This document shows, in pieces, positions 1 through 64,000 of a stretch of DNA of 64,000 nt. Under the pieces are notes generated by a model. It saw only the letters and a program-made list of their open reading frames with translations. It did not search any database and had not been told where the DNA came from. Position 1 is the first letter of the stretch, and the number at the start of each line of letters is the position of its first letter. The translations under genes and the position numbers were made by a program. Source of the DNA: a virus. The DNA lies in the IMG/VR virus record IMGVR_UViG_3300031687_000001, positions 32,001 to 96,000 of that record; one strand, written 5' to 3'.

Positions 1-1295
1 TAATCGCCTGCTGCTGAGTCTAAATCAGTGATATCACCAAATACTACACCGTTAGATGTGCTTTGATCTGTGTTATCTTTAACAACCCATGCTGTTCCAT
101 TGCTACGATAGATAACTGGATAGTTATCTGCGTCTGTATCAATCCAATAATCACCGTCTGCTCCAACTGTTGGTGCTGCTGAAGTATAAGTTACATTAGT
201 TGCTTTCTGCCATTTCTGTACACCACCGTCGATTGCTACTTCAAAAATAGCCAAATCATTTACTGCGGTATCAAACCAAATAGTATCAGTAAGTGGTGCG
301 CCAGTTGGTGCAGTTGTTTGTACTGATGAAATCATGTCTACGAATGCTAGAGTAGTTGAATTGTAACGATGAATAGATACAAAACCATCATCTATATCAA
401 ACCAAAGATCGCCTTCTGTTAATGTACGCGCTGTTGCTGCTGTGCCATCTTGGAAAGTATCACCAACTACACCAGTAGGTGCTGTTGTCTGTGCGTAAAT
501 TGCTGTCTGTGCTACGAATGAACCCGCTGTGCTAGTGAACAATGAAATATCATAATCAATACCTGCGCCAGGAGTTGTTGTCTTAATCCAAACATCACCT
601 ACTTCTGCGCCAACTGGTGCTGAGTAATGTGGTGCTAATGTTGATGTACCAGTTATCCATAGTTGATCTAATGCAACCCATGCACCACCTTCACCAATCC
701 AATAATGAACGTGTGTTGATGTTACTGTCTCTTCGATAGTAACTAGATAGGTTCCGTCTACAACTACAGTCGTAGGAACGCCAACGTGAGTGGCTACAAT
801 TTCAACACTAGGTGTTACTGCTGTCCATCCACTTGCTGTGAATTCAAAGATACCATACGCTGATGATGTTGGGTTTACCCAGTAAGTATTATTTGCTGGT
901 AAGCCAACTGGCTCAACTGTCTGTGGGCGAAGTGCTGTTAAATCTACGTCTGCACGAACAACATATGCTGCTGATGCTTGACCTAAGAATGAATATGCTG
1001 CTAATAGACCGTAATCATTAGTTTCATCACCTTGTTGTACTGTTCCACTTACTGAACGGAAATCTACGTTTCCGAAGTATTGAGTTAGTTCACGTTGTGA
1101 TGTTACTAAGATCGGACTTCCCGATGCTGCTGATTTGGTATATTTTGCAATACCATCTACTTCTGTTCCGGTCGGGTCAACTTTGTCTTGACCTGTCGCG
1201 ATAAAAATCATTGGTACAGTACCTGCTCCCGCTGGTCCGTATACCGACTCGTCTGTTATTTGTACCTGTGTTCCAGGCGATACAAGATTTGCCAT
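1..1295 (-). CDS. gp18: Tail sheath protein (gp18-like), 5' part; runs off the window start
   Basis: Not in the ORF track. Manual translation from ATG at 1295 gives MANLVSPGTQVQITDES..., the typical T4-like sheath N-terminus. GGAG RBS and a late TAAATA box (1362-1367) lie upstream. Confidence 0.9.
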   Translation of the reverse strand, partial: MANLVSPGTQVQITDESVYGPAGAGTVPMIFIATGQDKVDPTGTEVDGIAKYTKSAASGSPILVTSQRELTQYFGNVDFRSVSGTVQQGDETNDYGLLAAYSFLGQASAAYVVRADVDLTALRPQTVEPVGLPANNTYWVNPTSSAYGIFEFTASGWTAVTPSVEIVATHVGVPTTVVVDGTYLVTIEETVTSTHVHYWIGEGGAWVALDQLWITGTSTLAPHYSAPVGAEVGDVWIKTTTPGAGIDYDISLFTSTAGSFVAQTAIYAQTTAPTGVVGDTFQDGTAATARTLTEGDLWFDIDDGFVSIHRYNSTTLAFVDMISSVQTTAPTGAPLTDTIWFDTAVNDLAIFEVAIDGGVQKWQKATNVTYTSAAPTVGADGDYWIDTDADNYPVIYRSNGTAWVVKDNTDQSTSNGVVFGDITDLDSAAGD

Positions 1296-1399
1296 TTTTG
1301 GAGTTCTCCTTTATTTTATTTTACATGTAATTACTAGTTTATGAATCTATATCATTGTTAGTATTTAGCGTAAGTTAAAGAAAAGACCTGATTACAGCG

Positions 1400-2050
1400 T
1401 TAACATAGCAGTTTAATAGTGATATTTCTGAATTCTTCTAATGTCGATTTATTATCAATAGCATGGTCAAATTCCCATCCCGCCCAACTAGATTCACTTG
1501 TATGAATATCTGGGAATTTCACTTCCATATGATTGCCTTCATCATATATTTGATATTGTTCTTCTTCTGATGTAGTGTTCGTGGTAACGGCGACATCCCA
1601 CCATTCTGGTACATCATATCGCCACACAGATGCAGTAGTTCCACCCAATCGCTTGATTACGGCTAACTCGTTGAAGAACCGACAATCAGAAATAACAATA
1701 TTATTATCAATTTGTAGAATCTTGCGTTCTGCTGCTGCTACCCATATATCTGGATTAAAATGTGTTCGCATGACATCTGTGCCGATATACTGTAATGCAT
1801 ATCTAGGTGTAAAATTAGGTATTCCTAATCTATTAGACCACCATGTGTCTACTCGCTCTCTCCAAACCCTACTCTCAGACGTATTACCTTCTAATAGAGT
1901 ACGATCCCAACTAAAAATATTCGCAACAGCATCTTTCAATACTCCTGCGAAACTAACTCTCTGAAATCCCTCTTCAATTAAAAACCCTGCTGCTGTGTCT
2001 TTACCATGACCGATTAATCCACATATACCTATTACTTTCTTTGTCATCAT
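1400..2050 (-). CDS. Deoxynucleoside monophosphate kinase (T4 gp1-like)
   Basis: P-loop GLIGHGKDTAA, SFAGVLKD, TPRYALQYIGTD, ISDCRFFNE, HTSE motifs. Confidence 0.92.
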   Translation of the reverse strand: MMTKKVIGICGLIGHGKDTAAGFLIEEGFQRVSFAGVLKDAVANIFSWDRTLLEGNTSESRVWRERVDTWWSNRLGIPNFTPRYALQYIGTDVMRTHFNPDIWVAAAERKILQIDNNIVISDCRFFNELAVIKRLGGTTASVWRYDVPEWWDVAVTTNTTSEEEQYQIYDEGNHMEVKFPDIHTSESSWAGWEFDHAIDNKSTLEEFRNITIKLLC

Positions 2051-2067
2051 TACCTTCGTTTATTATG

Positions 2068-2805
2068 TTATCCAATAACGAAACCTAATCCCGAAGAGCC
2101 GTCATTGTAAAGTGTAAGTTCTGTTTCTAGTTTATCAATTTCTGCTTCTGCTGAGGCTTGTAGTTCACCAGCGTTCATTGTAGTGCCACCCTGTGGACCC
2201 GCAATTTGTGCAAACTTACCACGCGCTTGTGCAAGCATTAATTTAGCATGACATAATGCAAAATCCTTAATCCAAGGTCCTGCATATATATCTTTTAATA
2301 ATAATTCCAATGGACGATGATTATACACATGGAGAATACATAAATCATCTGCTTTCATCATACGATGCAAAATTAATTTGTTGTCAGATTTGCGCCAAGT
2401 GAACATGATCTCTGCGCCAAATAAACGACCCATTGTTTCTCTATTCTGTTGTAGGAAATCGAAACTTGCTAAACCACCACTACGACTCGAACCTAATAAA
2501 TAAGTATTCAAGTAATTTGCTTGAAATGGTTCAAAATCATTACCCGTTCCAGATGATACACCAGTTGTGCGGCGATATATATCAGTTACTTCATCTATTT
2601 CACTAGGTAATGTATATTCTGCAACATCTTTTACCAAATCCAGTGAAACAAAACTTTCTTCTACAGAATTTTCTGAGCGTTGACGATATTTTTCTACTGC
2701 CTTCTTGATCGCTAATTCATAGTGTTCTGGATCTAATTCCACATCCACCATTTGACCACCTAAGCGTAGTTCTATTTCTTTGATTAATTCAGATTGTGCT
2801 GACAT
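2068..2805 (-). CDS. gp13: Neck protein gp13-like
   Basis: LRLGGQMVDVELDPEHY N-terminus, RGKFAQIAGPQGGTTMNA and FVIG C-terminus typical of T4-like neck proteins. Confidence 0.85.
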   Translation of the reverse strand: MSAQSELIKEIELRLGGQMVDVELDPEHYELAIKKAVEKYRQRSENSVEESFVSLDLVKDVAEYTLPSEIDEVTDIYRRTTGVSSGTGNDFEPFQANYLNTYLLGSSRSGGLASFDFLQQNRETMGRLFGAEIMFTWRKSDNKLILHRMMKADDLCILHVYNHRPLELLLKDIYAGPWIKDFALCHAKLMLAQARGKFAQIAGPQGGTTMNAGELQASAEAEIDKLETELTLYNDGSSGLGFVIG

Positions 2806-2866
2806 AATTATATTCTCCTATTAGGTATATTTATGCTTTTACTGCACGCAAGTCTGTGTTCAAAAA

Positions 2867-4126
2867 CTACTTGAACACTGCAAGAATAATAATCTCAGAA
2901 TTGAATCTACCGTTCATCTTAGTATCAGTCGTAGTCAATGCATTAAATGTCTTCAATGCCTTAGGCTTTGTAATCTTCTTGAATTCTGGTAACACATCGC
3001 CTGGCTTTCGTAATGTCTTCTGTGTACTAACCTCTTCGTTAAAGTTTAATAACGTAGTTCCCTTAACTTTGAAACCATCTGCATCAATTGCTACATATAA
3101 TCCTAGTTTTCGGTTCTTACAATTAAATACTACTGCTGCTACTGCTCCAATTAATCCACTTGGTGCTACACTCGCAATACCATACGAAGAATCATTTGAT
3201 TTAAATTTCAATTTAGATACTAACTGATCTGCCGACTTCTGCTTTACTTTACGAGGAGCCTTTGTTGCTTTCTGTTCAATGATAACAATATCACATGCAT
3301 CAATTATCTTCTTATGCATCGCAATTATAGCCACTAACTGCTTTGCATTGAAATGCGAATATGCTTCTGCTAATTGTTCACATGCATCTTGCTCTTCTTC
3401 GCTTAATTTCTTAAATGCTGCTGGTTTTGGGATTGCAGCAACTTCTAACAATTCTTCATATACATCATTATAAAAACCTTTGATGATACGAGCATGATTT
3501 GCCTTTGCTTCTGCTACAATCAAAATTGTATGGGGTTCAAAATTCGCTACCAACTTAATATCACGCGATACTACAAATTCTTCAATTCCATCATCAATCG
3601 GTTCGCACATCGCAGTGGCTGCTTTACGCATGATATCTTGAATGCTAGGAACGACACTAATTACTGGTTTCGCTTCTTCGATTGTATCATCTGCTCCAAC
3701 AATGCGTGAACCAATTGCAATAACATCTGCAATACCACCAGTTACAAACTCACTAACAGGTTTTAGTTCAGATGAAGTGCCTTTAAGATTGCGCCACATG
3801 TCTGCATGATTTTGCTGCAAATCAGGCATACCCGTAGTCAACAATTTTGCATAAATTCCAACTTGTACTGGAATATGCGACACTGCCTTTGCTGCTTTGA
3901 TATCTGCTGAACTGTATTTGTGTTGCTTCATATAGTCATACACATAACCACGCAAATCTGCCGTCTTTACATTCTGATAATACAATCGTGCAAATGCAGT
4001 TCGCTCTTTATGAAATTTATCACCAGACCAAGTTTCTGCCGAAGACCAATCTGGATCAGTAAATCCAGTTTTACGATTAATTTTTGCCCTAGGCTTCTTG
4101 CGAGGGACTTTTATGCTAATAGCCAT
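2867..4126 (-). CDS. Hypothetical protein, 419 aa, probably early-expressed
   Basis: Long ORF with AAGGA RBS and a sigma70 promoter directly upstream; function not recognised. Confidence 0.75.
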   Translation of the reverse strand: MAISIKVPRKKPRAKINRKTGFTDPDWSSAETWSGDKFHKERTAFARLYYQNVKTADLRGYVYDYMKQHKYSSADIKAAKAVSHIPVQVGIYAKLLTTGMPDLQQNHADMWRNLKGTSSELKPVSEFVTGGIADVIAIGSRIVGADDTIEEAKPVISVVPSIQDIMRKAATAMCEPIDDGIEEFVVSRDIKLVANFEPHTILIVAEAKANHARIIKGFYNDVYEELLEVAAIPKPAAFKKLSEEEQDACEQLAEAYSHFNAKQLVAIIAMHKKIIDACDIVIIEQKATKAPRKVKQKSADQLVSKLKFKSNDSSYGIASVAPSGLIGAVAAVVFNCKNRKLGLYVAIDADGFKVKGTTLLNFNEEVSTQKTLRKPGDVLPEFKKITKPKALKTFNALTTTDTKMNGRFNSEIIILAVFK

Positions 4127-4151
4127 GTTGTATTTCCTTTGATTTAAATAT

Positions 4152-4180
4152 ACTATACACTACTTATAGTTTTTTGTCAA
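4152..4180 (-). promoter_or_regulatory. Sigma70-type early promoter
   Basis: TTGACA-N17-TATAGT on the minus strand. Confidence 0.75.
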
Positions 4181-4183
4181 ATA

Positions 4184-4495
4184 TTATAGTGGAATCGCTT
4201 CATATAATCGTTTTTGCTTGATATCCCACTTCTCAATGACAGGATTGCCCTCGTCATCTTCGTCAACTACAATGTACGCAATACCTTTCTTGACATTCGC
4301 ATAGCGATAACCACTATCAAACGCAGACGGACTCGTAACCCATACTAAATGCGGATACTCAGAAACATCGACAAATGGGGTATCATTTAAATTCTTAGAA
4401 AATTCAAATATCCCACCTTCTGACTTTTCAAAAAATGAACCAAGAATAGAACTGTCACCAGTGTTGAAATAAACAGACGAATCGGCAAATGCCAT
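4184..4495 (-). CDS. Hypothetical protein, 103 aa
   Basis: ORF with GGGAG RBS. Confidence 0.7.
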   Translation of the reverse strand: MAFADSSVYFNTGDSSILGSFFEKSEGGIFEFSKNLNDTPFVDVSEYPHLVWVTSPSAFDSGYRYANVKKGIAYIVVDEDDEGNPVIEKWDIKQKRLYEAIPL

Positions 4496-4579
4496 AATTA
4501 TACTCCCATTGTATTGTATGCCTCTTCATCGACGCTTAGAGGAGACATTTAGCGTACTGTAGCGACTATATAAGCCCTA

Positions 4580-4867
4580 CTACAGTGACAAATATAAACC
4601 AGTTTCTTTTTCAATTAAATCGTGCATCATATCACAGTAAATGCCATCATGCGATGCAACTACATTGAATTTCATACCCCAAATCTTACCGAATGTGATG
4701 TCATATGTGTCGCTCGCATTAAGAGCAATCTTAACGTGGTTGACACGCTTGCTACCACGAACACGAAAAGAAAGATCGTCGCCACCAGTGGCTAAATTCT
4801 TTGCACCCATCATATACAATGCTTTGTTACCGATTTGGTTCTTGATAATAGTAGCAACTTGTGACAT
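4580..4867 (-). CDS. Hypothetical phage protein, 95 aa
   Basis: ORF directly downstream of a consensus sigma70 promoter. Confidence 0.75.
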   Translation of the reverse strand: MSQVATIIKNQIGNKALYMMGAKNLATGGDDLSFRVRGSKRVNHVKIALNASDTYDITFGKIWGMKFNVVASHDGIYCDMMHDLIEKETGLYLSL

Positions 4868-4903
4868 AATTTTTCTCGCTTTGATTAATTAACTTACTTA
4901 ACT

Positions 4904-4932
4904 ATTATAGCAACATGTCTTACTATTGTCAA
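4904..4932 (-). promoter_or_regulatory. Sigma70-type early promoter
   Basis: Perfect TTGACA-N17-TATAAT on the minus strand. Confidence 0.85.
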
Positions 4933-4953
4933 GAGTTTTTCAAATCTTTTTGC

Positions 4954-4960
4954 ATAAATA
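4954..4960 (+). promoter_or_regulatory. Late (gp55-type) promoter box
   Basis: ATAAATA upstream of the gp14-like gene; the same box recurs before nearly all structural genes. Confidence 0.7.
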
Positions 4961-4982
4961 CTCTATATATAAGGAGTAATCT

Positions 4983-6047
4983 ATGCCTCGTTTAAGTCTC
5001 TATCGTGCGACAAAAACCAATGACTTTAACTTTCATGACAGAACCATCAGAGAACAGTTTGATATCGGTGGTACTGCCATACATGTTCATAAATATCTTG
5101 GACCCAAAGAAACTATCAATAGTGATGACCCCACTGAACCAAATTATGGTTCTGGTCTTGAACTTGATCCCACTTTAGGCATTGAGATCAATCCTGAAGG
5201 ATTTATTAATGAAACTAAGATACAAGACTTGTTGTTTATGGAAAACCGTGATCGTAAGTATGATCCAGACATTTTTGAATTACGTGGTGTATACAACGTA
5301 ACAGACAATGACTTTGATTTAACACAATTTGGTCTATTCTTAACTAATGATACAATGTTCATCACATTTCACACAAACGATATGGTAGCAAAGGTCGGAA
5401 GAAAACTAATGCCGGGCGATGTACTAGAATTACCCCATTTACGCGATGATCTTTTACTAAATCATGACAGAACTGCTATTAATAAATTTTATGTCGTTCA
5501 AGATGCTAACCGTGGTAGTGAAGGATATAGTCAGACATGGTATAGTCATATCTGGCGTGTTAAAGTAACACCGCTAACCGATACACAAGAATACGCAGAC
5601 ATACTAGGAACAGCCGATGATCCAAATAGTTTGAAACAAGATCTAAGTTCATATAAAACAGAGATTAATATTTCTAATGCTATCATACAAAGTGCTGAAC
5701 TTGACGATCCGCTAGGAATACCATTGGTAGATCATTTATTTGGTCAACCAACAACAGATGATGAATACGATCATGGCGAAGTACTAGACAAAGGTGATCA
5801 ATTCCCGCAAATGCCAAACGATGGTGATTATTTCGTAAGAGAAGATTTCTCTCCTAATCGTTTATTCGTTTATCGAGGTAGTCGCTGGCAAAGATTGTAT
5901 GACAATGTCAATGACACCACTTGGACTGATAGAACATTCAACGCAAGCGGCTTCATAGAAAACCTAGCAACAACTGTTGTAGACAATAAAGAAGTGCCCG
6001 AAAGACAGGCATTATCAGATGTAATCAAACCAAAGAGTGATTTTTAA
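4983..6047 (+). CDS. gp14: Neck protein gp14-like (head completion)
   Basis: IQDLLFMENRDRKYD, DFDLTQFGLFL, GRKLMPGDVLELPHL motifs; next to gp13 and gp15. Confidence 0.8.
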   Translation: MPRLSLYRATKTNDFNFHDRTIREQFDIGGTAIHVHKYLGPKETINSDDPTEPNYGSGLELDPTLGIEINPEGFINETKIQDLLFMENRDRKYDPDIFELRGVYNVTDNDFDLTQFGLFLTNDTMFITFHTNDMVAKVGRKLMPGDVLELPHLRDDLLLNHDRTAINKFYVVQDANRGSEGYSQTWYSHIWRVKVTPLTDTQEYADILGTADDPNSLKQDLSSYKTEINISNAIIQSAELDDPLGIPLVDHLFGQPTTDDEYDHGEVLDKGDQFPQMPNDGDYFVREDFSPNRLFVYRGSRWQRLYDNVNDTTWTDRTFNASGFIENLATTVVDNKEVPERQALSDVIKPKSDF

Positions 6048-6049
6048 TT

Positions 6050-7405
6050 ATGGCACAATATTTTTATGATAGACAAGTTCGTCGATATATACAACAGTTC
6101 ATCAGATTGTTTGGTGGATTTGATGTACAAATGGGAGTCAATGACCAAAAGATGCCCATCTACCAAACTGTACCAGTTCGCTATGGCGACACAAATCGCA
6201 TGGCTGCGCATATTACTCGCGAAAACAGTGAAAATATAATAAACACTGTTCCATTCATATCTTGTTATGTTACGGCACTTGAAATGGCTCCAGAACGTAG
6301 GATGCACCAAGGACATGTAGACAAAGTACAAGTTTATGAAAAAGCAATAGATGATACAACTGGCGAATACACGAACGAGGTCGGAAATCGATATACGGTT
6401 GAACGTCATATGCCAGTTCCATATAACTTAACTATGAATTGCGACATCTGGACTTCAAACACAGATCAGAAATTGCAATTGCTTGAGCAAATTATGGTAT
6501 TATTCAATCCTACATTAAATATCCACACAACGGACAATCCACTTGATTGGTCAAGTCTTGCTTATGTAGAAATGAAAAGTTCGCAATGGTCGAGTCGTAG
6601 TGTAGGCGCAAGTGTCGATGATATTATTGATGTTAGTACACTCACGTTTGAAATGCCGATATTTATTAATCCCCCTGCCAAATTAAAACAGCAAAAATTG
6701 ATTTATACCGTAATCAACCAATTATATAATTTAGATGATGTCAATTTAGATGCATTTGATGCAAAGGAACCATTTGACACATCATCGCTGCAATATATAA
6801 CTGTTACATTGGATGATATGAAAATTAAATTTGAAAATGACATAGCATACTTGTTTAATGATTCTGGTACTAATCTAGATGAAAATGGCGCTCAACTTGA
6901 TTGGTCTAAATTCTTGACTCCCTTCGGTGAATTACGAGAAGGTATTAGTCAGATGCGTATAAGAAAATCAAATGCACCTAACGACACAGATAATGATATT
7001 ATTGGTAGACTTAGTTTTAATACAGGCAATGTAAATGCGTTAAATGTAGATGTAGACACTAGCACTCTGCCCACGAATACATTGACTGCGGTTAATGGTG
7101 TTTTAAACCCATTACAGAATTATCCAGGCGATGGTTCGGTAGATGCTGCCGTTATCGGCACTAGATATATTATTACGAATGATATCCCGAATGGTGGCGA
7201 ATGGGCTGGGTTAAATGCGTATACCAATGACATCATTGAATACAATGGCTCAATATGGACAGTATCATTTGACCATAGTGCGGTGACTACTCAACAATAT
7301 GTAGAAAATATCTTATCCGATGACCAATTAGAATGGACAGGATCAGAATGGATTAATAGCCATGAAGGGATATATAACGCTGGGTTCTGGCGGCTTTATA
7401 TATGA
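6050..7405 (+). CDS. gp15: Tail terminator/sheath stabiliser gp15-like, with C-terminal extension
   Basis: YFYDRQVRRYIQQF, VPVRYG, MPVPYNL, QKLQLLEQIMVLFNP motifs. Confidence 0.85.
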   Translation: MAQYFYDRQVRRYIQQFIRLFGGFDVQMGVNDQKMPIYQTVPVRYGDTNRMAAHITRENSENIINTVPFISCYVTALEMAPERRMHQGHVDKVQVYEKAIDDTTGEYTNEVGNRYTVERHMPVPYNLTMNCDIWTSNTDQKLQLLEQIMVLFNPTLNIHTTDNPLDWSSLAYVEMKSSQWSSRSVGASVDDIIDVSTLTFEMPIFINPPAKLKQQKLIYTVINQLYNLDDVNLDAFDAKEPFDTSSLQYITVTLDDMKIKFENDIAYLFNDSGTNLDENGAQLDWSKFLTPFGELREGISQMRIRKSNAPNDTDNDIIGRLSFNTGNVNALNVDVDTSTLPTNTLTAVNGVLNPLQNYPGDGSVDAAVIGTRYIITNDIPNGGEWAGLNAYTNDIIEYNGSIWTVSFDHSAVTTQQYVENILSDDQLEWTGSEWINSHEGIYNAGFWRLYI

Positions 7406-8001
7406 TAAAATATGATGCACATATGTGCCACCATGAAACGTCAAATCATGTGGGTGAGACTCCGATACATTCTCAAAATTGGCTAGAACACATGCTGCCA
7501 ATGCAGTACTCTATCACAATGGAACTTACCCTATTATCAATTTATACGTTTGCAAATCATATCGAATGCTTGCTTAATGAATATCCTAATATAAAAGTAG
7601 TACACATATATGTTAGCACTAGACTAGATCCTAGATATTCCAATCAACAAACAATTGATGAGTTTTACGAGTATATTGATCACTATAAAGATAAAATATA
7701 CTTTAAGTATGACAATACCGTTTTATCCCTAGTTAAACACAAAAAAATGCCGAAAAGTGTTTTTAATAATTACTTAACACAATTTGCAAAATTTGCATGG
7801 CGGGACAAAGATCGTGATATGTATCTAGAATATAATGGAGAAGAATATAACGCATTATGGAGTCCGTTGAATGAATATCATGAAGGATTTACATGGAATG
7901 ACTTTAAGTACATAGTAACGACCAATTTAAAACCACAGAATAATTGTATTAAATATTTTAGTAATACATTAATATCAATCGAACATTTGAAACGTGGATA
8001 A
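7402..8001 (+). CDS. Hypothetical protein, 199 aa
   Basis: AT-rich ORF overlapping both neighbours (ATGA-type coupling with gp15). Confidence 0.6.
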   Translation: MIKYDAHMCHHETSNHVGETPIHSQNWLEHMLPMQYSITMELTLLSIYTFANHIECLLNEYPNIKVVHIYVSTRLDPRYSNQQTIDEFYEYIDHYKDKIYFKYDNTVLSLVKHKKMPKSVFNNYLTQFAKFAWRDKDRDMYLEYNGEEYNALWSPLNEYHEGFTWNDFKYIVTTNLKPQNNCIKYFSNTLISIEHLKRG

Positions 8002-8452
8002 ATTGAACGCGAGTGGCTGTATATTTTTAAGTATCGATACTGGTAGAGTATTACTACAACAGCGTAGTGAGAAATCTAGTCATCCTCGTACTTGGGGTTT
8101 CTTCGGAGGCAAGGGAGAGGTAGGTGAGCGTCCATTGGAAACATTACTTCGCGAACTTGAAGAAGAGGTCGGAATGTTACCCGATGTTGAAAAGATATAC
8201 CCACTGCATAAATTTATATCACCTGACAATAGGTTTGAATATAATACATTCGCAGTTGCAGTATTTGAAGAATTTATTCCACAACTCAATAATGAAAGTG
8301 ATGGGTTTTGCTGGGTTAAGATAGGTAACTGGCCACGTCCTTTGCATCCAGGAACTAAAGCACAATTATATAATAAAGAGATTGTAAAGAAAATTAGAAC
8401 CATACACGAAACTAGTTCAATGAATGGTTCTAATTGGTTAGATACGCTTTAA
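7994..8452 (+). CDS. Nudix hydrolase
   Basis: Nudix box GGKGEVGERPLETLLRELEEEVG. Confidence 0.92.
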   Translation: MDKLNASGCIFLSIDTGRVLLQQRSEKSSHPRTWGFFGGKGEVGERPLETLLRELEEEVGMLPDVEKIYPLHKFISPDNRFEYNTFAVAVFEEFIPQLNNESDGFCWVKIGNWPRPLHPGTKAQLYNKEIVKKIRTIHETSSMNGSNWLDTL

Positions 8453-9543
8453 TCTGCGCTGATTCGTTTTTTCATACTTGCGATAAATTGCTCACGCAAC
8501 CATTCAAAATCATTGATTTTGTGTAACAATTCTACGTTATCTTTATGTTCGATACCGTACGCCTTTCCTTCTAATGCACCTTTAACACAATAACGTCCAA
8601 AACGTGCGCCATTATCTACTGTACACCAAGTCTCTAAGCGACTACTTGCCTCTTCATTAACTCGTGGGTTTTCACTAACATTAGATGCCAATTTAACACA
8701 TTCACGAAATGCTGAACGCCAAGTTCTGAACGGATCTTTATTAAACATTGTAGTATTAGATACATCTGATACTGGTTGATAAAATGATACACCTTGTGAG
8801 AAATCTGGCAAATCATGACCCATCTCTATTAGTTGTTCACGAGGGAATAACTTAACTGCACCATAACCATACTCCAAATCATTGATAGGATTAAGTGCCG
8901 ACCATACATACGTAGTATTCTTACGCTTGCTCATAGGTGGTATATAATCAAATTTGAAAGTTGAATGTATATCTGCGTCTGCGTCTACAATATAGACCAT
9001 TTCAGTGTTACATATAGATGCTGCTTCTTTATGTGCATTCGCAATACCTTCTACATTTTTTACATGTAGTGCATCTGGGAATACTTGCTTCAATTTCTGA
9101 TAATTCTGGTCTGCTTCTGCTTCATGGAAACTAATCATAACTACTGCAAAATCAGCATCATGATATGAACAAACAATTTTATTGTTCAATACACCATGTG
9201 CAATGCCAGAAGTGGGTACTAATTTTATATCACCCCAAGTAGTATCACGACCTGTTCGTCTTACTATTCTAGGGAAAAAGTGAATGAAATCGTGTGCGAT
9301 GTCACTCGGTTTATAGTGCCAAGGGAAGTCTGGATTAATATTTTTAGAATCATCTACTATCCAAATCATATCACTGATGTTTTCATATTCACGTGCAATT
9401 AATAACAAATCTTCGGTGTCATTGGTGCTAGGTGTTACGTGAACTGGATATGATTGGAATACATGTTTTTTTAATCTGTCCCAAGGCGAAATAATTGTCT
9501 GACCTTTAAAATCAAACAATGTTGATTGTGTTAAATTAATCAT
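8449..9543 (-). CDS. Glycosyltransferase-like protein (GT-A fold, two related halves)
   Basis: MIWIVDD and MVYIVDAD DxD-type motifs, NPINDLEYGYGAVKLFP, WRSAFRECVKL. Confidence 0.7.
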   Translation of the reverse strand: MINLTQSTLFDFKGQTIISPWDRLKKHVFQSYPVHVTPSTNDTEDLLLIAREYENISDMIWIVDDSKNINPDFPWHYKPSDIAHDFIHFFPRIVRRTGRDTTWGDIKLVPTSGIAHGVLNNKIVCSYHDADFAVVMISFHEAEADQNYQKLKQVFPDALHVKNVEGIANAHKEAASICNTEMVYIVDADADIHSTFKFDYIPPMSKRKNTTYVWSALNPINDLEYGYGAVKLFPREQLIEMGHDLPDFSQGVSFYQPVSDVSNTTMFNKDPFRTWRSAFRECVKLASNVSENPRVNEEASSRLETWCTVDNGARFGRYCVKGALEGKAYGIEHKDNVELLHKINDFEWLREQFIASMKKRISAD

Positions 9544-10186
9544 TGCAATTGCCTTTTATTGTAAATGCGGTTGTACCAACATGACTTATTTGCATACTGA
9601 TATCATTGTCAACCCACACTTCGTAGCCATTATCTGCTGCTTTTTTACAGAAAAACATATCTTCGCCTATTAGGCTAGTATAATCATTATTCCATTCTAC
9701 TCCGAAATGAGGTTTTTGTATAGTTTCGTATACCGATCTTTTTACTAACATTGCACCCATTCCGACAGCATCTACGGTTTCTATGCCCGTTTGACTGAAT
9801 ACTCTCTTATCTAAATCACCAAATGTCTTAAATGCGACTGGGCGATGTGGTGGTACACGTGTGCTATAATTACACGCCATAATATCTTTATCATGCGACA
9901 TTAGTGCTTCAATAATAACTGTAGGGAATATCATATCGCTGTCAAGCCATAAAATATGTGTACAATCTGTATCTAATGCAGTGTTAACAAGTTCTTGTCG
10001 TTGCATTGCAACTTCGCTTCCTATATTCATATGAATCGTAATTGACTTATTATCTCGCCCGCATTTATTAGTTAACATAGCAAGACTATGTGTAAATGCG
10101 GAAGTGACTAAATCACGAACTGGAATACAAATTGCTACTTTTGCGTTAAGATTTTCTTTGTAGTAAAATTTGGGTATACTTACCAT
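9536..10186 (-). CDS. Glycosyltransferase family 2-like protein
   Basis: AICIP, THILWLDSD, VGMGAMLV, GEDMFFC, HVG motifs. Confidence 0.85.
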   Translation of the reverse strand: MVSIPKFYYKENLNAKVAICIPVRDLVTSAFTHSLAMLTNKCGRDNKSITIHMNIGSEVAMQRQELVNTALDTDCTHILWLDSDMIFPTVIIEALMSHDKDIMACNYSTRVPPHRPVAFKTFGDLDKRVFSQTGIETVDAVGMGAMLVKRSVYETIQKPHFGVEWNNDYTSLIGEDMFFCKKAADNGYEVWVDNDISMQISHVGTTAFTIKGNCND

Positions 10187-10191
10187 AGTTG

Positions 10192-10626
10192 TTAGATCAT
10201 ACCAGCATCAAGTTCGGCTTCAACAGTCTTGAATTCTTCATTCAAAGTCTTTGCCAATGTTGCTGTTGTCTTTACACATGCAGCAAATGCGGTATCATTT
10301 AATGATACCATATAATTCATATGCTCTGGTTGTACTTTACCGATAGTAAGGATATGAATTGCTGCTAATTTAGCAAGACGTTGAATCCAATATTCCTCTT
10401 CGGAATCTTCAATGTTTTCAAGTAATGCAGTAACATCGTGCTTTGCAGAAAAATCATCATATACCGCTTGCAATACTGCTTGATCAGGATGACCACTTTG
10501 CGTTGCTGCTGATAATTCTACTGTCAATGCCTGTGCTTGGCGTGCTGGGGTAGGGTGTGATCCTAATAGAAATGTTTCCACTTCAAATCTGGTGCGGATG
10601 CCTGTACTCATAGTTGTTTTCTCCAT
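10192..10626 (-). CDS. Hypothetical protein, 144 aa
   Basis: ORF in an apparent operon with the glycosyltransferases. Confidence 0.7.
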   Translation of the reverse strand: MEKTTMSTGIRTRFEVETFLLGSHPTPARQAQALTVELSAATQSGHPDQAVLQAVYDDFSAKHDVTALLENIEDSEEEYWIQRLAKLAAIHILTIGKVQPEHMNYMVSLNDTAFAACVKTTATLAKTLNEEFKTVEAELDAGMI

Positions 10627-10706
10627 GTTGAGTTTACAAAATTTTAGTAAATTTATGTGTGATAAGTAGCATGAGGACTATTAATCCTCATGCTGATGCT
10701 AGATGG

Positions 10707-10892
10707 TTACGGTGACGTACCACCCGCATTAGGGTTCTGCCAACCACCGAAGGTTGCTGACAATGATATATTTGATGTTACACTTGGCGAAATAAATGCA
10801 CCTAGTTGTGACAATGATACTGTTCCAGATAATCCGAAATAGTTACGTACTGTGCCCATTGTAATGGTTACACCTGTTGCTGGTAATGCCAT
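10707..10892 (-). CDS. Small fibre-tip/adhesin-like protein, 61 aa
   Basis: AGGAG RBS; MALPATG-x-ITMG...LSQL...ISLS-x-TFGG resembles the N-terminal anchor of gp38-type adhesins that follow S74-chaperone fibres. Confidence 0.65.
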   Translation of the reverse strand: MALPATGVTITMGTVRNYFGLSGTVSLSQLGAFISPSVTSNISLSATFGGWQNPNAGGTSP

Positions 10893-10936
10893 GAGTTATT
10901 CTCCTTTTTTTGCTGATAACTAGTATCTGCTTTATA

Positions 10937-10985
10937 TATTTATCTTTATATAATATAGTTTAACATAGTTTTAATACTATGTCAA
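10937..10985 (-). promoter_or_regulatory. Tandem sigma70 promoter plus late box for the small protein/glycosyltransferase operon
   Basis: TTGACA(10980-85)-N17-TAAACT(10957-62), and ATAAATA at 10937-10943. Confidence 0.6.
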
Positions 10986-10993
10986 TAACCATA

Positions 10994-13900
10994 TTATCCT
11001 TTCTTTAATATATTTATCTCTTCTTGTAGTGAGTTTATTTGTAATTGTTGCTCTTTAACTGCTTCAATTAATAATCCAACCATGTTGCCATATGCTACTG
11101 ACTTCAATCCTTCGTCATTTGTATGAACTACTTCTGGGAACACTGATTCAACTTCTTGTGCAATAACACCAGTACTTTGTCTATTGTCCTTCTCAAACAT
11201 AACACCTCTGAGATTATTAACAGTGTCTACTGCGTTAGTGATTGTTTCCACATTATGCTTAAATCTAATATCGGAATATGCAGTCACATCGCCCGATGCC
11301 ACAATACTTCCAGTAACCGTTAAACCATTGGCACAATGCCACAAACCAGCGTCAGTACTATATGCCGACCAGGCATTAGCAGAGTTTAAAAACCCAATGT
11401 TGTTAGAATTACAGTGTATTGCCCTATTACCGTGATCGGTGTCGACCATGAATATATAAGAAGAAGTACCTGCTCCTACCGTCAAGTTTCCTGAAATACT
11501 ATCAGCCGTATCACTTCTTAAATACTGTGAACCTTGTAAACCATCAAGTAAGTCAGCATCTAAGCCTGAACCTGAACCATCTACTGTTTTAACTGCTGTC
11601 AATATCTGTGCTGCTGATTGGTCTGCTGTAGCACCGTTCTCTACGTTTAATAGAGTTCTTGCTCCTGCTGCTGTGTAACTTCTACCAAAAGTATCAGTTC
11701 CGTTTGTTCCAGTGAACAGACCCATTCCACTAGATGTACCACTAGTACTAAACGTACCTGTGCCGTTATAGAAGTTAGCGTATATGTAACCACTGGCACT
11801 TCTCTCTACGATGGTACTATTAGATTGATCCTGACTAGGTAACGCACCTCCTAAAGTACCAGCATTGATACCTCCTGTGCCATTTATGTCAACAGTCTTA
11901 ATAGCAGCAAGTATCTGTGACGCAGATTGATCTGCGGTTGCACCAGTTTCAATGCCGTTTAACTTGCTGTGATCTGCTGAAGTAAAGTTAATCTGCGAAA
12001 GACCACCATCACCTACAGAATAAGTCGTATCAGTAAATACTGCTGCCGCTGGTACATTAGTCAATACCTGACTATCATCTACCTTGCCATTTAACGATGT
12101 TTGCAATCCCGTGATAAACGAGATAGGGTGACTTGAAGGGTGAACATAATTGTTGGCACTCGTTGCGATGCCATCTAACTTAGTATTATCTGCTGTAGTG
12201 AAGTTTACTTGAGTTAAACCACCATTACCTACTGAGTAGGTAGTGTCAGTGAATAAAGCGCCAGATGGTACATTAGTCAATACTTGACTGTCGTCTACTT
12301 TGGCATTTAATGCTGTTTGCAATCCCGTGATAAACGAGATAGCGTGACTTGACGGGTGAACATAATTATTGGCACTCGTTGCGATGCCATCTAACTTAGT
12401 ATTATCTGCTGTAGTGAAGTTCTTTTCAGTTAAACCACCATCACCTACCAAATAAGTCGTATCAGTGTCTGCTGCCAATGCCGAAGACAACGCTGCATCT
12501 GCTTTACTAGTTGCATCTAATGCTGCTGCCGAAATTGCATCTGCTTCTGCGGTGTCTGCATATGATTGGTACGCTGTTGTTATTGCTGTTTCACGACCAT
12601 CTGTATACGAGTTCGCATTAGATTCTGCTGTGTTTGCCTTTGTAGTCGCATCTAAACTTGCAGTTGCAATTGCATCTGCTTCTGCGGTATCTGCATATGA
12701 TTGGTACGCTGTTGTAATTGCTGTTTCACGACCATCTGTATACGAGTTCGCATTAGATTCTGCTGTGTTTGCTTTAGTGGTCGCATCCAATGCTGCTGTT
12801 GCAATTGCAACTGCTTCTGCTGCATCTACATATGCTTTATGTGTTGCATGATTAGCATTTGTTATAGGACCGTTGATATCAACATCATTTGCAATGAAGC
12901 AATCTGCTTCCATTTTTCCTAATACAAAACTTGCATCTCCCGTGTTAATATCACCATTTGGTTCTGGATCATATTCACTAAACACTTTCCATGTCAATGC
13001 ACTTGCATCATAAAATACACCAATGTGAGTGTATCCCGGCGCTGATGTGCCAGTGTTAATGTTACTAAAAATACCACTGTCAATGGCTATCGGAGCAGCG
13101 AGTCCACTCCAAACATCGCCAATTGTGTGACCAGTGGTAGCAGAGAACTTAATTGTAATGTTATTGTCCAGTGCTTGATCTGTTCCGTCGATCGCAATAC
13201 CCGTTGCTACTGTTGTTGCAAAGTTATCCTTTGACCATTCAAATGTATCTGGAGTACTATTGGCATCTATTCGTACGTAATAAGTGACTGAGGTGGTACC
13301 TTCAAAGTACCCCCCAAGAACACCATCGTCTAATCCAGCACCAGTGAATATAGTGTTTGCTGCACCAATTGCATCACCTTGATTCAAGTAAATAAAACTA
13401 TCATCAACACTCAAGTTTGCTGAACCAACACTGACAGTAGATCCGGTAACAAATAAATCTCCACCAACCGTCAAATCGTTTGTTATATTTACATCGGTAG
13501 CGAGACCTACTGTAACTGCTGAAGTTTCACTGCCACTTCCCGTTACGACTATTTCATTAACTGTTCCTGCTACGGTAGCAATATAATTACCAGTGGTATC
13601 TGTTCCTAATGCAACACTGTTTGCATCAACACTTGCTGATTGTATATTTAATGAATCTATATATGCCTTTGTTGTCTTTCCATCAGTGTATGCGGTTGAT
13701 GCATTGATTGCATCTGCTTCTGAGATATCTGCATATGATTGATAAGCAGTTGTTATTGCCGTTTCACGACCATCTGTATATGAATTTGATGATGTGATTG
13801 CATCTGCTTCTGCTTGATCTGCATATGATTGGTACGCTGTTGTTATTGCTGTTTCACGACCATCTGTATATGAATTTGATGATGTGATTGCATCTGCTTC

Positions 13901-14941
13901 TGCTGTATCTGTATATGATTGGTACGCTGTTGTTATTGCTGTTTCACGACCATCTGTATATGAATTTGATGATGTGATTGCATCTGCTTCTGCGGTATCT
14001 GCATATGATTGGTACGCGGTTGTTATTGCTGTCTCACGACCATCTGTATATGAGTTTGATGCATTGATTGCATCTGCTTCTGCGGTATCTGCATATGATT
14101 GGTACGCGGTTGTTATTGCTGTCTCACGACCATCTGTATATGAGTTTGATGCATTGATTGCATCTGCTTCTGCAACATCCGTATAACCTTGTAGTGCTGT
14201 AGTTTGTAGTTCATCTGCTGCGATATATGCATCTGTGACAACGGTATCTGCTGCGATATATGCATCTGTGACAACGGTATCTGCTGCGATATATGCATCT
14301 GTGACAACCACGTCTGCTGCGACATATGCATCTGTGACAACCACGTCTGCGTCGTCTGCGTACAATTGGTACGCCGTGGTTATTGCTGTTTCACGACCAT
14401 CTGTATACAAGTTTGATGATGCGATTGCATCAAGTTCTGCTTGATCTGTATACGATTGGTACGCCGTGGTTATTGCTGTTTCACGACCATCTGTATACAA
14501 GTTTGATGATGCGATTGCATCAAGTTCTGCTTGATCTGTATAACCTTGTAGTTCTGTAGTTTGTAGTTCATCTGCATCGATATATGCAGTTGTTGTTGCC
14601 GCGATGAGATCATCTACATACGTTGCAATATCACCTCTTGGGAATAAAGTGACATCAAGTACTGCTATCATACCCTGCGATTCACCACCACCTGATACTT
14701 CGTACAAATGATCTGGTAACGTATACTCTCTATCGGCAGTCAATGTAGTCGCTTTTAATCTCCCCTCAAAATCATCAGGAGGAGATGAACCTTCAAATGT
14801 AAGAGAGGTGTTAGCAGGAATATATATTTCTCCACCATCGCCTGGATATAATACAAGATCCTTATCTAGTGCAGATTCAACTCTTGTTCCACCACCTATG
14901 TCTATATCTATTACTGTTTGATTACCTACTTTAAAAGCCAC
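10994..14941 (-). CDS. Long tail fibre with C-terminal intramolecular chaperone (peptidase S74), 1315 aa
   Basis: GTG start; 30-aa and 11-aa coiled-coil repeats; GSGLDADLLDG; TAYSDIRFK...GVIAQEV...VAYGN chaperone motifs. Confidence 0.85.
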   Translation of the reverse strand: MAFKVGNQTVIDIDIGGGTRVESALDKDLVLYPGDGGEIYIPANTSLTFEGSSPPDDFEGRLKATTLTADREYTLPDHLYEVSGGGESQGMIAVLDVTLFPRGDIATYVDDLIAATTTAYIDADELQTTELQGYTDQAELDAIASSNLYTDGRETAITTAYQSYTDQAELDAIASSNLYTDGRETAITTAYQLYADDADVVVTDAYVAADVVVTDAYIAADTVVTDAYIAADTVVTDAYIAADELQTTALQGYTDVAEADAINASNSYTDGRETAITTAYQSYADTAEADAINASNSYTDGRETAITTAYQSYADTAEADAITSSNSYTDGRETAITTAYQSYTDTAEADAITSSNSYTDGRETAITTAYQSYADQAEADAITSSNSYTDGRETAITTAYQSYADISEADAINASTAYTDGKTTKAYIDSLNIQSASVDANSVALGTDTTGNYIATVAGTVNEIVVTGSGSETSAVTVGLATDVNITNDLTVGGDLFVTGSTVSVGSANLSVDDSFIYLNQGDAIGAANTIFTGAGLDDGVLGGYFEGTTSVTYYVRIDANSTPDTFEWSKDNFATTVATGIAIDGTDQALDNNITIKFSATTGHTIGDVWSGLAAPIAIDSGIFSNINTGTSAPGYTHIGVFYDASALTWKVFSEYDPEPNGDINTGDASFVLGKMEADCFIANDVDINGPITNANHATHKAYVDAAEAVAIATAALDATTKANTAESNANSYTDGRETAITTAYQSYADTAEADAIATASLDATTKANTAESNANSYTDGRETAITTAYQSYADTAEADAISAAALDATSKADAALSSALAADTDTTYLVGDGGLTEKNFTTADNTKLDGIATSANNYVHPSSHAISFITGLQTALNAKVDDSQVLTNVPSGALFTDTTYSVGNGGLTQVNFTTADNTKLDGIATSANNYVHPSSHPISFITGLQTSLNGKVDDSQVLTNVPAAAVFTDTTYSVGDGGLSQINFTSADHSKLNGIETGATADQSASQILAAIKTVDINGTGGINAGTLGGALPSQDQSNSTIVERSASGYIYANFYNGTGTFSTSGTSSGMGLFTGTNGTDTFGRSYTAAGARTLLNVENGATADQSAAQILTAVKTVDGSGSGLDADLLDGLQGSQYLRSDTADSISGNLTVGAGTSSYIFMVDTDHGNRAIHCNSNNIGFLNSANAWSAYSTDAGLWHCANGLTVTGSIVASGDVTAYSDIRFKHNVETITNAVDTVNNLRGVMFEKDNRQSTGVIAQEVESVFPEVVHTNDEGLKSVAYGNMVGLLIEAVKEQQLQINSLQEEINILKKG
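13720..14570. repeat. Coding tandem repeats (90-bp and 33-bp units) in the fibre gene
   Basis: Repeated AEADAITSSNSYTDGRETAITTAYQSYADT (30 aa) and DTVVTDAYIAA (11 aa). Confidence 0.85.
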
Positions 14942-15065
14942 TTTATATCTCCCTTATATTTACTACCATGGGACATCTAGTCTGTCCCTATATGAATGTT
15001 GTTTACTGTTAGTATTTATCTTTTTTAAATTATATACATAGTTAATATGTTACCTTTATTTAGAG

Positions 15066-15120
15066 CAAAAAAAAGACCCCCGAAGGAGTCTTTTATAAGT
15101 GTTTTATAAGTGTTTTATAA
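15066..15120 (-). terminator. Intrinsic terminator preceded by an 11-bp tandem repeat
   Basis: Minus-strand AAAAGACTCC-TTCG-GGGGTCTTTTTTTT; TTTTATAAGTG repeated ~3 times at 15091-15120. Confidence 0.8.
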
Positions 15121-15121
15121 T

Positions 15122-17131
15122 TTACTTACTTTTCAATACATCAATTTCTGCTTTCAATTCCTTGACTGCTTCAATTAATAGTGCTACGATATTTCCGTAA
15201 GCCACCGAGTAATGATCATCTTCTGATCCAGGTGTGCTATTTGGTCCACCAGTAACTGCTTCAGGTAATACTTTTAGTACTTCCTGTGCAATAACACCGA
15301 CATGTCTGTCAGTAGGATTATGTGCGTATACAGTAGGCACTTCTTCCGGTGTTGCCGGAGTAAGGTCTGTTCTATCATACGTATAACCATTTAGTTGACA
15401 TACTTTGTCCAATGCATCTGGAATTATCTCAAGATTTTCCTTAACACGTTCGTCTGAGTATGCAGTAACGTTACCTGAAGTCCAGATACTATCACCAATT
15501 GCAGAACGAGTAGTACCAGCAGACATATATGCTGCGTGATGACCTGCGATCTTGCGTCCGTTTGCGTTTGTGTTATTAGAATGAGTCCATGCTATTCCGT
15601 AGAAATTGCCTGGCGCTACACCATTATCATCTAATGTATACGCTGCGCCCATACTATAAACTTGTTGGAATTTAGTAGCTGAATATAATCCAGTTACACC
15701 GTGTCCGTAGTTTGAACCGAATGTGATATTGTTAGATACATTACCACCACTCGTTGGCAAATATGCGTGAGTATGTGAGTTCTTAGTTGATCCTTGATTC
15801 AAGATATAAGGAGCCAATGAAGCTGGCGTCATATATCTCAAATAAGAATCATTTGATGCATATATACGAGCTGGTGCTGATGTACTTGCGCCCGATGCAG
15901 TGTTAATCCAACCGAAGTTAGCGTAACCATTGGCATCTGTGCGAACGACTTTGTTGGCAGCATTGTTAGTTGTACCATTCAATGTCAATCCATCTACTGT
16001 TCCAGCGTTCAATCCAGCAGTACCGTTACTATCAACTGTTTTAAGAGATGCTAATAATTGTGCCGAAGTTTGATCTGCTGTTGCACCTGACTCAATGCCG
16101 TTTAACTTAGTATGATCTGTTGATGTAAAGTTGATCTGTGAAAGACCACCATCGCCTACTGAATAAGTAGTGTTAGGCCAAGACCTGTCATAAGCCGCTT
16201 TAACTGCTGCTGATGATGCAGATACAGATGTGCTTGTTGATGTTACGCTATTTGAAATTGCGCGATGAGTATTGGTGTCCTGTGCATCTGCATAAACCTT
16301 TGCTGATGCCAATGCTGCGTTTGCTTTAGTAGTCGCATCTGCTGCTGCCGTAGAAGCCGCTGATGATGTAACACTTGCGATTGCTGAACTTAGTTCTGAA
16401 TCAGTTGCCATTGCATCTTGGATTTCTTTAAGCGTATTAAATGCTGCGCCTGCGCCATTAGTTACGTCTGCAACTGCACCTGCTCTTGCTGCGTTTGCTT
16501 TACTAGTTGCGTCTGCTGCTGCTGCTGAGATTGCTTGTGACTTTGCATTATTTGCTTTAGTAGTTGCATCAGAACTTGCTGCTGATTCTGCATCTGCTTC
16601 TGCTTGATCTGCATATGCCTTTGCTGATACCAATGCTGCGTTCGCTTTGGTAGTCGCATCACTTGCTGCTGCTGAGATTGCTTGTGACTTTGCATTATTT
16701 GCTTTAGTAGTTGCATCAGAACTTGCTGCTGAGATTGCTTGTGACTTTGCATTATTTGCTTTAGTAGTTGCATCAGAACTTGCTGCTGATTCTGCATCTG
16801 CTTCTGCTTGATCTGCATATGCCTTTGCTGATACCAATGCTGCGTTCGCTTTACTAGTTGCATCACTTGCTGCTGCTGCTTTTACTTCTGCTGGCGAATC
16901 AACACCTGAGCCATTATCGGTTGTCAACATGGTAGTTGCTAAGATAGAAATGTTACGTTCCATATCTGCTGCTCTACGAAGCGATGACTTGGAACCAGAC
17001 ATAGAAATCTCGTTATCACCTAATGTTCCAGTTGATTCAACTAAATCACCTGTTGGACTGTACTTATATTTTTTGTTTTTGTCTAATGACACACTTGTCA
17101 TTACACCATTCTTTTTAATTTTTCTTGACAT
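15122..17131 (-). CDS. Receptor-binding tail fibre paralogue (MSRKIKK family, SPT type) with S74 chaperone, 669 aa
   Basis: Shared N-terminus, Ala-rich SDATTKAN repeats, HTH motif, AYSDERVK...GVIAQEV...VAYGN. Confidence 0.85.
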   Translation of the reverse strand: MSRKIKKNGVMTSVSLDKNKKYKYSPTGDLVESTGTLGDNEISMSGSKSSLRRAADMERNISILATTMLTTDNGSGVDSPAEVKAAAASDATSKANAALVSAKAYADQAEADAESAASSDATTKANNAKSQAISAASSDATTKANNAKSQAISAAASDATTKANAALVSAKAYADQAEADAESAASSDATTKANNAKSQAISAAAADATSKANAARAGAVADVTNGAGAAFNTLKEIQDAMATDSELSSAIASVTSSAASTAAADATTKANAALASAKVYADAQDTNTHRAISNSVTSTSTSVSASSAAVKAAYDRSWPNTTYSVGDGGLSQINFTSTDHTKLNGIESGATADQTSAQLLASLKTVDSNGTAGLNAGTVDGLTLNGTTNNAANKVVRTDANGYANFGWINTASGASTSAPARIYASNDSYLRYMTPASLAPYILNQGSTKNSHTHAYLPTSGGNVSNNITFGSNYGHGVTGLYSATKFQQVYSMGAAYTLDDNGVAPGNFYGIAWTHSNNTNANGRKIAGHHAAYMSAGTTRSAIGDSIWTSGNVTAYSDERVKENLEIIPDALDKVCQLNGYTYDRTDLTPATPEEVPTVYAHNPTDRHVGVIAQEVLKVLPEAVTGGPNSTPGSEDDHYSVAYGNIVALLIEAVKELKAEIDVLKSK

Positions 17132-17151
17132 TATTTTATCTCCTTAAAGAT

Positions 17152-17262
17152 ATTGATTGATACGAAGAATATACTCTGTATATTCCAGTGTTTATGATAA
17201 TCATAACTTTTATGATAATCATAAACTAAGCAGGGAGTTAAACTCCCTACGTTTGATCAATT
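17152..17262 (-). ncRNA. Structured intercistronic cis-element, copy 1
   Basis: Three hairpins with conserved linkers, homologous to 21452-21545 with compensatory changes. Confidence 0.6.
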
Positions 17263-17266
17263 TATA

Positions 17267-19117
17267 CTACTTTTTTAATTTAGCAATTTCCGCTGCTTGA
17301 CTTTCTACCATTGATTTTAGTTCTTTTATAGACTCAATCAATAACGGAACCATACGCTCATATTGTACAGTTTTATAATCTGTACCATTGTCGCTATTAA
17401 TCGGTGCTGATTTAACAACCTCTGGCATTACTGCTTCAACTTCTTGTGCTGATACACCAACTTGCTGAACATCAGTATCATACCCAAGTTCGCCTGCTAC
17501 ATCATTACCAGTGTAATGATAGCCATTTAGTTGCGATACCTTGTCTAATGCATTCTCGATCTTACCACTAAAGTTCTTTAGACGCTCATCTGAGTAGTAT
17601 GCTGTTACTTCACCAGTTGCAGATATATTGGCAGCTCTAAAATTTTCATAGCCAGTGCCTGGATTGTTTCGTATTGTTATCGTACCGTCCGTCTCCATAG
17701 AGATATTTGATGCGACAACGCCGCCCCAATGCATACCGATTCTAGGAGCTGACATTCCAACACCCGATCCATATCCACCTTCTCTAACCTCAATTCCCGC
17801 GTCACCGTATCCAGTAGATGTTTGTGATGCTGATGCAAACTCATGGTTTCCTAAATGATTACCACCTGCTCGCAAACTTAAATGACCCGATGCAGTATCA
17901 GTAGCATCTGATCGTAGGAATTGCGAACCTTGAACTCCATCTAATAAATCAGCATCTAAGCCAGAGCCAGAACCGTCGTTTTGGTTATCCCAAATCTTGC
18001 GCCATGAACCCCAAGTACCGCTATTCATGCCACGTGACGATAATTCGCCTGTTCTAAAGTTACTGAATATCTGAGATACCCATGATGTGCTATGAGCTGC
18101 TACAAACATACCGCCATCTGAGAAACCTGCTGCGCTTGCAGCGTTGCAATAACCAATTGTGTTTGCGGTGGCGGAGTCAATTGCTAAAGCATTGCCAGTG
18201 TTGCGAGATGTAAACGTAGACCCCGCAAAGTTATAAGTCGTGTTAGGCCATGATCTATCATATGCTGCTTTAACTGCCGCTGATGATGCAGATATAGACG
18301 TGCTAGTTGATGTTACACTATTTGAAATACCACGCCATGTATTAGTATCTGTGTCATTTGCATCTGCATAAACCTTTGCTGCTGCCAATGCTGCGTTTGC
18401 TTTAGTAGTTGCATCTGCTGATGCTGTCGCCGCTGCTGATGATGTAACACTTGAGATCGCTGAACTTAGTTCCGAATCGGTTGCCATTGCATTTTGGATT
18501 TCAACTAAAGTATCAAATGCCGCCCCTGCGCCATTAGTTACTGCTGCAATTGCTGCTGTCTTTGCTGCGTTTGCTTTTGTAGTCGCATCACTTGCTGCTG
18601 CTGAAATTGCTTGTGACTTTGCATTATTTGCTTTGGTAGTCGCATCACTTGCTGCTGATGAAATTGCTTGTGACTTTGCATTATTTGCTTTGGTAGTCGC
18701 ATCACTTGCTGCTGATGAAATTGCTTGTGATTTTGCATTATTTGCTTTACTAGTTGCATCTGAACTTGCTGCTGATTCTGCATCTGCTTCTGCTTGATCT
18801 GCATATGCTTTTGCTGATACTAATGCTGCGTTTGCTTTAGTAGTTGCATCACTTGCTGCTGCTGCTTTTACTTCTGCTGGCGAATCAACACCTGCGCCGT
18901 TATCGGTTGTCAACATGGTAGTTGCTAATATGGAAATATTACGTTCCATATCTGCTGCTCTACGAAGCGATGACTTGGAACCAGACATAGAAATCTCGTT
19001 ATCGCCTAATGTTCCAGTTGATTCAACTAAATCACCTGTTGCATCATACTTATATTTTTTGTTTTTGTCTAATGACACACTTGTCATTACACCATTCTTT
19101 TTAATTTTTCTTGACAT
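17267..19117 (-). CDS. Receptor-binding tail fibre paralogue (MSRKIKK family, DAT type) with S74 chaperone, 616 aa
   Basis: Shared N-terminus, distinct tip, YYSDERLK...GVSAQEVE. Confidence 0.85.
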   Translation of the reverse strand: MSRKIKKNGVMTSVSLDKNKKYKYDATGDLVESTGTLGDNEISMSGSKSSLRRAADMERNISILATTMLTTDNGAGVDSPAEVKAAAASDATTKANAALVSAKAYADQAEADAESAASSDATSKANNAKSQAISSAASDATTKANNAKSQAISSAASDATTKANNAKSQAISAAASDATTKANAAKTAAIAAVTNGAGAAFDTLVEIQNAMATDSELSSAISSVTSSAAATASADATTKANAALAAAKVYADANDTDTNTWRGISNSVTSTSTSISASSAAVKAAYDRSWPNTTYNFAGSTFTSRNTGNALAIDSATANTIGYCNAASAAGFSDGGMFVAAHSTSWVSQIFSNFRTGELSSRGMNSGTWGSWRKIWDNQNDGSGSGLDADLLDGVQGSQFLRSDATDTASGHLSLRAGGNHLGNHEFASASQTSTGYGDAGIEVREGGYGSGVGMSAPRIGMHWGGVVASNISMETDGTITIRNNPGTGYENFRAANISATGEVTAYYSDERLKNFSGKIENALDKVSQLNGYHYTGNDVAGELGYDTDVQQVGVSAQEVEAVMPEVVKSAPINSDNGTDYKTVQYERMVPLLIESIKELKSMVESQAAEIAKLKK

Positions 19118-19144
19118 GGTTTGGAATTCCTTTATTTAACATCT

Positions 19145-19182
19145 CGTCAGATCTTACTAACGCAGTGCTTATTGGTATTTAT
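19145..19182 (-). promoter_or_regulatory. Late promoter followed by the UAAGAU hexaloop leader hairpin
   Basis: ATAAATA (19176-82), then CGTTAG-TAAGAT-CTGACG (19145-62). Confidence 0.65.
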
Positions 19183-19231
19183 GCCATATTTATGAAAGTT
19201 AACAACCTATATTCATAAATAAAATCCAAAT

Positions 19232-19256
19232 AAAAACGCCCACTGTGGGCGTTTTT
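19232..19256 (-). terminator. Intrinsic terminator
   Basis: AAAAACGCCCAC-T-GTGGGCGTTTTT inverted repeat. Confidence 0.85.
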
Positions 19257-19284
19257 CTTCTTATAGTACTAAGTACTTTATAGA

Positions 19285-21402
19285 CTAGCGATTTGCTTTT
19301 AACTCATCAATTTGAACTTGTTGTTCTTTGATTGCTTCAATAAGCAATGCAACTAGATTACCGTATGCTACAGAGTAATGATCATCTTCTGATCCTTCAT
19401 TGCTGTTAGGACCGCCAGAAACTGCTTCTGGTAGTACAGCAAGAACTTCTTGTGCTATAACGCCAACATATCTATTTTTAGGATTATGAGCGTAAATAGT
19501 ACCTTCTTCCTCTGGAGTTGCTGGTTGCTTATCAGTTCTGTCGTATGTGTAACCATTTAACTGCTTGACTTTATCAATAGCGTTAGGTATTACTTCTAGG
19601 TTGTCTTTAACCCTTGCATCTGAATATGCAATCACATCGCCAGAAGTCCAAACATTAGAACCCATAGCTGATGTTGGGCCACCATTCTGACACCAAACCA
19701 TCTGATGTCCACTAGCCAACGCACCACCAGTAGCATTGTTAGTATGCTTATAGGCTAGACCATAAAGGTTTCCGAAGTTAACTCCAGTTGCGCTAGATTT
19801 ATAAGCAGTTCCCATAGACCAGATGTGGGTAGGGTTGGTTGAGTCATAATGTCCGTAAACACCTCTGTCACGATAAGCAGTTTCGTTTACTAAGTAACCA
19901 CGTTGGTAGATAGTGTTGTTCTGATAGTCAGTTGCGTCACTACGCATATAACTAGCACCATTGACACCGTCTAATAAGTTTGCATCGGCAGCCTTGGCAG
20001 TTAAACCTAAGTAGCTATGAGTGTGTCCATCAACACTAACGCCAACAGAATCACAGTACGACTTAAATGCACCGCTAGTCATAAACCTTGTGTAGTTATC
20101 AGAAGTGGAGTTGTTTCTGAACGCAATATCCGCAGTTGTTGCTGGTGCAGTACTTTGCTCCGCATAGTTTGATCGAAATAGTCTGGCAGTTATATCCGCT
20201 GCGCTATCTCGCTCTGCTACTGTATTAGCGGTTGCTGCTGAAGTAAGAGCATGACCATCTAATCTACCAGCGTTAATACCACCAGAGCCGTCAACATCTA
20301 CTGTCTTAATAGACGCTAATAGTTGAGCTGCTGATTGATCTGCTGTTGCTCCTGATTCAATGCCGTTTAACTTGCTGTGATCAGCCGAAGTAAAGTTAAT
20401 CTGTGAAAGACCACCATCACCTACAGAATAGGTTGTGTTAGGCCAAGATCTATCGTAAGCAGCCTTTACTGCTGCTGATGATGCTGATACAGATGTGCTA
20501 GTCGATGACGTGCTATTTGAAATACCGCGCCATGTATTAGTATTGGCATCATTTGCGTCTGCATAAACTTTTGCTGCTGCTAATGCTGCGTTTGCTTTAG
20601 TAGTCGCGTCTGCTGATGCAGTTGCTGCTGCTGACGAAGTAACACTTGAGATTGCTGAACTTAGTTCTGAATCAGTTGCCATTGCATTTTGGATTTCAAC
20701 TAAAGTATCAAATGCTGCGCCTGCGCCATTAGTTACTGCTGCAATTGCTGCTGCTTGTGCTGCATTTGCTTTGGTAGTCGCATCACTTGCTGCTGCTGAG
20801 ATCGCCTGTGATTTTGCATTATTTGCTTTAGTAGTCGCATCTGATGCTGCTGCTGATTCTGCATCTGCTTCTGCTTGATCTGCATATGACTTTGCTGATG
20901 CCAATGCTGCGTTTGCTTTTGTAGTCGCATCACTTGCTGCTGCTGAGATCGCCTGTGACTTTGCATTGTTTGCTTTAGTAGTCGCATCTGAACTTGCTGC
21001 TGATTCTGCATCTGCTTCTGCTTGATCTGCATATGCTTTTGCTGATACCAATGCTGCGTTTGCTTTAGTAGTCGCATCACTTGCTGCTGCCGAGATTGCT
21101 TGTGACTTTGCATTGTTTGCTTTAGTCGTTGCATCTGTTGCTGCTGCTGCTTTTACTTCTGCTGGCGAATCTATACCTGCGCCATTATCGGTTGTCAACA
21201 TGGTAGTTGCTAAGATAGAAATGTTACGTTCCATATCTGCTGCTCTACGAAGCGATGACTTAGAACCAGATATAGAAATCTCGTTATCACCTAATTCACC
21301 AGTTGATTCAACTAAATCACCTGTTGGGCTGTACTTATATTTTTTGTTTTTGTCTAATGACACACTTGTCATTACACCATTCTTTTTAATTTTTCTTGAC
21401 AT
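19285..21402 (-). CDS. Receptor-binding tail fibre paralogue (MSRKIKK family, SPT type) with S74 chaperone, 705 aa
   Basis: Shared N-terminus, HTH motif, chaperone very similar to that of 15122..17131. Confidence 0.85.
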   Translation of the reverse strand: MSRKIKKNGVMTSVSLDKNKKYKYSPTGDLVESTGELGDNEISISGSKSSLRRAADMERNISILATTMLTTDNGAGIDSPAEVKAAAATDATTKANNAKSQAISAAASDATTKANAALVSAKAYADQAEADAESAASSDATTKANNAKSQAISAAASDATTKANAALASAKSYADQAEADAESAAASDATTKANNAKSQAISAAASDATTKANAAQAAAIAAVTNGAGAAFDTLVEIQNAMATDSELSSAISSVTSSAAATASADATTKANAALAAAKVYADANDANTNTWRGISNSTSSTSTSVSASSAAVKAAYDRSWPNTTYSVGDGGLSQINFTSADHSKLNGIESGATADQSAAQLLASIKTVDVDGSGGINAGRLDGHALTSAATANTVAERDSAADITARLFRSNYAEQSTAPATTADIAFRNNSTSDNYTRFMTSGAFKSYCDSVGVSVDGHTHSYLGLTAKAADANLLDGVNGASYMRSDATDYQNNTIYQRGYLVNETAYRDRGVYGHYDSTNPTHIWSMGTAYKSSATGVNFGNLYGLAYKHTNNATGGALASGHQMVWCQNGGPTSAMGSNVWTSGDVIAYSDARVKDNLEVIPNAIDKVKQLNGYTYDRTDKQPATPEEEGTIYAHNPKNRYVGVIAQEVLAVLPEAVSGGPNSNEGSEDDHYSVAYGNLVALLIEAIKEQQVQIDELKANR

Positions 21403-21423
21403 TTTTACATCTCCTAAATGAAA

Positions 21424-21450
21424 ATACCGTCAATGAATCATTGACGGTAT
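21424..21450 (-). terminator. Terminator/attenuator-like hairpin in the leader of a fibre gene
   Basis: Perfect 13-bp inverted repeat ATACCGTCAATGA-N-TCATTGACGGTAT followed by a T-rich tract on the minus strand, just before the RBS. Confidence 0.55.
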
Positions 21451-21451
21451 C

Positions 21452-21545
21452 GATTGATACGAAGGATATAACTCAGTATATCCCAGTGTTTATGATTATC
21501 ATAAACTAAGTAGAGAGTTATGACAACTATCTACGTTTGATCAGT
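21452..21545 (-). ncRNA. Structured intercistronic cis-element, copy 2
   Basis: Homologous to 17152-17262. Confidence 0.6.
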
Positions 21546-21550
21546 CTATA

Positions 21551-23803
21551 TTATGAACTTAATCCTGTTACTTCAATTTCGTCGTCTTCTGCAATAATAC
21601 CTTGTGAGATAGTTACAGTTGTGCCTGATACTGAATACTCGCTTGCACGTAGAAACAATCTGTTAACTAAAACAACATAATGCTTCGCACTTGACAATTC
21701 ACTAAACGTAAAGTTAGTTGTCGAAGTCGTGTTATTAGTTTCTTGTGATGCTGTAACATTCTGAACTGCACTGTGGAAGTGACTAAGTTGTGCAATTGCG
21801 CCTGCTTGTGCTGCGTTTGCTTTAGTAGTTGCATCACTCGCTGCTGCTGATTCTGCATCTGCTTCTGCTTGATCTGCATATGCTTTTGCTGATACTAATG
21901 CTGCGTTTGCTTTAGTAGTTGCATCACTCGCTGCTGCTGATTCTGCATCTGCTTCTGCTTGATCTGCATATGCTTTTGCTGATACTAATGCTGCGTTTGC
22001 TTTAGTAGTTGCATCTGTTGCTGCTGCTGATTGTGCTGCGTTAGCCTTTGAAGTAGCGTCTGCTGATGCTGTAGAAGCCGCTGATGATGTAACACTTGCG
22101 ATCGCTGAACTTAGTTCTGAATCAGTTGCCATTGCATCTTGGATTTCTTTAAGCGTATTAAATGCCGCCCCTGCGCCATTAGTTACGTCTGCAACTGCAC
22201 CTGCTCTTGCTGCGTTTGCTTTACTAGTTGCGTCTGCTGCTGCTGCTGATTGGGCTGCGTTAGCTTTAGTAGTTGCATCTGCTGATGCTGTTGCTGCACG
22301 AGTAGCGTCTTTAGATTCTGCTGCATTAATTGCTGCTAGTTCTGCTGCGTCTGCATATGAGTTTGCTGCTGATGCACGTACTACGTCTTTTGCTTCTGCT
22401 GATGCAATTGCTGCTAGTTCTGCTGCGTCTGCTTTAGTAGTCGCGTCTGCTGATGCTGTTGCTGCACGAGTAGCGTCTTTAGATTCTGCTGCATTAATTG
22501 CTGCTAGTTCTGCTGCGTCTGCTTTAGTAGTCGCGTCTGCTGATGCTGTTGCTGCTGCTGATGAAGTAACACTTGAGATTGCTGAACTTAGTTCTGCGTC
22601 GGTTGCCATTGCATTCTGAATTTCAACTAGAGTATCAAATGCTGCGCCTGCGCCATTAGTTACTGCTGCAATTGCTGCTGCTTGTGCTGCATTTGCTTTG
22701 GTAGTCGCATCACTTGCTGCTGTTGCTTCTGCTGTATCTGCGTATGATTTTGCTGATACTAATGCTGCGTCTGCTTTAGTAGTTGCATCTGTTGCTGCTG
22801 CTGATTGTGCTGCGTCTGCTTTAGTTGTTGCATCTGTTGCTGCTGCTGATTGTGCTGCGTCTGCTTTAGTTGTTGCATCTGTTGCTGCTGCTGATTGTGC
22901 TGCATCTGCTTTAGTAGTTGCATCTGTTGCTGCTGCTGATACTGCGTCTGCTTCTGCTGTGTCTACATATGATTCTTGTGCGTAACCAGTGAAGTCAACA
23001 TTGTTAGTAATTGCTGTATCTGTATAAGATGCTGCTGCTGCTATTGCTGCTGCTTCTGCTGCGTCTGCTTTAATTGTTGCGCCGTCTGCCGCTACTGAGA
23101 TGCTATTGGTGATTGTAGCAGCGAAGTTAGCATCATCGCCAAGTGCGGTAGCCAATTCGTTTAGTGTATCTAATGCGCCAGGTGCGCCGTTAATAAGACC
23201 ATTGATTGCTGCGTCTACATAAGTTTTGTTGGTTGCATGTCCATCTTCAGTTGGTGCTGCTAAGTTGATGATTTGGTTATTATCCATATCAACTTTATCG
23301 CCAAACTTAACTGCTGTTCCGTCTGCATCTGTAATTTTCTTACCAGAAGCCATTTGTAGAGTTGCTGCAACGTTAACAGTTGATGCAGATGCTAGTGTCA
23401 ATACACCAGTTCCTGTTACCTGTGTAGTCAACGATTGGTTAACATCAGCCTGAACAACGATCGTACCTGAATTAGATTCGATAACTTTCTGTCCATCAAT
23501 ATAAAGTGAACCTTCTGATAGGTAAAGGTCACGCCATTTCATTGTTGGTGAACCTAAGTCATAACCAGTAGTTCCGTCTGAATCTATTGAAGGTATGATA
23601 TGAGCAGACATAGTTAGATCACCTGTCATGGTGTCGCCTGATTTGCTTACTGATTGTGCTACTGCGCCGCCTGATGCTGATGCAATTGCTGATGCTAAGT
23701 CTTGTCCGTCTAATAAAACCGTATCAACTGTTAAATTACCAGTGATTACTGAATCTGCATTAGTTTCAAAACCTGCATCTATTAAAAATCTTTTTTGTGC
23801 CAT
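21551..23803 (-). CDS. Fibre/structural protein with Ala-rich repeats and no S74 chaperone, 750 aa
   Basis: GAPGALDTLNELATALGDDANFA fibre motif; AAATDATTKAD repeats shared with the neighbouring fibres. Confidence 0.75.
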   Translation of the reverse strand: MAQKRFLIDAGFETNADSVITGNLTVDTVLLDGQDLASAIASASGGAVAQSVSKSGDTMTGDLTMSAHIIPSIDSDGTTGYDLGSPTMKWRDLYLSEGSLYIDGQKVIESNSGTIVVQADVNQSLTTQVTGTGVLTLASASTVNVAATLQMASGKKITDADGTAVKFGDKVDMDNNQIINLAAPTEDGHATNKTYVDAAINGLINGAPGALDTLNELATALGDDANFAATITNSISVAADGATIKADAAEAAAIAAAASYTDTAITNNVDFTGYAQESYVDTAEADAVSAAATDATTKADAAQSAAATDATTKADAAQSAAATDATTKADAAQSAAATDATTKADAALVSAKSYADTAEATAASDATTKANAAQAAAIAAVTNGAGAAFDTLVEIQNAMATDAELSSAISSVTSSAAATASADATTKADAAELAAINAAESKDATRAATASADATTKADAAELAAIASAEAKDVVRASAANSYADAAELAAINAAESKDATRAATASADATTKANAAQSAAAADATSKANAARAGAVADVTNGAGAAFNTLKEIQDAMATDSELSSAIASVTSSAASTASADATSKANAAQSAAATDATTKANAALVSAKAYADQAEADAESAAASDATTKANAALVSAKAYADQAEADAESAAASDATTKANAAQAGAIAQLSHFHSAVQNVTASQETNNTTSTTNFTFSELSSAKHYVVLVNRLFLRASEYSVSGTTVTISQGIIAEDDEIEVTGLSS

Positions 23804-23832
23804 TATATTATGTTTCCTTTTTCGCGAAAAAA

Positions 23833-23864
23833 ACGTTAGATCTTACTAACGTAATGGTATTTAT
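23833..23864 (-). promoter_or_regulatory. Late promoter followed by the UAAGAU hexaloop leader hairpin
   Basis: ATAAATA (23858-64), then ACGTTAG-TAAGAT-CTAACGT. Confidence 0.65.
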
Positions 23865-23893
23865 GCATTATTTATATATGTTAACAACTTAGT

Positions 23894-24417
23894 TTAAGTT
23901 GAAATCTGTGCTGTGGTGGTTTGATTCTGGTAGCCTGAAGTGTCTACCCAAGAGGTTACATAATCAGACACTCTTAACCAGTATACATTGGTTCCAGACC
24001 CTATCTGATAAGCGTAAGAACCTCTTTGATAGAGACGAGTTCCTATCGTATGTGAGTAAACTCTTAAAGAACCTGAAACGTTATTTCTGTGGTAACTAAC
24101 GTTTGCAACTCCAGGATAGTCCCATATGGCAAAAGAATACATATCCTTAGCCCACGTCCAGTAACCTTGTGTATATGGGTTTGTATACGCAAGCTCTTGG
24201 AAAGTGGACTCATTATGCCCACTACTAACCCAAACGCTTGTAGTCACCTGATTACTCTTGCCGTGGAAATTATTGAATCTAATAGAACCAGATGATGGTA
24301 TACCTGAGACACCTTTACCTGCTAAGGCATGGTACTCAGATAACGAGTGGGAACCTACGCCTCCAAAGTGAGCAGCAATCTGTAGAATCTAATTTCTCCA
24401 GAGGTTTGTAAAGCCAT
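23894..24417 (-). pseudogene. gp38-like adhesin interrupted by a 1-nt frameshift near 24390
   Basis: ATG at 24417 overlaps the fibre stop (TAATG) and reads MALQTSGEIR, stopping after 20 codons. The shifted frame continues LQIAAHFGGVGSHSLSEYH...IPSSGSIRFNNFHGKS into the 117-aa track ORF. Confidence 0.75.
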
Positions 24418-26312
24418 TACGCACCTCCTACTAGAGCCTTGAGTTCATCTATCTGAACTTGCTGTTCATCTATCTGAGTCTGTTGTTCTTTAATAGATTC
24501 GATGAGTAGAGGTACAAGTTTGTCGTATTGGACGGTCTTATACCCTTCACCAATAGCTGCATCCACTACGATCTCTGGTAACACCGCTTCAACTTCTTGG
24601 GCTGATACACCTACCTGACGCTCTTCAGTGTCGTAACCGAACGTTGCTGCTACATCGTTTCCTTTGTAGTAGTAACCGTTAAGTTGCTTAACCTTATCTA
24701 GGGCGTTAGGTATAGTTCCCTCAAAGTCCTTTAGGCGTTCATCTGAGTAATACGCAGTAACGTTACCTGTAAACAAGCCAGTTCCAGCAACATGAAAGCT
24801 CATTGAGGCTTCCGTACCGTATACCTTGAATGCATTACCAGATCCGTAACTACTGCCGTCTGAGTGAACGTATGCTATAGTTCCGTTCTGGCCTTCTGCT
24901 GGTATATTATCGGAGAAGTTTATTAAGCAAGGGCCAGCGTTAGATGTAGCTCGTAGGTTTATAACACCCGTATCACTACGGAAGTAACTTGAACCATGAA
25001 CTCCATCTAATAAATCAGCATCTAAGCCAGAGCCAGAACCGTCGTTATCGGGGTGCCAGTATTCAGCACCACCAGTGTATTTGTAGACCCCGCCATTAAT
25101 ATGAACGCTTTTGTTCATGTAGAACAGGCCACGGTCAGTTTGTATATGCCCCCAAGAGGAATTTCCAGGACCAAGGGTGATATTACCGTGTGGGGTAGTG
25201 AAAGTATGTGCAGATGAGGAAGTGGTAAAGTACCCCGGACTATTGACTGTTCCAGTAAGTGTTGGGCTAGCCTTTGGTGCTAGTGCTGACAAATCTTGAT
25301 CTGCTGTAGCTCCTGTCTCTATACCATTTAACTTAGTATGATCAGCAGATGTAAAGTTGATCTGCGTTAAGCCTCCGTCACCCACAGAGTAAGTGGTGTT
25401 GGTATCAGGCCAAGACCGATCATAAGCTGCTTTCACAGCGGCAGATGATGCAGATATAGACGTGCTAGTTGATGTTACACTATTTGAAATACCACGCCAT
25501 GTATTAGTATTTGCGTCATTTGCATCTGCGTATACTTTAGCTGCTGCCAATGCTGCGTTTGCTTTAGAAGTTGCATCTGCCGATGCTGTTGCCGCTGCTG
25601 ATGATGTAACACTTGAGATCGCTGAACTTAGTTCCGAATCGGTTGCCATTGCATTCTGAATTTCAACTAAAGTATCAAATGCTGCGCCTGCGCCATTAGT
25701 TACTGCTGCAATTGCTGCTGTCTTTGCTGCGTTTGCTTTAGTAGTCGCATCACTCGCTGCTGCTGAAATTGCTTGTGATTTTGCATTATTTGCTTTAGTA
25801 GTCGCATCTGATGCTGCTGCTGATTCTGCATCTGCTTCTGCTTGATCTGCATATGCTTTTGCTGATACCAATGCTGCGTTTGCTTTAGTAGTCGCATCAC
25901 TTGCTGCTGATGAAATTGCTTGTGATTTTGCATTATTTGCTTTACTAGTCGCATCTGAACTTGCTGCTGATTCTGCATCTGCTTCTGCTTGATCTGCATA
26001 TGCTTTTGCTGATACCAATGCATTATTTGCTTTAGTCGTTGCATCTGTTGCTGCTGCTGCTTTTACTTCTGCTGGCGAATCTATACCTGCGCCATTATCG
26101 GTTGTCAACATCGTAGTCGCTAAGATAGAAATGTTACGTTCCATATCTGCTGCTCTACGAAGCGATGACTTAGACCCAGATATAGAAATCTCGTTATCGC
26201 CTAATGTTCCAGTTGATTCAACTAAATCACCTGTTGCATCGTACTTATATTTTTTGTTCTTATCTAATGACACACTTGTCATTACACCATTCTTTTTAAT
26301 TTTTCTTGACAT
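24417..26312 (-). CDS. Receptor-binding tail fibre paralogue (MSRKIKK family, DAT type) with S74 chaperone, 631 aa
   Basis: Shared N-terminus, distinct tip, chaperone similar to that of 17267..19117. Confidence 0.85.
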   Translation of the reverse strand: MSRKIKKNGVMTSVSLDKNKKYKYDATGDLVESTGTLGDNEISISGSKSSLRRAADMERNISILATTMLTTDNGAGIDSPAEVKAAAATDATTKANNALVSAKAYADQAEADAESAASSDATSKANNAKSQAISSAASDATTKANAALVSAKAYADQAEADAESAAASDATTKANNAKSQAISAAASDATTKANAAKTAAIAAVTNGAGAAFDTLVEIQNAMATDSELSSAISSVTSSAAATASADATSKANAALAAAKVYADANDANTNTWRGISNSVTSTSTSISASSAAVKAAYDRSWPDTNTTYSVGDGGLTQINFTSADHTKLNGIETGATADQDLSALAPKASPTLTGTVNSPGYFTTSSSAHTFTTPHGNITLGPGNSSWGHIQTDRGLFYMNKSVHINGGVYKYTGGAEYWHPDNDGSGSGLDADLLDGVHGSSYFRSDTGVINLRATSNAGPCLINFSDNIPAEGQNGTIAYVHSDGSSYGSGNAFKVYGTEASMSFHVAGTGLFTGNVTAYYSDERLKDFEGTIPNALDKVKQLNGYYYKGNDVAATFGYDTEERQVGVSAQEVEAVLPEIVVDAAIGEGYKTVQYDKLVPLLIESIKEQQTQIDEQQVQIDELKALVGGA

Positions 26313-26337
26313 ATTGAAATTCCTTTGTTTAACAACT

Positions 26338-26376
26338 CGCTAGATCTTACTAACATTTGTAGTAGTAGTATTTATA
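26338..26376 (-). promoter_or_regulatory. Late promoter followed by the UAAGAU hexaloop leader hairpin
   Basis: TATAAATA (26369-76), then TGTTAG-TAAGAT-CTAGCG (26338-55). Confidence 0.65.
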
Positions 26377-26413
26377 CCATGTTAATTGTTATTTACAAAT
26401 AAAATTTACAAAT

Positions 26414-26442
26414 AAAAACGCCCACGTTATGCGGGCGTTTTT
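26414..26442 (-). terminator. Intrinsic terminator
   Basis: AAAAACGCCC...GGGCGTTTTT, similar to 19232-19256. Confidence 0.85.
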
Positions 26443-26481
26443 CTTCTTTCAGTCGTAGTATTTAAACTACTACATTAACGA

Positions 26482-29400
26482 TTATACGTCGATGTAAGTA
26501 GAGATCACTTTAACCGATGCAGTAACTGAATCAGTAGTATATGTCAATTCAACGTTAGTTCCGTTCATTGCCACAGAAGCATCACCAATCAATGAAGCGC
26601 CAGTGTAAACCATTGCGAATTCAGTGATATATGCTGATGTACCGTCATGAATAACTAATGCTTCACGAGTCTCGTATTCACCTGATACGCTATCACTAAC
26701 TTGGATAACATACTTAGCTGAACGATGAGCAGTACCGTCAAACGTATCTACAACATTACCAGATGTTCCTGCTGAAACGTCTATTCCTTGTGTGAAGGCT
26801 TTGATGTTTCCTGCAAGTTTCTCAGAAGTAACCTGACCATCTATCAATACTGGATCTAATCCAGCCTGTGGTGAAACTACAACTACCTGTGTGTCAGTTG
26901 GAATTGCTGATACGAAAGTAATTGTTGATGCACTATCATCGATAGTATAGTGAGTAGATGGATCTTGAATAACACCGCCTACGAATACCATTGCTTGCGC
27001 TTGTGACGCGTCAATAGTTAATGCGTATGTAGTTGCAACACCGTCACCAGCGATAGTCTGACGACCATTGCTTACGAAGATTGTTAGTGGATCTACAAGT
27101 TCCATACCAGATAAGTCTTGCTTAACTGCTAGAACGTATTCTGCCTTACCAGTGTAATCAACATCTGATACATCTGTTAAGTCTAATACTGATTCGTTAG
27201 TATCAATAGTGATAACACCTGTTGCCGAATCATATGCTGCTAATCCGTTACCAGCCGTATCTACAACACTCAATGCTGCGCGTGCGCGTGCATCTGTGAA
27301 GTATAATGATGAACCTTCAGTTAGATCGTCTGTTGTATAAAGAGACATATCTTGTGCTGATATAGCTGCATCTAGTACTGCTTTAGATACTGCATCACCC
27401 GGAAGTGTTGCTGTTCCTAATCCAGTTACCAATCCGCCTGACATAGCAACGTTGCCAGTCATTGTTCCACCAGATAATGCCAACTTAGTATCAATGTTAG
27501 ATTGTAGAGTTGTATCTGCTGTTGCAAATTCACTACGAATTGCTCCACGATCGGTAGTTGCTGCTGAATCACCTGCGATACGGTCATCAACTTCTGTTGA
27601 TAATGCACTCGACAAAGCGCCTTCTGCTGCTAATGCACGAACTTCTTCGTCTGAGATTGCTGTTGCGTTGCCAGTTACTAACGTAGTTAGATCAGTGTCT
27701 GCGTCTTGGAATGCACTTACGATTTCTGTAAGTGAATCAAGTGCTGCTGCATCAGTGTTAGAGATAACATTGTTTACAGTTGCTGTCAACGAGTCAATAT
27801 TACCCTGTAGAGTAGTATCATCTGCTAAACGTGTTGCTGCTTCTGTTACTAGATCATCTGCTACACCACTAATTGCGTTCGCGTTAACTAACTCTGCATT
27901 GGCTGCACGAGTTGCTTCTGCTGTGATATTGCCTGCGTTTGCAAGTTCTGCTGCACGGGCTGTAGTTGCTTCTGCTGCCAAGTTAGATGTTAGAGTTGAA
28001 TCTGCTGCAATGCGTGCAACTTCTTCTGCTTTAACTGCTGCATCAATCTTCATATCTGCATCTGCAAGAGATGTAGCTGTATCGTGGAAGTTTGATGTAG
28101 TTGGAGCAACATAAGTACCGTCAGTTGCTAAACCAGCACCTGATTGTGTAGATGTCATTTCAACTAAGTTAGCTGCTGATACCGCTGCGTTTGCAAGTTC
28201 TGCTGCACGTGCTGTAGTTGCTTCTGCTGATATAGCATTTGCGTTTGCAAGTTCTGCTGCACGAGATGTTACTGCTTCTGCGTTAATGTTATCTTGTAAT
28301 GTATTATCATTCGCTAAACGCGTTGCTGCTTCTGCTACGTCTGCTGCGTCTGATGTTACTGCACGAGCAACGTCCTTAGCTTCTGCTGATGCAATCGCCG
28401 CTACCTGAGCTTCATTTGCTTTAGTAGTTGCATCTAATGTAGCACGAATTTCTTCGTCTGAGATTGCTGTTGCGTTAGTTGCTGCTGCTGCTGCGTTAAC
28501 GCCTTCTGCTGCACGAGATGTTACTGCTTCTGCTGCTACTGCGTCAGTTAGAACAAGTTCTGCTGCACGTGCTGTAGTTGCTTCTGCTGATATAGCATTT
28601 ACGTTTGCAAGTTCTGCTGCACGAGCGGTTACTGCTTCTGCTGCGATCGCTGTTTCGTTAGTTGCAATATCTGTTACATTTGCTGCGATATCTGTTACAT
28701 TTGCTGCGATAGCCGATGCGTTAGATGCTACTGCTGTTGTAAGAACACCTTCTGCTGCTATTGCACGAGTTTCTTCGTCTGAAATTGCTGTTGCATTTGC
28801 AGATTCTGCTGCGCGGGCTGTAGATGCTTCAGTTGAGATCGCTGTTGCGTTAGATGCTACTGCTGTTGTAAGAACACCTTCTGCTGCTACTGCACGAGAT
28901 TCTTCAGTTGAGATTGCTGTTGCATTTGCAGATTCTGCTGCGCGGGCTGTAGATGCTTCAGTTGAGATCGCTGTTGCGTTTGCAAGTTCTGCTGCACGTG
29001 CTGTAGTTGCTTCTGCTGATATAGCATTTGCGTTTGCAAGTTCTGCTGCACGAGATGTTACTGCTTCTGCTGCTACTGCTGATGTAAGAACACCTTCAGC
29101 TGCTACTGCACGAGATACTTCAGTTGCTAAGTTAGTTGTTAGTACACCATCTGCTGATGCGAACTCAGTACGAATCGCTGCGCGATCTGTTGAAGCCGTT
29201 GCTGCCAATGCAGTAATTGCACCATTGATATCTGAATCAGCATCCTGGAATGCAGTTACGATTTCAGTCAATGAATCCAATGCGTCTGGATCAGTATTAC
29301 TAATAATGCTGTTGATAGATGCTAAGTTAGCGTCAACATCTGTACGTAAACCAGATTCAATTCCAGTTGCACGAGTTTCTTCATCTGATATTGCTGTTGC

Positions 29401-32067
29401 GTTTGCAAGTTCTGCTGCGCGAGATGTTACTGCTTCTGCTGCTACTGCGTCAGTTAGAACAAGTTCTGCTGCACGTGCTGTAGTTGCTTCTGCTGCTACT
29501 GCGTCAGTTAGAACACCTTCTGCTGCACGTGCTGTAGTTGCTTCAGTTGAGATCGCTGTTACGTTAGATGCGATATCTGATGCGTTAGTTGCGATATCTG
29601 AATCATTTGCTGCGATATCTGATGCGTTAGTTGCTACTGCTGTTGTAAGAACACCTTCTGCTGCTATTGCACGAGTTTCTTCGTCTGATACTGCTGTTGC
29701 GTTTACACCTTCTGCTGTTGTTGCACGTGTAACTTCTGCTGCTACTGCGTCAGTTAGAACACCTTCTGCTGTTACTGCACGAGTTTCTTCATCTGAGATT
29801 GCAGTTGCGTTTGCAGATTCTGCTGCTCTTGCGATGCCTGCTTCGGTGATGATTGCTGATGCGTTAATTGCGATATTGCCAACGTTAGTTGAGATTGCAG
29901 TGTCATGTGCGTTGTCTTTATCTGTTGCACGAGATACTTCGTTTGAAATAGATGTTGCATTTGCAAGTTCTGCTGCACGGGCTGCTGATGCTTCTGCTGC
30001 TAAACCATTAGTTAGAACAAGTTCTGCTGCTGTTGCACGTGTAACTTCTGCTGCTAAGTTAGTAGTTAAAGTTAAATCTGCCGCTGCGCGATCGGTTGCT
30101 TCTTGTGAAATATCTGATGCGTTAGTTACGATATCAGATTGTGCAGTTTCCATGTCGCCTTCAAGTGCTGTTGCACGCAAAGATAATGCGTCATCTGCTG
30201 CGTCTGATGTAACTGCACGAGCTACGTCTTTTGCTTCTGCTGATGCAATTGCATCTGCTTCTGCTGCGTCTGCTTTAGTTGTTGCATCTGTACTTGCTGT
30301 TGCAATTGCACCTGCTTCTGCTGCGTCTGCTTTAGTAGTCGCGTCTGCTGATGCTGTTGCTGCACGTACTACGTCTTTTGCTTCTGCTGCTAATAGTGCT
30401 GCGTCTGCCTTAGATGTTGCGTCTGCTGATGCTGTTGCAACTGATGCTGAATCACCTGCGATACGGTTAGCAACTTCTGTTGAATCTGCTGTCTGCAATG
30501 CTGCGATTTCGCCGCCTGTAGTTGCAATTTCTTCATTCAATGCTGTTGTGATCAAACCTTCAGAAATACCTACTTCTGTACGGATCAATGCACGATCAGT
30601 TGCTGCTGCGTTGATTGCTGCTGTGTGAGCAGAATCAGCTGTTTCAAATGCTGAAACAATCTCAGTCAATGAATCAAGTGCTGCTGCGTCTGTGTTGCTG
30701 ATAATGTTAGCAATTGCTGATGCGTTAGATGCAATATCTGCTTCTGCATCTGTTACACGAACTTCTACTGCATTTGTGTCAGTGTGTAGTTCGTTGATAC
30801 CGCCTGCAAATGTTTGCGCGATTGTATCTAGTGGATCAGTACCGTTGCCTTCTTCTAGTAATGTTAGACGTGATTCTGCATCGTCCATTTCAGTTTCTAG
30901 GGTAGTTGCACGACCATCTAGTGCTGTGTCAGCTGCGTCTGATGTAACTGCACGAGCTACGTCTTTTGCTTCTGCTGATGCAATTGCATCTGCTTCTGCT
31001 GTGTCTGCTTTTGAAGTTGCGTCTGCTGCTGCTGTTGCAATTGCGTCTGCTTCTGCTGTATCTGCATAACCCTGTAGTGCTGTAGTTTGTAGTGCGTCTG
31101 CTGCTGCAAATTCTGAACGTACTGCTGTGTCTGCGTTTGCACGAGCTGTCATTTCGTCAGAAATAGAGTCTGCGTTTGCAAGTTCTGCTGCACGGGCTGT
31201 AGATGCTTCAGTTGAGATCGCTGTTGTTAGAGTAGTAACATCAGCGTTTGTTGCTGAGATTTCTGCTGCCAAACCTGAAGTCAATGTAACAATATCACCT
31301 TCGTTTGCTGTTACACGTGCGTCAAGATCGTTGTCGCCCGCGATGCGTGCTGCTGTCTCAGTTGATACTGCTGATGTAAGAACACCTTCAGCTGCTTGTG
31401 CGCGAGAAATTTCTGCTGCTATATCATCAGCGTTAACACCTTCTGCTGCTGTTGCACGTACCACTTCATTTGAGATAGCAGTTGCGTTAGCCGTGATAGA
31501 TGCTGACAATGCACTATCTGATGACTGAAATTCTGCAACAATTTCTGCTAATGAATCCAATGCTGCTGGATCAACGTTAGCGAGGATGTTTGTTATTTGT
31601 GTTTGCAATGCCAAATCAGCTGATTGATAAGCTGTTTCGATTGCATTCTCACGTGTTGTTGCACGAGTTGCTTCTGCTGAAATATCGCCTGCGAGTACGA
31701 TTTCTGCTGCTAATGCGCGTTCTGCTTCTGCTGAAATATCGCCTGCGTTTGCAAGTTCTGCTGCACGAGCGATCTGTGCTTCTGCTGCTACTGCATTTGA
31801 AATATCAGTTGCTACTGCTGCCTGTGCACGGGCGTCAGTAAAGTACTTGTTAGTACCTTCTGCTAAATCATTAGTTGAATATGAACCGATAAGGTCTGCT
31901 GCTGTTACTTTGCGCAATGATGCGTCCGACGCGCTGTGTAATAAGAAGGTGTCTAGCGATGCTACCGACTCAGAACCAGTTTGACCTGATACTGATGATG
32001 CTGCTAATTTGCCTACTACTACTGCTGCGTTCGCTAATGCGGGTGCTTTAATCTGTCTAAAAGCCAT
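26482..32067 (-). CDS. Very long coiled-coil fibre/structural protein, 1861 aa
   Basis: Many AEATTARAAELANA repeats, repeated ALDSLTEIV modules, LYFTDARA motifs, late promoter TATAAATA at 32142-49. Confidence 0.8.
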   Translation of the reverse strand: MAFRQIKAPALANAAVVVGKLAASSVSGQTGSESVASLDTFLLHSASDASLRKVTAADLIGSYSTNDLAEGTNKYFTDARAQAAVATDISNAVAAEAQIARAAELANAGDISAEAERALAAEIVLAGDISAEATRATTRENAIETAYQSADLALQTQITNILANVDPAALDSLAEIVAEFQSSDSALSASITANATAISNEVVRATAAEGVNADDIAAEISRAQAAEGVLTSAVSTETAARIAGDNDLDARVTANEGDIVTLTSGLAAEISATNADVTTLTTAISTEASTARAAELANADSISDEMTARANADTAVRSEFAAADALQTTALQGYADTAEADAIATAAADATSKADTAEADAIASAEAKDVARAVTSDAADTALDGRATTLETEMDDAESRLTLLEEGNGTDPLDTIAQTFAGGINELHTDTNAVEVRVTDAEADIASNASAIANIISNTDAAALDSLTEIVSAFETADSAHTAAINAAATDRALIRTEVGISEGLITTALNEEIATTGGEIAALQTADSTEVANRIAGDSASVATASADATSKADAALLAAEAKDVVRAATASADATTKADAAEAGAIATASTDATTKADAAEADAIASAEAKDVARAVTSDAADDALSLRATALEGDMETAQSDIVTNASDISQEATDRAAADLTLTTNLAAEVTRATAAELVLTNGLAAEASAARAAELANATSISNEVSRATDKDNAHDTAISTNVGNIAINASAIITEAGIARAAESANATAISDEETRAVTAEGVLTDAVAAEVTRATTAEGVNATAVSDEETRAIAAEGVLTTAVATNASDIAANDSDIATNASDIASNVTAISTEATTARAAEGVLTDAVAAEATTARAAELVLTDAVAAEAVTSRAAELANATAISDEETRATGIESGLRTDVDANLASINSIISNTDPDALDSLTEIVTAFQDADSDINGAITALAATASTDRAAIRTEFASADGVLTTNLATEVSRAVAAEGVLTSAVAAEAVTSRAAELANANAISAEATTARAAELANATAISTEASTARAAESANATAISTEESRAVAAEGVLTTAVASNATAISTEASTARAAESANATAISDEETRAIAAEGVLTTAVASNASAIAANVTDIAANVTDIATNETAIAAEAVTARAAELANVNAISAEATTARAAELVLTDAVAAEAVTSRAAEGVNAAAAATNATAISDEEIRATLDATTKANEAQVAAIASAEAKDVARAVTSDAADVAEAATRLANDNTLQDNINAEAVTSRAAELANANAISAEATTARAAELANAAVSAANLVEMTSTQSGAGLATDGTYVAPTTSNFHDTATSLADADMKIDAAVKAEEVARIAADSTLTSNLAAEATTARAAELANAGNITAEATRAANAELVNANAISGVADDLVTEAATRLADDTTLQGNIDSLTATVNNVISNTDAAALDSLTEIVSAFQDADTDLTTLVTGNATAISDEEVRALAAEGALSSALSTEVDDRIAGDSAATTDRGAIRSEFATADTTLQSNIDTKLALSGGTMTGNVAMSGGLVTGLGTATLPGDAVSKAVLDAAISAQDMSLYTTDDLTEGSSLYFTDARARAALSVVDTAGNGLAAYDSATGVITIDTNESVLDLTDVSDVDYTGKAEYVLAVKQDLSGMELVDPLTIFVSNGRQTIAGDGVATTYALTIDASQAQAMVFVGGVIQDPSTHYTIDDSASTITFVSAIPTDTQVVVVSPQAGLDPVLIDGQVTSEKLAGNIKAFTQGIDVSAGTSGNVVDTFDGTAHRSAKYVIQVSDSVSGEYETREALVIHDGTSAYITEFAMVYTGASLIGDASVAMNGTNVELTYTTDSVTASVKVISTYIDV

Positions 32068-32203
32068 GAATTATTCTCCAATCAATATATATATTAATTG
32101 ACCGCTATTGTGGTCAATTCGTTACTGTTTAATAACAGTAGTATTTATACGTGTGTGTATCTCATTAAATATAATGATTACGTTTTGATTGAAAAAAAGT
32201 TAT

Positions 32204-33247
32204 TTATACTGGCAAATACCGAATATCAACGATAGCACTACTAGTAGGTGCTGTATTTAATGTCAATATAGTATTCAAGATTGAATATTCTTGGGGTGGT
32301 AGGATCGCACCATTAACTATAACAATTACACTATGTACATTATGTCCATGATTTATATCAAAAATTATTTGATCATCATCTCCTACATACTGATCACTAG
32401 TGTATTCTAAATTGAGGTGTCTGTTTTCAATACTATCATTTAAATTATCAGTGACAGCGGCAAATGGGTATCTATATTTTACATAGATTTCTGCACCATT
32501 AGGGGGCATTTCAGTAAAGTTTATAGTAGCACCTGTTAGTGAAAATACTTCGCCTGGGCGCTGTAATACATCATATACATATACATCAATTGCTTCTGCA
32601 CTTGCTGGTGTATGCAATAATGTCCATGAATCTTGTGAACCAGATGCAACAAATATTTCTGCGGCTGGGATAGTTCCTGAAACCGCGCCAGAACCTGATG
32701 CTGGACTATACGCACTTAGTCCTTTATTACCGACATATCTTGCGCCTATTACATATACAACTGTTCCGTCAACCATTGATGCTGGCAATGAATCTCCAAC
32801 AAAATGTAATACACCAGATACATAATCAAAGAACCATTCATCATTATTGGTTCCATCTGGATATAGCCGAGTGCCCGTAGTCGAAGGATCGGTTTGATTT
32901 GGAGTATCAACATAAACTTTTAATTGATATGTAGAACCAAATTCAACTGGTATCCAATCAGTCTGATCAGTTTTCCATGTCCTATTTGGGGTCGACGTAT
33001 TATCCATAACACATTCAAGTGTATTAGAAAGATAGTCACTATATACTTGTATTAATTCAGAACTTGCTTGAGGCTTTACTGATGGTATTAAATGCGAATC
33101 TGTCCATATAGTGTCTCCGCGTAGCAACAACGGACTAGAAATTGATTCATTACTGGCAGATTTACTTGTTGTAGAATCTGTCTTCGCTATGCCATAGCCA
33201 ACTTTCTTCCACAAGAAATCAATTTTATTTATATCAGAAATAGCCAT
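32204..33247 (-). CDS. Virion structural protein, 347 aa
   Basis: KIDFLWKKVGYG, EWFFDYVSGVLHF, beta-rich C-terminal repeats; late operon. Confidence 0.6.
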   Translation of the reverse strand: MAISDINKIDFLWKKVGYGIAKTDSTTSKSASNESISSPLLLRGDTIWTDSHLIPSVKPQASSELIQVYSDYLSNTLECVMDNTSTPNRTWKTDQTDWIPVEFGSTYQLKVYVDTPNQTDPSTTGTRLYPDGTNNDEWFFDYVSGVLHFVGDSLPASMVDGTVVYVIGARYVGNKGLSAYSPASGSGAVSGTIPAAEIFVASGSQDSWTLLHTPASAEAIDVYVYDVLQRPGEVFSLTGATINFTEMPPNGAEIYVKYRYPFAAVTDNLNDSIENRHLNLEYTSDQYVGDDDQIIFDINHGHNVHSVIVIVNGAILPPQEYSILNTILTLNTAPTSSAIVDIRYLPV

Positions 33248-33250
33248 TCG

Positions 33251-34996
33251 TTATGTTGCCTTCTTAAATGTTAGGCTATTGATAGAATCACCTTGTTGCA
33301 ATTTAAAACGAACCAAAATCAAATTGTTAGTTGCATTCGAACTTGATTCTGTACCGAATGTTAGATTAATTGTTTCGTTATTCACATTGCTTCCCGTAGT
33401 TATTACGCCTGCTAATCCACAGCCGTTTGTACCATTGCCATTTGCTGATGTATTTTCTCCAGGGATACCAATACCTTCATATGGCAATCTGACATCTAGC
33501 CAACCATTTAATGTTGAAGTGTTATCTATACTAGTTCCTGGGATCTTGACCCAACAACCTGATATTCTTCCACTCCATTGTATCGCGAATTTAGATACTG
33601 CTGTGCGATTAAATCCAAATTCAATATACTGTGCTGATGCTCTTCCGTCACTTAAATCAGGACCTGCTGGCAAATAACCATTAGAATAATCAGTCATGTC
33701 ATGCGTTAAAACGCCACCTACTATCGTAGCATCACTTATATCTAGCGTACTTGATTGACTGTTAAATTGCAAAAACGATGTATCAACTGGTGTATCGGTG
33801 TCTACTGTTTCGTAACGTACTGCGCTACCACTTCCGTATCCAACGACATTAACTGATATGTTATTTTCGTGTATAACAGATACCGATGATGACGACATAT
33901 ATAATACATTTTCAGCAATAGGAAAATCAACACGTGTGGTTGAATAACTATTATCAACTATCAGTGCAGGACCTTCATTTGTAGTCGAAATTCCCGTTGC
34001 ATTTTTTATGGTTGTGATGGTGGTTATATTAGTAGTTGTGCCATTGGTTAAATAATTTCTCGGTAGAGGTGTGGTAATATTCGCATCGTTATATGTGATA
34101 TTATTCAATGCATTTACTGCTGCTGCATTGTTGGCACCTGCTGATAATATGAATGTATCAGTCGCCGGATAAAAATCACCACTTAAATTTGCTGCATCAA
34201 ATGTAATATCAAATTGCTGTGTACTTGAATAATGTGGGATTGTTGAACTATATAATACACCAGTTGTCGCAATACTAGGCGTTATGGTAGCATTTGTAAT
34301 TGCAGGCGATGGTGTATTACTTTGATCACTATACCATACAGATGTATTTGTAGAAGATTCAGTAGAATCTGCCAATGCATGACGAATACGAATGTTATTC
34401 CAACCTTCTGGTGCTTCTTCGCCTATTATATTGACATTATATACATCATGAAATCCTAGCGGATTGCCCGTGATTGTGCCATAATCTACATTGTTTGATA
34501 TAATCAATGAACCAACTATGCCATTATTGTTGCTATCATCTAGAGTGGATTCTGATACAATAGATTCATTGTGTAATAGTTGCACATTTCCAGAATTTCC
34601 TGGACCCACTGTAGAAAGTGTATTTGTTGAAAAATCATTTGAGCGTAAAACATTATTAACCATCTGTCCCGCAGATGCAGATAACCCAGTTGCTGTATTA
34701 TCAGACTGTGTGAAATCTGTAATTCTATATGTTTGTCCATTTAAAATAGATAATGTTGAAAGATTTATATTGTCTGGACTTTGAGGAGATAATTGCGTTA
34801 ATACGCCTTGTATATTATTCAACTGGTCTGTTAAGAATCTCTTTGTCACTGCATCTTGTAGATCAACTGGATCAAGTAGATCTGTGATACGATTATTTGA
34901 TACATTTATGTTGCTAGTGGCATCAACTGTATCTAACACAAGATCATTTTCTGTTGCTGTTATTTTATTGCGTGTATGATTTGTATTGATGCTCAT
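33251..34996 (-). CDS. Virion structural protein, 581 aa
   Basis: S/T/N-rich, DPVDLQDAVTK fibre-type motif; late operon. Confidence 0.55.
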   Translation of the reverse strand: MSINTNHTRNKITATENDLVLDTVDATSNINVSNNRITDLLDPVDLQDAVTKRFLTDQLNNIQGVLTQLSPQSPDNINLSTLSILNGQTYRITDFTQSDNTATGLSASAGQMVNNVLRSNDFSTNTLSTVGPGNSGNVQLLHNESIVSESTLDDSNNNGIVGSLIISNNVDYGTITGNPLGFHDVYNVNIIGEEAPEGWNNIRIRHALADSTESSTNTSVWYSDQSNTPSPAITNATITPSIATTGVLYSSTIPHYSSTQQFDITFDAANLSGDFYPATDTFILSAGANNAAAVNALNNITYNDANITTPLPRNYLTNGTTTNITTITTIKNATGISTTNEGPALIVDNSYSTTRVDFPIAENVLYMSSSSVSVIHENNISVNVVGYGSGSAVRYETVDTDTPVDTSFLQFNSQSSTLDISDATIVGGVLTHDMTDYSNGYLPAGPDLSDGRASAQYIEFGFNRTAVSKFAIQWSGRISGCWVKIPGTSIDNTSTLNGWLDVRLPYEGIGIPGENTSANGNGTNGCGLAGVITTGSNVNNETINLTFGTESSSNATNNLILVRFKLQQGDSINSLTFKKAT

Positions 34997-35026
34997 GTTT
35001 CATCCTTATCAATATCTCTATATGAG

Positions 35027-35072
35027 TTTTTGTATTTTGTATTTTGTATTTTTTATTTTTTATTTTGTATTA
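35027..35072. repeat. 7-bp microsatellite (TTTTGTA/TTTTTTA)
   Basis: About six tandem units in the intergenic gap. Confidence 0.75.
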
Positions 35073-35076
35073 TTAT

Positions 35077-35613
35077 TTATACAATTATATTTGCACCATT
35101 TTTAGACGTAACAATCCAACCAACAACAGTATATACTAGTGTAACAGATTCGCCTATATTTGTCAAGTTAAATGATGTATATCCAACTGGAGTAGTCGGT
35201 GTTATAACAATAGTTCCAGTTGGAGTACCTGTTACTGCAATAACTTTTAATTGACCTTCTGTTCCATCACCAAGCGACAATGCTAAACTGGTTGTTTGAT
35301 TAAGATATGATACACCAGTATTGGCATTAATTGTTGCCACAGCAACCGAAGGACTTACATCAATTACAACACCTGATCCTGAATTACCTAACGTAACAAT
35401 ATCACCATCTGCAACTATACTACCATTTACATATAAGTGTCCACCTATGTACCCACCACCTGCTACATTTAAGGCACCATCGCCAAATACTGGTGCTGCT
35501 AAATTAACATCTGCTGTACTTGTTAAAGTAAGATCTGTACCGATTACACTAAGGGTATCTATCGTACCTAATATGCGTAGTGAACCATTATCTGGATTTA
35601 TTACTGATGACAT
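35077..35613 (-). CDS. Small structural protein, 178 aa
   Basis: GALNVAGGGYIGG motif; late boxes at 35646-35668. Confidence 0.6.
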   Translation of the reverse strand: MSSVINPDNGSLRILGTIDTLSVIGTDLTLTSTADVNLAAPVFGDGALNVAGGGYIGGHLYVNGSIVADGDIVTLGNSGSGVVIDVSPSVAVATINANTGVSYLNQTTSLALSLGDGTEGQLKVIAVTGTPTGTIVITPTTPVGYTSFNLTNIGESVTLVYTVVGWIVTSKNGANIIV

Positions 35614-35678
35614 TATATTCTCCGTTTATGCATTATATACATACTTATTTATGCTTTTAAGTATTTATCAAATTAGAC

Positions 35679-35707
35679 TTGACAAGTAAGATATGTTACT
35701 GTAAACT
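35679..35707 (+). promoter_or_regulatory. Sigma70-type promoter
   Basis: TTGACA-N17-TAAACT. Confidence 0.7.
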
Positions 35708-35725
35708 AGTAAAGTAAGTTAATTA

Positions 35726-36412
35726 TTGAGACAATATATGAACATCAATCCAGATTCTAATCTTATTGCAGATATTGAAGAAATTATAGATCAATCTAAT
35801 ATAGAGTATTCAATGTTTCTTGAAGATAATAACGATGTAGATGACATAGAAGAATTAGTAGATATTCTAAATTATAATAATATAGATGAGTTGTCTATTG
35901 ATTTTATTGTCAATCATGCACCTCGTGCTGATAAGAATGAATGGATTTCTGCAATGGCAGATTGGTCAACTACCGATGGAAAAATAATCACTGTAATATT
36001 ACACTCAAAAAATCTTGAGAATATGTGGGGACCCGTTTCTTTTAAAGAAATTTTAATGAAAATGCTTGCACATGAGACAATTCATTTCAACCAGTATGAT
36101 AAGATCAATCCATCAATAATTGAGACTCTTCAATCTGGACATCAAAAAGGAATGAAATTAAAAGAGAATGGTGGTACTGAACGTGATTGGATGCGTAGTT
36201 ACTTGCGTGATCCTCATGAGCAAATGGCTTACGGACATGATCTATCTGTTGAAATTAGATACTCAAGTGATCCAATGAATGCATTACGTAATCCAGAAAT
36301 GTTCATTGATGAACTACCAGTGTACGCTCGTTATCGTGCCATCTTCCCAAAGGAAGCAAAGCAAGTTAAACAGTTACTTAAATATACTGCGAGTTATTAT
36401 GAAATACACTAA
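35726..36412 (+). CDS. HExxH zinc metallopeptidase-like protein
   Basis: LAHETIH plus downstream YLRDPHEQMAY; probable start ATG 35738. Confidence 0.6.
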   Translation: MRQYMNINPDSNLIADIEEIIDQSNIEYSMFLEDNNDVDDIEELVDILNYNNIDELSIDFIVNHAPRADKNEWISAMADWSTTDGKIITVILHSKNLENMWGPVSFKEILMKMLAHETIHFNQYDKINPSIIETLQSGHQKGMKLKENGGTERDWMRSYLRDPHEQMAYGHDLSVEIRYSSDPMNALRNPEMFIDELPVYARYRAIFPKEAKQVKQLLKYTASYYEIH

Positions 36413-36692
36413 GCCTAATATTATCGTAAAAATAGACAAACGATTCAAATTATCCAAATATGGATATATATGCTATATTAGAATTAAAGATTACGCCACT
36501 GTGGAGATATTGAAGGAGCAATATAAATTACTATACATCATCACCAATGCTGAAATGAATACATTGTACGAAAAATCAGCATATGGATATCATATCACAC
36601 AGCGTGACATGCTTTATGCATACGATGACTATGGATATTTCATCGTCTTCAAAAACGAAGAAGATGCATTTATGATGAAAATAGGATTGTAA
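36399..36692 (+). CDS. Hypothetical protein, paralogue A (97 aa)
   Basis: Start reassigned to ATG 36399 (MKYTKP) by alignment with the next gene. Confidence 0.75.
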   Translation: MKYTKPNIIVKIDKRFKLSKYGYICYIRIKDYATVEILKEQYKLLYIITNAEMNTLYEKSAYGYHITQRDMLYAYDDYGYFIVFKNEEDAFMMKIGL

Positions 36693-36693
36693 T

Positions 36694-37014
36694 ATGAGAT
36701 ACACTAAGCCACATGTAGTTACAAAAATAGACAAGCGATTCAAATTATCAAAATACGGATATACCTATTTTATTAGAATTAATGATGTTAACGAAATTGA
36801 ACAACTAAGATGGAAACATGGATTAAGATATATCATAGTAGATAGATATATTGGCGGAACTATGACAGGTGCCGAAATGGATGTATTATACGGAGAAAAT
36901 TCGGACAATAAGATAATCGTCAATGATGATATGCTGTACGCCCACGATGGGCATGGTTACATGGTCCTCTTCAAAAACAAAGAAGATGCATTTATGATAC
37001 GAATGGGGCTTTAA
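36694..37014 (+). CDS. Hypothetical protein, paralogue B (106 aa)
   Basis: Shares KIDKRFKLSKYGY and FKNxEDAFM...GL with the previous ORF. Confidence 0.75.
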   Translation: MRYTKPHVVTKIDKRFKLSKYGYTYFIRINDVNEIEQLRWKHGLRYIIVDRYIGGTMTGAEMDVLYGENSDNKIIVNDDMLYAHDGHGYMVLFKNKEDAFMIRMGL

Positions 37015-37024
37015 TAATCGCCCA

Positions 37025-37053
37025 CAAAAAAACAGCCCTAAGGCTGTTTTTTA
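37025..37053. terminator. Bidirectional intrinsic terminator after gp23
   Basis: AAAAAAACAGCC-CTAA-GGCTGTTTTTT between convergent genes. Confidence 0.85.
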
Positions 37054-37074
37054 TTTCTAATTTAAAATTAGGTT

Positions 37075-38238
37075 TTACTGGAAAGACAATGCGCCAGAGT
37101 TAACGCCGATCTTAGCCAAGTAGTCTGCTGCATTACCAAGAGATGAAGCCTGGTTATTCAACTCAACATAACCGTAACGAGTCATGAATGACACAGTAGG
37201 TTCGAATGTTGATGGATCTAGTACAGTACCAGAAGACATTAGTGGAATATATGGGCAGTAGAATGCTGCTGCGTCCATTTCGCCGTCACCCTTATATCCT
37301 ACTAGGATTGGAGTAGCGTCAGAAGCGTACTGATCAACAAATACTTTCATAGTGTTGTTCAACATACCAACAAACTTAGTGTTAGTAGGTGCTTCAAAAG
37401 GACCTTCAGTTGTGCGTGCAAACGCAGAAGTAGTAGCAGATTGTAGTACAGTCAACATAGTTGGTGAAACTACAACGTAGTTACCAGCGCCACGACGAGT
37501 ACGTGCTGCGATCAAGTTTGCTGCGCGGTTAATCAAAACTGCTAATGCTGCGTGTTGATCACCTACGAATGTTGCTACGCCAGAAACGTTGCCTTGGTCA
37601 TATGTGTCAGTTGCAGTACCAGCAAGAGCGCGTAAAGAAGTAAGAACTTCTTGGTCGATTTCTGCTGTGATTTCTTGTGCAAGTGCTTGCATGATTTCAG
37701 CTTCAACGTCAAGACCGTGCATTGAGTTAGCATCTTGTGCTGCTTCAAAAGTCCAACGTGCTGACAACTTACGTGTCTTCGCTTCAACAGTCTGCTTCAA
37801 TACTTGGATTGAAAGCTTACGACCTGCTGTTGCTTCAAGAGCAGAAGTTGCTGATGGTCCGCCAGTAGTAGCATCACCAGAATAGCCTTTAGCGATAGCG
37901 AATGGAGACAATGCTTCGTCGCCTGCTGATACGCCTGCTGCGCCTTCAGAATAACGCACACGCAATGTGTGAATTTGTCCAACAGGACCAGTCATTGGCT
38001 GAACACCAACTAATTCGTTAGCGATTACGGTAGGCATTACACGACGAATAACAGGTAAAATTACCTTATTCATAGTAGCGATGTTGCCTGCCATTGTAGA
38101 ACCAGTTGCTGCTGATTCTGTTAAATAGTTCTTAGTGTTTTCAAGCACAGATTCCATTACAGATTTCTTGTTGCCTGTTAAACCGTCAGTTAGAGCGTCT
38201 TTAGTTACGTTCCAGTTTTCAAATAAATTTTGTGACAT
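37075..38238 (-). CDS. gp23: Major capsid protein gp23
   Basis: VGVQPMTGPVGQI, TRKLSARWT, EITAEID, FYCPYIPL, TRYG. Confidence 0.95.
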   Translation of the reverse strand: MSQNLFENWNVTKDALTDGLTGNKKSVMESVLENTKNYLTESAATGSTMAGNIATMNKVILPVIRRVMPTVIANELVGVQPMTGPVGQIHTLRVRYSEGAAGVSAGDEALSPFAIAKGYSGDATTGGPSATSALEATAGRKLSIQVLKQTVEAKTRKLSARWTFEAAQDANSMHGLDVEAEIMQALAQEITAEIDQEVLTSLRALAGTATDTYDQGNVSGVATFVGDQHAALAVLINRAANLIAARTRRGAGNYVVVSPTMLTVLQSATTSAFARTTEGPFEAPTNTKFVGMLNNTMKVFVDQYASDATPILVGYKGDGEMDAAAFYCPYIPLMSSGTVLDPSTFEPTVSFMTRYGYVELNNQASSLGNAADYLAKIGVNSGALSFQ

Positions 38239-38255
38239 TTTAGGTATACTCCTTT

Positions 38256-39362
38256 TTAGCTTATACCAGCTAATTTTTTAAGGTTAATGATATCTGCATT
38301 ACTTTCAGTACTTTGATCGTGTGTGCTAGTTTTATCACCTGTGACCTCGCTAGTGCGAGACTCATTAAGTTTTTGCGTAGTGCGTTTAGTCGTTGAAACA
38401 GTTTCATTCAAAACCGTACCAATGTACTTGTCATATGCTACAGTAAGTTTGCTAGTAGCAACACTTTCAAGTAGATTCGACATTAACTCACGCTTGTCCT
38501 TCGACAAGGGCTTTAATAAATCAGCCATTACAGAATTACGTTCAGCGCGTTCATTAACTCGCTTTAGTTTTTTGTTGGTTGATTCAATTAATGTTTCTTT
38601 TTCAGAAATAGTAGATGCTGATTCTGCCAAAGCAGTTTTCATATCTAATAATTCAAGGCTCAATTTTGAAACCTGTGTGCCTTCTGCTAAATGTGAACTC
38701 ATAAATTCAGTTGCAAAAGTTTCAAAAATCTTGCGTCCAAACATGTTTTCTTTAGCTAACATGATATCTTCTTTAAGAGTGCTTAACTCGCCAGTCACTG
38801 TTGATTCAACAATGCTCGCTAATTTTGCGCTTGCTTTAGAGATGAATTCACGCTTCGTCTCGGCAATCATTTTCTTGCCTTCTTTTACCAATTTAACTTT
38901 CTCTGTTAACAGGTCTTGTTTGTCTTGGTGGAAATCGTTAAGTTCAGTAGTTAGTTGCTCCATTACAAAGTCTTCTAACTTTTCAAAGTTTCCTTCTTGA
39001 AGTTTACGATCATCGCGCAATTCTGTAATTTCTTTCTTTAAAGTTTCCATTACAAAAGTGTCCAGCATCTTAGCATGTTCTGCAACTTGGCTTGCATAAG
39101 CCACCTTTGCTTCTACTGCTGCTTTTTTGTCTGCTGCGAATTCGCGCAATTCCGTTGTAATTGTATCTGACATCATTGCGTCTAGTGCTTCCACCATTTG
39201 CTGCTTGTCAGTTTCATAACGTGTTGCGAACTCTTCACGAAGTTCATTAGTCAATTCTTCACGTGCTTCAGTTAACTTGGTTTCCCAAGCTTCTGTTAGT
39301 GTAGAACGAACTTCTTCTGAAAGAACTTCTGAACTTAGGAGTTGTTCAATTGCATTTGCCAT
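38256..39362 (-). CDS. gp22: Prohead core scaffold protein gp22-like
   Basis: Glu-rich coiled coil between the protease and capsid genes; LKKLAGI end. Confidence 0.85.
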   Translation of the reverse strand: MANAIEQLLSSEVLSEEVRSTLTEAWETKLTEAREELTNELREEFATRYETDKQQMVEALDAMMSDTITTELREFAADKKAAVEAKVAYASQVAEHAKMLDTFVMETLKKEITELRDDRKLQEGNFEKLEDFVMEQLTTELNDFHQDKQDLLTEKVKLVKEGKKMIAETKREFISKASAKLASIVESTVTGELSTLKEDIMLAKENMFGRKIFETFATEFMSSHLAEGTQVSKLSLELLDMKTALAESASTISEKETLIESTNKKLKRVNERAERNSVMADLLKPLSKDKRELMSNLLESVATSKLTVAYDKYIGTVLNETVSTTKRTTQKLNESRTSEVTGDKTSTHDQSTESNADIINLKKLAGIS

Positions 39363-40003
39363 TATTTTCTCCTAAAATCTAGGTTATTGATCATTTTAAG
39401 TACCTCTTCCTGGAGATACTTTTCGGCTTTTGTATCGTGATTTATAGCTTTCGCAACATCCATAATAATGTCGCTACGTCTGCCATTCATGATAGCCTCG
39501 TAGAGTGGATCTGGATATGCATCTGGAGCACTTGGATTCGCAACGATATCTACCGTTACAATTTCAAATTCCGACACATTACCATTGTCACCTACGTTAC
39601 CACTACCGCGACTCGATACGCCTAATTTTACACCATTGTCCAACAAAGTTTTACATATGTTGCCCATTGGCGTTGGTAATAATTTTAGCTTGCCATAACC
39701 ATCATTCCCGTTCATCCACATTTTTTCAATGATGTGTGATACTCGGTCCAAATTCACTTGTAGATCATCTGGATGGTCTGCTTCGCCCAACACTGAATAT
39801 CCACCTTGAATCTTTTCTTGAACAGAATTAACTGCTCGTCTGATTTCAGAGGCTGGATATACGCGTTGATTTTGGTTGCGTGCATCACCTTGAACAAAAA
39901 TACCTTCCATATACAAATCCTTACCACCTTTGCCGTTATCCACAGCTTCAGTAACAATGTTTGCTTGATCGAAAGTTAAATGTTCATTCAGTGTATTGCG
40001 CAT
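39362..40003 (-). CDS. gp21: Prohead protease gp21
   Basis: GEADHP, RVSH, GVSSRGSG, DIVANPSAPDA. Confidence 0.95.
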   Translation of the reverse strand: MRNTLNEHLTFDQANIVTEAVDNGKGGKDLYMEGIFVQGDARNQNQRVYPASEIRRAVNSVQEKIQGGYSVLGEADHPDDLQVNLDRVSHIIEKMWMNGNDGYGKLKLLPTPMGNICKTLLDNGVKLGVSSRGSGNVGDNGNVSEFEIVTVDIVANPSAPDAYPDPLYEAIMNGRRSDIIMDVAKAINHDTKAEKYLQEEVLKMINNLDFRRK

Positions 40004-40005
40004 TT

Positions 40006-40857
40006 TTATTGTTTCATACCGCGCTTCTCAGCACCATGACCGCGAGTTTCTGGCTTCAATGAAGCGCCTTCGCCAGGATGTGTTACACCCATGTCTTTTG
40101 CTGATTCGTCTGATAAGCCTTTCTTAGAGCCTTCAGATCCTTTTGCGCCAGTTGGAATTACTTTTCCACCCATGTCATTTTTGCCTGCAACTGGTGATGC
40201 TTTACCGTCATCTCCTGCTGGCATTTCTGAAGGATGCATTCCATCTTTACCAATCTTTGTAAGATCAGCGGCTTCTTCTAATTCTTCTGCTTCATCAGAT
40301 TCGAATGCTAACTGCTCTTCGAACTCTTCTTCTGCTTCTGGCTCAATGTCAGATGCGAAATCATCGGCTGGAAGTTCGTCAGATAAACCTGCTTCTTCTT
40401 CATCACCTAGATCATCGCCCATCAACTGTGCGAATTCTGCTTTTAAATCAGCAAGTGCATCTTCAACGCTTAACATTGCGTCTTCAATTCCTGCTTCTGA
40501 TTCTGGCTCCATGTCGCCTTCAGCGTCCATGTCCATATCCATTTCATCGTCAGATGCTAGTTCGAATTCTGCTTCACCTTCAGCATCAAATTCTTCTTCT
40601 TCACCTTCGTCTTCCATTGCATACTCTTCTTCTGCTGCAATTTCTTCTTCGAATGAATCAACATCTTCGTCGAAATAAGATTCTTCAATCTCTTCTTCTG
40701 AAATGTCATCTTCGACGATTTCATCTTGCTCCACAAGACCTGACCAGATCTCACGAGCTTTGTCTACAAAAGCTTCATGTAACAAATCAGATGCAACTTC
40801 ACCTTCTCCGTTTACTAGGCTCTCAATGATCTTTGAATAACGATCTTGTACGCTCAT
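40006..40857 (-). CDS. Highly acidic prohead core protein
   Basis: D/E-rich, located between portal and protease like T4 gp67/68. Confidence 0.65.
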   Translation of the reverse strand: MSVQDRYSKIIESLVNGEGEVASDLLHEAFVDKAREIWSGLVEQDEIVEDDISEEEIEESYFDEDVDSFEEEIAAEEEYAMEDEGEEEEFDAEGEAEFELASDDEMDMDMDAEGDMEPESEAGIEDAMLSVEDALADLKAEFAQLMGDDLGDEEEAGLSDELPADDFASDIEPEAEEEFEEQLAFESDEAEELEEAADLTKIGKDGMHPSEMPAGDDGKASPVAGKNDMGGKVIPTGAKGSEGSKKGLSDESAKDMGVTHPGEGASLKPETRGHGAEKRGMKQ

Positions 40858-41052
40858 TTTATATTCTCCGTTTAATAAAATTTTATTTTATAAATCTATT
40901 TATTTAATCCCGTAGGCTACTAGGGAACTAATTTATTACATTAGTATTTAATACTTTTTGCCTATAACTAGCCAATAACGCGTTTAAAATCGCGTTTTTA
41001 TAAAAATAATACATTATAATACAATCTATTACTTTTATTTATCAACTTTTAT

Positions 41053-41241
41053 TTACTCTGATGGCTTACCATACATTGCTGTATTAACAGACTGCTCATC
41101 TTCATATTCTGCTTTAGCCAATTCGCGCTTATTACGAATCTTATTTAAATGCTTCAAAGTCAGACGTGGGCGACGAGTATCGTCAATATCCCACTTGTCT
41201 TCATCATTTCTTTCATCAATTGCTAATTCATTAAATCTCAT
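41053..41241 (-). CDS. Small head-region protein, 62 aa
   Basis: DTRRPRLTLKHLNKIR...MYG; coupled to the portal stop. Confidence 0.7.
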   Translation of the reverse strand: MRFNELAIDERNDEDKWDIDDTRRPRLTLKHLNKIRNKRELAKAEYEDEQSVNTAMYGKPSE

Positions 41242-42877
41242 TACCTATCTCCCCTTCGCCATCCATGTCTGGTGTTACTTCGTCGAAGTCACCATCGTCA
41301 AACTCTTCATCGTCTAATTCTGTTGCTTCAAATCCATCAACATCACCAGCACGCAATCCTATAGAACCTAAGTCACTACCTGGATCACTAGATTCACCAC
41401 CTTCGTTATTTTCCTTGCGCCATAACATTTCATTTTCTGTAATCTCTGACTCACTAAGCCCAAGATATTTCTTCAGAAGGAACTGTCTGCTCAAATAATC
41501 AACACCCTCTAGATTGCCAAACACTGCTGCTCTTGCTGAATCTAATTCAATCTCTCTGTACTTACTGAAACTCTGTGGCTCTACGAATTTTAAATCAAAC
41601 AAACTACTAGTAACATCAATTCCACGGAACTTCAAAAACATTTTAAATTCATTATCTAATGCAGGACCTAGCAATAACTGAATACGTTCGCAATACTTAC
41701 TAAAGCGATATTCTTGTATCAATGCAGTTCCTAAACGACCATCGTTATATGTCGCTGTTCCATCTTCAGAACCAGTTGGCATATACGAACTCGGTATACG
41801 TAAACCTCTCAATAACTTATTATTGAAGTATTTTAGATCATCAATCTCGCCTAAATTATCACCGCCGGGCAGTACTTCTACCTTAGAACCACGCCCTTCT
41901 GCTGTTTGAGCAAAGAAATAATCTTCCATGATTGATAATGGATTGTATGCAGCATCTACTACACTGCTACCACCACCAGTTTTATTAGGAATTCTAGTCT
42001 GATGAACTTCATTTTTAACGCGTTCAACGAATCCCATAGCCTTATGTGCTGGCATATTACCAACATCGATATAGAATACTCGACGTTCTGGTGCACGTTG
42101 CACACGGTAAATGATGATTGAATCTTCTAGTAATTCTTTTTGCTTATATACTTTAAATACTGATTCAAGTATACTTTGACCAAAGGGCCAACTAGCAGTC
42201 ATACCGTCAGTCATTGAAATATGAACAACATGTGAACTGTCAACCGCATATTCTTCATTAGAATTTCCTGACATTTGATTGCTAGATAATCCAGAGTTAC
42301 TAGTCGTATTAGTAAATCCTGGAGAACTATGCATGTCCATATTTTGAGTATTTCTTGTATCAGTTAATACCATATCATGCAAATTTAAGTTGATATTGCG
42401 CATGATGTATTGATCAATTTCTTTACCATTTGATTCATTTACAACAGCCTTAGTAACATCTTCTGGTGAAACCCAAAATAGTTTAAACGTCTCAGGATCT
42501 CTTACAAAGAAATGATCTCCATATTTAATCGCTGCGCGTATAATATTGAATGCTCTACGCTCAAAATCATTTATGTTACACCATTGCTTTAATGCAGTGG
42601 ATAACGCAGAAACTTCTGCATCAGTTGCTTCTGATTTATAAAATATTTCAAACGGCAATTTAGTTTCAGGACTTGTCTGTGTACTAAATTCTGCAATAGT
42701 ATCCAATGCACCGTTAATTTCAGAATCTTGATCCATCTGATCATATTGCGTATAGCGTTCTGTACGATTCGGCATACCAGAATATACTTCTGGTAGCCAA
42801 CTTTGCCATCTAGATTGCTTGGTCTGTTGACCCGCTTGATTCATGTCGTGCTTCTGAAAATGCTTCTTCCAACTCAT
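41231..42877 (-). CDS. gp20: Portal protein gp20
   Basis: LLEDSIIIYRVQRAPERRVFYIDVGNMP, EDYFF, LPGGDNLGEIDD. Confidence 0.95.
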   Translation of the reverse strand: MSWKKHFQKHDMNQAGQQTKQSRWQSWLPEVYSGMPNRTERYTQYDQMDQDSEINGALDTIAEFSTQTSPETKLPFEIFYKSEATDAEVSALSTALKQWCNINDFERRAFNIIRAAIKYGDHFFVRDPETFKLFWVSPEDVTKAVVNESNGKEIDQYIMRNINLNLHDMVLTDTRNTQNMDMHSSPGFTNTTSNSGLSSNQMSGNSNEEYAVDSSHVVHISMTDGMTASWPFGQSILESVFKVYKQKELLEDSIIIYRVQRAPERRVFYIDVGNMPAHKAMGFVERVKNEVHQTRIPNKTGGGSSVVDAAYNPLSIMEDYFFAQTAEGRGSKVEVLPGGDNLGEIDDLKYFNNKLLRGLRIPSSYMPTGSEDGTATYNDGRLGTALIQEYRFSKYCERIQLLLGPALDNEFKMFLKFRGIDVTSSLFDLKFVEPQSFSKYREIELDSARAAVFGNLEGVDYLSRQFLLKKYLGLSESEITENEMLWRKENNEGGESSDPGSDLGSIGLRAGDVDGFEATELDDEEFDDGDFDEVTPDMDGEGEIGNEI

Positions 42878-42924
42878 AGTAATTTACCTTTTAATTTCAT
42901 TATGATAGTATTTATGCTTTTAAA

Positions 42925-44985
42925 TTATGCCGTTTTATTAGTATTATCAACTGCTCGTTTATAGTCATTAGATCTCTGTATGCTCTTCATAGCGGATTTC
43001 ATCTGGTTGAGAACCGCTACAGTTTGCTGTTTTGTTTTTATAATCTCTTCTATATGCTGCGACATCTTATTATCCCCAATATTAACAGGATCTTGCATCA
43101 TTTTTGTTTTATTCGTATCTGTCATTCTGCCATTCTCATTTGGTGTATCCAATCTTGTACTTTTACTTGTACCTGTACCTGTATTATTGGCAGTGGGTTC
43201 TGGCATATTTCCTTCTGTCATTGGTGTTATTGAGTGCTTTTTTCTAAACGCCTTCAACTCATCTGTGTTGCCTGATTGCTCTAGTCTAGACTCCATAAGT
43301 CTAATCTGGTAATCTTTAAATGTTTCATCGTCTTTCTTGTAAAGCAAGTTAGTCTCTGGTTCATTTGATCTGTTTAATAAGTTTTTCATAGACTCTGTTC
43401 CAGATTTCAATCCATTTGCAAGTTTTTCTGCCATATTAGATGCTTCATCTAAGTTATAAACAAACGCATCTTGAATTATCATGAATGTTTTTTTCATATT
43501 GTTCATCGCGACTGTCATTGCACCAGATGTGACTGATTTCTCTTCTATTTCTTTAAGATATGTGGCGTACTCACTTTTGCTCATACCAATCAATTTTTTC
43601 ATTTGTTTGTCTACCATAACACCACCAGCTTTCAACTGTTGAATGATATGCTGAACCGAACCAACTACTACATTACTTGACCCTACTTCTGCATCACGCA
43701 TCTTTGCCATCTCTTTAACGAGCATCTTATTTGCGCCATCTATATCGCCAGACCTAAACACCTCATTGACTCTATCAGTGAATCCATTATTTGCAGCATC
43801 GAGTGCTGTAGCCAAATCTGGTCCCAATGCAACTGCCATATCAAAATCTGCTGGGGTGTCTGCCACTCTAAAGATATAATCATTAAATCTATCAGATATA
43901 TCTTTTCCGACAGGACCCATAGAACTTTCAAGTAGTGCAAATTGTGATATGAACGATCGTGCTACTTCTGCGTGTCCGCCTCCCGCTTTATCCATTGTTG
44001 CCAATGCTGCTGCAACTTGTGGTTGCGATAATGAGGCTAAGCGTTTCTGTAATATTTCTGATCTATTCTCACCTGTCAAACTTGCTAATGCGGTTGTTTC
44101 AATCATCAAATTATGAAATCCTAATTCAACACTATCTTGAGTGCTTAATAATGCCATATCTTTAGATAATGTCATACGCTGTATGTTTACATAATCAGCT
44201 AAAACTTCTGCCATTTCTGCCGATCTTAAACCGTAGTCACCAAATTTATCACCTGTCTCATTGACCGACTTGAACATTGATGTAAATGCAGTCGTACCAC
44301 TTGATACCCCATTGCCCAATGACTGAAATGCAACGCCATTTTGACTAACTAGTTTGGTTAATTCAGTATATGTTAGACCTGATGCTATCGCTGATTGCTT
44401 CAATGTTTCATATGGAGATGTATCGCCAAACATGATTGCACCAGAATTTATCATAGTCTCTTGTGCTTTTGCAAATTGTTCTATTTGTCCGACTTGAAAG
44501 CCTGCCCATGCTAATGCTGTACCGGCAAGTGCACCAACTCCAATGCCTGCGGTTTTTAATAACTTCCCTGCCTTAGAGTTTGCATCAATGTCCTTTGTCA
44601 TTCCCTTTGCACTACCAGAAATAGCCCCAACCATATCGCCAAGCATATCTACCATTGAAGTAAGTGGTGCATCAGTATTACTAAATTTGTCAACCGCATT
44701 TTTAGTTGATTTTGCTGCACCAACTAGTTTTTTGTCTAGAGATTCTTTCTTTGCTATCGATACTTCTTCATTACTTGAAGCATATTCCTTTGCAATTCCT
44801 TGAATATCATCGGATAACTGTGCTGTATTTACCGTACCTGTCTTTATATGCTTTGCTATTACACTTGACATAAGATTAGATGTACCAGTTAATTCTGCTA
44901 TTTTACTGAGTGTTTCTTCACTAGCCCATTTAGGTATTTGTATTGATATTCCTTCAACTTCGATAGTGTGTGTTTTATCCGCCAT
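42925..44985 (-). CDS. Tape-measure-like protein B, 686 aa
   Basis: Helical A/G/M/S-rich, hydrophobic segment, IPKWASEETL N-terminal motif. Confidence 0.65.
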   Translation of the reverse strand: MADKTHTIEVEGISIQIPKWASEETLSKIAELTGTSNLMSSVIAKHIKTGTVNTAQLSDDIQGIAKEYASSNEEVSIAKKESLDKKLVGAAKSTKNAVDKFSNTDAPLTSMVDMLGDMVGAISGSAKGMTKDIDANSKAGKLLKTAGIGVGALAGTALAWAGFQVGQIEQFAKAQETMINSGAIMFGDTSPYETLKQSAIASGLTYTELTKLVSQNGVAFQSLGNGVSSGTTAFTSMFKSVNETGDKFGDYGLRSAEMAEVLADYVNIQRMTLSKDMALLSTQDSVELGFHNLMIETTALASLTGENRSEILQKRLASLSQPQVAAALATMDKAGGGHAEVARSFISQFALLESSMGPVGKDISDRFNDYIFRVADTPADFDMAVALGPDLATALDAANNGFTDRVNEVFRSGDIDGANKMLVKEMAKMRDAEVGSSNVVVGSVQHIIQQLKAGGVMVDKQMKKLIGMSKSEYATYLKEIEEKSVTSGAMTVAMNNMKKTFMIIQDAFVYNLDEASNMAEKLANGLKSGTESMKNLLNRSNEPETNLLYKKDDETFKDYQIRLMESRLEQSGNTDELKAFRKKHSITPMTEGNMPEPTANNTGTGTSKSTRLDTPNENGRMTDTNKTKMMQDPVNIGDNKMSQHIEEIIKTKQQTVAVLNQMKSAMKSIQRSNDYKRAVDNTNKTA

Positions 44986-47035
44986 TCATATTCTCCGTTA
45001 CTGCCGTCTTTTCTATTACTTCGGTTATTTCTTTAATTTTTTTACCAATCATACTATCTAATTGGTGCATATTGTTAAACTTCATACCAACTACATTTAA
45101 CTCATCTACATATACTTTTTTACTACCTATAGGTGAATTAGGATCTTTTATATTAGCATACCATCTACCATTAGGTCGTTGAATTGGAACAGGTCCGCCA
45201 CCTTCTGCAAATTGTCCGGGACTAAAATTCTTGTTTAAAATATTATATGCATTAGTATATGCATTAGCATATGCTGCTTTCTGTTTTAGTGTTTGTGCTT
45301 TCTTATATGCGTCATATGCCTCTTTTACATTATCTGACATATCATCATAATTCTCGTCTGTTACTACACTTCCAGCGCCGCCATTTGACATCATCTTCTG
45401 AGACATATTGGCGCCTGGATTGGTAACTTCGGGTTCTATTGGCTTATCTTCTGTCTTTATCAATCCGATAAATTCAAATGCAGATTGCACTAATCCTAAA
45501 GCACCTGAAAAGCCTTTAACGGCAGTTGCACCAAGTGCATAACCTGGAGTTAATTCGTTCACAACTGTTCTAAATCCAACTCTTGCTGCATCTATTGCAT
45601 CTATTGAACTATCTGCTTGCTCGGTTAATGATTTGACACTCTCTAATCCAGCGTCTAATTGATCTACTGTCAAATCCATAAATGCTTCTGGTGCTATACG
45701 CGCTTGTGCTATTAAATCGTTTGATTGTTGCACTATCGGGTCATCTCCATATCTAGGACTCGCCATTGATATTGATGTTGTTAATTCTTTTACTTTCATA
45801 ACCAATTCTGGTTGTGATAATTTTCCTGTTCCCGCTTGTTCCATTATATCTTTGAATTGAGTAGACACCTCTGGTCCCAGTGTACTCAACATATTAATCA
45901 TATCAGTCGGCATGTTATTTAAAACAGATGCGTCTATATTAATATCTTTCAACATATTGTTAAACACTTGCTCAGTTTGTTCCCCAAACTGCGGACCCAA
46001 TACTGTACTGAATAACATCTTTATATTTGCACCAGTATTTTTAACATTCTCTGCTGCATTTTCACCATATGTCTTTGCTAGATATTCGCCATTCATTGAC
46101 ATTGCTGTCATGAAATCTATGTTTGTCATCGCTTCGCTTCTCATCGCTAATAACGCACTTCGTTGACTACCAAATTTTTCTGCAAGGAAAGTGGTCATCG
46201 CACTACTTGACTCGAAATTCTTTCTTATTTTATCTTTCGTCAATTGACCAAATTGTTCCAATTCACCTGACATATACATTAAATTGGCTTCTTCTAACAA
46301 TCTTGTAGTCATTTGCTCAACGCCATAACCAAAATCGCCCATTGTCTTTGATGTTTCAGATTCTACTTTTCCAGAAAAATCTATAAATTGCTTCGTAGTA
46401 TTCATCAAACCGTCTGGCAGATTTGCAAGCATGGCTTTGTTTCCATTCATGACCTTTGTCATTTCTTGCATACTCATACCAACGCCTGCCAATGATCCTC
46501 TCATTTCAGTATATTGCGACATATCACCAACAACACCACCATAATCAATTACCTGTCTTAATCCTTTTTCTTGCTCCGACATAAGTTTTGCATATATTGC
46601 CGCTACACCGACTGCCGCTACACCAACCCCCACAGCCCCATCAACCACCCATGACACTGCTGCGGCTTTAGGACCTAGAAACTGTGTAAAAGAGGTAATA
46701 CCACCAACGGTAGCAGAAATAGCCCCAACGCTCATCTTCAATAGTTCTGCGGTTGCTTCTAATGGGTCGGTATCTCGCGACACGACAGAGAACATGTTTT
46801 TAGTTCCATCTTCCATCTTTGTAATTAATTTGTTAGTTTTCTTAAATAATTCCTCAGCGTCTTCAAACTCTTTTTTAACAGAATCATAATCAAACTCAAC
46901 ACCTGTCAATGATTGAAATACTTTCTTTAATTTGGCATTCTCGGTGCGTGTGTTAGAGGCAATCTTCCCCAATGTGTCTTCACTTGCCCAAGGATAATCA
47001 TTGTGAATCTTCCTGATGTCGTCTTCTATTGCCAT
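44975..47035 (-). CDS. Tape-measure-like protein A, 686 aa from the probable start
   Basis: Start reassigned to ATG 47035 (MAIEDD, downstream of a late box and AGGT); YPWASEDTL motif; paralogous to B. Confidence 0.65.
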   Translation of the reverse strand: MAIEDDIRKIHNDYPWASEDTLGKIASNTRTENAKLKKVFQSLTGVEFDYDSVKKEFEDAEELFKKTNKLITKMEDGTKNMFSVVSRDTDPLEATAELLKMSVGAISATVGGITSFTQFLGPKAAAVSWVVDGAVGVGVAAVGVAAIYAKLMSEQEKGLRQVIDYGGVVGDMSQYTEMRGSLAGVGMSMQEMTKVMNGNKAMLANLPDGLMNTTKQFIDFSGKVESETSKTMGDFGYGVEQMTTRLLEEANLMYMSGELEQFGQLTKDKIRKNFESSSAMTTFLAEKFGSQRSALLAMRSEAMTNIDFMTAMSMNGEYLAKTYGENAAENVKNTGANIKMLFSTVLGPQFGEQTEQVFNNMLKDINIDASVLNNMPTDMINMLSTLGPEVSTQFKDIMEQAGTGKLSQPELVMKVKELTTSISMASPRYGDDPIVQQSNDLIAQARIAPEAFMDLTVDQLDAGLESVKSLTEQADSSIDAIDAARVGFRTVVNELTPGYALGATAVKGFSGALGLVQSAFEFIGLIKTEDKPIEPEVTNPGANMSQKMMSNGGAGSVVTDENYDDMSDNVKEAYDAYKKAQTLKQKAAYANAYTNAYNILNKNFSPGQFAEGGGPVPIQRPNGRWYANIKDPNSPIGSKKVYVDELNVVGMKFNNMHQLDSMIGKKIKEITEVIEKTAVTENMNGG

Positions 47036-47046
47036 AATTAAGTACC

Positions 47047-47065
47047 TATTTAATGAGGATAAATA
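47047..47065. promoter_or_regulatory. Divergent pair of late promoter boxes
   Basis: TTAAATA on minus (47047-53) and ATAAATA on plus (47059-65). Confidence 0.55.
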
Positions 47066-47118
47066 TAGATACACACCTATATTATCACTTTACTTACTAT
47101 TTATATGGAGCAGAAAAA

Positions 47119-47949
47119 ATGAGTAACAATCCTTTATTGAAAGCGTATAAAATACCATCAATGTACATAAGTCTACCTTCTGGTGGACAATACTATACCG
47201 AAAAGCCTAAATTAAGTGCTGACGGTGAATTGGCAATCTACCCAATGACAGCAAGAGATGAAATAATCTCAAAGACACCAGATGCGTTATTTAACGGAGA
47301 AGCAACGATTGCGTTACTTTCCTCGTGTTGTCCAGATATCACTGATCCTAAGTCAACGCCTGTTAATGATTTAATGGTTCTTCTACTTGCAATACGCAAA
47401 GCAAGTTATGGGGATGGAATAGATATCGATATTAAATGTCCGTCTTGTGGCGAACTTAATATGCTTGAAATGGATATTAACAGAATTCTAGGATCTGTTA
47501 AGGCGATAGATGTATCAAATAATTTGATTCTGCAAGATAAATTCAATGTTAAATTGAAACCATATAATGTGAATGATAGAACATTAATTCAGATACAGCA
47601 AATTCAACAAGAGAGAATGATACAAGAACTCGCTAATACTGAATTATCTGATGCTGAAAGAAATGAAAAATTTGGAAAAACATTTGTAGAAATATCAACA
47701 CTGACAATTGATCTTATGGTTAATTGTATCGTATCTGTTACCTACGATGATAATGAAATAACTGATATAGAAACTATTCGTGAATGGTTGCACAATATTT
47801 CAAAAAGCGATTATAAAGATATGAAAGATCATATTGAAAAGATATCCGATAACGGTATCGATACCAAATTTAAAGCAGTATGTCAATCGTGTTCGCATGA
47901 ATGGGAATCTGAGGTAGAACTCGATATGTCAAATTTTTTCGCAGGCTGA
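47119..47949 (+). CDS. Baseplate hub/tail assembly chaperone gp26-like
   Basis: LPSGG, MTARDE, TPDALFNG, two CxxC pairs, NFF end; start at ATG 47119 after GGAG. Confidence 0.8.
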   Translation: MSNNPLLKAYKIPSMYISLPSGGQYYTEKPKLSADGELAIYPMTARDEIISKTPDALFNGEATIALLSSCCPDITDPKSTPVNDLMVLLLAIRKASYGDGIDIDIKCPSCGELNMLEMDINRILGSVKAIDVSNNLILQDKFNVKLKPYNVNDRTLIQIQQIQQERMIQELANTELSDAERNEKFGKTFVEISTLTIDLMVNCIVSVTYDDNEITDIETIREWLHNISKSDYKDMKDHIEKISDNGIDTKFKAVCQSCSHEWESEVELDMSNFFAG

Positions 47950-48146
47950 TAGCAACAAGTCAGCCGCACGAAATTCCTGATATACTTGACAGATACCAAG
48001 ATGATCTAACTAAGTTAAATTCAAATCATATGGATATTCTTATCATGTCACATGGTGCAATGACATACGAATCATTGATGACAATGCCAGTGCCCATGAT
48101 AGACTTGTTCATCAAACGATACAACGAGAGGAATAGTGAATCTTAA
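47934..48146 (+). CDS. -1 frameshift extension of the gp26-like gene (gp51/T-like segment)
   Basis: Slippery T TTT TTC at 47934-40; the -1 frame is open for 68 codons to TAA 48146. Confidence 0.65.
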   Translation, partial: FFRRLIATSQPHEIPDILDRYQDDLTKLNSNHMDILIMSHGAMTYESLMTMPVPMIDLFIKRYNERNSES

Positions 48147-48631
48147 TCGTTCACTATTTCGTCGTAATACTCTTGTGTCCATGAATCATAGTAGTTCGTT
48201 TTAATAAGTTTTTTACGACGATCTTCTATGTCTTCTTTTATCTGTACAATAATAATACGAGTAAAGTTCTTAACGAATAATCCACTCAATTCAGTACTTA
48301 CAAAATAATGATGTTCTGGATATAACGCACGCATTTCCGATGTGATGCTATCTAGTACATCTATATCACAATCATCTCCCATCCAACAAACAGCCATTTT
48401 AAACTGACTCTTATCAAATGTCTCTAATGCAGACTTTGAATAACTCAAATCTCTACCATCCATGAATTGAATTTCGCCATTGACTCTTGCTTTACGAGCA
48501 TAAGGACAAACAGGCCAACCATCGCCTTTATCTTGTTCAATCACATCCATAGTAAACTTAATAAAATCATTCTTAAATGATTCAAACTCTATTGCTTTTG
48601 GTGATCTTTCTTTTAGTGACATTGTACTCAT
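48143..48631 (-). CDS. Hypothetical protein with CPYA motif (DUF1415-like)
   Basis: GWPVCPYARKAR; AGGAG RBS; TATAAATA at 48653-60. Confidence 0.6.
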   Translation of the reverse strand: MSTMSLKERSPKAIEFESFKNDFIKFTMDVIEQDKGDGWPVCPYARKARVNGEIQFMDGRDLSYSKSALETFDKSQFKMAVCWMGDDCDIDVLDSITSEMRALYPEHHYFVSTELSGLFVKNFTRIIIVQIKEDIEDRRKKLIKTNYYDSWTQEYYDEIVND

Positions 48632-48859
48632 AGAACTCCTTAATTATATATATATTTATATGAACAACATATCTTGGTTCAAGGAACAACATAATAATGT
48701 AATCACATAAACATTGCTTCGCAATGAACAACTTCAAAAAATATCTCATTCGTTACACTCATTCGTATTTTTCTTATTGTTATACTCTTTAATCTAATTG
48801 TTTCTAACTGTTATTACTATATATCAATGATTGGGCTATTCTATAACTACTATCTATTT

Positions 48860-49378
48860 TTCCAGGATCTTGATCCACACTTCGCTTATGCAGCGAAAGT
48901 GAAAAATTTGTTAAATGAACAGAAAGTTTTTTCCTATCACCCAATCACACTTCGATATAACAAACCCAATTTTACACTTGGGGGAGGCGGTTACGCGGTA
49001 CCTCTTATTACATGCTGCTTCAAGCAACGCAAGAACATCAATTTCCATATCGTCGGATTTTGACTACTCGTAGGTTTCAATAGTTCAGAAGAGCCTACTC
49101 TTTTCGGTTGGTCAGACCAGTGCAATGACCAAAAGAAACACGTGGAAGTCCATCGACATCGCCCCAAAGGCGGCAGATTCATCACGGATACGGTAACAGT
49201 ATCATCCATCTAAGTTTTATAGGGTTCTGAGGGGGTTTGCCAATGCGAGGTGATTAAGTTTTTAGTTTAAGTGCTGAGGACAGCGAAGTGATTGAGTTTT
49301 TTAGTTTAGAGGTTTGTTTAAGTTTTTAGTTTAAGTGTGTTTGTTTAAGTTTTTAGTTTAAGTGTGTTTGTTTATGTA
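48860..49378 (-). ncRNA. Putative large structured non-coding RNA or origin primer transcript
   Basis: Own consensus promoter, no credible ORF, dense hairpins, more GC-rich than flanks; boundaries approximate. Confidence 0.55.
49250..49374. repeat. 27-bp direct repeats plus degenerate copies
   Basis: GTTTGTTTAAGTTTTTAGTTTAAGTGT at 49312-38 and 49339-65 plus a partial; core AGTTTTTAGTTTA also near 49257 and 49296. Confidence 0.85.
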
Positions 49379-49381
49379 ATA

Positions 49382-49409
49382 ATTATACATGATTCTCAGT
49401 GATTGTCAA
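49382..49409 (-). promoter_or_regulatory. Sigma70-type promoter for the non-coding locus
   Basis: TTGACA-N16-TATAAT on the minus strand. Confidence 0.8.
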
Positions 49410-49417
49410 GTATAATT

Positions 49418-49876
49418 TTATAAGCCCGAGGATTTAGTTTCTTGTAGGTATTCTTTAAGAACTTTTGATCCGCCTACTCTAACGTTAATGATTCCATTGT
49501 AGTAATCATCTGTTTCAAGTACTCTGCGTTCAAACTGTTCGCGTGCTTCTAGGTAACTTGCAATGCCCCTTGTAGGACACATATGAATAATTTCTCTTGT
49601 GAAACTATCTTTACCTAGTGCTTCAACGTCTGCATTAAGTCTATCACTAGAGCCGAAATATTCTCTCCAGTCACTTTCTTTAGTGCCACGTCTCTTATTC
49701 TTTTTTCCCTTTAGTGGTGGTTTAGTAGTTTTAAACTTTGCTAATTTTTTACCTATATATAACATACCACTAACAGTATTTGTTATCAGATACACAAATG
49801 CTTCACACCCATCCGGCAATGCTTCTATAACATTACCTTCGTATGTCCAGTCATATGTAATTTTATTTTTTTCCAC
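49418..49876 (-). CDS. Stand-alone GIY-YIG nuclease (Seg-like catalytic domain), 152 aa
   Basis: FVYLITN...YIGKK, WREYFGSS, YLEAREQ, YYN motifs. Confidence 0.8.
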   Translation of the reverse strand: MEKNKITYDWTYEGNVIEALPDGCEAFVYLITNTVSGMLYIGKKLAKFKTTKPPLKGKKNKRRGTKESDWREYFGSSDRLNADVEALGKDSFTREIIHMCPTRGIASYLEAREQFERRVLETDDYYNGIINVRVGGSKVLKEYLQETKSSGL

Positions 49877-50087
49877 TAACGGCTCTTATTAATTTTTGTA
49901 GAATATCAGCACCAATACTTTGGGTGATTTCCTCGCTCTGTAGGTTTGATTTATAAACCCATAAAGTATTATCCTCATCTCCAGCCAGATCAACATCGAA
50001 CTGACTTGGATGAGTGGCATTGCCTGTTATTACAGGTTGTTTATCAATGCCAATCTTTTTTTTAGGTTTTGGTATATTATGTATCAA
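49863..50087 (-). CDS. Hypothetical protein, 74 aa
   Basis: Overlaps both neighbours within the operon. Confidence 0.55.
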   Translation of the reverse strand: MIHNIPKPKKKIGIDKQPVITGNATHPSQFDVDLAGDEDNTLWVYKSNLQSEEITQSIGADILQKLIRAVSGKK

Positions 50088-51849
50088 TTACTTCCATCTC
50101 TGTGTTAAATGTAGTGAATCCGTTCTCTTTCGTAACTTGTAATACACTATTAACACGACCAATCAATTCATCTCTGTGAGAGATAAGTAGAATATCTTTA
50201 TTACGTTCACGCTCCATTTTCTTTAAAGCAGTTAACGCACTTTCAACACCTACACTATCCATTCCTGAATCAATCAATTCGTCAATACACATTAAGTTGA
50301 TAGCAGAATTCATACTCTCGTATACATCTCTAAATGCCCAACTCAATCCTAGAATTAAACGATTGCGTTCACCCCTAGATAAATTGTCAAAATCTAAATC
50401 TTGTCCTAATTGTACAATACTCACAGACAAGTCACTCTGAAATTTAACTTCATGTGGTAGTCCTAGTTGTGTAATATAATGATCTAGACGAACATTAAGG
50501 AACTGTAGATTTTGTTCAATGATACGCTTACGAATAAACGAGTCTTTGTTTGTTAATAGTTTTAATAAAAAATCCTGATGATCTTTGATATCGGTTAAAC
50601 GATTAAGTTCTTCCCAATCAACTGTTTGTAACCCAGTATCTTTTAATGTATCAATTTGTTCTTGATACGGATCTGATTCCGTTGTCTTCCGTTCAATAGA
50701 TGCGATGGTATTAGACAACTTATTCTGATGTTCATATGCTTCTTGTGCGGTATTATAAAACAATTTAGGTGCAACGCCTAAATCACCTATGTTATTTAGT
50801 TCATTGGTATATGCTTCAATAGTAGCAACATCTATCTCTATCTGTTCTTTATATTCAGCAACCGCCAATGTTTTAGTTTCAAGAATCTGTTCATGTTTTT
50901 CATCATGAATCTCTTGTCCACATGCGTAACATTTGTGTTCCATTGATGCATCTAAATCTTCAACTGCTTTGATGAGGCGTTTATTTTCACGCTCAACTGT
51001 AGTTGTTAATTTAGCAATATCCTTGGTGTAAGCATTAAATTTATTTTTTCTTGCTGTGTATGCTTCAAATGCAATGTGTGCTTCCAATTCAATTTCTACA
51101 TCGATCTCGTATAGCGCCATTAAATCTGACTCAAGATCTGTAATAGATTCTTCATTGGTTCTATGCCATAGACGTTGTCTACGTTCTAAATCTTTGATAC
51201 TTGCATTAAATCTCTCATTCGCATCTTCAACTGCGCGAACACGATAATTTTCTTCTTGTATTTTATCTTTACCTGTTCTGATAAGTTCTTTAAGTAATTC
51301 TGCTTTATCAGATAATTGAGTAATACCTAACAGTTGTTCGATTAACTCGCGCTGATCATTGGCACGCATACTCAAGAATGGTTCAGTGTATGTATTTAGG
51401 GCGATAATATGCTTGAACATTGTGTGAGTCATACCAATGACTTTTTCAATAGCAACTTGTGTCAAGCGACCTTCGCCTTGACCTTCGTCTGTCATGTCAC
51501 TATTATCTACTTCATTTACGTAGAATTTAAAAACATTAGGACTACGTCCACGTTCAATGCGATATTGCGCACCGTTCTTTTCAAAATCAACTGTAACAGT
51601 CATGTGTTTGTTGTTGATCTTATTGATAAGATTTGATTTTTTAATATTAAATAATGCACTACCAAATAGTGCATATGAGATTGCGTTAATAAGAGTAGTT
51701 TTGCCTACTCCATTACGAGAACCATCACCACCCATATCAACATTATTGCCGAGTACTAGAGTTAGTCCAGTTTCATTTATGGTAACGGCTTGAGTGACGT
51801 TACCAACAGAAAGAAAGTTTTTAATAGTTACATTTTTAATAGTTAGCAT
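50077..51849 (-). CDS. gp46: Recombination ATPase gp46 (Rad50/SbcC-like)
   Basis: KNFLS, NGVGKTT Walker A, CYAC zinc hook, LSRGE signature, IDE Walker B. Confidence 0.95.
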   Translation of the reverse strand: MLTIKNVTIKNFLSVGNVTQAVTINETGLTLVLGNNVDMGGDGSRNGVGKTTLINAISYALFGSALFNIKKSNLINKINNKHMTVTVDFEKNGAQYRIERGRSPNVFKFYVNEVDNSDMTDEGQGEGRLTQVAIEKVIGMTHTMFKHIIALNTYTEPFLSMRANDQRELIEQLLGITQLSDKAELLKELIRTGKDKIQEENYRVRAVEDANERFNASIKDLERRQRLWHRTNEESITDLESDLMALYEIDVEIELEAHIAFEAYTARKNKFNAYTKDIAKLTTTVERENKRLIKAVEDLDASMEHKCYACGQEIHDEKHEQILETKTLAVAEYKEQIEIDVATIEAYTNELNNIGDLGVAPKLFYNTAQEAYEHQNKLSNTIASIERKTTESDPYQEQIDTLKDTGLQTVDWEELNRLTDIKDHQDFLLKLLTNKDSFIRKRIIEQNLQFLNVRLDHYITQLGLPHEVKFQSDLSVSIVQLGQDLDFDNLSRGERNRLILGLSWAFRDVYESMNSAINLMCIDELIDSGMDSVGVESALTALKKMERERNKDILLISHRDELIGRVNSVLQVTKENGFTTFNTEMEVIDT

Positions 51850-51852
51850 AGT

Positions 51853-52884
51853 TTATATGTGTAAGTCGTTATAAATTGAAATTAAAGTTTCGTTACGAAT
51901 AGAATTAGATGTAATTGCACCAAGTTGAGTAAGAACAATTTGGTCAACATTTTCTACTGATATATCTCCATCCGTATCCCAGTCTTCGCCAGATACATTG
52001 TCCTTCTTAGACGGCATTAGCGATATTTCACGTAAATCATAATCGGCAGCAAATGTTTCTTTAATATAATTTGCTTCTTCATATGAAATATTGATATCTA
52101 ATATTATACGACAATGTGTGTTATTTGTCAATATACTACCAGCATCATCTAATAGTTGACTCAAGTTTGCTACGCGATACTTAGGTGCATCTTTCCATGT
52201 TTTAAAGTCGTATGTGCCATCCCAGTTTAGGAAAGTGATACCACGATCATCATCCCATGCATCTGAATAGTTATGTGGGAAACAGTTTCCTGGATAGATG
52301 ATATTACCTTTTTCCTGACGTTTATGGAAATGACCAGAAAATACTTTATCTGCTTTAGATAAGTCTGATGCTTTTAATCCACCGTGATCGGGCATTTTAA
52401 TCATAGCATTCAGGTAAAAGTCTGGTAATTCAAAGTGACCGAAAATAAACTTAGACTTTAATTCCTTCAACTTCTTCCATTCATCATCAACTAACCATGG
52501 GACAAATGCAACACCATCTTCTTCAAAGATTTCATCATTGATGATGTTGATGTTAGGATATTTATTTGCAAATGGTAGTGAGTTGATATCTCGTTTTTCA
52601 CGATAATACAGATCATGATTTCCCATGATCATATGTACTTCGTCGAAATTATCATTCAGTATCTGTAACGCATCAACTGTGTAATTTAAAGTACCCACAT
52701 TGATAGTCGCTCTGTGATGATGCCAGTCACCCAAGAAGAAACATTTTTTAATGTTCCTACTATGGGCTTCTTCTATCATCCATTTAATAAAGTTAAGACA
52801 ATCATTGTTATGCATCTTGGAATTATTTTTAAGTCCAAAATGTATATCTGTGAAAATTACTGCTTCATCAAAAAATTTACTCAT
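51853..52884 (-). CDS. gp47: Recombination nuclease gp47 (Mre11/SbcD-like)
   Basis: DIHFG, GDWHH, GNHD, GHF, SGHFH motifs. Confidence 0.95.
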   Translation of the reverse strand: MSKFFDEAVIFTDIHFGLKNNSKMHNNDCLNFIKWMIEEAHSRNIKKCFFLGDWHHHRATINVGTLNYTVDALQILNDNFDEVHMIMGNHDLYYREKRDINSLPFANKYPNINIINDEIFEEDGVAFVPWLVDDEWKKLKELKSKFIFGHFELPDFYLNAMIKMPDHGGLKASDLSKADKVFSGHFHKRQEKGNIIYPGNCFPHNYSDAWDDDRGITFLNWDGTYDFKTWKDAPKYRVANLSQLLDDAGSILTNNTHCRIILDINISYEEANYIKETFAADYDLREISLMPSKKDNVSGEDWDTDGDISVENVDQIVLTQLGAITSNSIRNETLISIYNDLHI

Positions 52885-52904
52885 TTATAATTCGTCCTTT
52901 CCAG

Positions 52905-53807
52905 TCATTCTGTGATTTCTTCTTCTGATATTACCCGTAATTCTTCGACATCGTCAGTTTCCTCAGCAGGGATATATTTGGTTTTCTGTACTTCCCATTC
53001 TGCGTTGAAGATACGAGTGTTACTTGGTTCTAGACCTTCTTCTTCTAATAAATCATCACGAATGTTTTGATTGCGTTTTTCTAGATTCAATACACGAGTG
53101 AACGAGTTATTGATTACAGTAGTGAAGTATGCAAATGGATTCTGTGATTTAAGTTCATTGAACTGTAAACCGATCATTGTCAATTGTAAAATTGCTTGAC
53201 CACGCATTTCATCTACATATGTGTATCCACGCCAGTTACCGCGCATAGAGTATCGTTCACATAATTTCATATACATCATCGCTAAGCGTTCAGTTGTGTG
53301 ACCACATGTAACACTAAATTTACCTGTGTCTAATTCACCGTCCCAATGAGAACGAGCGACTTCAGTCCATTCATCATTAACCATAGCAAGATGCTTATAT
53401 GCTGGAAAATTACAGCGAGAATGATGATCTGCTACTGTTTTAGGTGTCTTCTTACGTGCTTCTAATGGAATATGATCATAGCCCATAACGCGGAATACTA
53501 TATCAGTAGTCTTGATAGAATCAATACTCACTGCGAACTCGGCTGCTTTAGGTTTAGTTTTCTTGGTTAATTCACCATTATTCCATCGAACCACTTCTGC
53601 TTCGTGTGCAATCTTTTGTAACCTAGATGCTTGTGCATCTTTTGCAAGCAGAATAGTTTCTTCATTGATTTCATCGAAGTCTTCTACGATGTGGTCAAAT
53701 AGGAAATATTGCTCGTCTGCTAACCAGCAGAAAGTCATTTTAGATTTATGTATTTCTTTAAGTATTTCTTTGTTCTTTAAGTAATGTGTAGAGGGATCTC
53801 TTGCCAT
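52905..53807 (-). CDS. gp55: Late transcription sigma factor gp55-like
   Basis: HYLKNKE, NWRGYTYVDEM, KSQNPFAYFT; upstream of gp47/gp46 as in T4-like phages. Confidence 0.85.
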   Translation of the reverse strand: MARDPSTHYLKNKEILKEIHKSKMTFCWLADEQYFLFDHIVEDFDEINEETILLAKDAQASRLQKIAHEAEVVRWNNGELTKKTKPKAAEFAVSIDSIKTTDIVFRVMGYDHIPLEARKKTPKTVADHHSRCNFPAYKHLAMVNDEWTEVARSHWDGELDTGKFSVTCGHTTERLAMMYMKLCERYSMRGNWRGYTYVDEMRGQAILQLTMIGLQFNELKSQNPFAYFTTVINNSFTRVLNLEKRNQNIRDDLLEEEGLEPSNTRIFNAEWEVQKTKYIPAEETDDVEELRVISEEEITE

Positions 53808-53838
53808 TAGGTTTATTGCTCCGTTTAATATTAGTACA

Positions 53839-53867
53839 ATTATATATCAGTTTGATCAGTTTGTCAA
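53839..53867 (-). promoter_or_regulatory. Sigma70-type promoter for the gp55-gp47-gp46 operon
   Basis: Perfect TTGACA-N17-TATAAT. Confidence 0.85.
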
Positions 53868-53948
53868 GTCTTATTCGTTATTACAGTGAAATCATTAAGT
53901 ACATAGTTTATCTTGGGCTAAATACATGATAAGTAGGAGATTATTAAG

Positions 53949-54557
53949 ATGCGTATATCAGACATCATTACAGAAAGTATAGCAAAGCAAGTCACTGTGT
54001 TTTATGGCGGACGTTTCCAGCCAATGCACTCAGGGCACTTTGCGTTGTATAAAAAATTAGTTAACAAGTTTGGTGCTGATAATGTATTTATCGCTACTAC
54101 ATTTGGCAAGAAACAGCAATCAATGCATATGGCAGATGATTTCTCGACTGATCCATTCACCTTTGAAGAAAAGGCATCGATCATGTCTAAGATGTTTGGT
54201 GTACCAGCAAATCATATTGTTAATACACAACCATATCGTCCAGATGTTTCATTGGTAGGCAGAGACAAGAGTAACACAGCAACCGTATTAGTGTTCAGCG
54301 AAAAAGATGCTGGGCGACTAAAGCCGGGTGGTGTATTGGCTCCAATGCCAGATGATATGAACAATTTACAGACAGAAGATGAAAATCGTGTATATTATAT
54401 CACAATGCCAACCGAGCAAGGTGGTATGAGTGCGAGCGATTTCAGAGAAGTTATGCGCAGTGAAGCAGAGTTTGAAGAGAAGAAACAGACATTCACCAAA
54501 TTCTTTGGTAAATTTGATCAAGAGATTTTTGACTTCATCGAAGGTAGATTACGATAA
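53949..54557 (+). CDS. HxGH nucleotidyltransferase (cytidylyltransferase-like)
   Basis: GGRFQPMHSGH, PFTFEEK, MSASDFR; late box CTAAATA at 53918-24. Confidence 0.8.
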   Translation: MRISDIITESIAKQVTVFYGGRFQPMHSGHFALYKKLVNKFGADNVFIATTFGKKQQSMHMADDFSTDPFTFEEKASIMSKMFGVPANHIVNTQPYRPDVSLVGRDKSNTATVLVFSEKDAGRLKPGGVLAPMPDDMNNLQTEDENRVYYITMPTEQGGMSASDFREVMRSEAEFEEKKQTFTKFFGKFDQEIFDFIEGRLR

Positions 54558-55198
54558 TGGCTGGTATTCCAAGTAAAAATAAACCAAAATTAGTATTGCG
54601 TGATGCAAATGCACAATGGGCAAAAAACTTATTCAAGACAGGTATCTTGAAGGAATTAGCAGATGTCAATGGCATCATATTTCCGTACACACCTGCTATG
54701 ATGCAAGCAGCATTCTCAGCCAATTATGGTACATATGATACAACGCATAGTGTGTATCAGCAACAATACTATGTGAATACGCCAAATCCTACTATTAGTA
54801 TACAGGCATATTTTGTGTCAAATACAATAGCAGAAGCAAAGTACAACATTGCATGTTTGCATTTTTTAAAAGCAATGACAAAAATGGATTATGGAACAAC
54901 ATCAAATACTGCTGGCGCACCACCGCCAATTTTGCACTTTAGTGCATACGGAGAATACAATTATAATAATGTTCCTGTGGTAGTATCTGGCGTTGATTAC
55001 ACATTTGCAGACGCAGAAGATTTGATAACAGTTGAAGTACCAGTTGGTACGTCATCTGACACATCACCAGTATCAATACCGACAAGTTTTGCAGTATCTA
55101 TCACAATGATGATGCAGCAAAATCCAGCAAAGGTAAGTAACGAATTCTCATTTGCTAATTATGCAAGTGGTAGTACATTAAGAAATGGAATGATATAA
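54557..55198 (+). CDS. Baseplate/tail tube initiator-like protein
   Basis: GIIFPYTP, GAPPPILHFSAYG, NVPVVV; first gene of the baseplate cluster. Confidence 0.6.
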   Translation: MAGIPSKNKPKLVLRDANAQWAKNLFKTGILKELADVNGIIFPYTPAMMQAAFSANYGTYDTTHSVYQQQYYVNTPNPTISIQAYFVSNTIAEAKYNIACLHFLKAMTKMDYGTTSNTAGAPPPILHFSAYGEYNYNNVPVVVSGVDYTFADAEDLITVEVPVGTSSDTSPVSIPTSFAVSITMMMQQNPAKVSNEFSFANYASGSTLRNGMI

Positions 55199-55199
55199 T

Positions 55200-55487
55200 A
55201 TGGCAGTACAATATGATACAGACAGTGTATACAAGAATACAGAAATTGTAGACAATAAATATCTTGACGTAATGGAATCTATCATCAGTGATATATCAGT
55301 ATATGATGTATATTCATTAACTCTGGAATCAAAGTACAACGAGCGACCCGATCTGTTGGCGTATGATTTATTTTCAAATGCCAACTTGTGGTGGGTATTC
55401 GCAGAATTCAATCAAGACATCTTAAAAGATCCGATCATTGATTTTAAGTCTGGACTAACTATACAAGTCCCAAGAGATTTTATATAA
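55200..55487 (+). CDS. gp53: Baseplate wedge gp53-like (LysM-like)
   Basis: ERPDLLAYDLF...LWWVFA...N. Confidence 0.8.
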   Translation: MAVQYDTDSVYKNTEIVDNKYLDVMESIISDISVYDVYSLTLESKYNERPDLLAYDLFSNANLWWVFAEFNQDILKDPIIDFKSGLTIQVPRDFI

Positions 55488-55496
55488 GGTAAATGC

Positions 55497-57350
55497 ATGT
55501 CTACAAGTAGAATAGATGTAACACCTAACTGGTGTTCAACAGTTGATAGTCCAACATACAAACTTACATGGTACATTGTTAATAGAGATGTATTTAATAA
55601 TCCGCGACTATTAGATCACAATAACGCAGTCATCACCAAAAAGGCTGTGATTATCGCTGCATCTGGAGAAACATCAGAATACTCAATAGAAAATTTAGTA
55701 CTACAGTCTAGGATTTCTCCCGGATCTGATACTGGTAATACAACAACTGGTGCATTTCAATTTGATATATATGAGCCAGGTGGATTTCAATTATTAAATA
55801 GAATATTGCAACTCAGTCATTCATTCGGGTTTTCGACTATGCAAACTGCGACATATGTATTAAAAGTTGAATTCATTGGTAGAAAGGTATCAAATTCTGC
55901 ACCAGAAAGATTTCCTGGCGTATTCTATTATCCAATGTTGATGTCAACCATCAATGCAAGTGCTGGTCCAGAAGGTTCACAATATAACATTGTGGGAGCA
56001 AATCAACATAAGATAGCAGTGGCGAGTTCAAAAATCGTAACTGATATTAAGTTGTCAGGAATTACCACTGTCAAATCATTTGTAGATAAACTGAAAATAG
56101 AGTTGAATGAGCATGAGCAGAATATACGAAAAACACAAATCACTGACGGTAGTGTTCTAAATGCAAAACAATGGGAAATTAAACTAGATCCTAAGTTTGA
56201 AGAGAAGTATATCAATTCTTCCATGAAATCAGATATTACTGGAACTGGGCACCCCACCGATTTAAATCCTGAAGCAGTGGTGTATATGATATTCAAGAAT
56301 AAAAATATAGTAGAGTATATTACTGAAATGTTGACTAAGCGAGTACCAGATTTTTATAATACATTTAGTCAAAATGAAGCCAAAAATAAAAATACACAAA
56401 ATAAAATATCACATGCATCAAGTCAACGAAGAGATCAAGGCGATACGGGTAAATCAAAACCTAATCTTGATATGTATGTAAATGACTTCATAAAAGTAAC
56501 ACCAACAATAGCATACAAAGACGTAAAGGATTTGTATACAAATTCAGACCAAGAAATAATTACATTGACAATTAGTTTACATACAGCGCATACTAATCCT
56601 AGTCCAGATCCAAGCAGTCAACAGAGTGCTACTATTAATGCATCATACCAATCTAGAAGACTTGAGTTATTGCCTATCTACAAGTCTTATAATTTTTTAT
56701 TCGCTGGCAATAATTCAGAGGTATTAGACTTCAATTTAAATTTCAATCAGATGTTTTATTTAACTCGTGACCCATCTGATGGTGTTGCATATACTAAAAT
56801 CTCAGGCGACATGGGTCGTGGAGAAGCAACTAGGGTAAAATCAAAAGTGCCCACGTATCTAAGTGAGTTATCGGTAAACAATTCATCACCGATTACACAA
56901 CTTGAAAATATTGCATATACTGTAACAACAACAGATTCAAAAGATCAGAAGAATAGTGATGAACCAAATTCAGTAACCGCAGCAGATCAGGCAGAAATAA
57001 ATGCAGCAAGTCATGATTACATTATGTTTGATATGACTATCAAAGGTGATCCGTATTGGTTGGGAACACCTGGATCGTATGTTAAGGCAACAACCTACAA
57101 AACGCTTATTGAAAATTTAGACGAAGATTCATTGATTGTATTCATTAATTATCTACCAGACAATGGAAAGACTGACGGTGCACGTAGACTTGATATTGCA
57201 TCAAGTGGTGTATATAAAATATTAGAAGTAGAGAGCAAATTTCAATTAGGTAAGTTTACACAATCGTTGAAAGGTATGCGCGATAGAAATTCGTCTACTG
57301 ATTTAATTCAACAAAAATTAAAAAAAATAGGATCACAGAATGGGAATTAA
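55497..57350 (+). CDS. Baseplate hub protein (gp27-like)
   Basis: IKGDPYWL, SGVYKILEVESKF...GKFTQSL; position before gp5. Confidence 0.6.
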   Translation: MSTSRIDVTPNWCSTVDSPTYKLTWYIVNRDVFNNPRLLDHNNAVITKKAVIIAASGETSEYSIENLVLQSRISPGSDTGNTTTGAFQFDIYEPGGFQLLNRILQLSHSFGFSTMQTATYVLKVEFIGRKVSNSAPERFPGVFYYPMLMSTINASAGPEGSQYNIVGANQHKIAVASSKIVTDIKLSGITTVKSFVDKLKIELNEHEQNIRKTQITDGSVLNAKQWEIKLDPKFEEKYINSSMKSDITGTGHPTDLNPEAVVYMIFKNKNIVEYITEMLTKRVPDFYNTFSQNEAKNKNTQNKISHASSQRRDQGDTGKSKPNLDMYVNDFIKVTPTIAYKDVKDLYTNSDQEIITLTISLHTAHTNPSPDPSSQQSATINASYQSRRLELLPIYKSYNFLFAGNNSEVLDFNLNFNQMFYLTRDPSDGVAYTKISGDMGRGEATRVKSKVPTYLSELSVNNSSPITQLENIAYTVTTTDSKDQKNSDEPNSVTAADQAEINAASHDYIMFDMTIKGDPYWLGTPGSYVKATTYKTLIENLDEDSLIVFINYLPDNGKTDGARRLDIASSGVYKILEVESKFQLGKFTQSLKGMRDRNSSTDLIQQKLKKIGSQNGN

Positions 57351-58467
57351 TATTAAGACAGTACGGGGCAAAGATTTCCCTGCTGGACAATATGTAGGCA
57401 TTGTTACTGATAATACCGATAGTATGTACACTGGTCGCGTATCAGTACGATTCGGTGAATTTGGTTCGCTAGCAGATAGTGAAGTAGATCATATTTGTTT
57501 ATTGTGTACTCCGTATGGAGGCGTTACAGGTACAACAGCAGCAGATGTAACTGATGATGAAAAGGCATATGGTAAAGATGGCACGAGTGAAAACGGTACA
57601 CCAAAAAGTTATGGTATGTGGCCACAACCGCCTGCTGTTGGAACATCTGTGCTAGTTGCATTTGTTGAATTATTAGAACAAGGCATAATTGTTGGGTCAC
57701 TGATGTCGCGTAGTAGAAACCACATGATGGGTGGTCGTGCAAGCGCAGAATCACAAGATGGTACTATTCAGCCAGTTGGTGAAAAGAATCCAACTGATAC
57801 TGACGATGAAGTAAAGAAGCCCGTTGATCCTATTGCGAAGGCATGGTTGGAGAAACAAGGACTACAAGATGATTACTCCCGTGGTCATAGTATGTCTAGT
57901 GCACGACGAGAATCACCAAGTAACGTATTTGGGATAACCACATTAAATGGCCATGTATTCACAATGGATGACGGCGATTCAGACGGAGACAGTAAAAACA
58001 TTAGATTGCGAACTAGACAAGGCGCACAGATATTATTAGACGATACGAATAAATTTGTATACATTACAAATCATGATGGCACTGCTTGGATAGAACTAGA
58101 CGAATCTGGCAACATAGATATGTATAGTAAAGCAAGCGTGAATATACATGCAGCAGAAGATTTAAATTTACATGCTGGTGGTAACATCAACATGGAAGCA
58201 AAGAAAAATATCAATATGAAAAGTGGAACTGATGTGATAGTACAAGCATTGAATGATATTCATAACAAAGCAGGTGGAAATCGTGTAGATACTGCTAGCA
58301 TGGTTTATATGAATAGTTCAGTGAGTGCATTGTCGCCGACCGTTAACCAATTAGATACTAACGAAACAGTTACAGAAAGTGTGTCTGCGAGAGTACCAGA
58401 GCATCATCCGTGGAAAGGTGCGAGTAAGATACAAGAAACAATCAAGACAGCGAAAGGCAAAACATAA
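57340..58467 (+). CDS. gp5: Baseplate central spike gp5-like (OB fold plus beta-helix, no lysozyme domain)
   Basis: D..YTGRVSV, SYGMW.QPP.VG, GHVFTMDDG, VPEHHPW. Confidence 0.8.
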   Translation: MGINIKTVRGKDFPAGQYVGIVTDNTDSMYTGRVSVRFGEFGSLADSEVDHICLLCTPYGGVTGTTAADVTDDEKAYGKDGTSENGTPKSYGMWPQPPAVGTSVLVAFVELLEQGIIVGSLMSRSRNHMMGGRASAESQDGTIQPVGEKNPTDTDDEVKKPVDPIAKAWLEKQGLQDDYSRGHSMSSARRESPSNVFGITTLNGHVFTMDDGDSDGDSKNIRLRTRQGAQILLDDTNKFVYITNHDGTAWIELDESGNIDMYSKASVNIHAAEDLNLHAGGNINMEAKKNINMKSGTDVIVQALNDIHNKAGGNRVDTASMVYMNSSVSALSPTVNQLDTNETVTESVSARVPEHHPWKGASKIQETIKTAKGKT

Positions 58468-59189
58468 TGGCTACTATATTACCTACTACTATAACACCAG
58501 AAACCGTGATAGATTATTCTCGCTGGACAATCAGTGACGTTGCTGTTGTTGATACAGAGCAAGAACTACGTGTATTTGAGGCAAGTAGTGATATTATTAA
58601 TTTTGCATTGAGACGATTCGAGTGGAGAGGGTACAAAACAACCCTTGACAATGACACTCAAATAGGTTACAATACTATCAACGATAAAATTAATAGTGTA
58701 GGATTACTAGAAAGCGAAGCGTATAGTGAATGGCTAGAAGACTTCAAAACAAAAGAGCGAAGGTTTAAGAGACTACTTGCAATTAAAACATTGAGTCAGT
58801 CACAATACGATGCGTTACTATGTCTATATTATTTCACTGGTGATTTCACTAAAGTCGGAACGACTGCAAGGACGTTTGATTTGTCTCAATTGATTATAGA
58901 TAAGAAGTGGGATTACATAGCAACCGCATTAATTGAAAGTGGATACGATAGACTGTTAACACAGCCGCTTGCAAAGATAATGATGTTGGGTGATTATGGA
59001 AATCGTACCGAGCGAGCATTATTACGAGAACGTGGACTACAGGCACTGCGCACAGAATATTCTGCATTGACAGATAAACTAGCACGCCAGCAAGCGGAAT
59101 ATGTTTACTACGCCGAAACAAAAAGATTTTTACCAAACTTAACACAAACAAGAAAACGACAGATAGTTACTACTGCGAATACAATATAA
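58467..59189 (+). CDS. Baseplate-associated lysozyme-like protein
   Basis: QIGY and LSQSQYDAL motifs of phage lysozymes; coupled to gp5. Confidence 0.55.
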   Translation: MATILPTTITPETVIDYSRWTISDVAVVDTEQELRVFEASSDIINFALRRFEWRGYKTTLDNDTQIGYNTINDKINSVGLLESEAYSEWLEDFKTKERRFKRLLAIKTLSQSQYDALLCLYYFTGDFTKVGTTARTFDLSQLIIDKKWDYIATALIESGYDRLLTQPLAKIMMLGDYGNRTERALLRERGLQALRTEYSALTDKLARQQAEYVYYAETKRFLPNLTQTRKRQIVTTANTI

Positions 59190-59201
59190 AGGTATTACCT
59201 A

Positions 59202-59756
59202 ATGAATCACCGAGTGCTGCTATTGAATGCAGACGCACAGCCATTGTCTATGCTACCACTGAGTACTATTAGTTGGCAGAACGCAGTAAAGGCACATTTC
59301 CAAAATAAAATAGTAATACTAGATAGTTACGATACTATGTTGCATTCTGCTAATTTTGAAATGCAGATGCCGTCTGTCGTTATATTGAATCGATATCATA
59401 GATTACCTACTGTAGCGAAGTTCTCTCGAAGGAATTTATACATACGAGATCAAAACGAGTGTCAGTATTGTGCTAAGCCGTTTGATAATGAAAAATTAAC
59501 CATCGATCATGTTATTCCAAAATCTCTCGGTGGTGGTACAAGTTGGACAAACTGTGTAGCATCGTGTAAAAAGTGTAATGGTGCGAAGGGTAGTAAATTA
59601 ATGCGACCTATTCGTGAGCCTGTGAAGCCTACATGGCACGCGCTTGCTTATTCTTCTAAGACATTTGGTATTACAGTCCCACGAGTTGAATGGTTAGATT
59701 ATATTAACTGGCCATCAGAGCATGTTAGAATAGAAGAAATGGAAAGTTTTCAATAA
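59202..59756 (+). CDS. HNH endonuclease
   Basis: RDQNECQYC...TIDHVIPKSLGG..SWTNCVASCKKCN. Confidence 0.92.
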   Translation: MNHRVLLLNADAQPLSMLPLSTISWQNAVKAHFQNKIVILDSYDTMLHSANFEMQMPSVVILNRYHRLPTVAKFSRRNLYIRDQNECQYCAKPFDNEKLTIDHVIPKSLGGGTSWTNCVASCKKCNGAKGSKLMRPIREPVKPTWHALAYSSKTFGITVPRVEWLDYINWPSEHVRIEEMESFQ

Positions 59757-59786
59757 AACTTAAATATTCATAGATCATCATGATAT

Positions 59787-59810
59787 AACCGTCTACAAGG
59801 CGGTTTTTTT
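59787..59810 (+). terminator. Intrinsic terminator
   Basis: AACCGTC-TACAA-GGCGGTTTTTTT. Confidence 0.75.
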
Positions 59811-59855
59811 ATGTCTGTCATTAACACGGTAGTTAATTTTTGCATAAATATATGT

Positions 59856-60230
59856 ATGAATAAAATAATCGGTTACACCACAATTGGTGAAAAGAATACA
59901 AGTAAGCAACTATCTGATCTAGATCTTGCTAAACAAGACTTGAGTAATCATTTTTCAATCCGCAAAGGGGAGAAATGGACGAATCCAGAGTTTGGTAGTA
60001 ATTTGCCATACTATGTATTTCAGCCGCTAGATGATATTACAGTTGATTTAATTCAACAGGAAGTATCAATTATTGTGAATTATGACCCACGTTTCAATTT
60101 AAGAAGTGAAATCGTTAGGGTAGAAGAAGATAAACATACGGTGACAGTAATAATAGAATTATTGTATATACCGACAACGACGGCAACCGAACTTGAATTA
60201 AAGTTTGACCGTGAATCAGGCGAGTTATAA
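59856..60230 (+). CDS. gp25: Baseplate wedge gp25-like
   Basis: DLSNHFSIRKGEKWTNPEFGS, YDPR; start likely ATG 59856, downstream of the terminator and late box. Confidence 0.88.
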   Translation: MNKIIGYTTIGEKNTSKQLSDLDLAKQDLSNHFSIRKGEKWTNPEFGSNLPYYVFQPLDDITVDLIQQEVSIIVNYDPRFNLRSEIVRVEEDKHTVTVIIELLYIPTTTATELELKFDRESGEL

Positions 60231-60233
60231 ATT

Positions 60234-63200
60234 ATGACACAATCAGTAAGACAATCAAAGTTATTTGCAGCGGAAGATTATACCGTTGTGTATGATTCGT
60301 ATATTAATGCGAATTTTCAAGCATACGATTATACTACCATTCGTAGTACGATGGTTGACTATGTACGAGCAAAGTATCCAGAGAATTATAATGACTGGAT
60401 TGAATCAAGTGAATTCGTTGCACTACTAGATCTTATTGCACAGTTCGGACACAACTTAGCATTCCGTGCAGATTTAAATACTCGTAACAACTTCTTGAGT
60501 ACAGCAGTGCGTCAAGATTCTGTATTTAAATTGGCAGAATTCATAGGTTATCAACCGAGACGTAACGTAGCAGCATTCGGTGAATTAAAAGTAGTTAGTG
60601 TAAAAACTAATGAAACTGTAATCGGCAGTGATGGTACTACGTTGGCTGGTAAAGAAATTAGATATGAAAGCACATCCAACATCAATAACCTAGATGATTT
60701 CATTACTGTTATGAATGCGGCATTTGCGAGTGGAAATCAATTCGGTACACCAAGAATTAATGTTGACATTGCTGGTCAGCAAGTTGAATATTATAATTTA
60801 AATGCTACGAATGATCAAATTAAGTTTTCAATTCAAGGAACCGCAGCGGGAGCAAGTTCATCGTTTGACGTGATCAGTTTAGATTACAACGGACAATCTC
60901 GCAGCATGGCAGAAACAACTCCTAATCCAACATCAGCATTTACATTGATATATAAGAATGATGGCAAGGGTGTTAGTAGTAATACATCTGGATTCTTCTG
61001 TGGATTCAAACAGGGCGCATTGCAGTATAAGGATTTTGTAATAGACAATCCTATCAGTAATCTTTCACTTGACATAGATGTTCCAAACGTTAATAATTCA
61101 GATGTATGGGTTCAGTCAATTGACGAAAATGGTACTATAGGAGCAGAATGGACTAAGGTCGATAGTGTTTTTGGTCACAATGAAATCTATAATAATATTC
61201 AGGCAAATGGTGAAATATTCGCAGTAAAGACACGAGCAAATAATCAGATAAGTATTATGTTCACTGATGAGAATTTTGGTACTATCCCAAAGAATATCAT
61301 ACGTGTATGGTATCGTGTAAGTGAGAATATATCTTATACATTGCGTCCAGACGATATATCAAACAAAACTATCAATATTAGTTATAGCGGTGTAGATGGT
61401 AACACGTATACGATGACAGTTGGATTGCAATTAAAATCTTCAGTAGTTAATGCAAGTAGTGCAGAAACAATAGATACAATCAAAACAAACGCACCACGTA
61501 ATTACGTAACACAAGACAGAATGATTACCGCAGACGATTATAATAATTTTTTATTGAATCAAAGCGAGAATATTTTAAAAATAAAAAGCATCAACCGAAC
61601 TCATAGTGGACATAGTCGCTATGCTAAATTATATGATCCAACTGGTACATATTCTAATCTACATTTGTTTGGCACAGACGGTACACTTACACGTTCAACT
61701 GACACTAAAGTAGAACATACTGATGATATTGTTGTCAACAGTGTATTTGAAAATTACATTAAGCCTGCGATACATGATCATGAGTTATTGAATTTGTATT
61801 ACACAGAATTCAAATCTAATTTTGAATTACTAAGAAGTTCATTGCCAGCAAACGATGTTATATTTACGTGGCAGTCAAATGATAAAACTACTGGGTATTT
61901 CAATGACTATCAAAGTGTGATACAAGGGGTTGGTTCTGCTCAAACTCATTACTTAAAATATATCACGATAGGTGCATTAGTTAAATTCACATCAGGCGGT
62001 GAGGAATATTGGGCGAAAGTATCAAGTATATTTGCCAATGGTAGAGGAATAGATGACACACAGGGCGAAGCATCTGGATTAACTATTACTGGTACTGGCG
62101 CGATCGCATTTGATATTGAAATACCAACGGGTGCTTCATTGGATATGATCTATCCATCATTTGCAAAACAATTTACAACAGCAGAAAAAGCAGATATTAT
62201 AGCAAAATTAACTATTGAATCAGCATTCCAATTAAAATATAGATATGAAGCGACACCTGCATATTGGGAAGTAATTACACCAGTAGTTGATACTAGTCCA
62301 TTGGCTTGGTTAATCGACGTGACTCCTGCGATAGTAGGATCAGGTACAACAGTAAATAGTTATGATGTTACTACTCGCATATCTAGATATGAAATAGAAA
62401 CAGATCAAATTGAATTCTCGAATCTAACAAACGAATACAATATCAATGAATTCACTAAAAAACGAAATCGTGACATCATTGAATTATATGATACAACAAC
62501 TGCTACATTTGTTAAATTTTATGTATGGGGATATAATATAGATTCAAATGGATTATATCAATCAAACAAAGTCATCGTTGCGTTATTAGATAGTTCTACT
62601 GATTCACGCGCAGACAATCCAGATGCATATTTTGATATTGCTGGAACGAGTTTAACAACATCCAGTCTGAGATTTGAATGGACACATATTCCAGCAGACA
62701 ATGAAATCGTAGATCCTAGTTTGTCAAACATTATTGATATCTTTACATTGACAAGGGAATATGATAATTCCTTCAAGTCTTGGTTGTTGGAATCACGTTT
62801 ATTTTCTGGTAAGCCACAGCCACCAACTATAGATGAAATAAATAGACAGTTCAACCAATCTAGTTCGGTTGATACAAAGAAAGCAATGAGTGATACCATC
62901 ATCTATAGACCAGTTAAATACAAAGTATTATTTGGTTCAGTAGCAGATCCAGAAGTGAGAGCAAGATTCAATGTTATCAAAGTTCCAGGCGTGAATTTCA
63001 CAGACAATGATATTAAGGCAAAAGTGATTATTGCAATCAATAATTTCTTTGATATAGGTCTTTGGGATTTCGGAGAGACATTCTATTTCACTGAATTGGC
63101 AGCATATGTACATAACGAATTGATCGGTGTTATAAGTTCATTCGTAATAGTACCAGAAAGTTCTACTAGTGTATTTGGTTCATTATTCCAAATAACACCA

Positions 63201-63290
63201 TTGACAGATGAGTTATTCATACCAGACGCGACTGTCGTAGATATCGACATCGTAACTAGCATAACACAAGCAAACATTAAGGCAATTTAA
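60234..63290 (+). CDS. gp6: Baseplate wedge gp6-like, 1018 aa
   Basis: YDYTTIR, ESSEFVALLD, NFLSTA, ETIDTIKTNAP, QDRMITADDY. Confidence 0.88.
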   Translation: MTQSVRQSKLFAAEDYTVVYDSYINANFQAYDYTTIRSTMVDYVRAKYPENYNDWIESSEFVALLDLIAQFGHNLAFRADLNTRNNFLSTAVRQDSVFKLAEFIGYQPRRNVAAFGELKVVSVKTNETVIGSDGTTLAGKEIRYESTSNINNLDDFITVMNAAFASGNQFGTPRINVDIAGQQVEYYNLNATNDQIKFSIQGTAAGASSSFDVISLDYNGQSRSMAETTPNPTSAFTLIYKNDGKGVSSNTSGFFCGFKQGALQYKDFVIDNPISNLSLDIDVPNVNNSDVWVQSIDENGTIGAEWTKVDSVFGHNEIYNNIQANGEIFAVKTRANNQISIMFTDENFGTIPKNIIRVWYRVSENISYTLRPDDISNKTINISYSGVDGNTYTMTVGLQLKSSVVNASSAETIDTIKTNAPRNYVTQDRMITADDYNNFLLNQSENILKIKSINRTHSGHSRYAKLYDPTGTYSNLHLFGTDGTLTRSTDTKVEHTDDIVVNSVFENYIKPAIHDHELLNLYYTEFKSNFELLRSSLPANDVIFTWQSNDKTTGYFNDYQSVIQGVGSAQTHYLKYITIGALVKFTSGGEEYWAKVSSIFANGRGIDDTQGEASGLTITGTGAIAFDIEIPTGASLDMIYPSFAKQFTTAEKADIIAKLTIESAFQLKYRYEATPAYWEVITPVVDTSPLAWLIDVTPAIVGSGTTVNSYDVTTRISRYEIETDQIEFSNLTNEYNINEFTKKRNRDIIELYDTTTATFVKFYVWGYNIDSNGLYQSNKVIVALLDSSTDSRADNPDAYFDIAGTSLTTSSLRFEWTHIPADNEIVDPSLSNIIDIFTLTREYDNSFKSWLLESRLFSGKPQPPTIDEINRQFNQSSSVDTKKAMSDTIIYRPVKYKVLFGSVADPEVRARFNVIKVPGVNFTDNDIKAKVIIAINNFFDIGLWDFGETFYFTELAAYVHNELIGVISSFVIVPESSTSVFGSLFQITPLTDELFIPDATVVDIDIVTSITQANIKAI

Positions 63291-63298
63291 GGTAACAT

Positions 63299-64000
63299 AT
63301 GGAAAATTATAAATCTAATAAACAAGAGCAAGCAGATCCTAAGAAGAGATCTGGTGATTACCCTGTAAATGAAATCAAATCTGTAAATAAGTTACCTACG
63401 CCATTTAAGACAGACCTTAACAAGAAATGGCTAGACGCAACATTTGATCAGATGATATCAAAAGGCGACATGGAAAATGTTGATGCATTTGTAGGCAATA
63501 TGTCTGGTAAGTCACTAATTCGTTATGATGATAATTATTTAAACACAAACAGCACAGCACATCAATTAGAACCTGGAATCATTACTACTGACGAATTAGA
63601 CAATGTTACACATACAATTTCAGTTAGTGATATCGCGAATAGTGTTGCAATGAACTTTGATGAATATAGTTATAATGCAGCATATAACTCTAATGCATAT
63701 GTATATGCGCCGCCTATCAACATAGACAAATTTGTAAATTTTGTTTCTTACTATTGGGCAGCAGAACTCCCAGTGTATGAATCAACCTTTTCGGTTGCTG
63801 GCGACGATAATCCGATAACAACTATCACTGGTGCACCACTAGGAACAATTACAGATAGTGAAAATACTGTTGAGTTGTTCAATGGATTGAAAATAAAATT
63901 CATTGGTTACGATGCTGCTATTGCAGATAATACATATTTAGTGACAGGCGTTGGTACTCGAATTAGTTTTAAATTACTAATAGATTCAACTGGCCAAAAG
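63299..64000 (+). CDS. Large baseplate/structural protein (gp7-like), 5' part; runs off the window end
   Basis: Not in the ORF track; ATG 63299 gives MENYKSNKQ...LPTPFKTDLNKKWLDATFDQMISKG; follows gp6. Confidence 0.65.
   Translation, partial: MENYKSNKQEQADPKKRSGDYPVNEIKSVNKLPTPFKTDLNKKWLDATFDQMISKGDMENVDAFVGNMSGKSLIRYDDNYLNTNSTAHQLEPGIITTDELDNVTHTISVSDIANSVAMNFDEYSYNAAYNSNAYVYAPPINIDKFVNFVSYYWAAELPVYESTFSVAGDDNPITTITGAPLGTITDSENTVELFNGLKIKFIGYDAAIADNTYLVTGVGTRISFKLLIDSTGQK

Follow-up and report, generated by a model that had tools for sequence, protein, structure and literature searches.

Organization of the Fibre Genes

The window analysed here is a stretch of 64,000 nucleotides (positions 32,001 to 96,000 of the IMG/VR virus record IMGVR_UViG_3300031687_000001), in which a group of fibre genes and two copies of a repeated element are found, as follows:

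21551..23803, minus strand: gene A, a 750-aa fibre-like anchor/stalk protein (ORF list, translation, PHROG tail-fibre matches)
21448..21548, minus strand: element copy 2 (model score 78.7 bits, E 3e-21; sequence; fold)
21423..21451, minus strand: intrinsic-terminator-like hairpin of 13 bp (terminator scan; T-rich tail to ~21413)
19285..21402, minus strand: fibre B, 705 aa, the cistron 3' of copy 2 (ORF list; PHROG tail-fibre matches)
17267..19117, minus strand: fibre C, 616 aa, promoter-proximal (ORF list; repeat family D9; PHROG tail-fibre matches)
17151..17264, minus strand: element copy 1 (model score 79.2 bits, E 2e-21; sequence; fold z = -7.0)
15122..17131, minus strand: fibre D, 669 aa, the cistron 3' of copy 1 (ORF list; PHROG tail-fibre matches)

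Fibres B, C and D have an N-terminal module in common, fibre B ends in a Peptidase_S74 chaperone domain, and the C-terminus of gene A is conserved (...DDEIEVTGLSS). Late-promoter-like ATAAATAC motifs lie ahead of A and C, no such motif is present at B and D, and terminators are located downstream of B and D. Judging from these signals, the element copies lie inside two predicted two-gene operons, in the untranslated gap ahead of the fibre genes, where the earlier note had placed them. The near-match TATAAATT was considered as a late promoter ahead of copy 1 and rejected, since neither copy 2 nor the relatives conserve it. The stop codon of gene A ends 5 nt ahead of the first stem (P1) of copy 2, and that of fibre C 5 nt ahead of P1 of copy 1. 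On the distal side, fibre B is preceded by AGGAG (21415-21411; ATG at 21402), while copy 1 runs directly into the AAGGAG of fibre D (17145-17140; ATG at 17131), as had been noticed before.

Fibre C carries the N-terminal module at 96% nucleotide identity, with its own late-promoter-like motif and without the element; this promoter-adjacent paralogue indicates that the element is used only in an intercistronic setting. Copy 2, after the anchor-type gene A, occupies the ancestral position, and copy 1 exists only through the co-transfer of the element with a duplicated fibre 5' end. The spacing between stop codon and P1 at copy 1 is inherited, not independently evolved.

A Conserved Four-Stem RNA

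The repeats are copies of a four-stem RNA of ~95 bases, whose fold is well supported and whose role we infer. Both lie on the minus (mRNA) strand as direct repeats, where the covariance model places them, and they are the sole two in the 148,882-bp contig. Their parts are, all on the minus strand:

21545-21540 with 21458-21453: copy 2, P1, with one C-A mismatch
21539-21535: copy 2, J1/2, CAAAC
21534-21525 with 21519-21510: copy 2, P2
21506-21488: copy 2, P3
21487-21485: copy 2, J3/4, ACT
21484-21463: copy 2, P4
21462-21459: copy 2, J4/1, TCGT
17261-17256 with 17161-17156: copy 1, P1
17255-17251: copy 1, J1/2
17250-17241 with 17239-17230: copy 1, P2
17226-17190: copy 1, P3, extended by a tandem duplication of its palindrome
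17189-17187: copy 1, J3/4
17186-17166: copy 1, P4
17165-17162: copy 1, J4/1, TCGT

The copies agree fully in the linkers TGATCAAAC, TTA, ACT and TCGTATCAATC, as first reported, and substitutions are confined to stems and loops. The further claim that the stems change in a compensatory way proved thinner on the two copies than had been stated: the true compensatory changes are two (G-C to A-U in P2 and A-U to G-C in P4), with an additional U-G to U-A change, and in copy 2 the C-A mismatch of P1 is joined by a U-C mismatch in P2. It was the family that bore the claim out. The same architecture, a closing stem P1 and three hairpins, is present at fibre-gene relatives in ~100 IMG/VR contigs, with compensatory changes at 32 of 33 base pairs among 42 distinct sequences. 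Paired cells amounted to 92.5%, versus 42-50% with slid partners, and the covariation score was 0.653, versus 0.09-0.17 for slid partners, with none of 500 shuffles coming up to the observed score. Covariation is also seen, at 25 of 35 pairs, when 14 sequences are aligned by plain MAFFT with no fitting to the structure. Compensatory changes above relatedness-preserving controls in most helices, the generic mark of a conserved structured RNA, were thus found here, and covariation extends to all four stems. Since P1 is among them, the closing stem of the four-way junction, suspected earlier from the ends of the repeats, is real. Complementarity of the arms to 16S rRNA is no trait of the family, as these arms form P1, which covaries freely.

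Both copies fold far better than shuffled sequences (z = -7.0 for copy 1 and -4.6 for copy 2), but the antisense strand also folds well (z ~ -5.9), so folding energy by itself cannot identify the strand. The decision comes from the wobble pairs: across the family, G-U/U-G combinations number 81 and A-C/C-A combinations 10, which identifies the sense-strand RNA as the folding strand, in agreement with the earlier reading.

P1 is weak and A/U-rich, P2 is long and G/C-rich, P3 varies in length and is followed by P4; the arms measure 6, 9-11, 0-16 and 7-9 bp, respectively, and the linkers 4-5 nt. About nine unpaired bases in junctions and loops are near-invariant, among them CAA in J1/2, a U before P4 and UCG in J4/1 (conservation of the invariant junction bases: A, U and G 100%, C 98%). 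In a search for tertiary contacts or pseudoknots by mutual information, the four helices alone stood out; a C-G contact between J1/2 and the P4 loop is possible, but weak. Conservation is lowest in P3: its sequence is wholly different in relatives, and some of them (L063/L064) lack it.

These data bear on the idea that the repeat acts as a DNA site, be it a cruciform, a site at which fibre cassettes are exchanged by recombination, or an operator at P3 resembling a Fur box. In this phage, P3 is a 9-1-9 palindrome that by our own count agrees with what we take to be the E. coli Fur-box consensus at 15 of 19 positions, and the element lies at the boundary of constant and variable fibre modules. 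However, P3 is unrelated or missing in relatives, so that the Fur-box likeness is found only in this phage, and IMG/VR, searched for the exact palindrome, gave no match. Moreover, the stems are maintained by compensatory change rather than by sequence, the wobble pairs are strand-specific and the copies are direct repeats; a DNA-level role is therefore hardly credible.

Distribution and Genomic Position

At each of the 44 loci examined, the upstream stop codon is followed 4-8 nt later by P1, with a spacer of variable sequence. The Shine-Dalgarno sequence lies at -2 to 20 nt after P1, within a strong ribosome-binding site; in one subclade (L076, L088, L090-L104) the 3' strand of P1 includes the first three bases of AAGGAG. 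Homologues of gene A are found upstream of the element in all relatives examined, where it separates one anchor-type gene (C-terminus DDEIEVTG...) from one distal fibre, and it always accompanies this gene pair, in one phage clade. In four contigs of 102-205 kb, there is one copy per contig. A sister lineage (L124/L125) has the same two genes without the element and shows a TAATG stop/start overlap instead. The clade, throughout which the element keeps this place, consists of uncultured jumbo phages, related through their capsid protein to PA5oct, Phosso and Vibrio phage 2.275.O.

Neither GenBank phage records, queried by DNA and by fibre N-terminus, nor the genomes of bacteria and archaea, queried by the latter, yielded a match. 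When the model was run on whole isolate genomes (PA5oct, Phosso, Vibrio 2.275.O and Salmonella SD-1_S14), only weak PA5oct matches appeared, on both strands and with E of at least 3e-4, and these were judged to be generic hairpins. Weaker minus-strand matches ~1.9 kb downstream in many relatives, considered as inverted copies delimiting an invertible segment, turned out to be terminator hairpins after the fibre gene.

The earlier note had proposed an attenuator or riboswitch that switches a second fibre, and thereby host range. Relatives with one anchor-type gene and one distal fibre, together with the origin of copy 1 from a duplicated fibre 5' end, do not support such switching. As for the attenuator, the announced 13-bp hairpin and T tract after copy 2 do exist (21451-21423), but the alignment of the two copies identifies this hairpin as an insertion that separates copy 2 from the fibre B ribosome-binding site. 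No terminator hairpin follows the element in copy 1 or in any relative examined; the hairpin is specific to copy 2 and outside the RNA family, and the attenuator reading fails because of it. The broader notion of an action on transcription would also include a put/EAR-like RNA that lets the polymerase read through the copy 2 terminator, in line with the hairpin directly 3' of this copy and with the lack of a promoter-like motif at fibre B. Yet copy 1 and all relatives examined run straight to the ribosome-binding site, and the element lies between genes, not in a promoter-proximal leader, which makes a transcriptional role highly improbable.

Comparison with Catalogued RNAs

Rfam 15, scanned at gathering thresholds over the whole window, gave zero matches, in keeping with the initial impression that no known riboswitch or ribozyme class was present. 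With the element alone at E <= 10, the best match was sraA, on the opposite strand (29 bits versus a gathering score of 56), and no match was obtained at the element in relatives. The hammerhead, twister, twister-sister, hatchet, pistol and HDV-like models were not listed at E <= 10, nor for eight relatives at E <= 1, and inspection showed no correspondence between the junction strands CAA / U / UCG and CUGANGA...GAAA. ARAGORN detected no tRNA or tRNA-like structure, and the arms do not fit a 7/4/5/5-bp cloverleaf. The literature search did not retrieve a description of the motif. The nearest resource by data source is the IMG/VR catalogue of candidate structured RNAs by Fremin et al. 2023 (PMC10690425; 8,495 entries), which likewise deals with covarying motifs within 25 nt upstream of phage genes; the genes whose upstream motifs are named in its main text include GP20, GP32 and terminase, and tail fibres are not mentioned there. 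The family is thus uncatalogued in Rfam and in the literature found, the comparison with PMC10690425 extending to its main text.

Two RNA-based explanations have to be weighed at this point. One is a module for RNA processing or stability, that is, a new self-cleaving ribozyme or a folded target of a host or phage RNase. The dicistronic mRNA would be cut between the genes, so that the upstream message keeps protective 3' hairpins and the fibre message gains a defined 5' end. Phage intergenic regions commonly contain small ribozymes, and the intercistronic position, the near-invariant unpaired bases and the optional P3 resemble what is seen in them; no expression platform would be required. As in T7-type intercistronic RNase III sites, a structured RNA lies between phage genes of a polycistronic message, and as in the ribozymes of phage operons (hammerhead, twister-sister, hatchet, pistol), an intergenic RNA has a conserved multi-helix-junction core with optional stems. 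Nevertheless, the element lacks the kind of internal loops present in T7 R sites or twister-sister, has no Rfam ribozyme match, and is strictly single-copy at one gene pair, whereas known ribozymes occur in many contexts. Neither the 4-8 nt stop-codon spacing nor the replacement by TAATG would be explained. This is the main rival, and we regard it as rather unlikely.

The other is a riboswitch for a small molecule or ion, in which P1 stability would control fibre translation. It would suit a riboswitch that P1 is weak, that P1 overlaps the Shine-Dalgarno sequence in one subclade and that several stems meet at a junction whose bases are conserved. Against it stand the open Shine-Dalgarno of most members, the absence of a conserved expression platform, the single gene context in one clade, an invariant core small for an aptamer and the lack of an Rfam riboswitch match. 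By eye, the leader after P1 resembles the 3' strand of P2, and its pairing with the P2 5' strand was considered as a switch; own and cross-lineage duplex energies were equal (-4.36 versus -4.30 kcal/mol; permutation fraction 0.41), so this complementarity is generic and the candidate was dropped. A riboswitch is very unlikely, and nothing supports ligand sensing or host-range switching. Overall, the earlier observation is confirmed and its interpretation partly supported. Taken in its widest form, a new catalytic or ligand-sensing class, i.e., a four-way-junction ribozyme or riboswitch with a CAA / U / UCG core that controls the receptor-binding fibres of giant phages, is improbable without being far-fetched.

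A Possible Role in Translation

The reading that we tentatively put forward, at somewhat less than even confidence, is that the element serves the distal-fibre cistron as a gene-specific translational operator or coupler. We take it to be a cis-acting, autonomously folding four-way-junction module, located where a dicistronic late mRNA is left untranslated between the anchor gene and the distal fibre gene. Recognition of the folded junction as a unit might fall to the ribosome and/or to a putative protein, which would most plausibly be encoded in the same operon. Given the footprint of the ribosome on mRNA, a ribosome terminating on the upstream gene at a spacing of 4-8 nt must melt the 5' strand of P1, so each such ribosome would have to open this stem, and distal fibre synthesis would be tied to, and set relative to, anchor synthesis. 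That unpaired bases are near-invariant speaks for specific recognition and against a passive hairpin, and the TAATG overlap of the sister lineage appears to be a natural replacement of the element by the classical coupled arrangement. In addition, the gene-specific, single-copy occurrence is the pattern of autoregulatory leaders, not of ribozymes or riboswitches.

Several observations run counter to coupling. The ribosome-binding site is predicted to be open in both states (mean unpaired probability 0.63 versus 0.60 over 35 sequences), and partition-function modelling with the first 13 nt blocked, in imitation of a ribosome halted at the stop codon, did not support an unmasking of the Shine-Dalgarno sequence; neither masking nor unmasking was seen. 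The tight spacing between stop codon and P1 could reflect genome compaction, and simple coupling would seem to call for less structure than an elaborate four-way junction. Inspection also led us to discard translational bypass or read-through: the sequence runs into in-frame stops, take-off and landing codons are not consistently present, and the Shine-Dalgarno and ATG of the downstream gene are conserved.

The open ribosome-binding site is what would be expected of a passive spacer or insulator, whose compact fold would keep Rho from loading on the long gap, or the gap from base-pairing to the fibre ribosome-binding site, with no specific partner. The site is predicted to be largely unpaired while the element is folded, and the leader after P1 (AAACUC..AAGGAG) resembles a strong autonomous initiation region. 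Invariant junction bases would not be expected of such a spacer, nor would one four-stem architecture kept over fibre N-termini merely 44-84% identical, and we consider it unlikely.

The translational operator or coupler has its closest parallels in autogenous operators, such as ribosomal-protein leaders, the T4 gp32, gp43 and RegA operators and the MS2 coat-protein operator, with which the element shares a gene-specific folded RNA beside the ribosome-binding site, conserved unpaired bases and the absence of a terminator/antiterminator switch. In contrast, those operators lie at the transcript 5' end and not between two cistrons, the four-way junction shares no sequence with them, and the binding protein is putative here. 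Structure-dependent coupling is known from the long-range pairing between MS2 coat and replicase; in T4 gene 25/38, hairpins shape the initiation region. In these cases, too, upstream translation or nearby structure governs the next initiation in a phage structural-gene message, comparable to the opening of P1 by a terminating ribosome, although the start site behind the element is not detectably masked and the structure is far more elaborate.

Implications

Tail fibres determine the bacteria that a phage infects, and to our knowledge next to nothing is known of how their genes are controlled after transcription. If the element sets the anchor-to-fibre ratio, or if a fibre protein binds it, it would represent a new regulatory principle for virion assembly; if it is self-cleaving or ligand-binding, it would define a new class of ribozyme or riboswitch. 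A further use might be as a compact, natural component with which dicistronic expression is tuned, and the element merits an Rfam entry whichever function holds.

Layout of the fibre region and the two copies of the element

The stretch under study belongs to a 148,882-bp IMG/VR contig (completeness 40% according to CheckV), whose capsid protein shares 66-70% identity with its counterparts in the jumbo phages Phosso, Vibrio 2.275.O and PA5oct. Every gene of the fibre region in the window is carried by the minus strand, in the following 5' to 3' order.

Features of the fibre region
23803-21551, minus: gene A (anchor/stalk protein), first in the layout, followed by element copy 2
21451-21413, minus: terminator-like hairpin plus T tract, after copy 2 and before fibre B
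21402-19285, minus: fibre B, followed by a strong terminator and then a promoter region
19117-17267, minus: fibre C, after the promoter region, followed by element copy 1
17131-15122, minus: fibre D, after copy 1, followed by a terminator and then fibre E

The first 300 nt of B, C and D are 92-96% identical (repeat family D9) and all three end in a Peptidase_S74 chaperone domain; the gene A product is fibre-like and rich in repeats, with a distinct C-terminus. Extensive in-frame repeats of 45, 57 and 90 nt (21700-23100 in gene A; 16280-16940, 18340-18930 and 20540-21210), encoding alanine/threonine-rich stalk segments, are common to gene A and fibres B, C and D, and this sharing of sequence suggests that the fibre genes often recombine or undergo gene conversion with one another.

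An earlier note on this DNA had described two structured copies with identical linkers, here placed at 21448-21548 (copy 2) and 17151-17264 (copy 1). Pairwise alignment bore this out, the differences being confined to stems and loops, and folding gave each copy a closing stem (P1) and three hairpins (P2, P3 and P4), far stabler than shuffled sequences. Regarding the compensatory stem changes also claimed, two were seen, but so were two mismatches, and the evidence from comparing copy 1 with copy 2 is suggestive but thin.

Fold and covariation among relatives

An IMG/VR search with the N-terminus common to the fibres supplied the relatives (22 loci, later 80 of 103 loci), and every upstream region inspected presented the four-stem architecture, with stems of differing sequence. 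When 14 distinct sequences were aligned by plain MAFFT, 25 of the 35 pairs were altered on both sides and 89% of cells were paired, compared to 38-48% with slid partners; RNAalifold recovered the stems independently. A covariance model, which the earlier note had proposed to build from the two copies, was here built from these relatives and placed the element immediately 5' of the fibre start at nearly every locus. For 42 distinct sequences, covariation was seen in 32 of the 33 pairs, paired cells reach 92.5% (42-50% with slid partners), and covariation scores 0.653 (0.09-0.17 with slid partners). It is this comparison with relatives that settles the fold. In the same set, G-U/U-G pairs outnumber A-C/C-A pairs (81 vs 10), and 29 of the 42 sequences have G-U as the basal pair of P4; this excess indicates that the structure is that of the sense-strand RNA.

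Several unpaired bases are nearly invariant: the C-A-A that follows P1 (each A at or close to 100%), an A within the P2 loop, the U preceding P4 (100%), G-A within the P4 loop, and the U-C-G that follows P4 (C 98%, G 100%). A divergent variant (L049:2300-2500 and L126:1749-1900), scoring just 28-32 bits with the model, carries one additional small hairpin in the interval from the stop codon to P1, and its P4 is replaced by a much enlarged region. Weak minus-strand hits of the model in the gap that follows the fibre gene (L038:4304-4404, with equivalents in many relatives) were considered as inverted copies and rejected, being bidirectional terminator hairpins.

The length of P3 ranges from nil (L063, L064) to the 16-bp stem of copy 1, formed by a duplicated palindrome. 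P3 of this phage forms a 9-1-9 palindrome (17226-17190, tandemly duplicated in copy 1; 21506-21488) that, by our own count, matches 15 of 19 positions of what we take to be the E. coli Fur-box consensus. As P3 sequences in the relatives are unrelated, this likeness is probably fortuitous; since P3 is not conserved in sequence, a family-wide role as a Fur box or another DNA site is also ruled out, and action as a DNA site is scarcely credible.

Identity and distribution

An Rfam scan, also proposed in the earlier note, matched the element to no family, ribozymes and riboswitches included, and it does not conform to a tRNA. That it is a riboswitch is improbable; a processing element or a new ribozyme is the main rival to the reading favored below and more likely than a riboswitch, though still unlikely. 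Neither the cultured relatives that were tested nor the bacterial genomes, searched with the fibre N-terminus, yielded the element. The literature search yielded no description of the motif, which may be present, unnamed, in a catalogue of 8,495 candidate structured RNAs derived from IMG/VR (PMC10690425).

Genomic position

In all 44 loci examined, P1 starts 4-8 nt beyond the stop codon of the gene before it, which in every relative is a gene A homologue ending in DDEIEVTG; the sole element following a different gene is copy 1 of the window. Large contigs contain one copy apiece. A strong ribosome-binding site lies -2 to 20 nt after P1 (in one subclade, the first bases of AAGGAG fall within the P1 3' strand), the distance being 37 nt in copy 2 because a hairpin is inserted there. 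This hairpin (21451-21413), an insertion relative to copy 1 and all relatives, may reduce the read-through that reaches fibre B, in this phage alone. Since the terminator is unique to copy 2, the attenuator suggested in the earlier note is not upheld, and a transcriptional role for the element is very improbable.

The leader between P1 and the start codon in relatives (e.g., L032:2479-2500 and L067:421-445) has a conserved (U/A)AAC(U/C)(U/C)..UAAGGAG, reminiscent of the 'epsilon' translational enhancer of T7 gene 10 followed by a Shine-Dalgarno sequence; such a leader would give the fibre gene a strong autonomous start site.

Motifs ATAAATAC, which we take to match the T4-type late promoter consensus, are found before A, C and other structural genes and are absent before B and D, implying that the element is internal to dicistronic messages. 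Fibre C, which shares the N-terminal module and has a promoter region to itself, is not preceded by the element. There is another leader element: the hairpin GUUAGUAAGAUCU(A/G)(A/G)C (minus strand, 23850-23835, 19161-19146 and 26354-26339; 4 matches found vs 0.06 expected) lies a few bases 3' of the ATAAATAC motif and precedes the three fibre genes that are promoter-proximal, namely A, C and one at 26312-24417. By this placement, promoter-proximal fibre genes carry the hairpin, and internal cistrons the four-stem element.

A second search used the gene A C-terminus as the query. In two IMG/VR contigs, no element separates the fibre gene from the gene A homologue; the two are joined by a stop/start overlap, TAATG (L124:1735-1740 and L125:402-407), and the fibre N-terminus carries an extra segment of ~30 aa. 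In the distant phages retrieved, the gene A-type domain lies inside a single long fibre protein.

Proposed role

Modelling showed the start site neither masked nor unmasked by the element, which counts against a translational operator or coupler. A candidate alternative pairing did not co-evolve. A passive insulator between the two cistrons is a rather unlikely alternative. Nonetheless, the operator or coupler fits best with the use of the element only between cistrons, its strict single gene context and its replacement by a stop/start overlap, as well as with the recognition features at the junction, the opening of P1 and the adjacency to the fibre start. A ribosome covers a footprint on its mRNA, so that each one terminating at the upstream gene would obligatorily open P1, while the junction would provide the features for specific recognition. 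We thus tentatively favor, as a possible role, a gene-specific translational operator or coupler, through which synthesis of the distal fibre would be tied to that of its anchor.

Follow-up and report, generated by a model that had tools for sequence, protein, structure and literature searches.

The GIY-YIG nuclease SegB targets a motif within adjacent tRNA genes, which are preferentially inherited as a result (PMC2330249), and segB, which is significantly co-localized with tRNA genes, drives the segmental amplification of those genes as anti-defense cargo (PMC13096335). The locus that we analyzed, in the genome of an uncultured marine T4-like phage, resembles the tRNA/stable-RNA cluster in which SegB lies in T4 and T6, in that a free-standing GIY-YIG gene of the Seg type adjoins a probable noncoding RNA gene in a T4-like phage. 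At both, the nuclease gene exceeds its surroundings in conservation and mobility, and the RNA cargo varies among related phages. However, the cargo of SegB is tRNA, whereas the element described here would be a ~0.6-kb RNA of no known family, with no tRNA or tmRNA found by ARAGORN, and to the nuclease here, a lone catalytic domain of 152 aa belonging to the SegE Pfam type, cleavage, homing, and amplification are ascribed purely by analogy.

Two further systems bear comparison. In OMEGA loci (the omega-RNAs of IscB and TnpB; HEARO, Rfam RF02033), as here, a large RNA and a small nuclease gene are neighbors in a mobile context, although the OMEGA nuclease fold is RuvC/HNH rather than GIY-YIG, and at our locus there is no HEARO match, no guide segment was seen, and the RNA and the protein do not coevolve. 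In group I introns that carry GIY-YIG genes of the I-TevI type, structured RNA and a GIY-YIG gene likewise travel together in T4-like phages; in contrast, no gene is interrupted here, a 0.8-kb query gave no group I match at E values up to 10, and the nuclease gene lies outside the RNA. An earlier note on this DNA, made from the sequence, had argued that the element is no ordinary intron, and we agree: gp46 is complete, and the genes downstream vary from locus to locus.

In the window (the whole stretch of DNA that was analyzed, 64,000 nt), the gene order at this slot is gp47-gp46-small ORF-GIY-YIG-RNA, and the features to which we refer below are as follows.

49418 to 49876, minus strand: free-standing SegE-type GIY-YIG nuclease gene, 152 aa, catalytic domain only (Pfam PF19835)
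49382 to 49409, minus strand: sigma-70-type early promoter TTGACA-N16-TATAAT (12/12 consensus match), with a predicted transcription start near 49375
49244 to 49375, minus strand: hypervariable A/C-rich leader of 27-nt tandem units (49298 to 49374), from composition and Tandem Repeats Finder
48860 to 49243, minus strand: conserved core of the predicted RNA body, 43% G+C, from identity to relatives L004 and L006
49187 to 49203, minus strand: hairpin GAUAC-UGUUACC-GUAUC, the sole stem with a compensatory change
48876 to 48954, minus strand: two CGAAGUGUG copies (48954 to 48946 and 48884 to 48876) around CACUUUCG (48901 to 48894), as read from the sequence
48712 to 48859, minus strand: A/T-rich, still conserved 3′ part of the body, from a terminator scan and comparison with relatives
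48653 to 48660, minus strand: T4-type late-promoter motif TATAAATA, 22 nt ahead of the ORF162 start, from a motif scan
48143 to 48631, minus strand: ORF162, found in type-W loci only

The nuclease matches Pfam PF19835 (SegE_GIY-YIG; E = 1.5e-32) over residues 10 to 130 of 152, which leaves no space for the C-terminal DNA-binding module that it had been suspected of lacking. It also matches PHROG 447 and homing-endonuclease PHROGs, and a PDB sequence search with it gave no match. Across loci, the nuclease protein is 72 to 82% identical, compared with only ~53% for gp46, and this better conservation fits a mobile gene. Close homologues also occur outside the gp46 context, in the L030 group, in Melnitz (behind nrdB), and in L124 (a podophage-like genome). 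The gene is thus free-standing, conserved above its flanks, and found in varying contexts, as a homing endonuclease gene would be.

The earlier note had described a promoter directly behind this gene, an almost G-free repeat leader, and ~750 nt without a credible ORF, and all three descriptions hold. The promoter, at 49409 to 49382, begins 8 nt past the GIY-YIG stop and matches TTGACA-N16-TATAAT at 12 of 12 positions; such sites number four in the 64 kb, all on the minus strand, versus 0.26 expected. All relatives with the type of RNA found here, which we call type W, keep the promoter as TTGACA-N16-TATACT, and it could equally well serve the downstream ORF162. The first 86 nt of the predicted transcript are A/C-rich and free of G (A50 C20 U16), with an array of period 27 nt, 2.9 copies, and 94% matches by Tandem Repeats Finder, and the repeat unit has no further occurrence in the 149-kb record. 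Leader identity to relatives is only 46 to 56%, and the copy number varies among them, even in comparison with L322, whose ORF162 protein is 100% identical. An anti-Shine-Dalgarno-like AAUCACCUC in the leader was considered and dropped, since relatives do not keep it.

Between the nuclease gene and ORF162 (48632 to 49417) there is no ORF longer than 78 aa, and the ORFs that do occur there lack both Pfam matches and ribosome-binding sites. Searches of 47500 to 50500 and of 48640 to 49420 with cmscan, at E values up to 10, matched no Rfam 15 family, including group I intron, HEARO, GOLLD, ROOL, OLE, raiA, 6S, RNase P, and tmRNA, and returned chance-level matches only (a CRISPR direct repeat, snoRNAs, and a 17-nt DUF805b fragment), in keeping with the earlier suggestion that the RNA is undescribed. 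Rfam at permissive thresholds gave no match on the loci of nine relatives, and the gap itself had no blastn match among 50,697 phage records. Looking for further type-W homologues, we scanned viral contigs with a 15-mer and found chance matches and already known contigs; a type-W 22-mer was absent from 185,579 prokaryote genomes, which gives no hint that the element came from a host.

We compared the divergence of the predicted RNA with that of its neighbors. The core is 97.4 to 98.2% identical to L004 and L006, versus ~89% for the flanking genes, and the 532-nt body as a whole (49243 to 48712) differs from relatives by 2.3 to 2.8%, where their flanking genes differ by 10 to 12%. In counts against L004 and L006, the body has 12 to 15 differences in 532 nt and the flanking genes have 48 to 57 per ~460 to 490 nt (Fisher p 1e-7 to 1e-9). 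The body diverges less than the second codon positions of the flanking genes (3.2 to 3.9%) and ~8 times less than the third positions, and it is the best-conserved DNA of its neighborhood; judged from these sequence comparisons, it cannot be coding. The core had been described as GC-richer, which is true relative to its local surroundings (43%, with peaks of 47 to 49%) but not window-wide, where other parts reach 45 to 47%. In the terminator scan, the 3′ part ends in a terminator-like hairpin, CAUUGC-GAA-GCAAUG (48726 to 48712), followed by UUUAU, and conservation ends directly past this hairpin, where relatives show an 11-nt indel and then many changes. Near-total conservation over 532 nt could alternatively mark a recent transfer of the segment between lineages, the type-W set being five near-identical sequences (with type W carried by 5 to 6 contigs). 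Given its own early-type promoter, a terminator-like hairpin, no Rfam match, and a body conserved above its neighbors' second codon positions, we conclude that this undescribed, nonintron, noncoding element is very probably an RNA gene.

The folding of this RNA is less distinctive than the earlier note had implied. Each of the stems listed there is present at its place, but their number and folding energy lie within chance: the core holds 11 perfect 5-bp hairpins, a number attained by 65 of 500 shuffled sequences, which hold 6.9 ± 3.2, and the minimum free energy of the core has z-scores of −1.16 (minus strand) and −1.10 (plus strand), with −0.6 for the gap as a whole. A TCTTTT/GAAAAGA extension proposed for one stem is absent from relatives. 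At the 49187 to 49203 hairpin, all four other lineages carry both 49203 G>A and 49187 C>U, so that A-U replaces a G-C pair, and L003 has a loop change; the remaining substitutions in the body fall in loops, unpaired stretches, or G-U-tolerant positions. A want of conserved structure had been named as an argument against an RNA, and for type W this is answered weakly, by one compensatory pair among five sequences. Nearer the 3′ end, CACUUUCG is complementary to both CGAAGUGUG copies, so that an alternative pairing is possible, although we estimate that about one in four stretches of 380 nt would contain a 9-nt direct repeat by chance, making these boxes weak evidence.

Among 165 nuclease loci, the RNA is of type M in 128, K in 8, J in 5, and W in 5. 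Types M, K, and J, which are known from other marine T4-like phages and have no Rfam entry, are ~450-nt RNAs behind the nuclease in more than 130 related loci, and the M RNA shows compensatory changes in 21 of 59 pairs. Relatives therefore bear out the proposed association between this nuclease family and a large RNA: GIY-YIG adjoins M in all 57 loci with enough flank, two of which have a reversed gene order in a podophage-like genome setting. By our synteny tables, W occupies the same slot, directly downstream of GIY-YIG on the same strand in a gp47-gp46-GIY-YIG context. The M/K/J RNAs share with W this slot, their orientation, and a hairpin end; some copies have a similar promoter right past the nuclease stop, and an A/C-rich repeat leader recurs in type J.

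Beyond these likenesses, W has no detectable sequence or structure homology to M/K/J. The 3′ module of M/K/J (a box, a ~58-nt hairpin unit, an identical box, and a terminator hairpin) is missing from W, whose 9-nt repeats are 70 nt apart, differ in sequence, and have no U-tract after them. Searches with nhmmer and the M, K, and J profiles gave no match in the gap, and the covariance model R1, made from the M 3′ domain, found nothing on W with filters off, nor in L004 or L006, whereas it does find K and J (E 0.02 to 0.5) and L124 and L089 (E 1e-18 to 1e-19). Local-alignment z-scores of W against M/K/J, relative to shuffles, range from −0.7 to 1.3, except for L050, one J sequence whose high score we attribute to an A/T-rich low-complexity match. 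The short words common to W and M/K/J (AUGUCGAYG after a hairpin, GGCAAAC at the body start, and a ACCGCCUCC hairpin) may be shared by chance. As far as alignment can tell, M, K, J, and W are unrelated or unrecognizably diverged RNA types.

How, then, is the RNA related to the nuclease? The earlier note had suggested a ribonucleoprotein or guide, or else a replication-primer RNA processed by the nuclease, and neither idea was supported by the comparison of loci. If the domain-only nuclease bound the RNA for target recognition or scaffolding, as IscB and TnpB use omega-RNAs, this would suit its lack of a DNA-binding module, the near-universal adjacency of M and nuclease, which survives changes of gene order and phage type, and the M/K/J box pairs, which change in concert (identical in 89 of 91 loci) and so need a common partner. 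We nevertheless regard such a partnership as improbable. The W-linked nucleases make up one clade (SH-aLRT 99), which is placed (97) within a set of M-linked and RNA-less nucleases, and the nuclease stays 72 to 91% identical while the RNA behind it switches (M, K, J, W) or is lost; even inside one nuclease clade, M gives way to W or the RNA disappears with the protein little changed. A switch of RNA type without protein change argues against an obligate ribonucleoprotein, and an RNA swapped or lost beside a steady nuclease likewise speaks against the processed primer. The nuclease tree thus shows none of the co-inheritance or coevolution of an OMEGA-like system, W lacks detectable similarity to M/K/J by profile HMM and covariance model, and the homologues in cultured Melnitz, P-HM1, and B23 have no adjacent RNA. 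We also saw no hypervariable guide-like segment matching a target and no third box copy nearby, and a search for a third strand that would pair with the ACAUGAAG boxes of M, which change in concert, gave nothing convincing, either by mutual information, where the signal is confounded by phylogeny, or among complements and extra copies within several kilobases. It is very doubtful that the exchangeable large RNAs behind domain-only SegE-type GIY-YIG genes are used by the nuclease, with a shared element (e.g., the hairpin plus AUGUCGAYG in W and M) tethering it and the rest programming the target or regulating cutting; if they were, this RNA-using enzyme would be the first RNA-dependent GIY-YIG nuclease. 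Our evidence speaks against an RNA-guided GIY-YIG enzyme.

The other neighbor of the RNA, ORF162, has only four to five relatives, all near-identical lineages, in viral and metagenome collections, each with a W sequence upstream, and is thus co-inherited with the type-W RNA. Its matches are weak (DUF6217 and PHROG 10325, the PHROGs being families of unknown function), and we rejected it as a toxin or defense gene, having found no match in Pfam, PADLOC, or the protein atlas and none but unknown-function PHROGs. Type III toxin-antitoxin systems have tandem 34- to 45-nt pseudoknot-capable repeats directly before a toxin gene of the ToxN/AbiQ type. We discarded this candidate, since the 27-nt repeats here are G-free and cannot form G-C pairs, a 530-nt body intervenes, and ORF162 has no ToxN, PADLOC, or Pfam match.

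The constant company of W and ORF162, which stands on the same strand as the promoter with no gene between and a terminator-like hairpin ahead of it, could also mean that the element is a long 5′ leader or attenuator: the early promoter would drive ORF162, and a 750-nt untranslated region would control read-through at 48726 to 48712, possibly by way of the alternative pairing, with the duplicated CGAAGUGUG boxes competing for CACUUUCG. We think this unlikely, given that ORF162 has its own late-promoter motif 22 nt ahead, as structural genes do (the window has eight copies of TATAAATA, each on the minus strand and several just ahead of structural genes, and relatives keep the motif too), that conservation falls sharply between the hairpin and ORF162, and that a fully conserved 530-nt leader would be unusual; moreover, the M/K/J RNAs end in terminators, often followed by convergent genes, and are thus not leaders there. 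The T4 origins oriF, oriG, and oriE, which combine a promoter with an unwinding element or iterons and an RNA primer, offer another comparison, since our locus also has a strong early promoter, direct repeats in tandem, and a noncoding gap with an A/T-rich stretch (25% G+C) downstream, at a module boundary beside the recombination genes gp46 and gp47. An R-loop-primed origin of the T4 type, built from the early promoter, iteron-like 27-nt repeats, and A/T-rich DNA at 48640 to 48860, nonetheless has little probability in our judgment. Unlike functional iterons, the repeats are hypervariable in copy number and the least conserved part, and the G-free leader is the opposite of the G-rich RNA that stabilizes R-loops. 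Conservation rests in the 43% G+C core rather than in the A/T-rich part, the cumulative GC-skew minimum lies 3 to 4 kb away, at 52 to 54 kb, where gene orientation changes, and in relatives a covarying RNA lies in the corresponding slot. A hidden small protein gene or genes, or the remnant of a decayed gene, seems highly improbable. The 45-aa ORF at 48911 to 49048 is intact in all five sequences, with two of its three substitutions synonymous, but it has no ribosome-binding site, where local genes use AAGGAG-type sites, and no family match; a 72-aa ORF is frame-shifted by 1-nt indels in relatives; and neither ordinary coding sequence nor a neutrally decaying pseudogene could show divergence below that of second codon positions over 532 nt.

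The reading that we prefer, with confidence and doubt in about equal measure, is that the minus strand bears, from ~49375 to ~48705, a distinct gene for a noncoding RNA of ~0.6 to 0.7 kb, expressed early and carried at the DNA level as cargo of a homing nuclease. Host RNA polymerase would transcribe the RNA early; the body would fold as a multihairpin domain, and the unpairable leader would stay single-stranded as a landing pad. By analogy, the RNA might be a trans-acting decoy or sponge for a host or phage factor, possibly to counter host defense, and the nuclease would be the homing drive that carries along, and maybe amplifies, the adjacent RNA gene, the RNA being neither guide nor obligate protein partner.

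If transcribed, the element would be a new large phage noncoding RNA under unusually strong sequence constraint, and together with M/K/J it would make the position behind a widespread homing-type nuclease of marine phages a dedicated, exchangeable slot for RNA genes. The natural RNA swaps are a concrete set for testing the function of such RNAs. If our reading is true, the principle known from SegB and tRNA genes, by which a homing endonuclease spreads or amplifies a possibly anti-defense RNA cargo, would extend to large structured RNAs and to abundant ocean phages.

The record that holds the window is a 149-kb IMG/VR virus, a marine T4-like phage. The nearest cultured relative of its GIY-YIG nuclease is in Methylophilales phage Melnitz (66% identity), and its gp46 is similar to jumbo-phage SbcC-like proteins (46-48%). 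Since the Pfam match fills residues 10-130 of the 152, the nuclease is a bare catalytic domain, in line with the earlier note's remark that C-terminal DNA-binding modules seemed to be lacking. The genes around it are as follows.

Gene order at the locus, in minus-strand order
51853-52884, minus strand: gp47
50077-51849, minus strand: gp46
49877-50087, minus strand: 74-aa ORF between gp46 and the nuclease, poorly conserved
49418-49876, minus strand: GIY-YIG protein, 152 aa (Pfam SegE_GIY-YIG, residues 10-130, E 1.5e-32)
Gap of 786 nt between the GIY-YIG gene and the 162-aa ORF
48143-48631, minus strand: ORF162, 162 aa, no assigned function, followed by a convergent baseplate gene

No coding-like stretch of the locus is less conserved than the 74-aa ORF (69% nucleotide identity to relatives versus about 90% around it), which, lying just upstream of a homing-type nuclease, could be the site of a polymorphic target or of immunity.

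The promoter proposed behind the nuclease gene is indeed present, as a 12/12 match to the sigma-70 consensus TTGACA-N16-TATAAT at 49409-49382, 8 bases past the stop. The 64 kb contain four perfect sigma-70 sites, every one of them on the minus strand, compared with 0.26 expected, and this one looks like one of the phage's early promoters. The other three have the form TTGACA-N17-TATAAT (4904-4932, 52103-52131 and 53839-53867, minus strand); they share the strand of the early genes, one sits within gp47, and they too are likely early promoters. The A/C-rich repeat leader, described as almost G-free, lacks G entirely over the predicted transcript's first 86 nt and is made up of 27-nt tandem units. 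From promoter to body, this leader (49244-49375, minus strand) is only 46-56% identical to relatives, and entire units have been gained or lost, even between the window and L322, a contig whose ORF162 protein is 100% identical. Contigs L002, L003, L010, L012, L013, L019, L021, L033, L042, L047, L048, L075 and L077 end 0-250 nt past the nuclease gene, L002 and L003 within the repeat leader, which points to variation within populations or to repeats at which assemblies break.

We found the same gap in five to six contigs (L004, L005, L006, L084 and L322 to L326; truncated in L002 and L003). Compared with L004 and L006, the 532-nt body (49243-48712, minus strand) differs by just 2.3-2.8%, and the flanking genes by 8.5-12% (Fisher p 1e-7 to 1e-9; in the genes, first codon positions 4-7%, second 3-4%, third 18-24%). 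A terminator-like hairpin (48726-48712) marks the end of conservation; directly past it, relatives show an 11-nt indel and then many changes. A conserved promoter, a variable leader, a highly constrained body and a hairpin are together the parts of a discrete gene, about 670 nt long. The absence of a credible ORF behind the promoter was borne out, as ORFs in the gap reach 78 aa at most and all lack a family match and a ribosome-binding site. A 72-aa ORF is frame-shifted in relatives by one-nucleotide indels; together with divergence below the second-codon-position level over 532 nt, this indicates that the body is not coding, the low divergence fitting no protein gene and no decaying pseudogene. 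What lies behind the early-type promoter is a non-coding body under very strong constraint, with a hairpin closing the conserved block.

The structural part of the earlier observation is not above chance, because hairpin number and folding energy are both unremarkable. Every listed stem exists, but their number is not unusual (11 perfect 5-bp hairpins versus 6.9 +/- 3.2 in shuffles), and neither is the folding energy relative to shuffles (z -1.16 and -1.10 for the minus and plus strands, -0.6 over the entire gap). The core (48860-49243, minus strand) varies at about 10 sites, which include one compensatory pair, 49203 G>A together with 49187 C>U in the stem GAUAC/GUAUC; three of the remaining changes fall in hairpin loops and the others at unpaired or G-U-tolerant positions. 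Relatives do not retain the TCTTTT/GAAAAGA helix extension, and the evidence that this candidate RNA (type W) is structured is thin, coming from five nearly identical sequences. The body also contains CGAAGUGUG twice, 70 nt apart, with CACUUUCG between them complementary to both copies, so alternative pairing is possible; by our own estimate chance would yield a repeat this long in roughly a quarter of cases.

Relatives of the nuclease number in the hundreds (576 confirmed), and most loci retain the gp47-gp46-GIY-YIG synteny. Across loci the nuclease is 72-82% identical versus only about 53% for gp46, a difference that would be expected if the gene is mobile. Past the nuclease gene, 53 of the first 80 loci carry an ORF-free sequence unlike the window's, about 450-600 nt long (type M). 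RNAalifold predicts 59 pairs for it, and compensatory changes in 21 of the 59 indicate a genuinely structured RNA (L078:4487-5000, L017:4412-4900 and some 130 further loci; alignments A2 and A3), with a pseudoknot-like long-range pairing and no Rfam match. The type W slot is thus positionally equivalent to that of a proven structured RNA. A GIY-YIG gene adjoins M in 57/57 analyzed loci with enough upstream DNA, upstream of the RNA in 55. In L124:5180-6164 and L089:2219-2911, a diverged M RNA (R1, a covariance model of the M 3' domain, E about 1e-19) instead lies upstream of a 47%-identical GIY-YIG gene, in a podophage-like context with a podophage GP4-type fibre-tail adaptor in the genome; the reversed order and this setting imply that the RNA-nuclease pair has crossed between phage types and switched its gene order. 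A pattern scan recovered at least 120 copies of an invariant M stretch. It also occurs in L329, L330 and L331, MAG contigs of 72-335 kb labelled Crocinitomicaceae and Neomarinimicrobiota, which are probably phage contigs (one of 335 kb) misplaced in bacterial bins.

By blastn to representatives, 165 nuclease loci comprised 128 M, 8 K, 5 J, 5 W and 16 with none of these. Types K and J are weakly recognized by the M 3'-domain model (E 0.02-0.5) and have a 3' architecture in common with M. Type M has a pair of 8-nt boxes with a spacing of about 58 nt; the two are mutually identical in 89 of 91 loci, even though four variants exist, and a search for a third strand complementary to these concerted boxes found none. 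The boxes, ACAUGAAG in most M (e.g., L017:4700-4770), ACAUGAUG/ACAUGAUA in K (e.g., L054:4690-4760) and AUAUGAUG or ACUUGAUG in J (e.g., L045:4745-4830), flank a conserved hairpin unit. Type J also has an A/C-rich, G-poor leader with CACAGGCA/CAAGGCAC-kind repeats of variable copy number (first ~100 nt past the nuclease stop in L045, L049, L050 and L060; L071:5000-5100), which parallels the window's leader in layout but not in sequence.

W itself does not detectably belong to the M/K/J family. Neither the M, K and J profile HMMs nor the covariance model, run with filters off, gave a match in the window's gap, and shuffle-calibrated local alignments were at chance, except for one A/T-rich low-complexity match. 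All that W and the other types have in common is short words, AUGUCGAYG after a hairpin and GGCAAAC at the body start, and a ACCGCCUCC hairpin with type K. W, a rare type, must therefore be a replacement, or else a relative too diverged to be recognized; a 22-mer search of 185,579 prokaryote genomes found no host source.

The earlier note had proposed the RNA as a ribonucleoprotein partner of the nuclease. In a quick-search maximum-likelihood tree (75 nucleases, 148 columns, SH-aLRT; M thinned to 48 rows), W-linked nucleases form a single clade (99) nested in a supported set (97) with M-linked nucleases and an RNA-less group from another genomic context, and M-linked nucleases fall on both sides of that branch. 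It follows from this nesting that the RNA was exchanged (M to W) or lost while the protein changed little. This history, and the cultured homologues in Melnitz, P-HM1 and B23, which have no large gap past the nuclease gene, would be hard to reconcile with an obligate ribonucleoprotein or guide RNA; we consider such a partnership improbable, and a link at the DNA level would fit. A replication origin appears equally improbable, given that the repeats are the least conserved part and that the cumulative GC-skew minimum lies at 52-54 kb, 3-4 kb away.

Somewhat less doubtful, although still unlikely, is a long regulatory leader of ORF162. ORF162 has a T4-type late-promoter motif of its own, TATAAATA, 22 nt upstream of its start (48653, minus strand). 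The window has 8 copies of the motif, each of them on the minus strand (23869, 26369, 32142, 32201, 33226, 35074, 47098 and 48653) and several just 5' of fibre and tail genes, as would suit T4-type late promoters, although overall the motif is no more frequent than expected by chance. Hidden coding sequence is the least credible alternative, given the frame shifts and the low divergence of the body, and what probability remains goes to recent horizontal transfer of a sequence with another function.

We place roughly half of our confidence in a discrete noncoding RNA gene, trans-acting and spread by the nuclease. It would be transcribed as an RNA of about 670 nt, whose G-free leader may serve as a single-stranded platform, and which may act in trans as a decoy or sponge, possibly against a defence. 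A documented precedent for a DNA-level association of nuclease and RNA genes is T4 SegB, a free-standing GIY-YIG endonuclease within a tRNA gene cluster that recognizes a motif inside those genes and drives their preferred inheritance (PMC2330249). In T6, SegB brings about the segmental amplification of tRNA genes and other anti-defence genes, and segB homologues are significantly co-localized with tRNA genes across phages (PMC13096335). The nuclease described here may likewise spread the RNA gene behind it.
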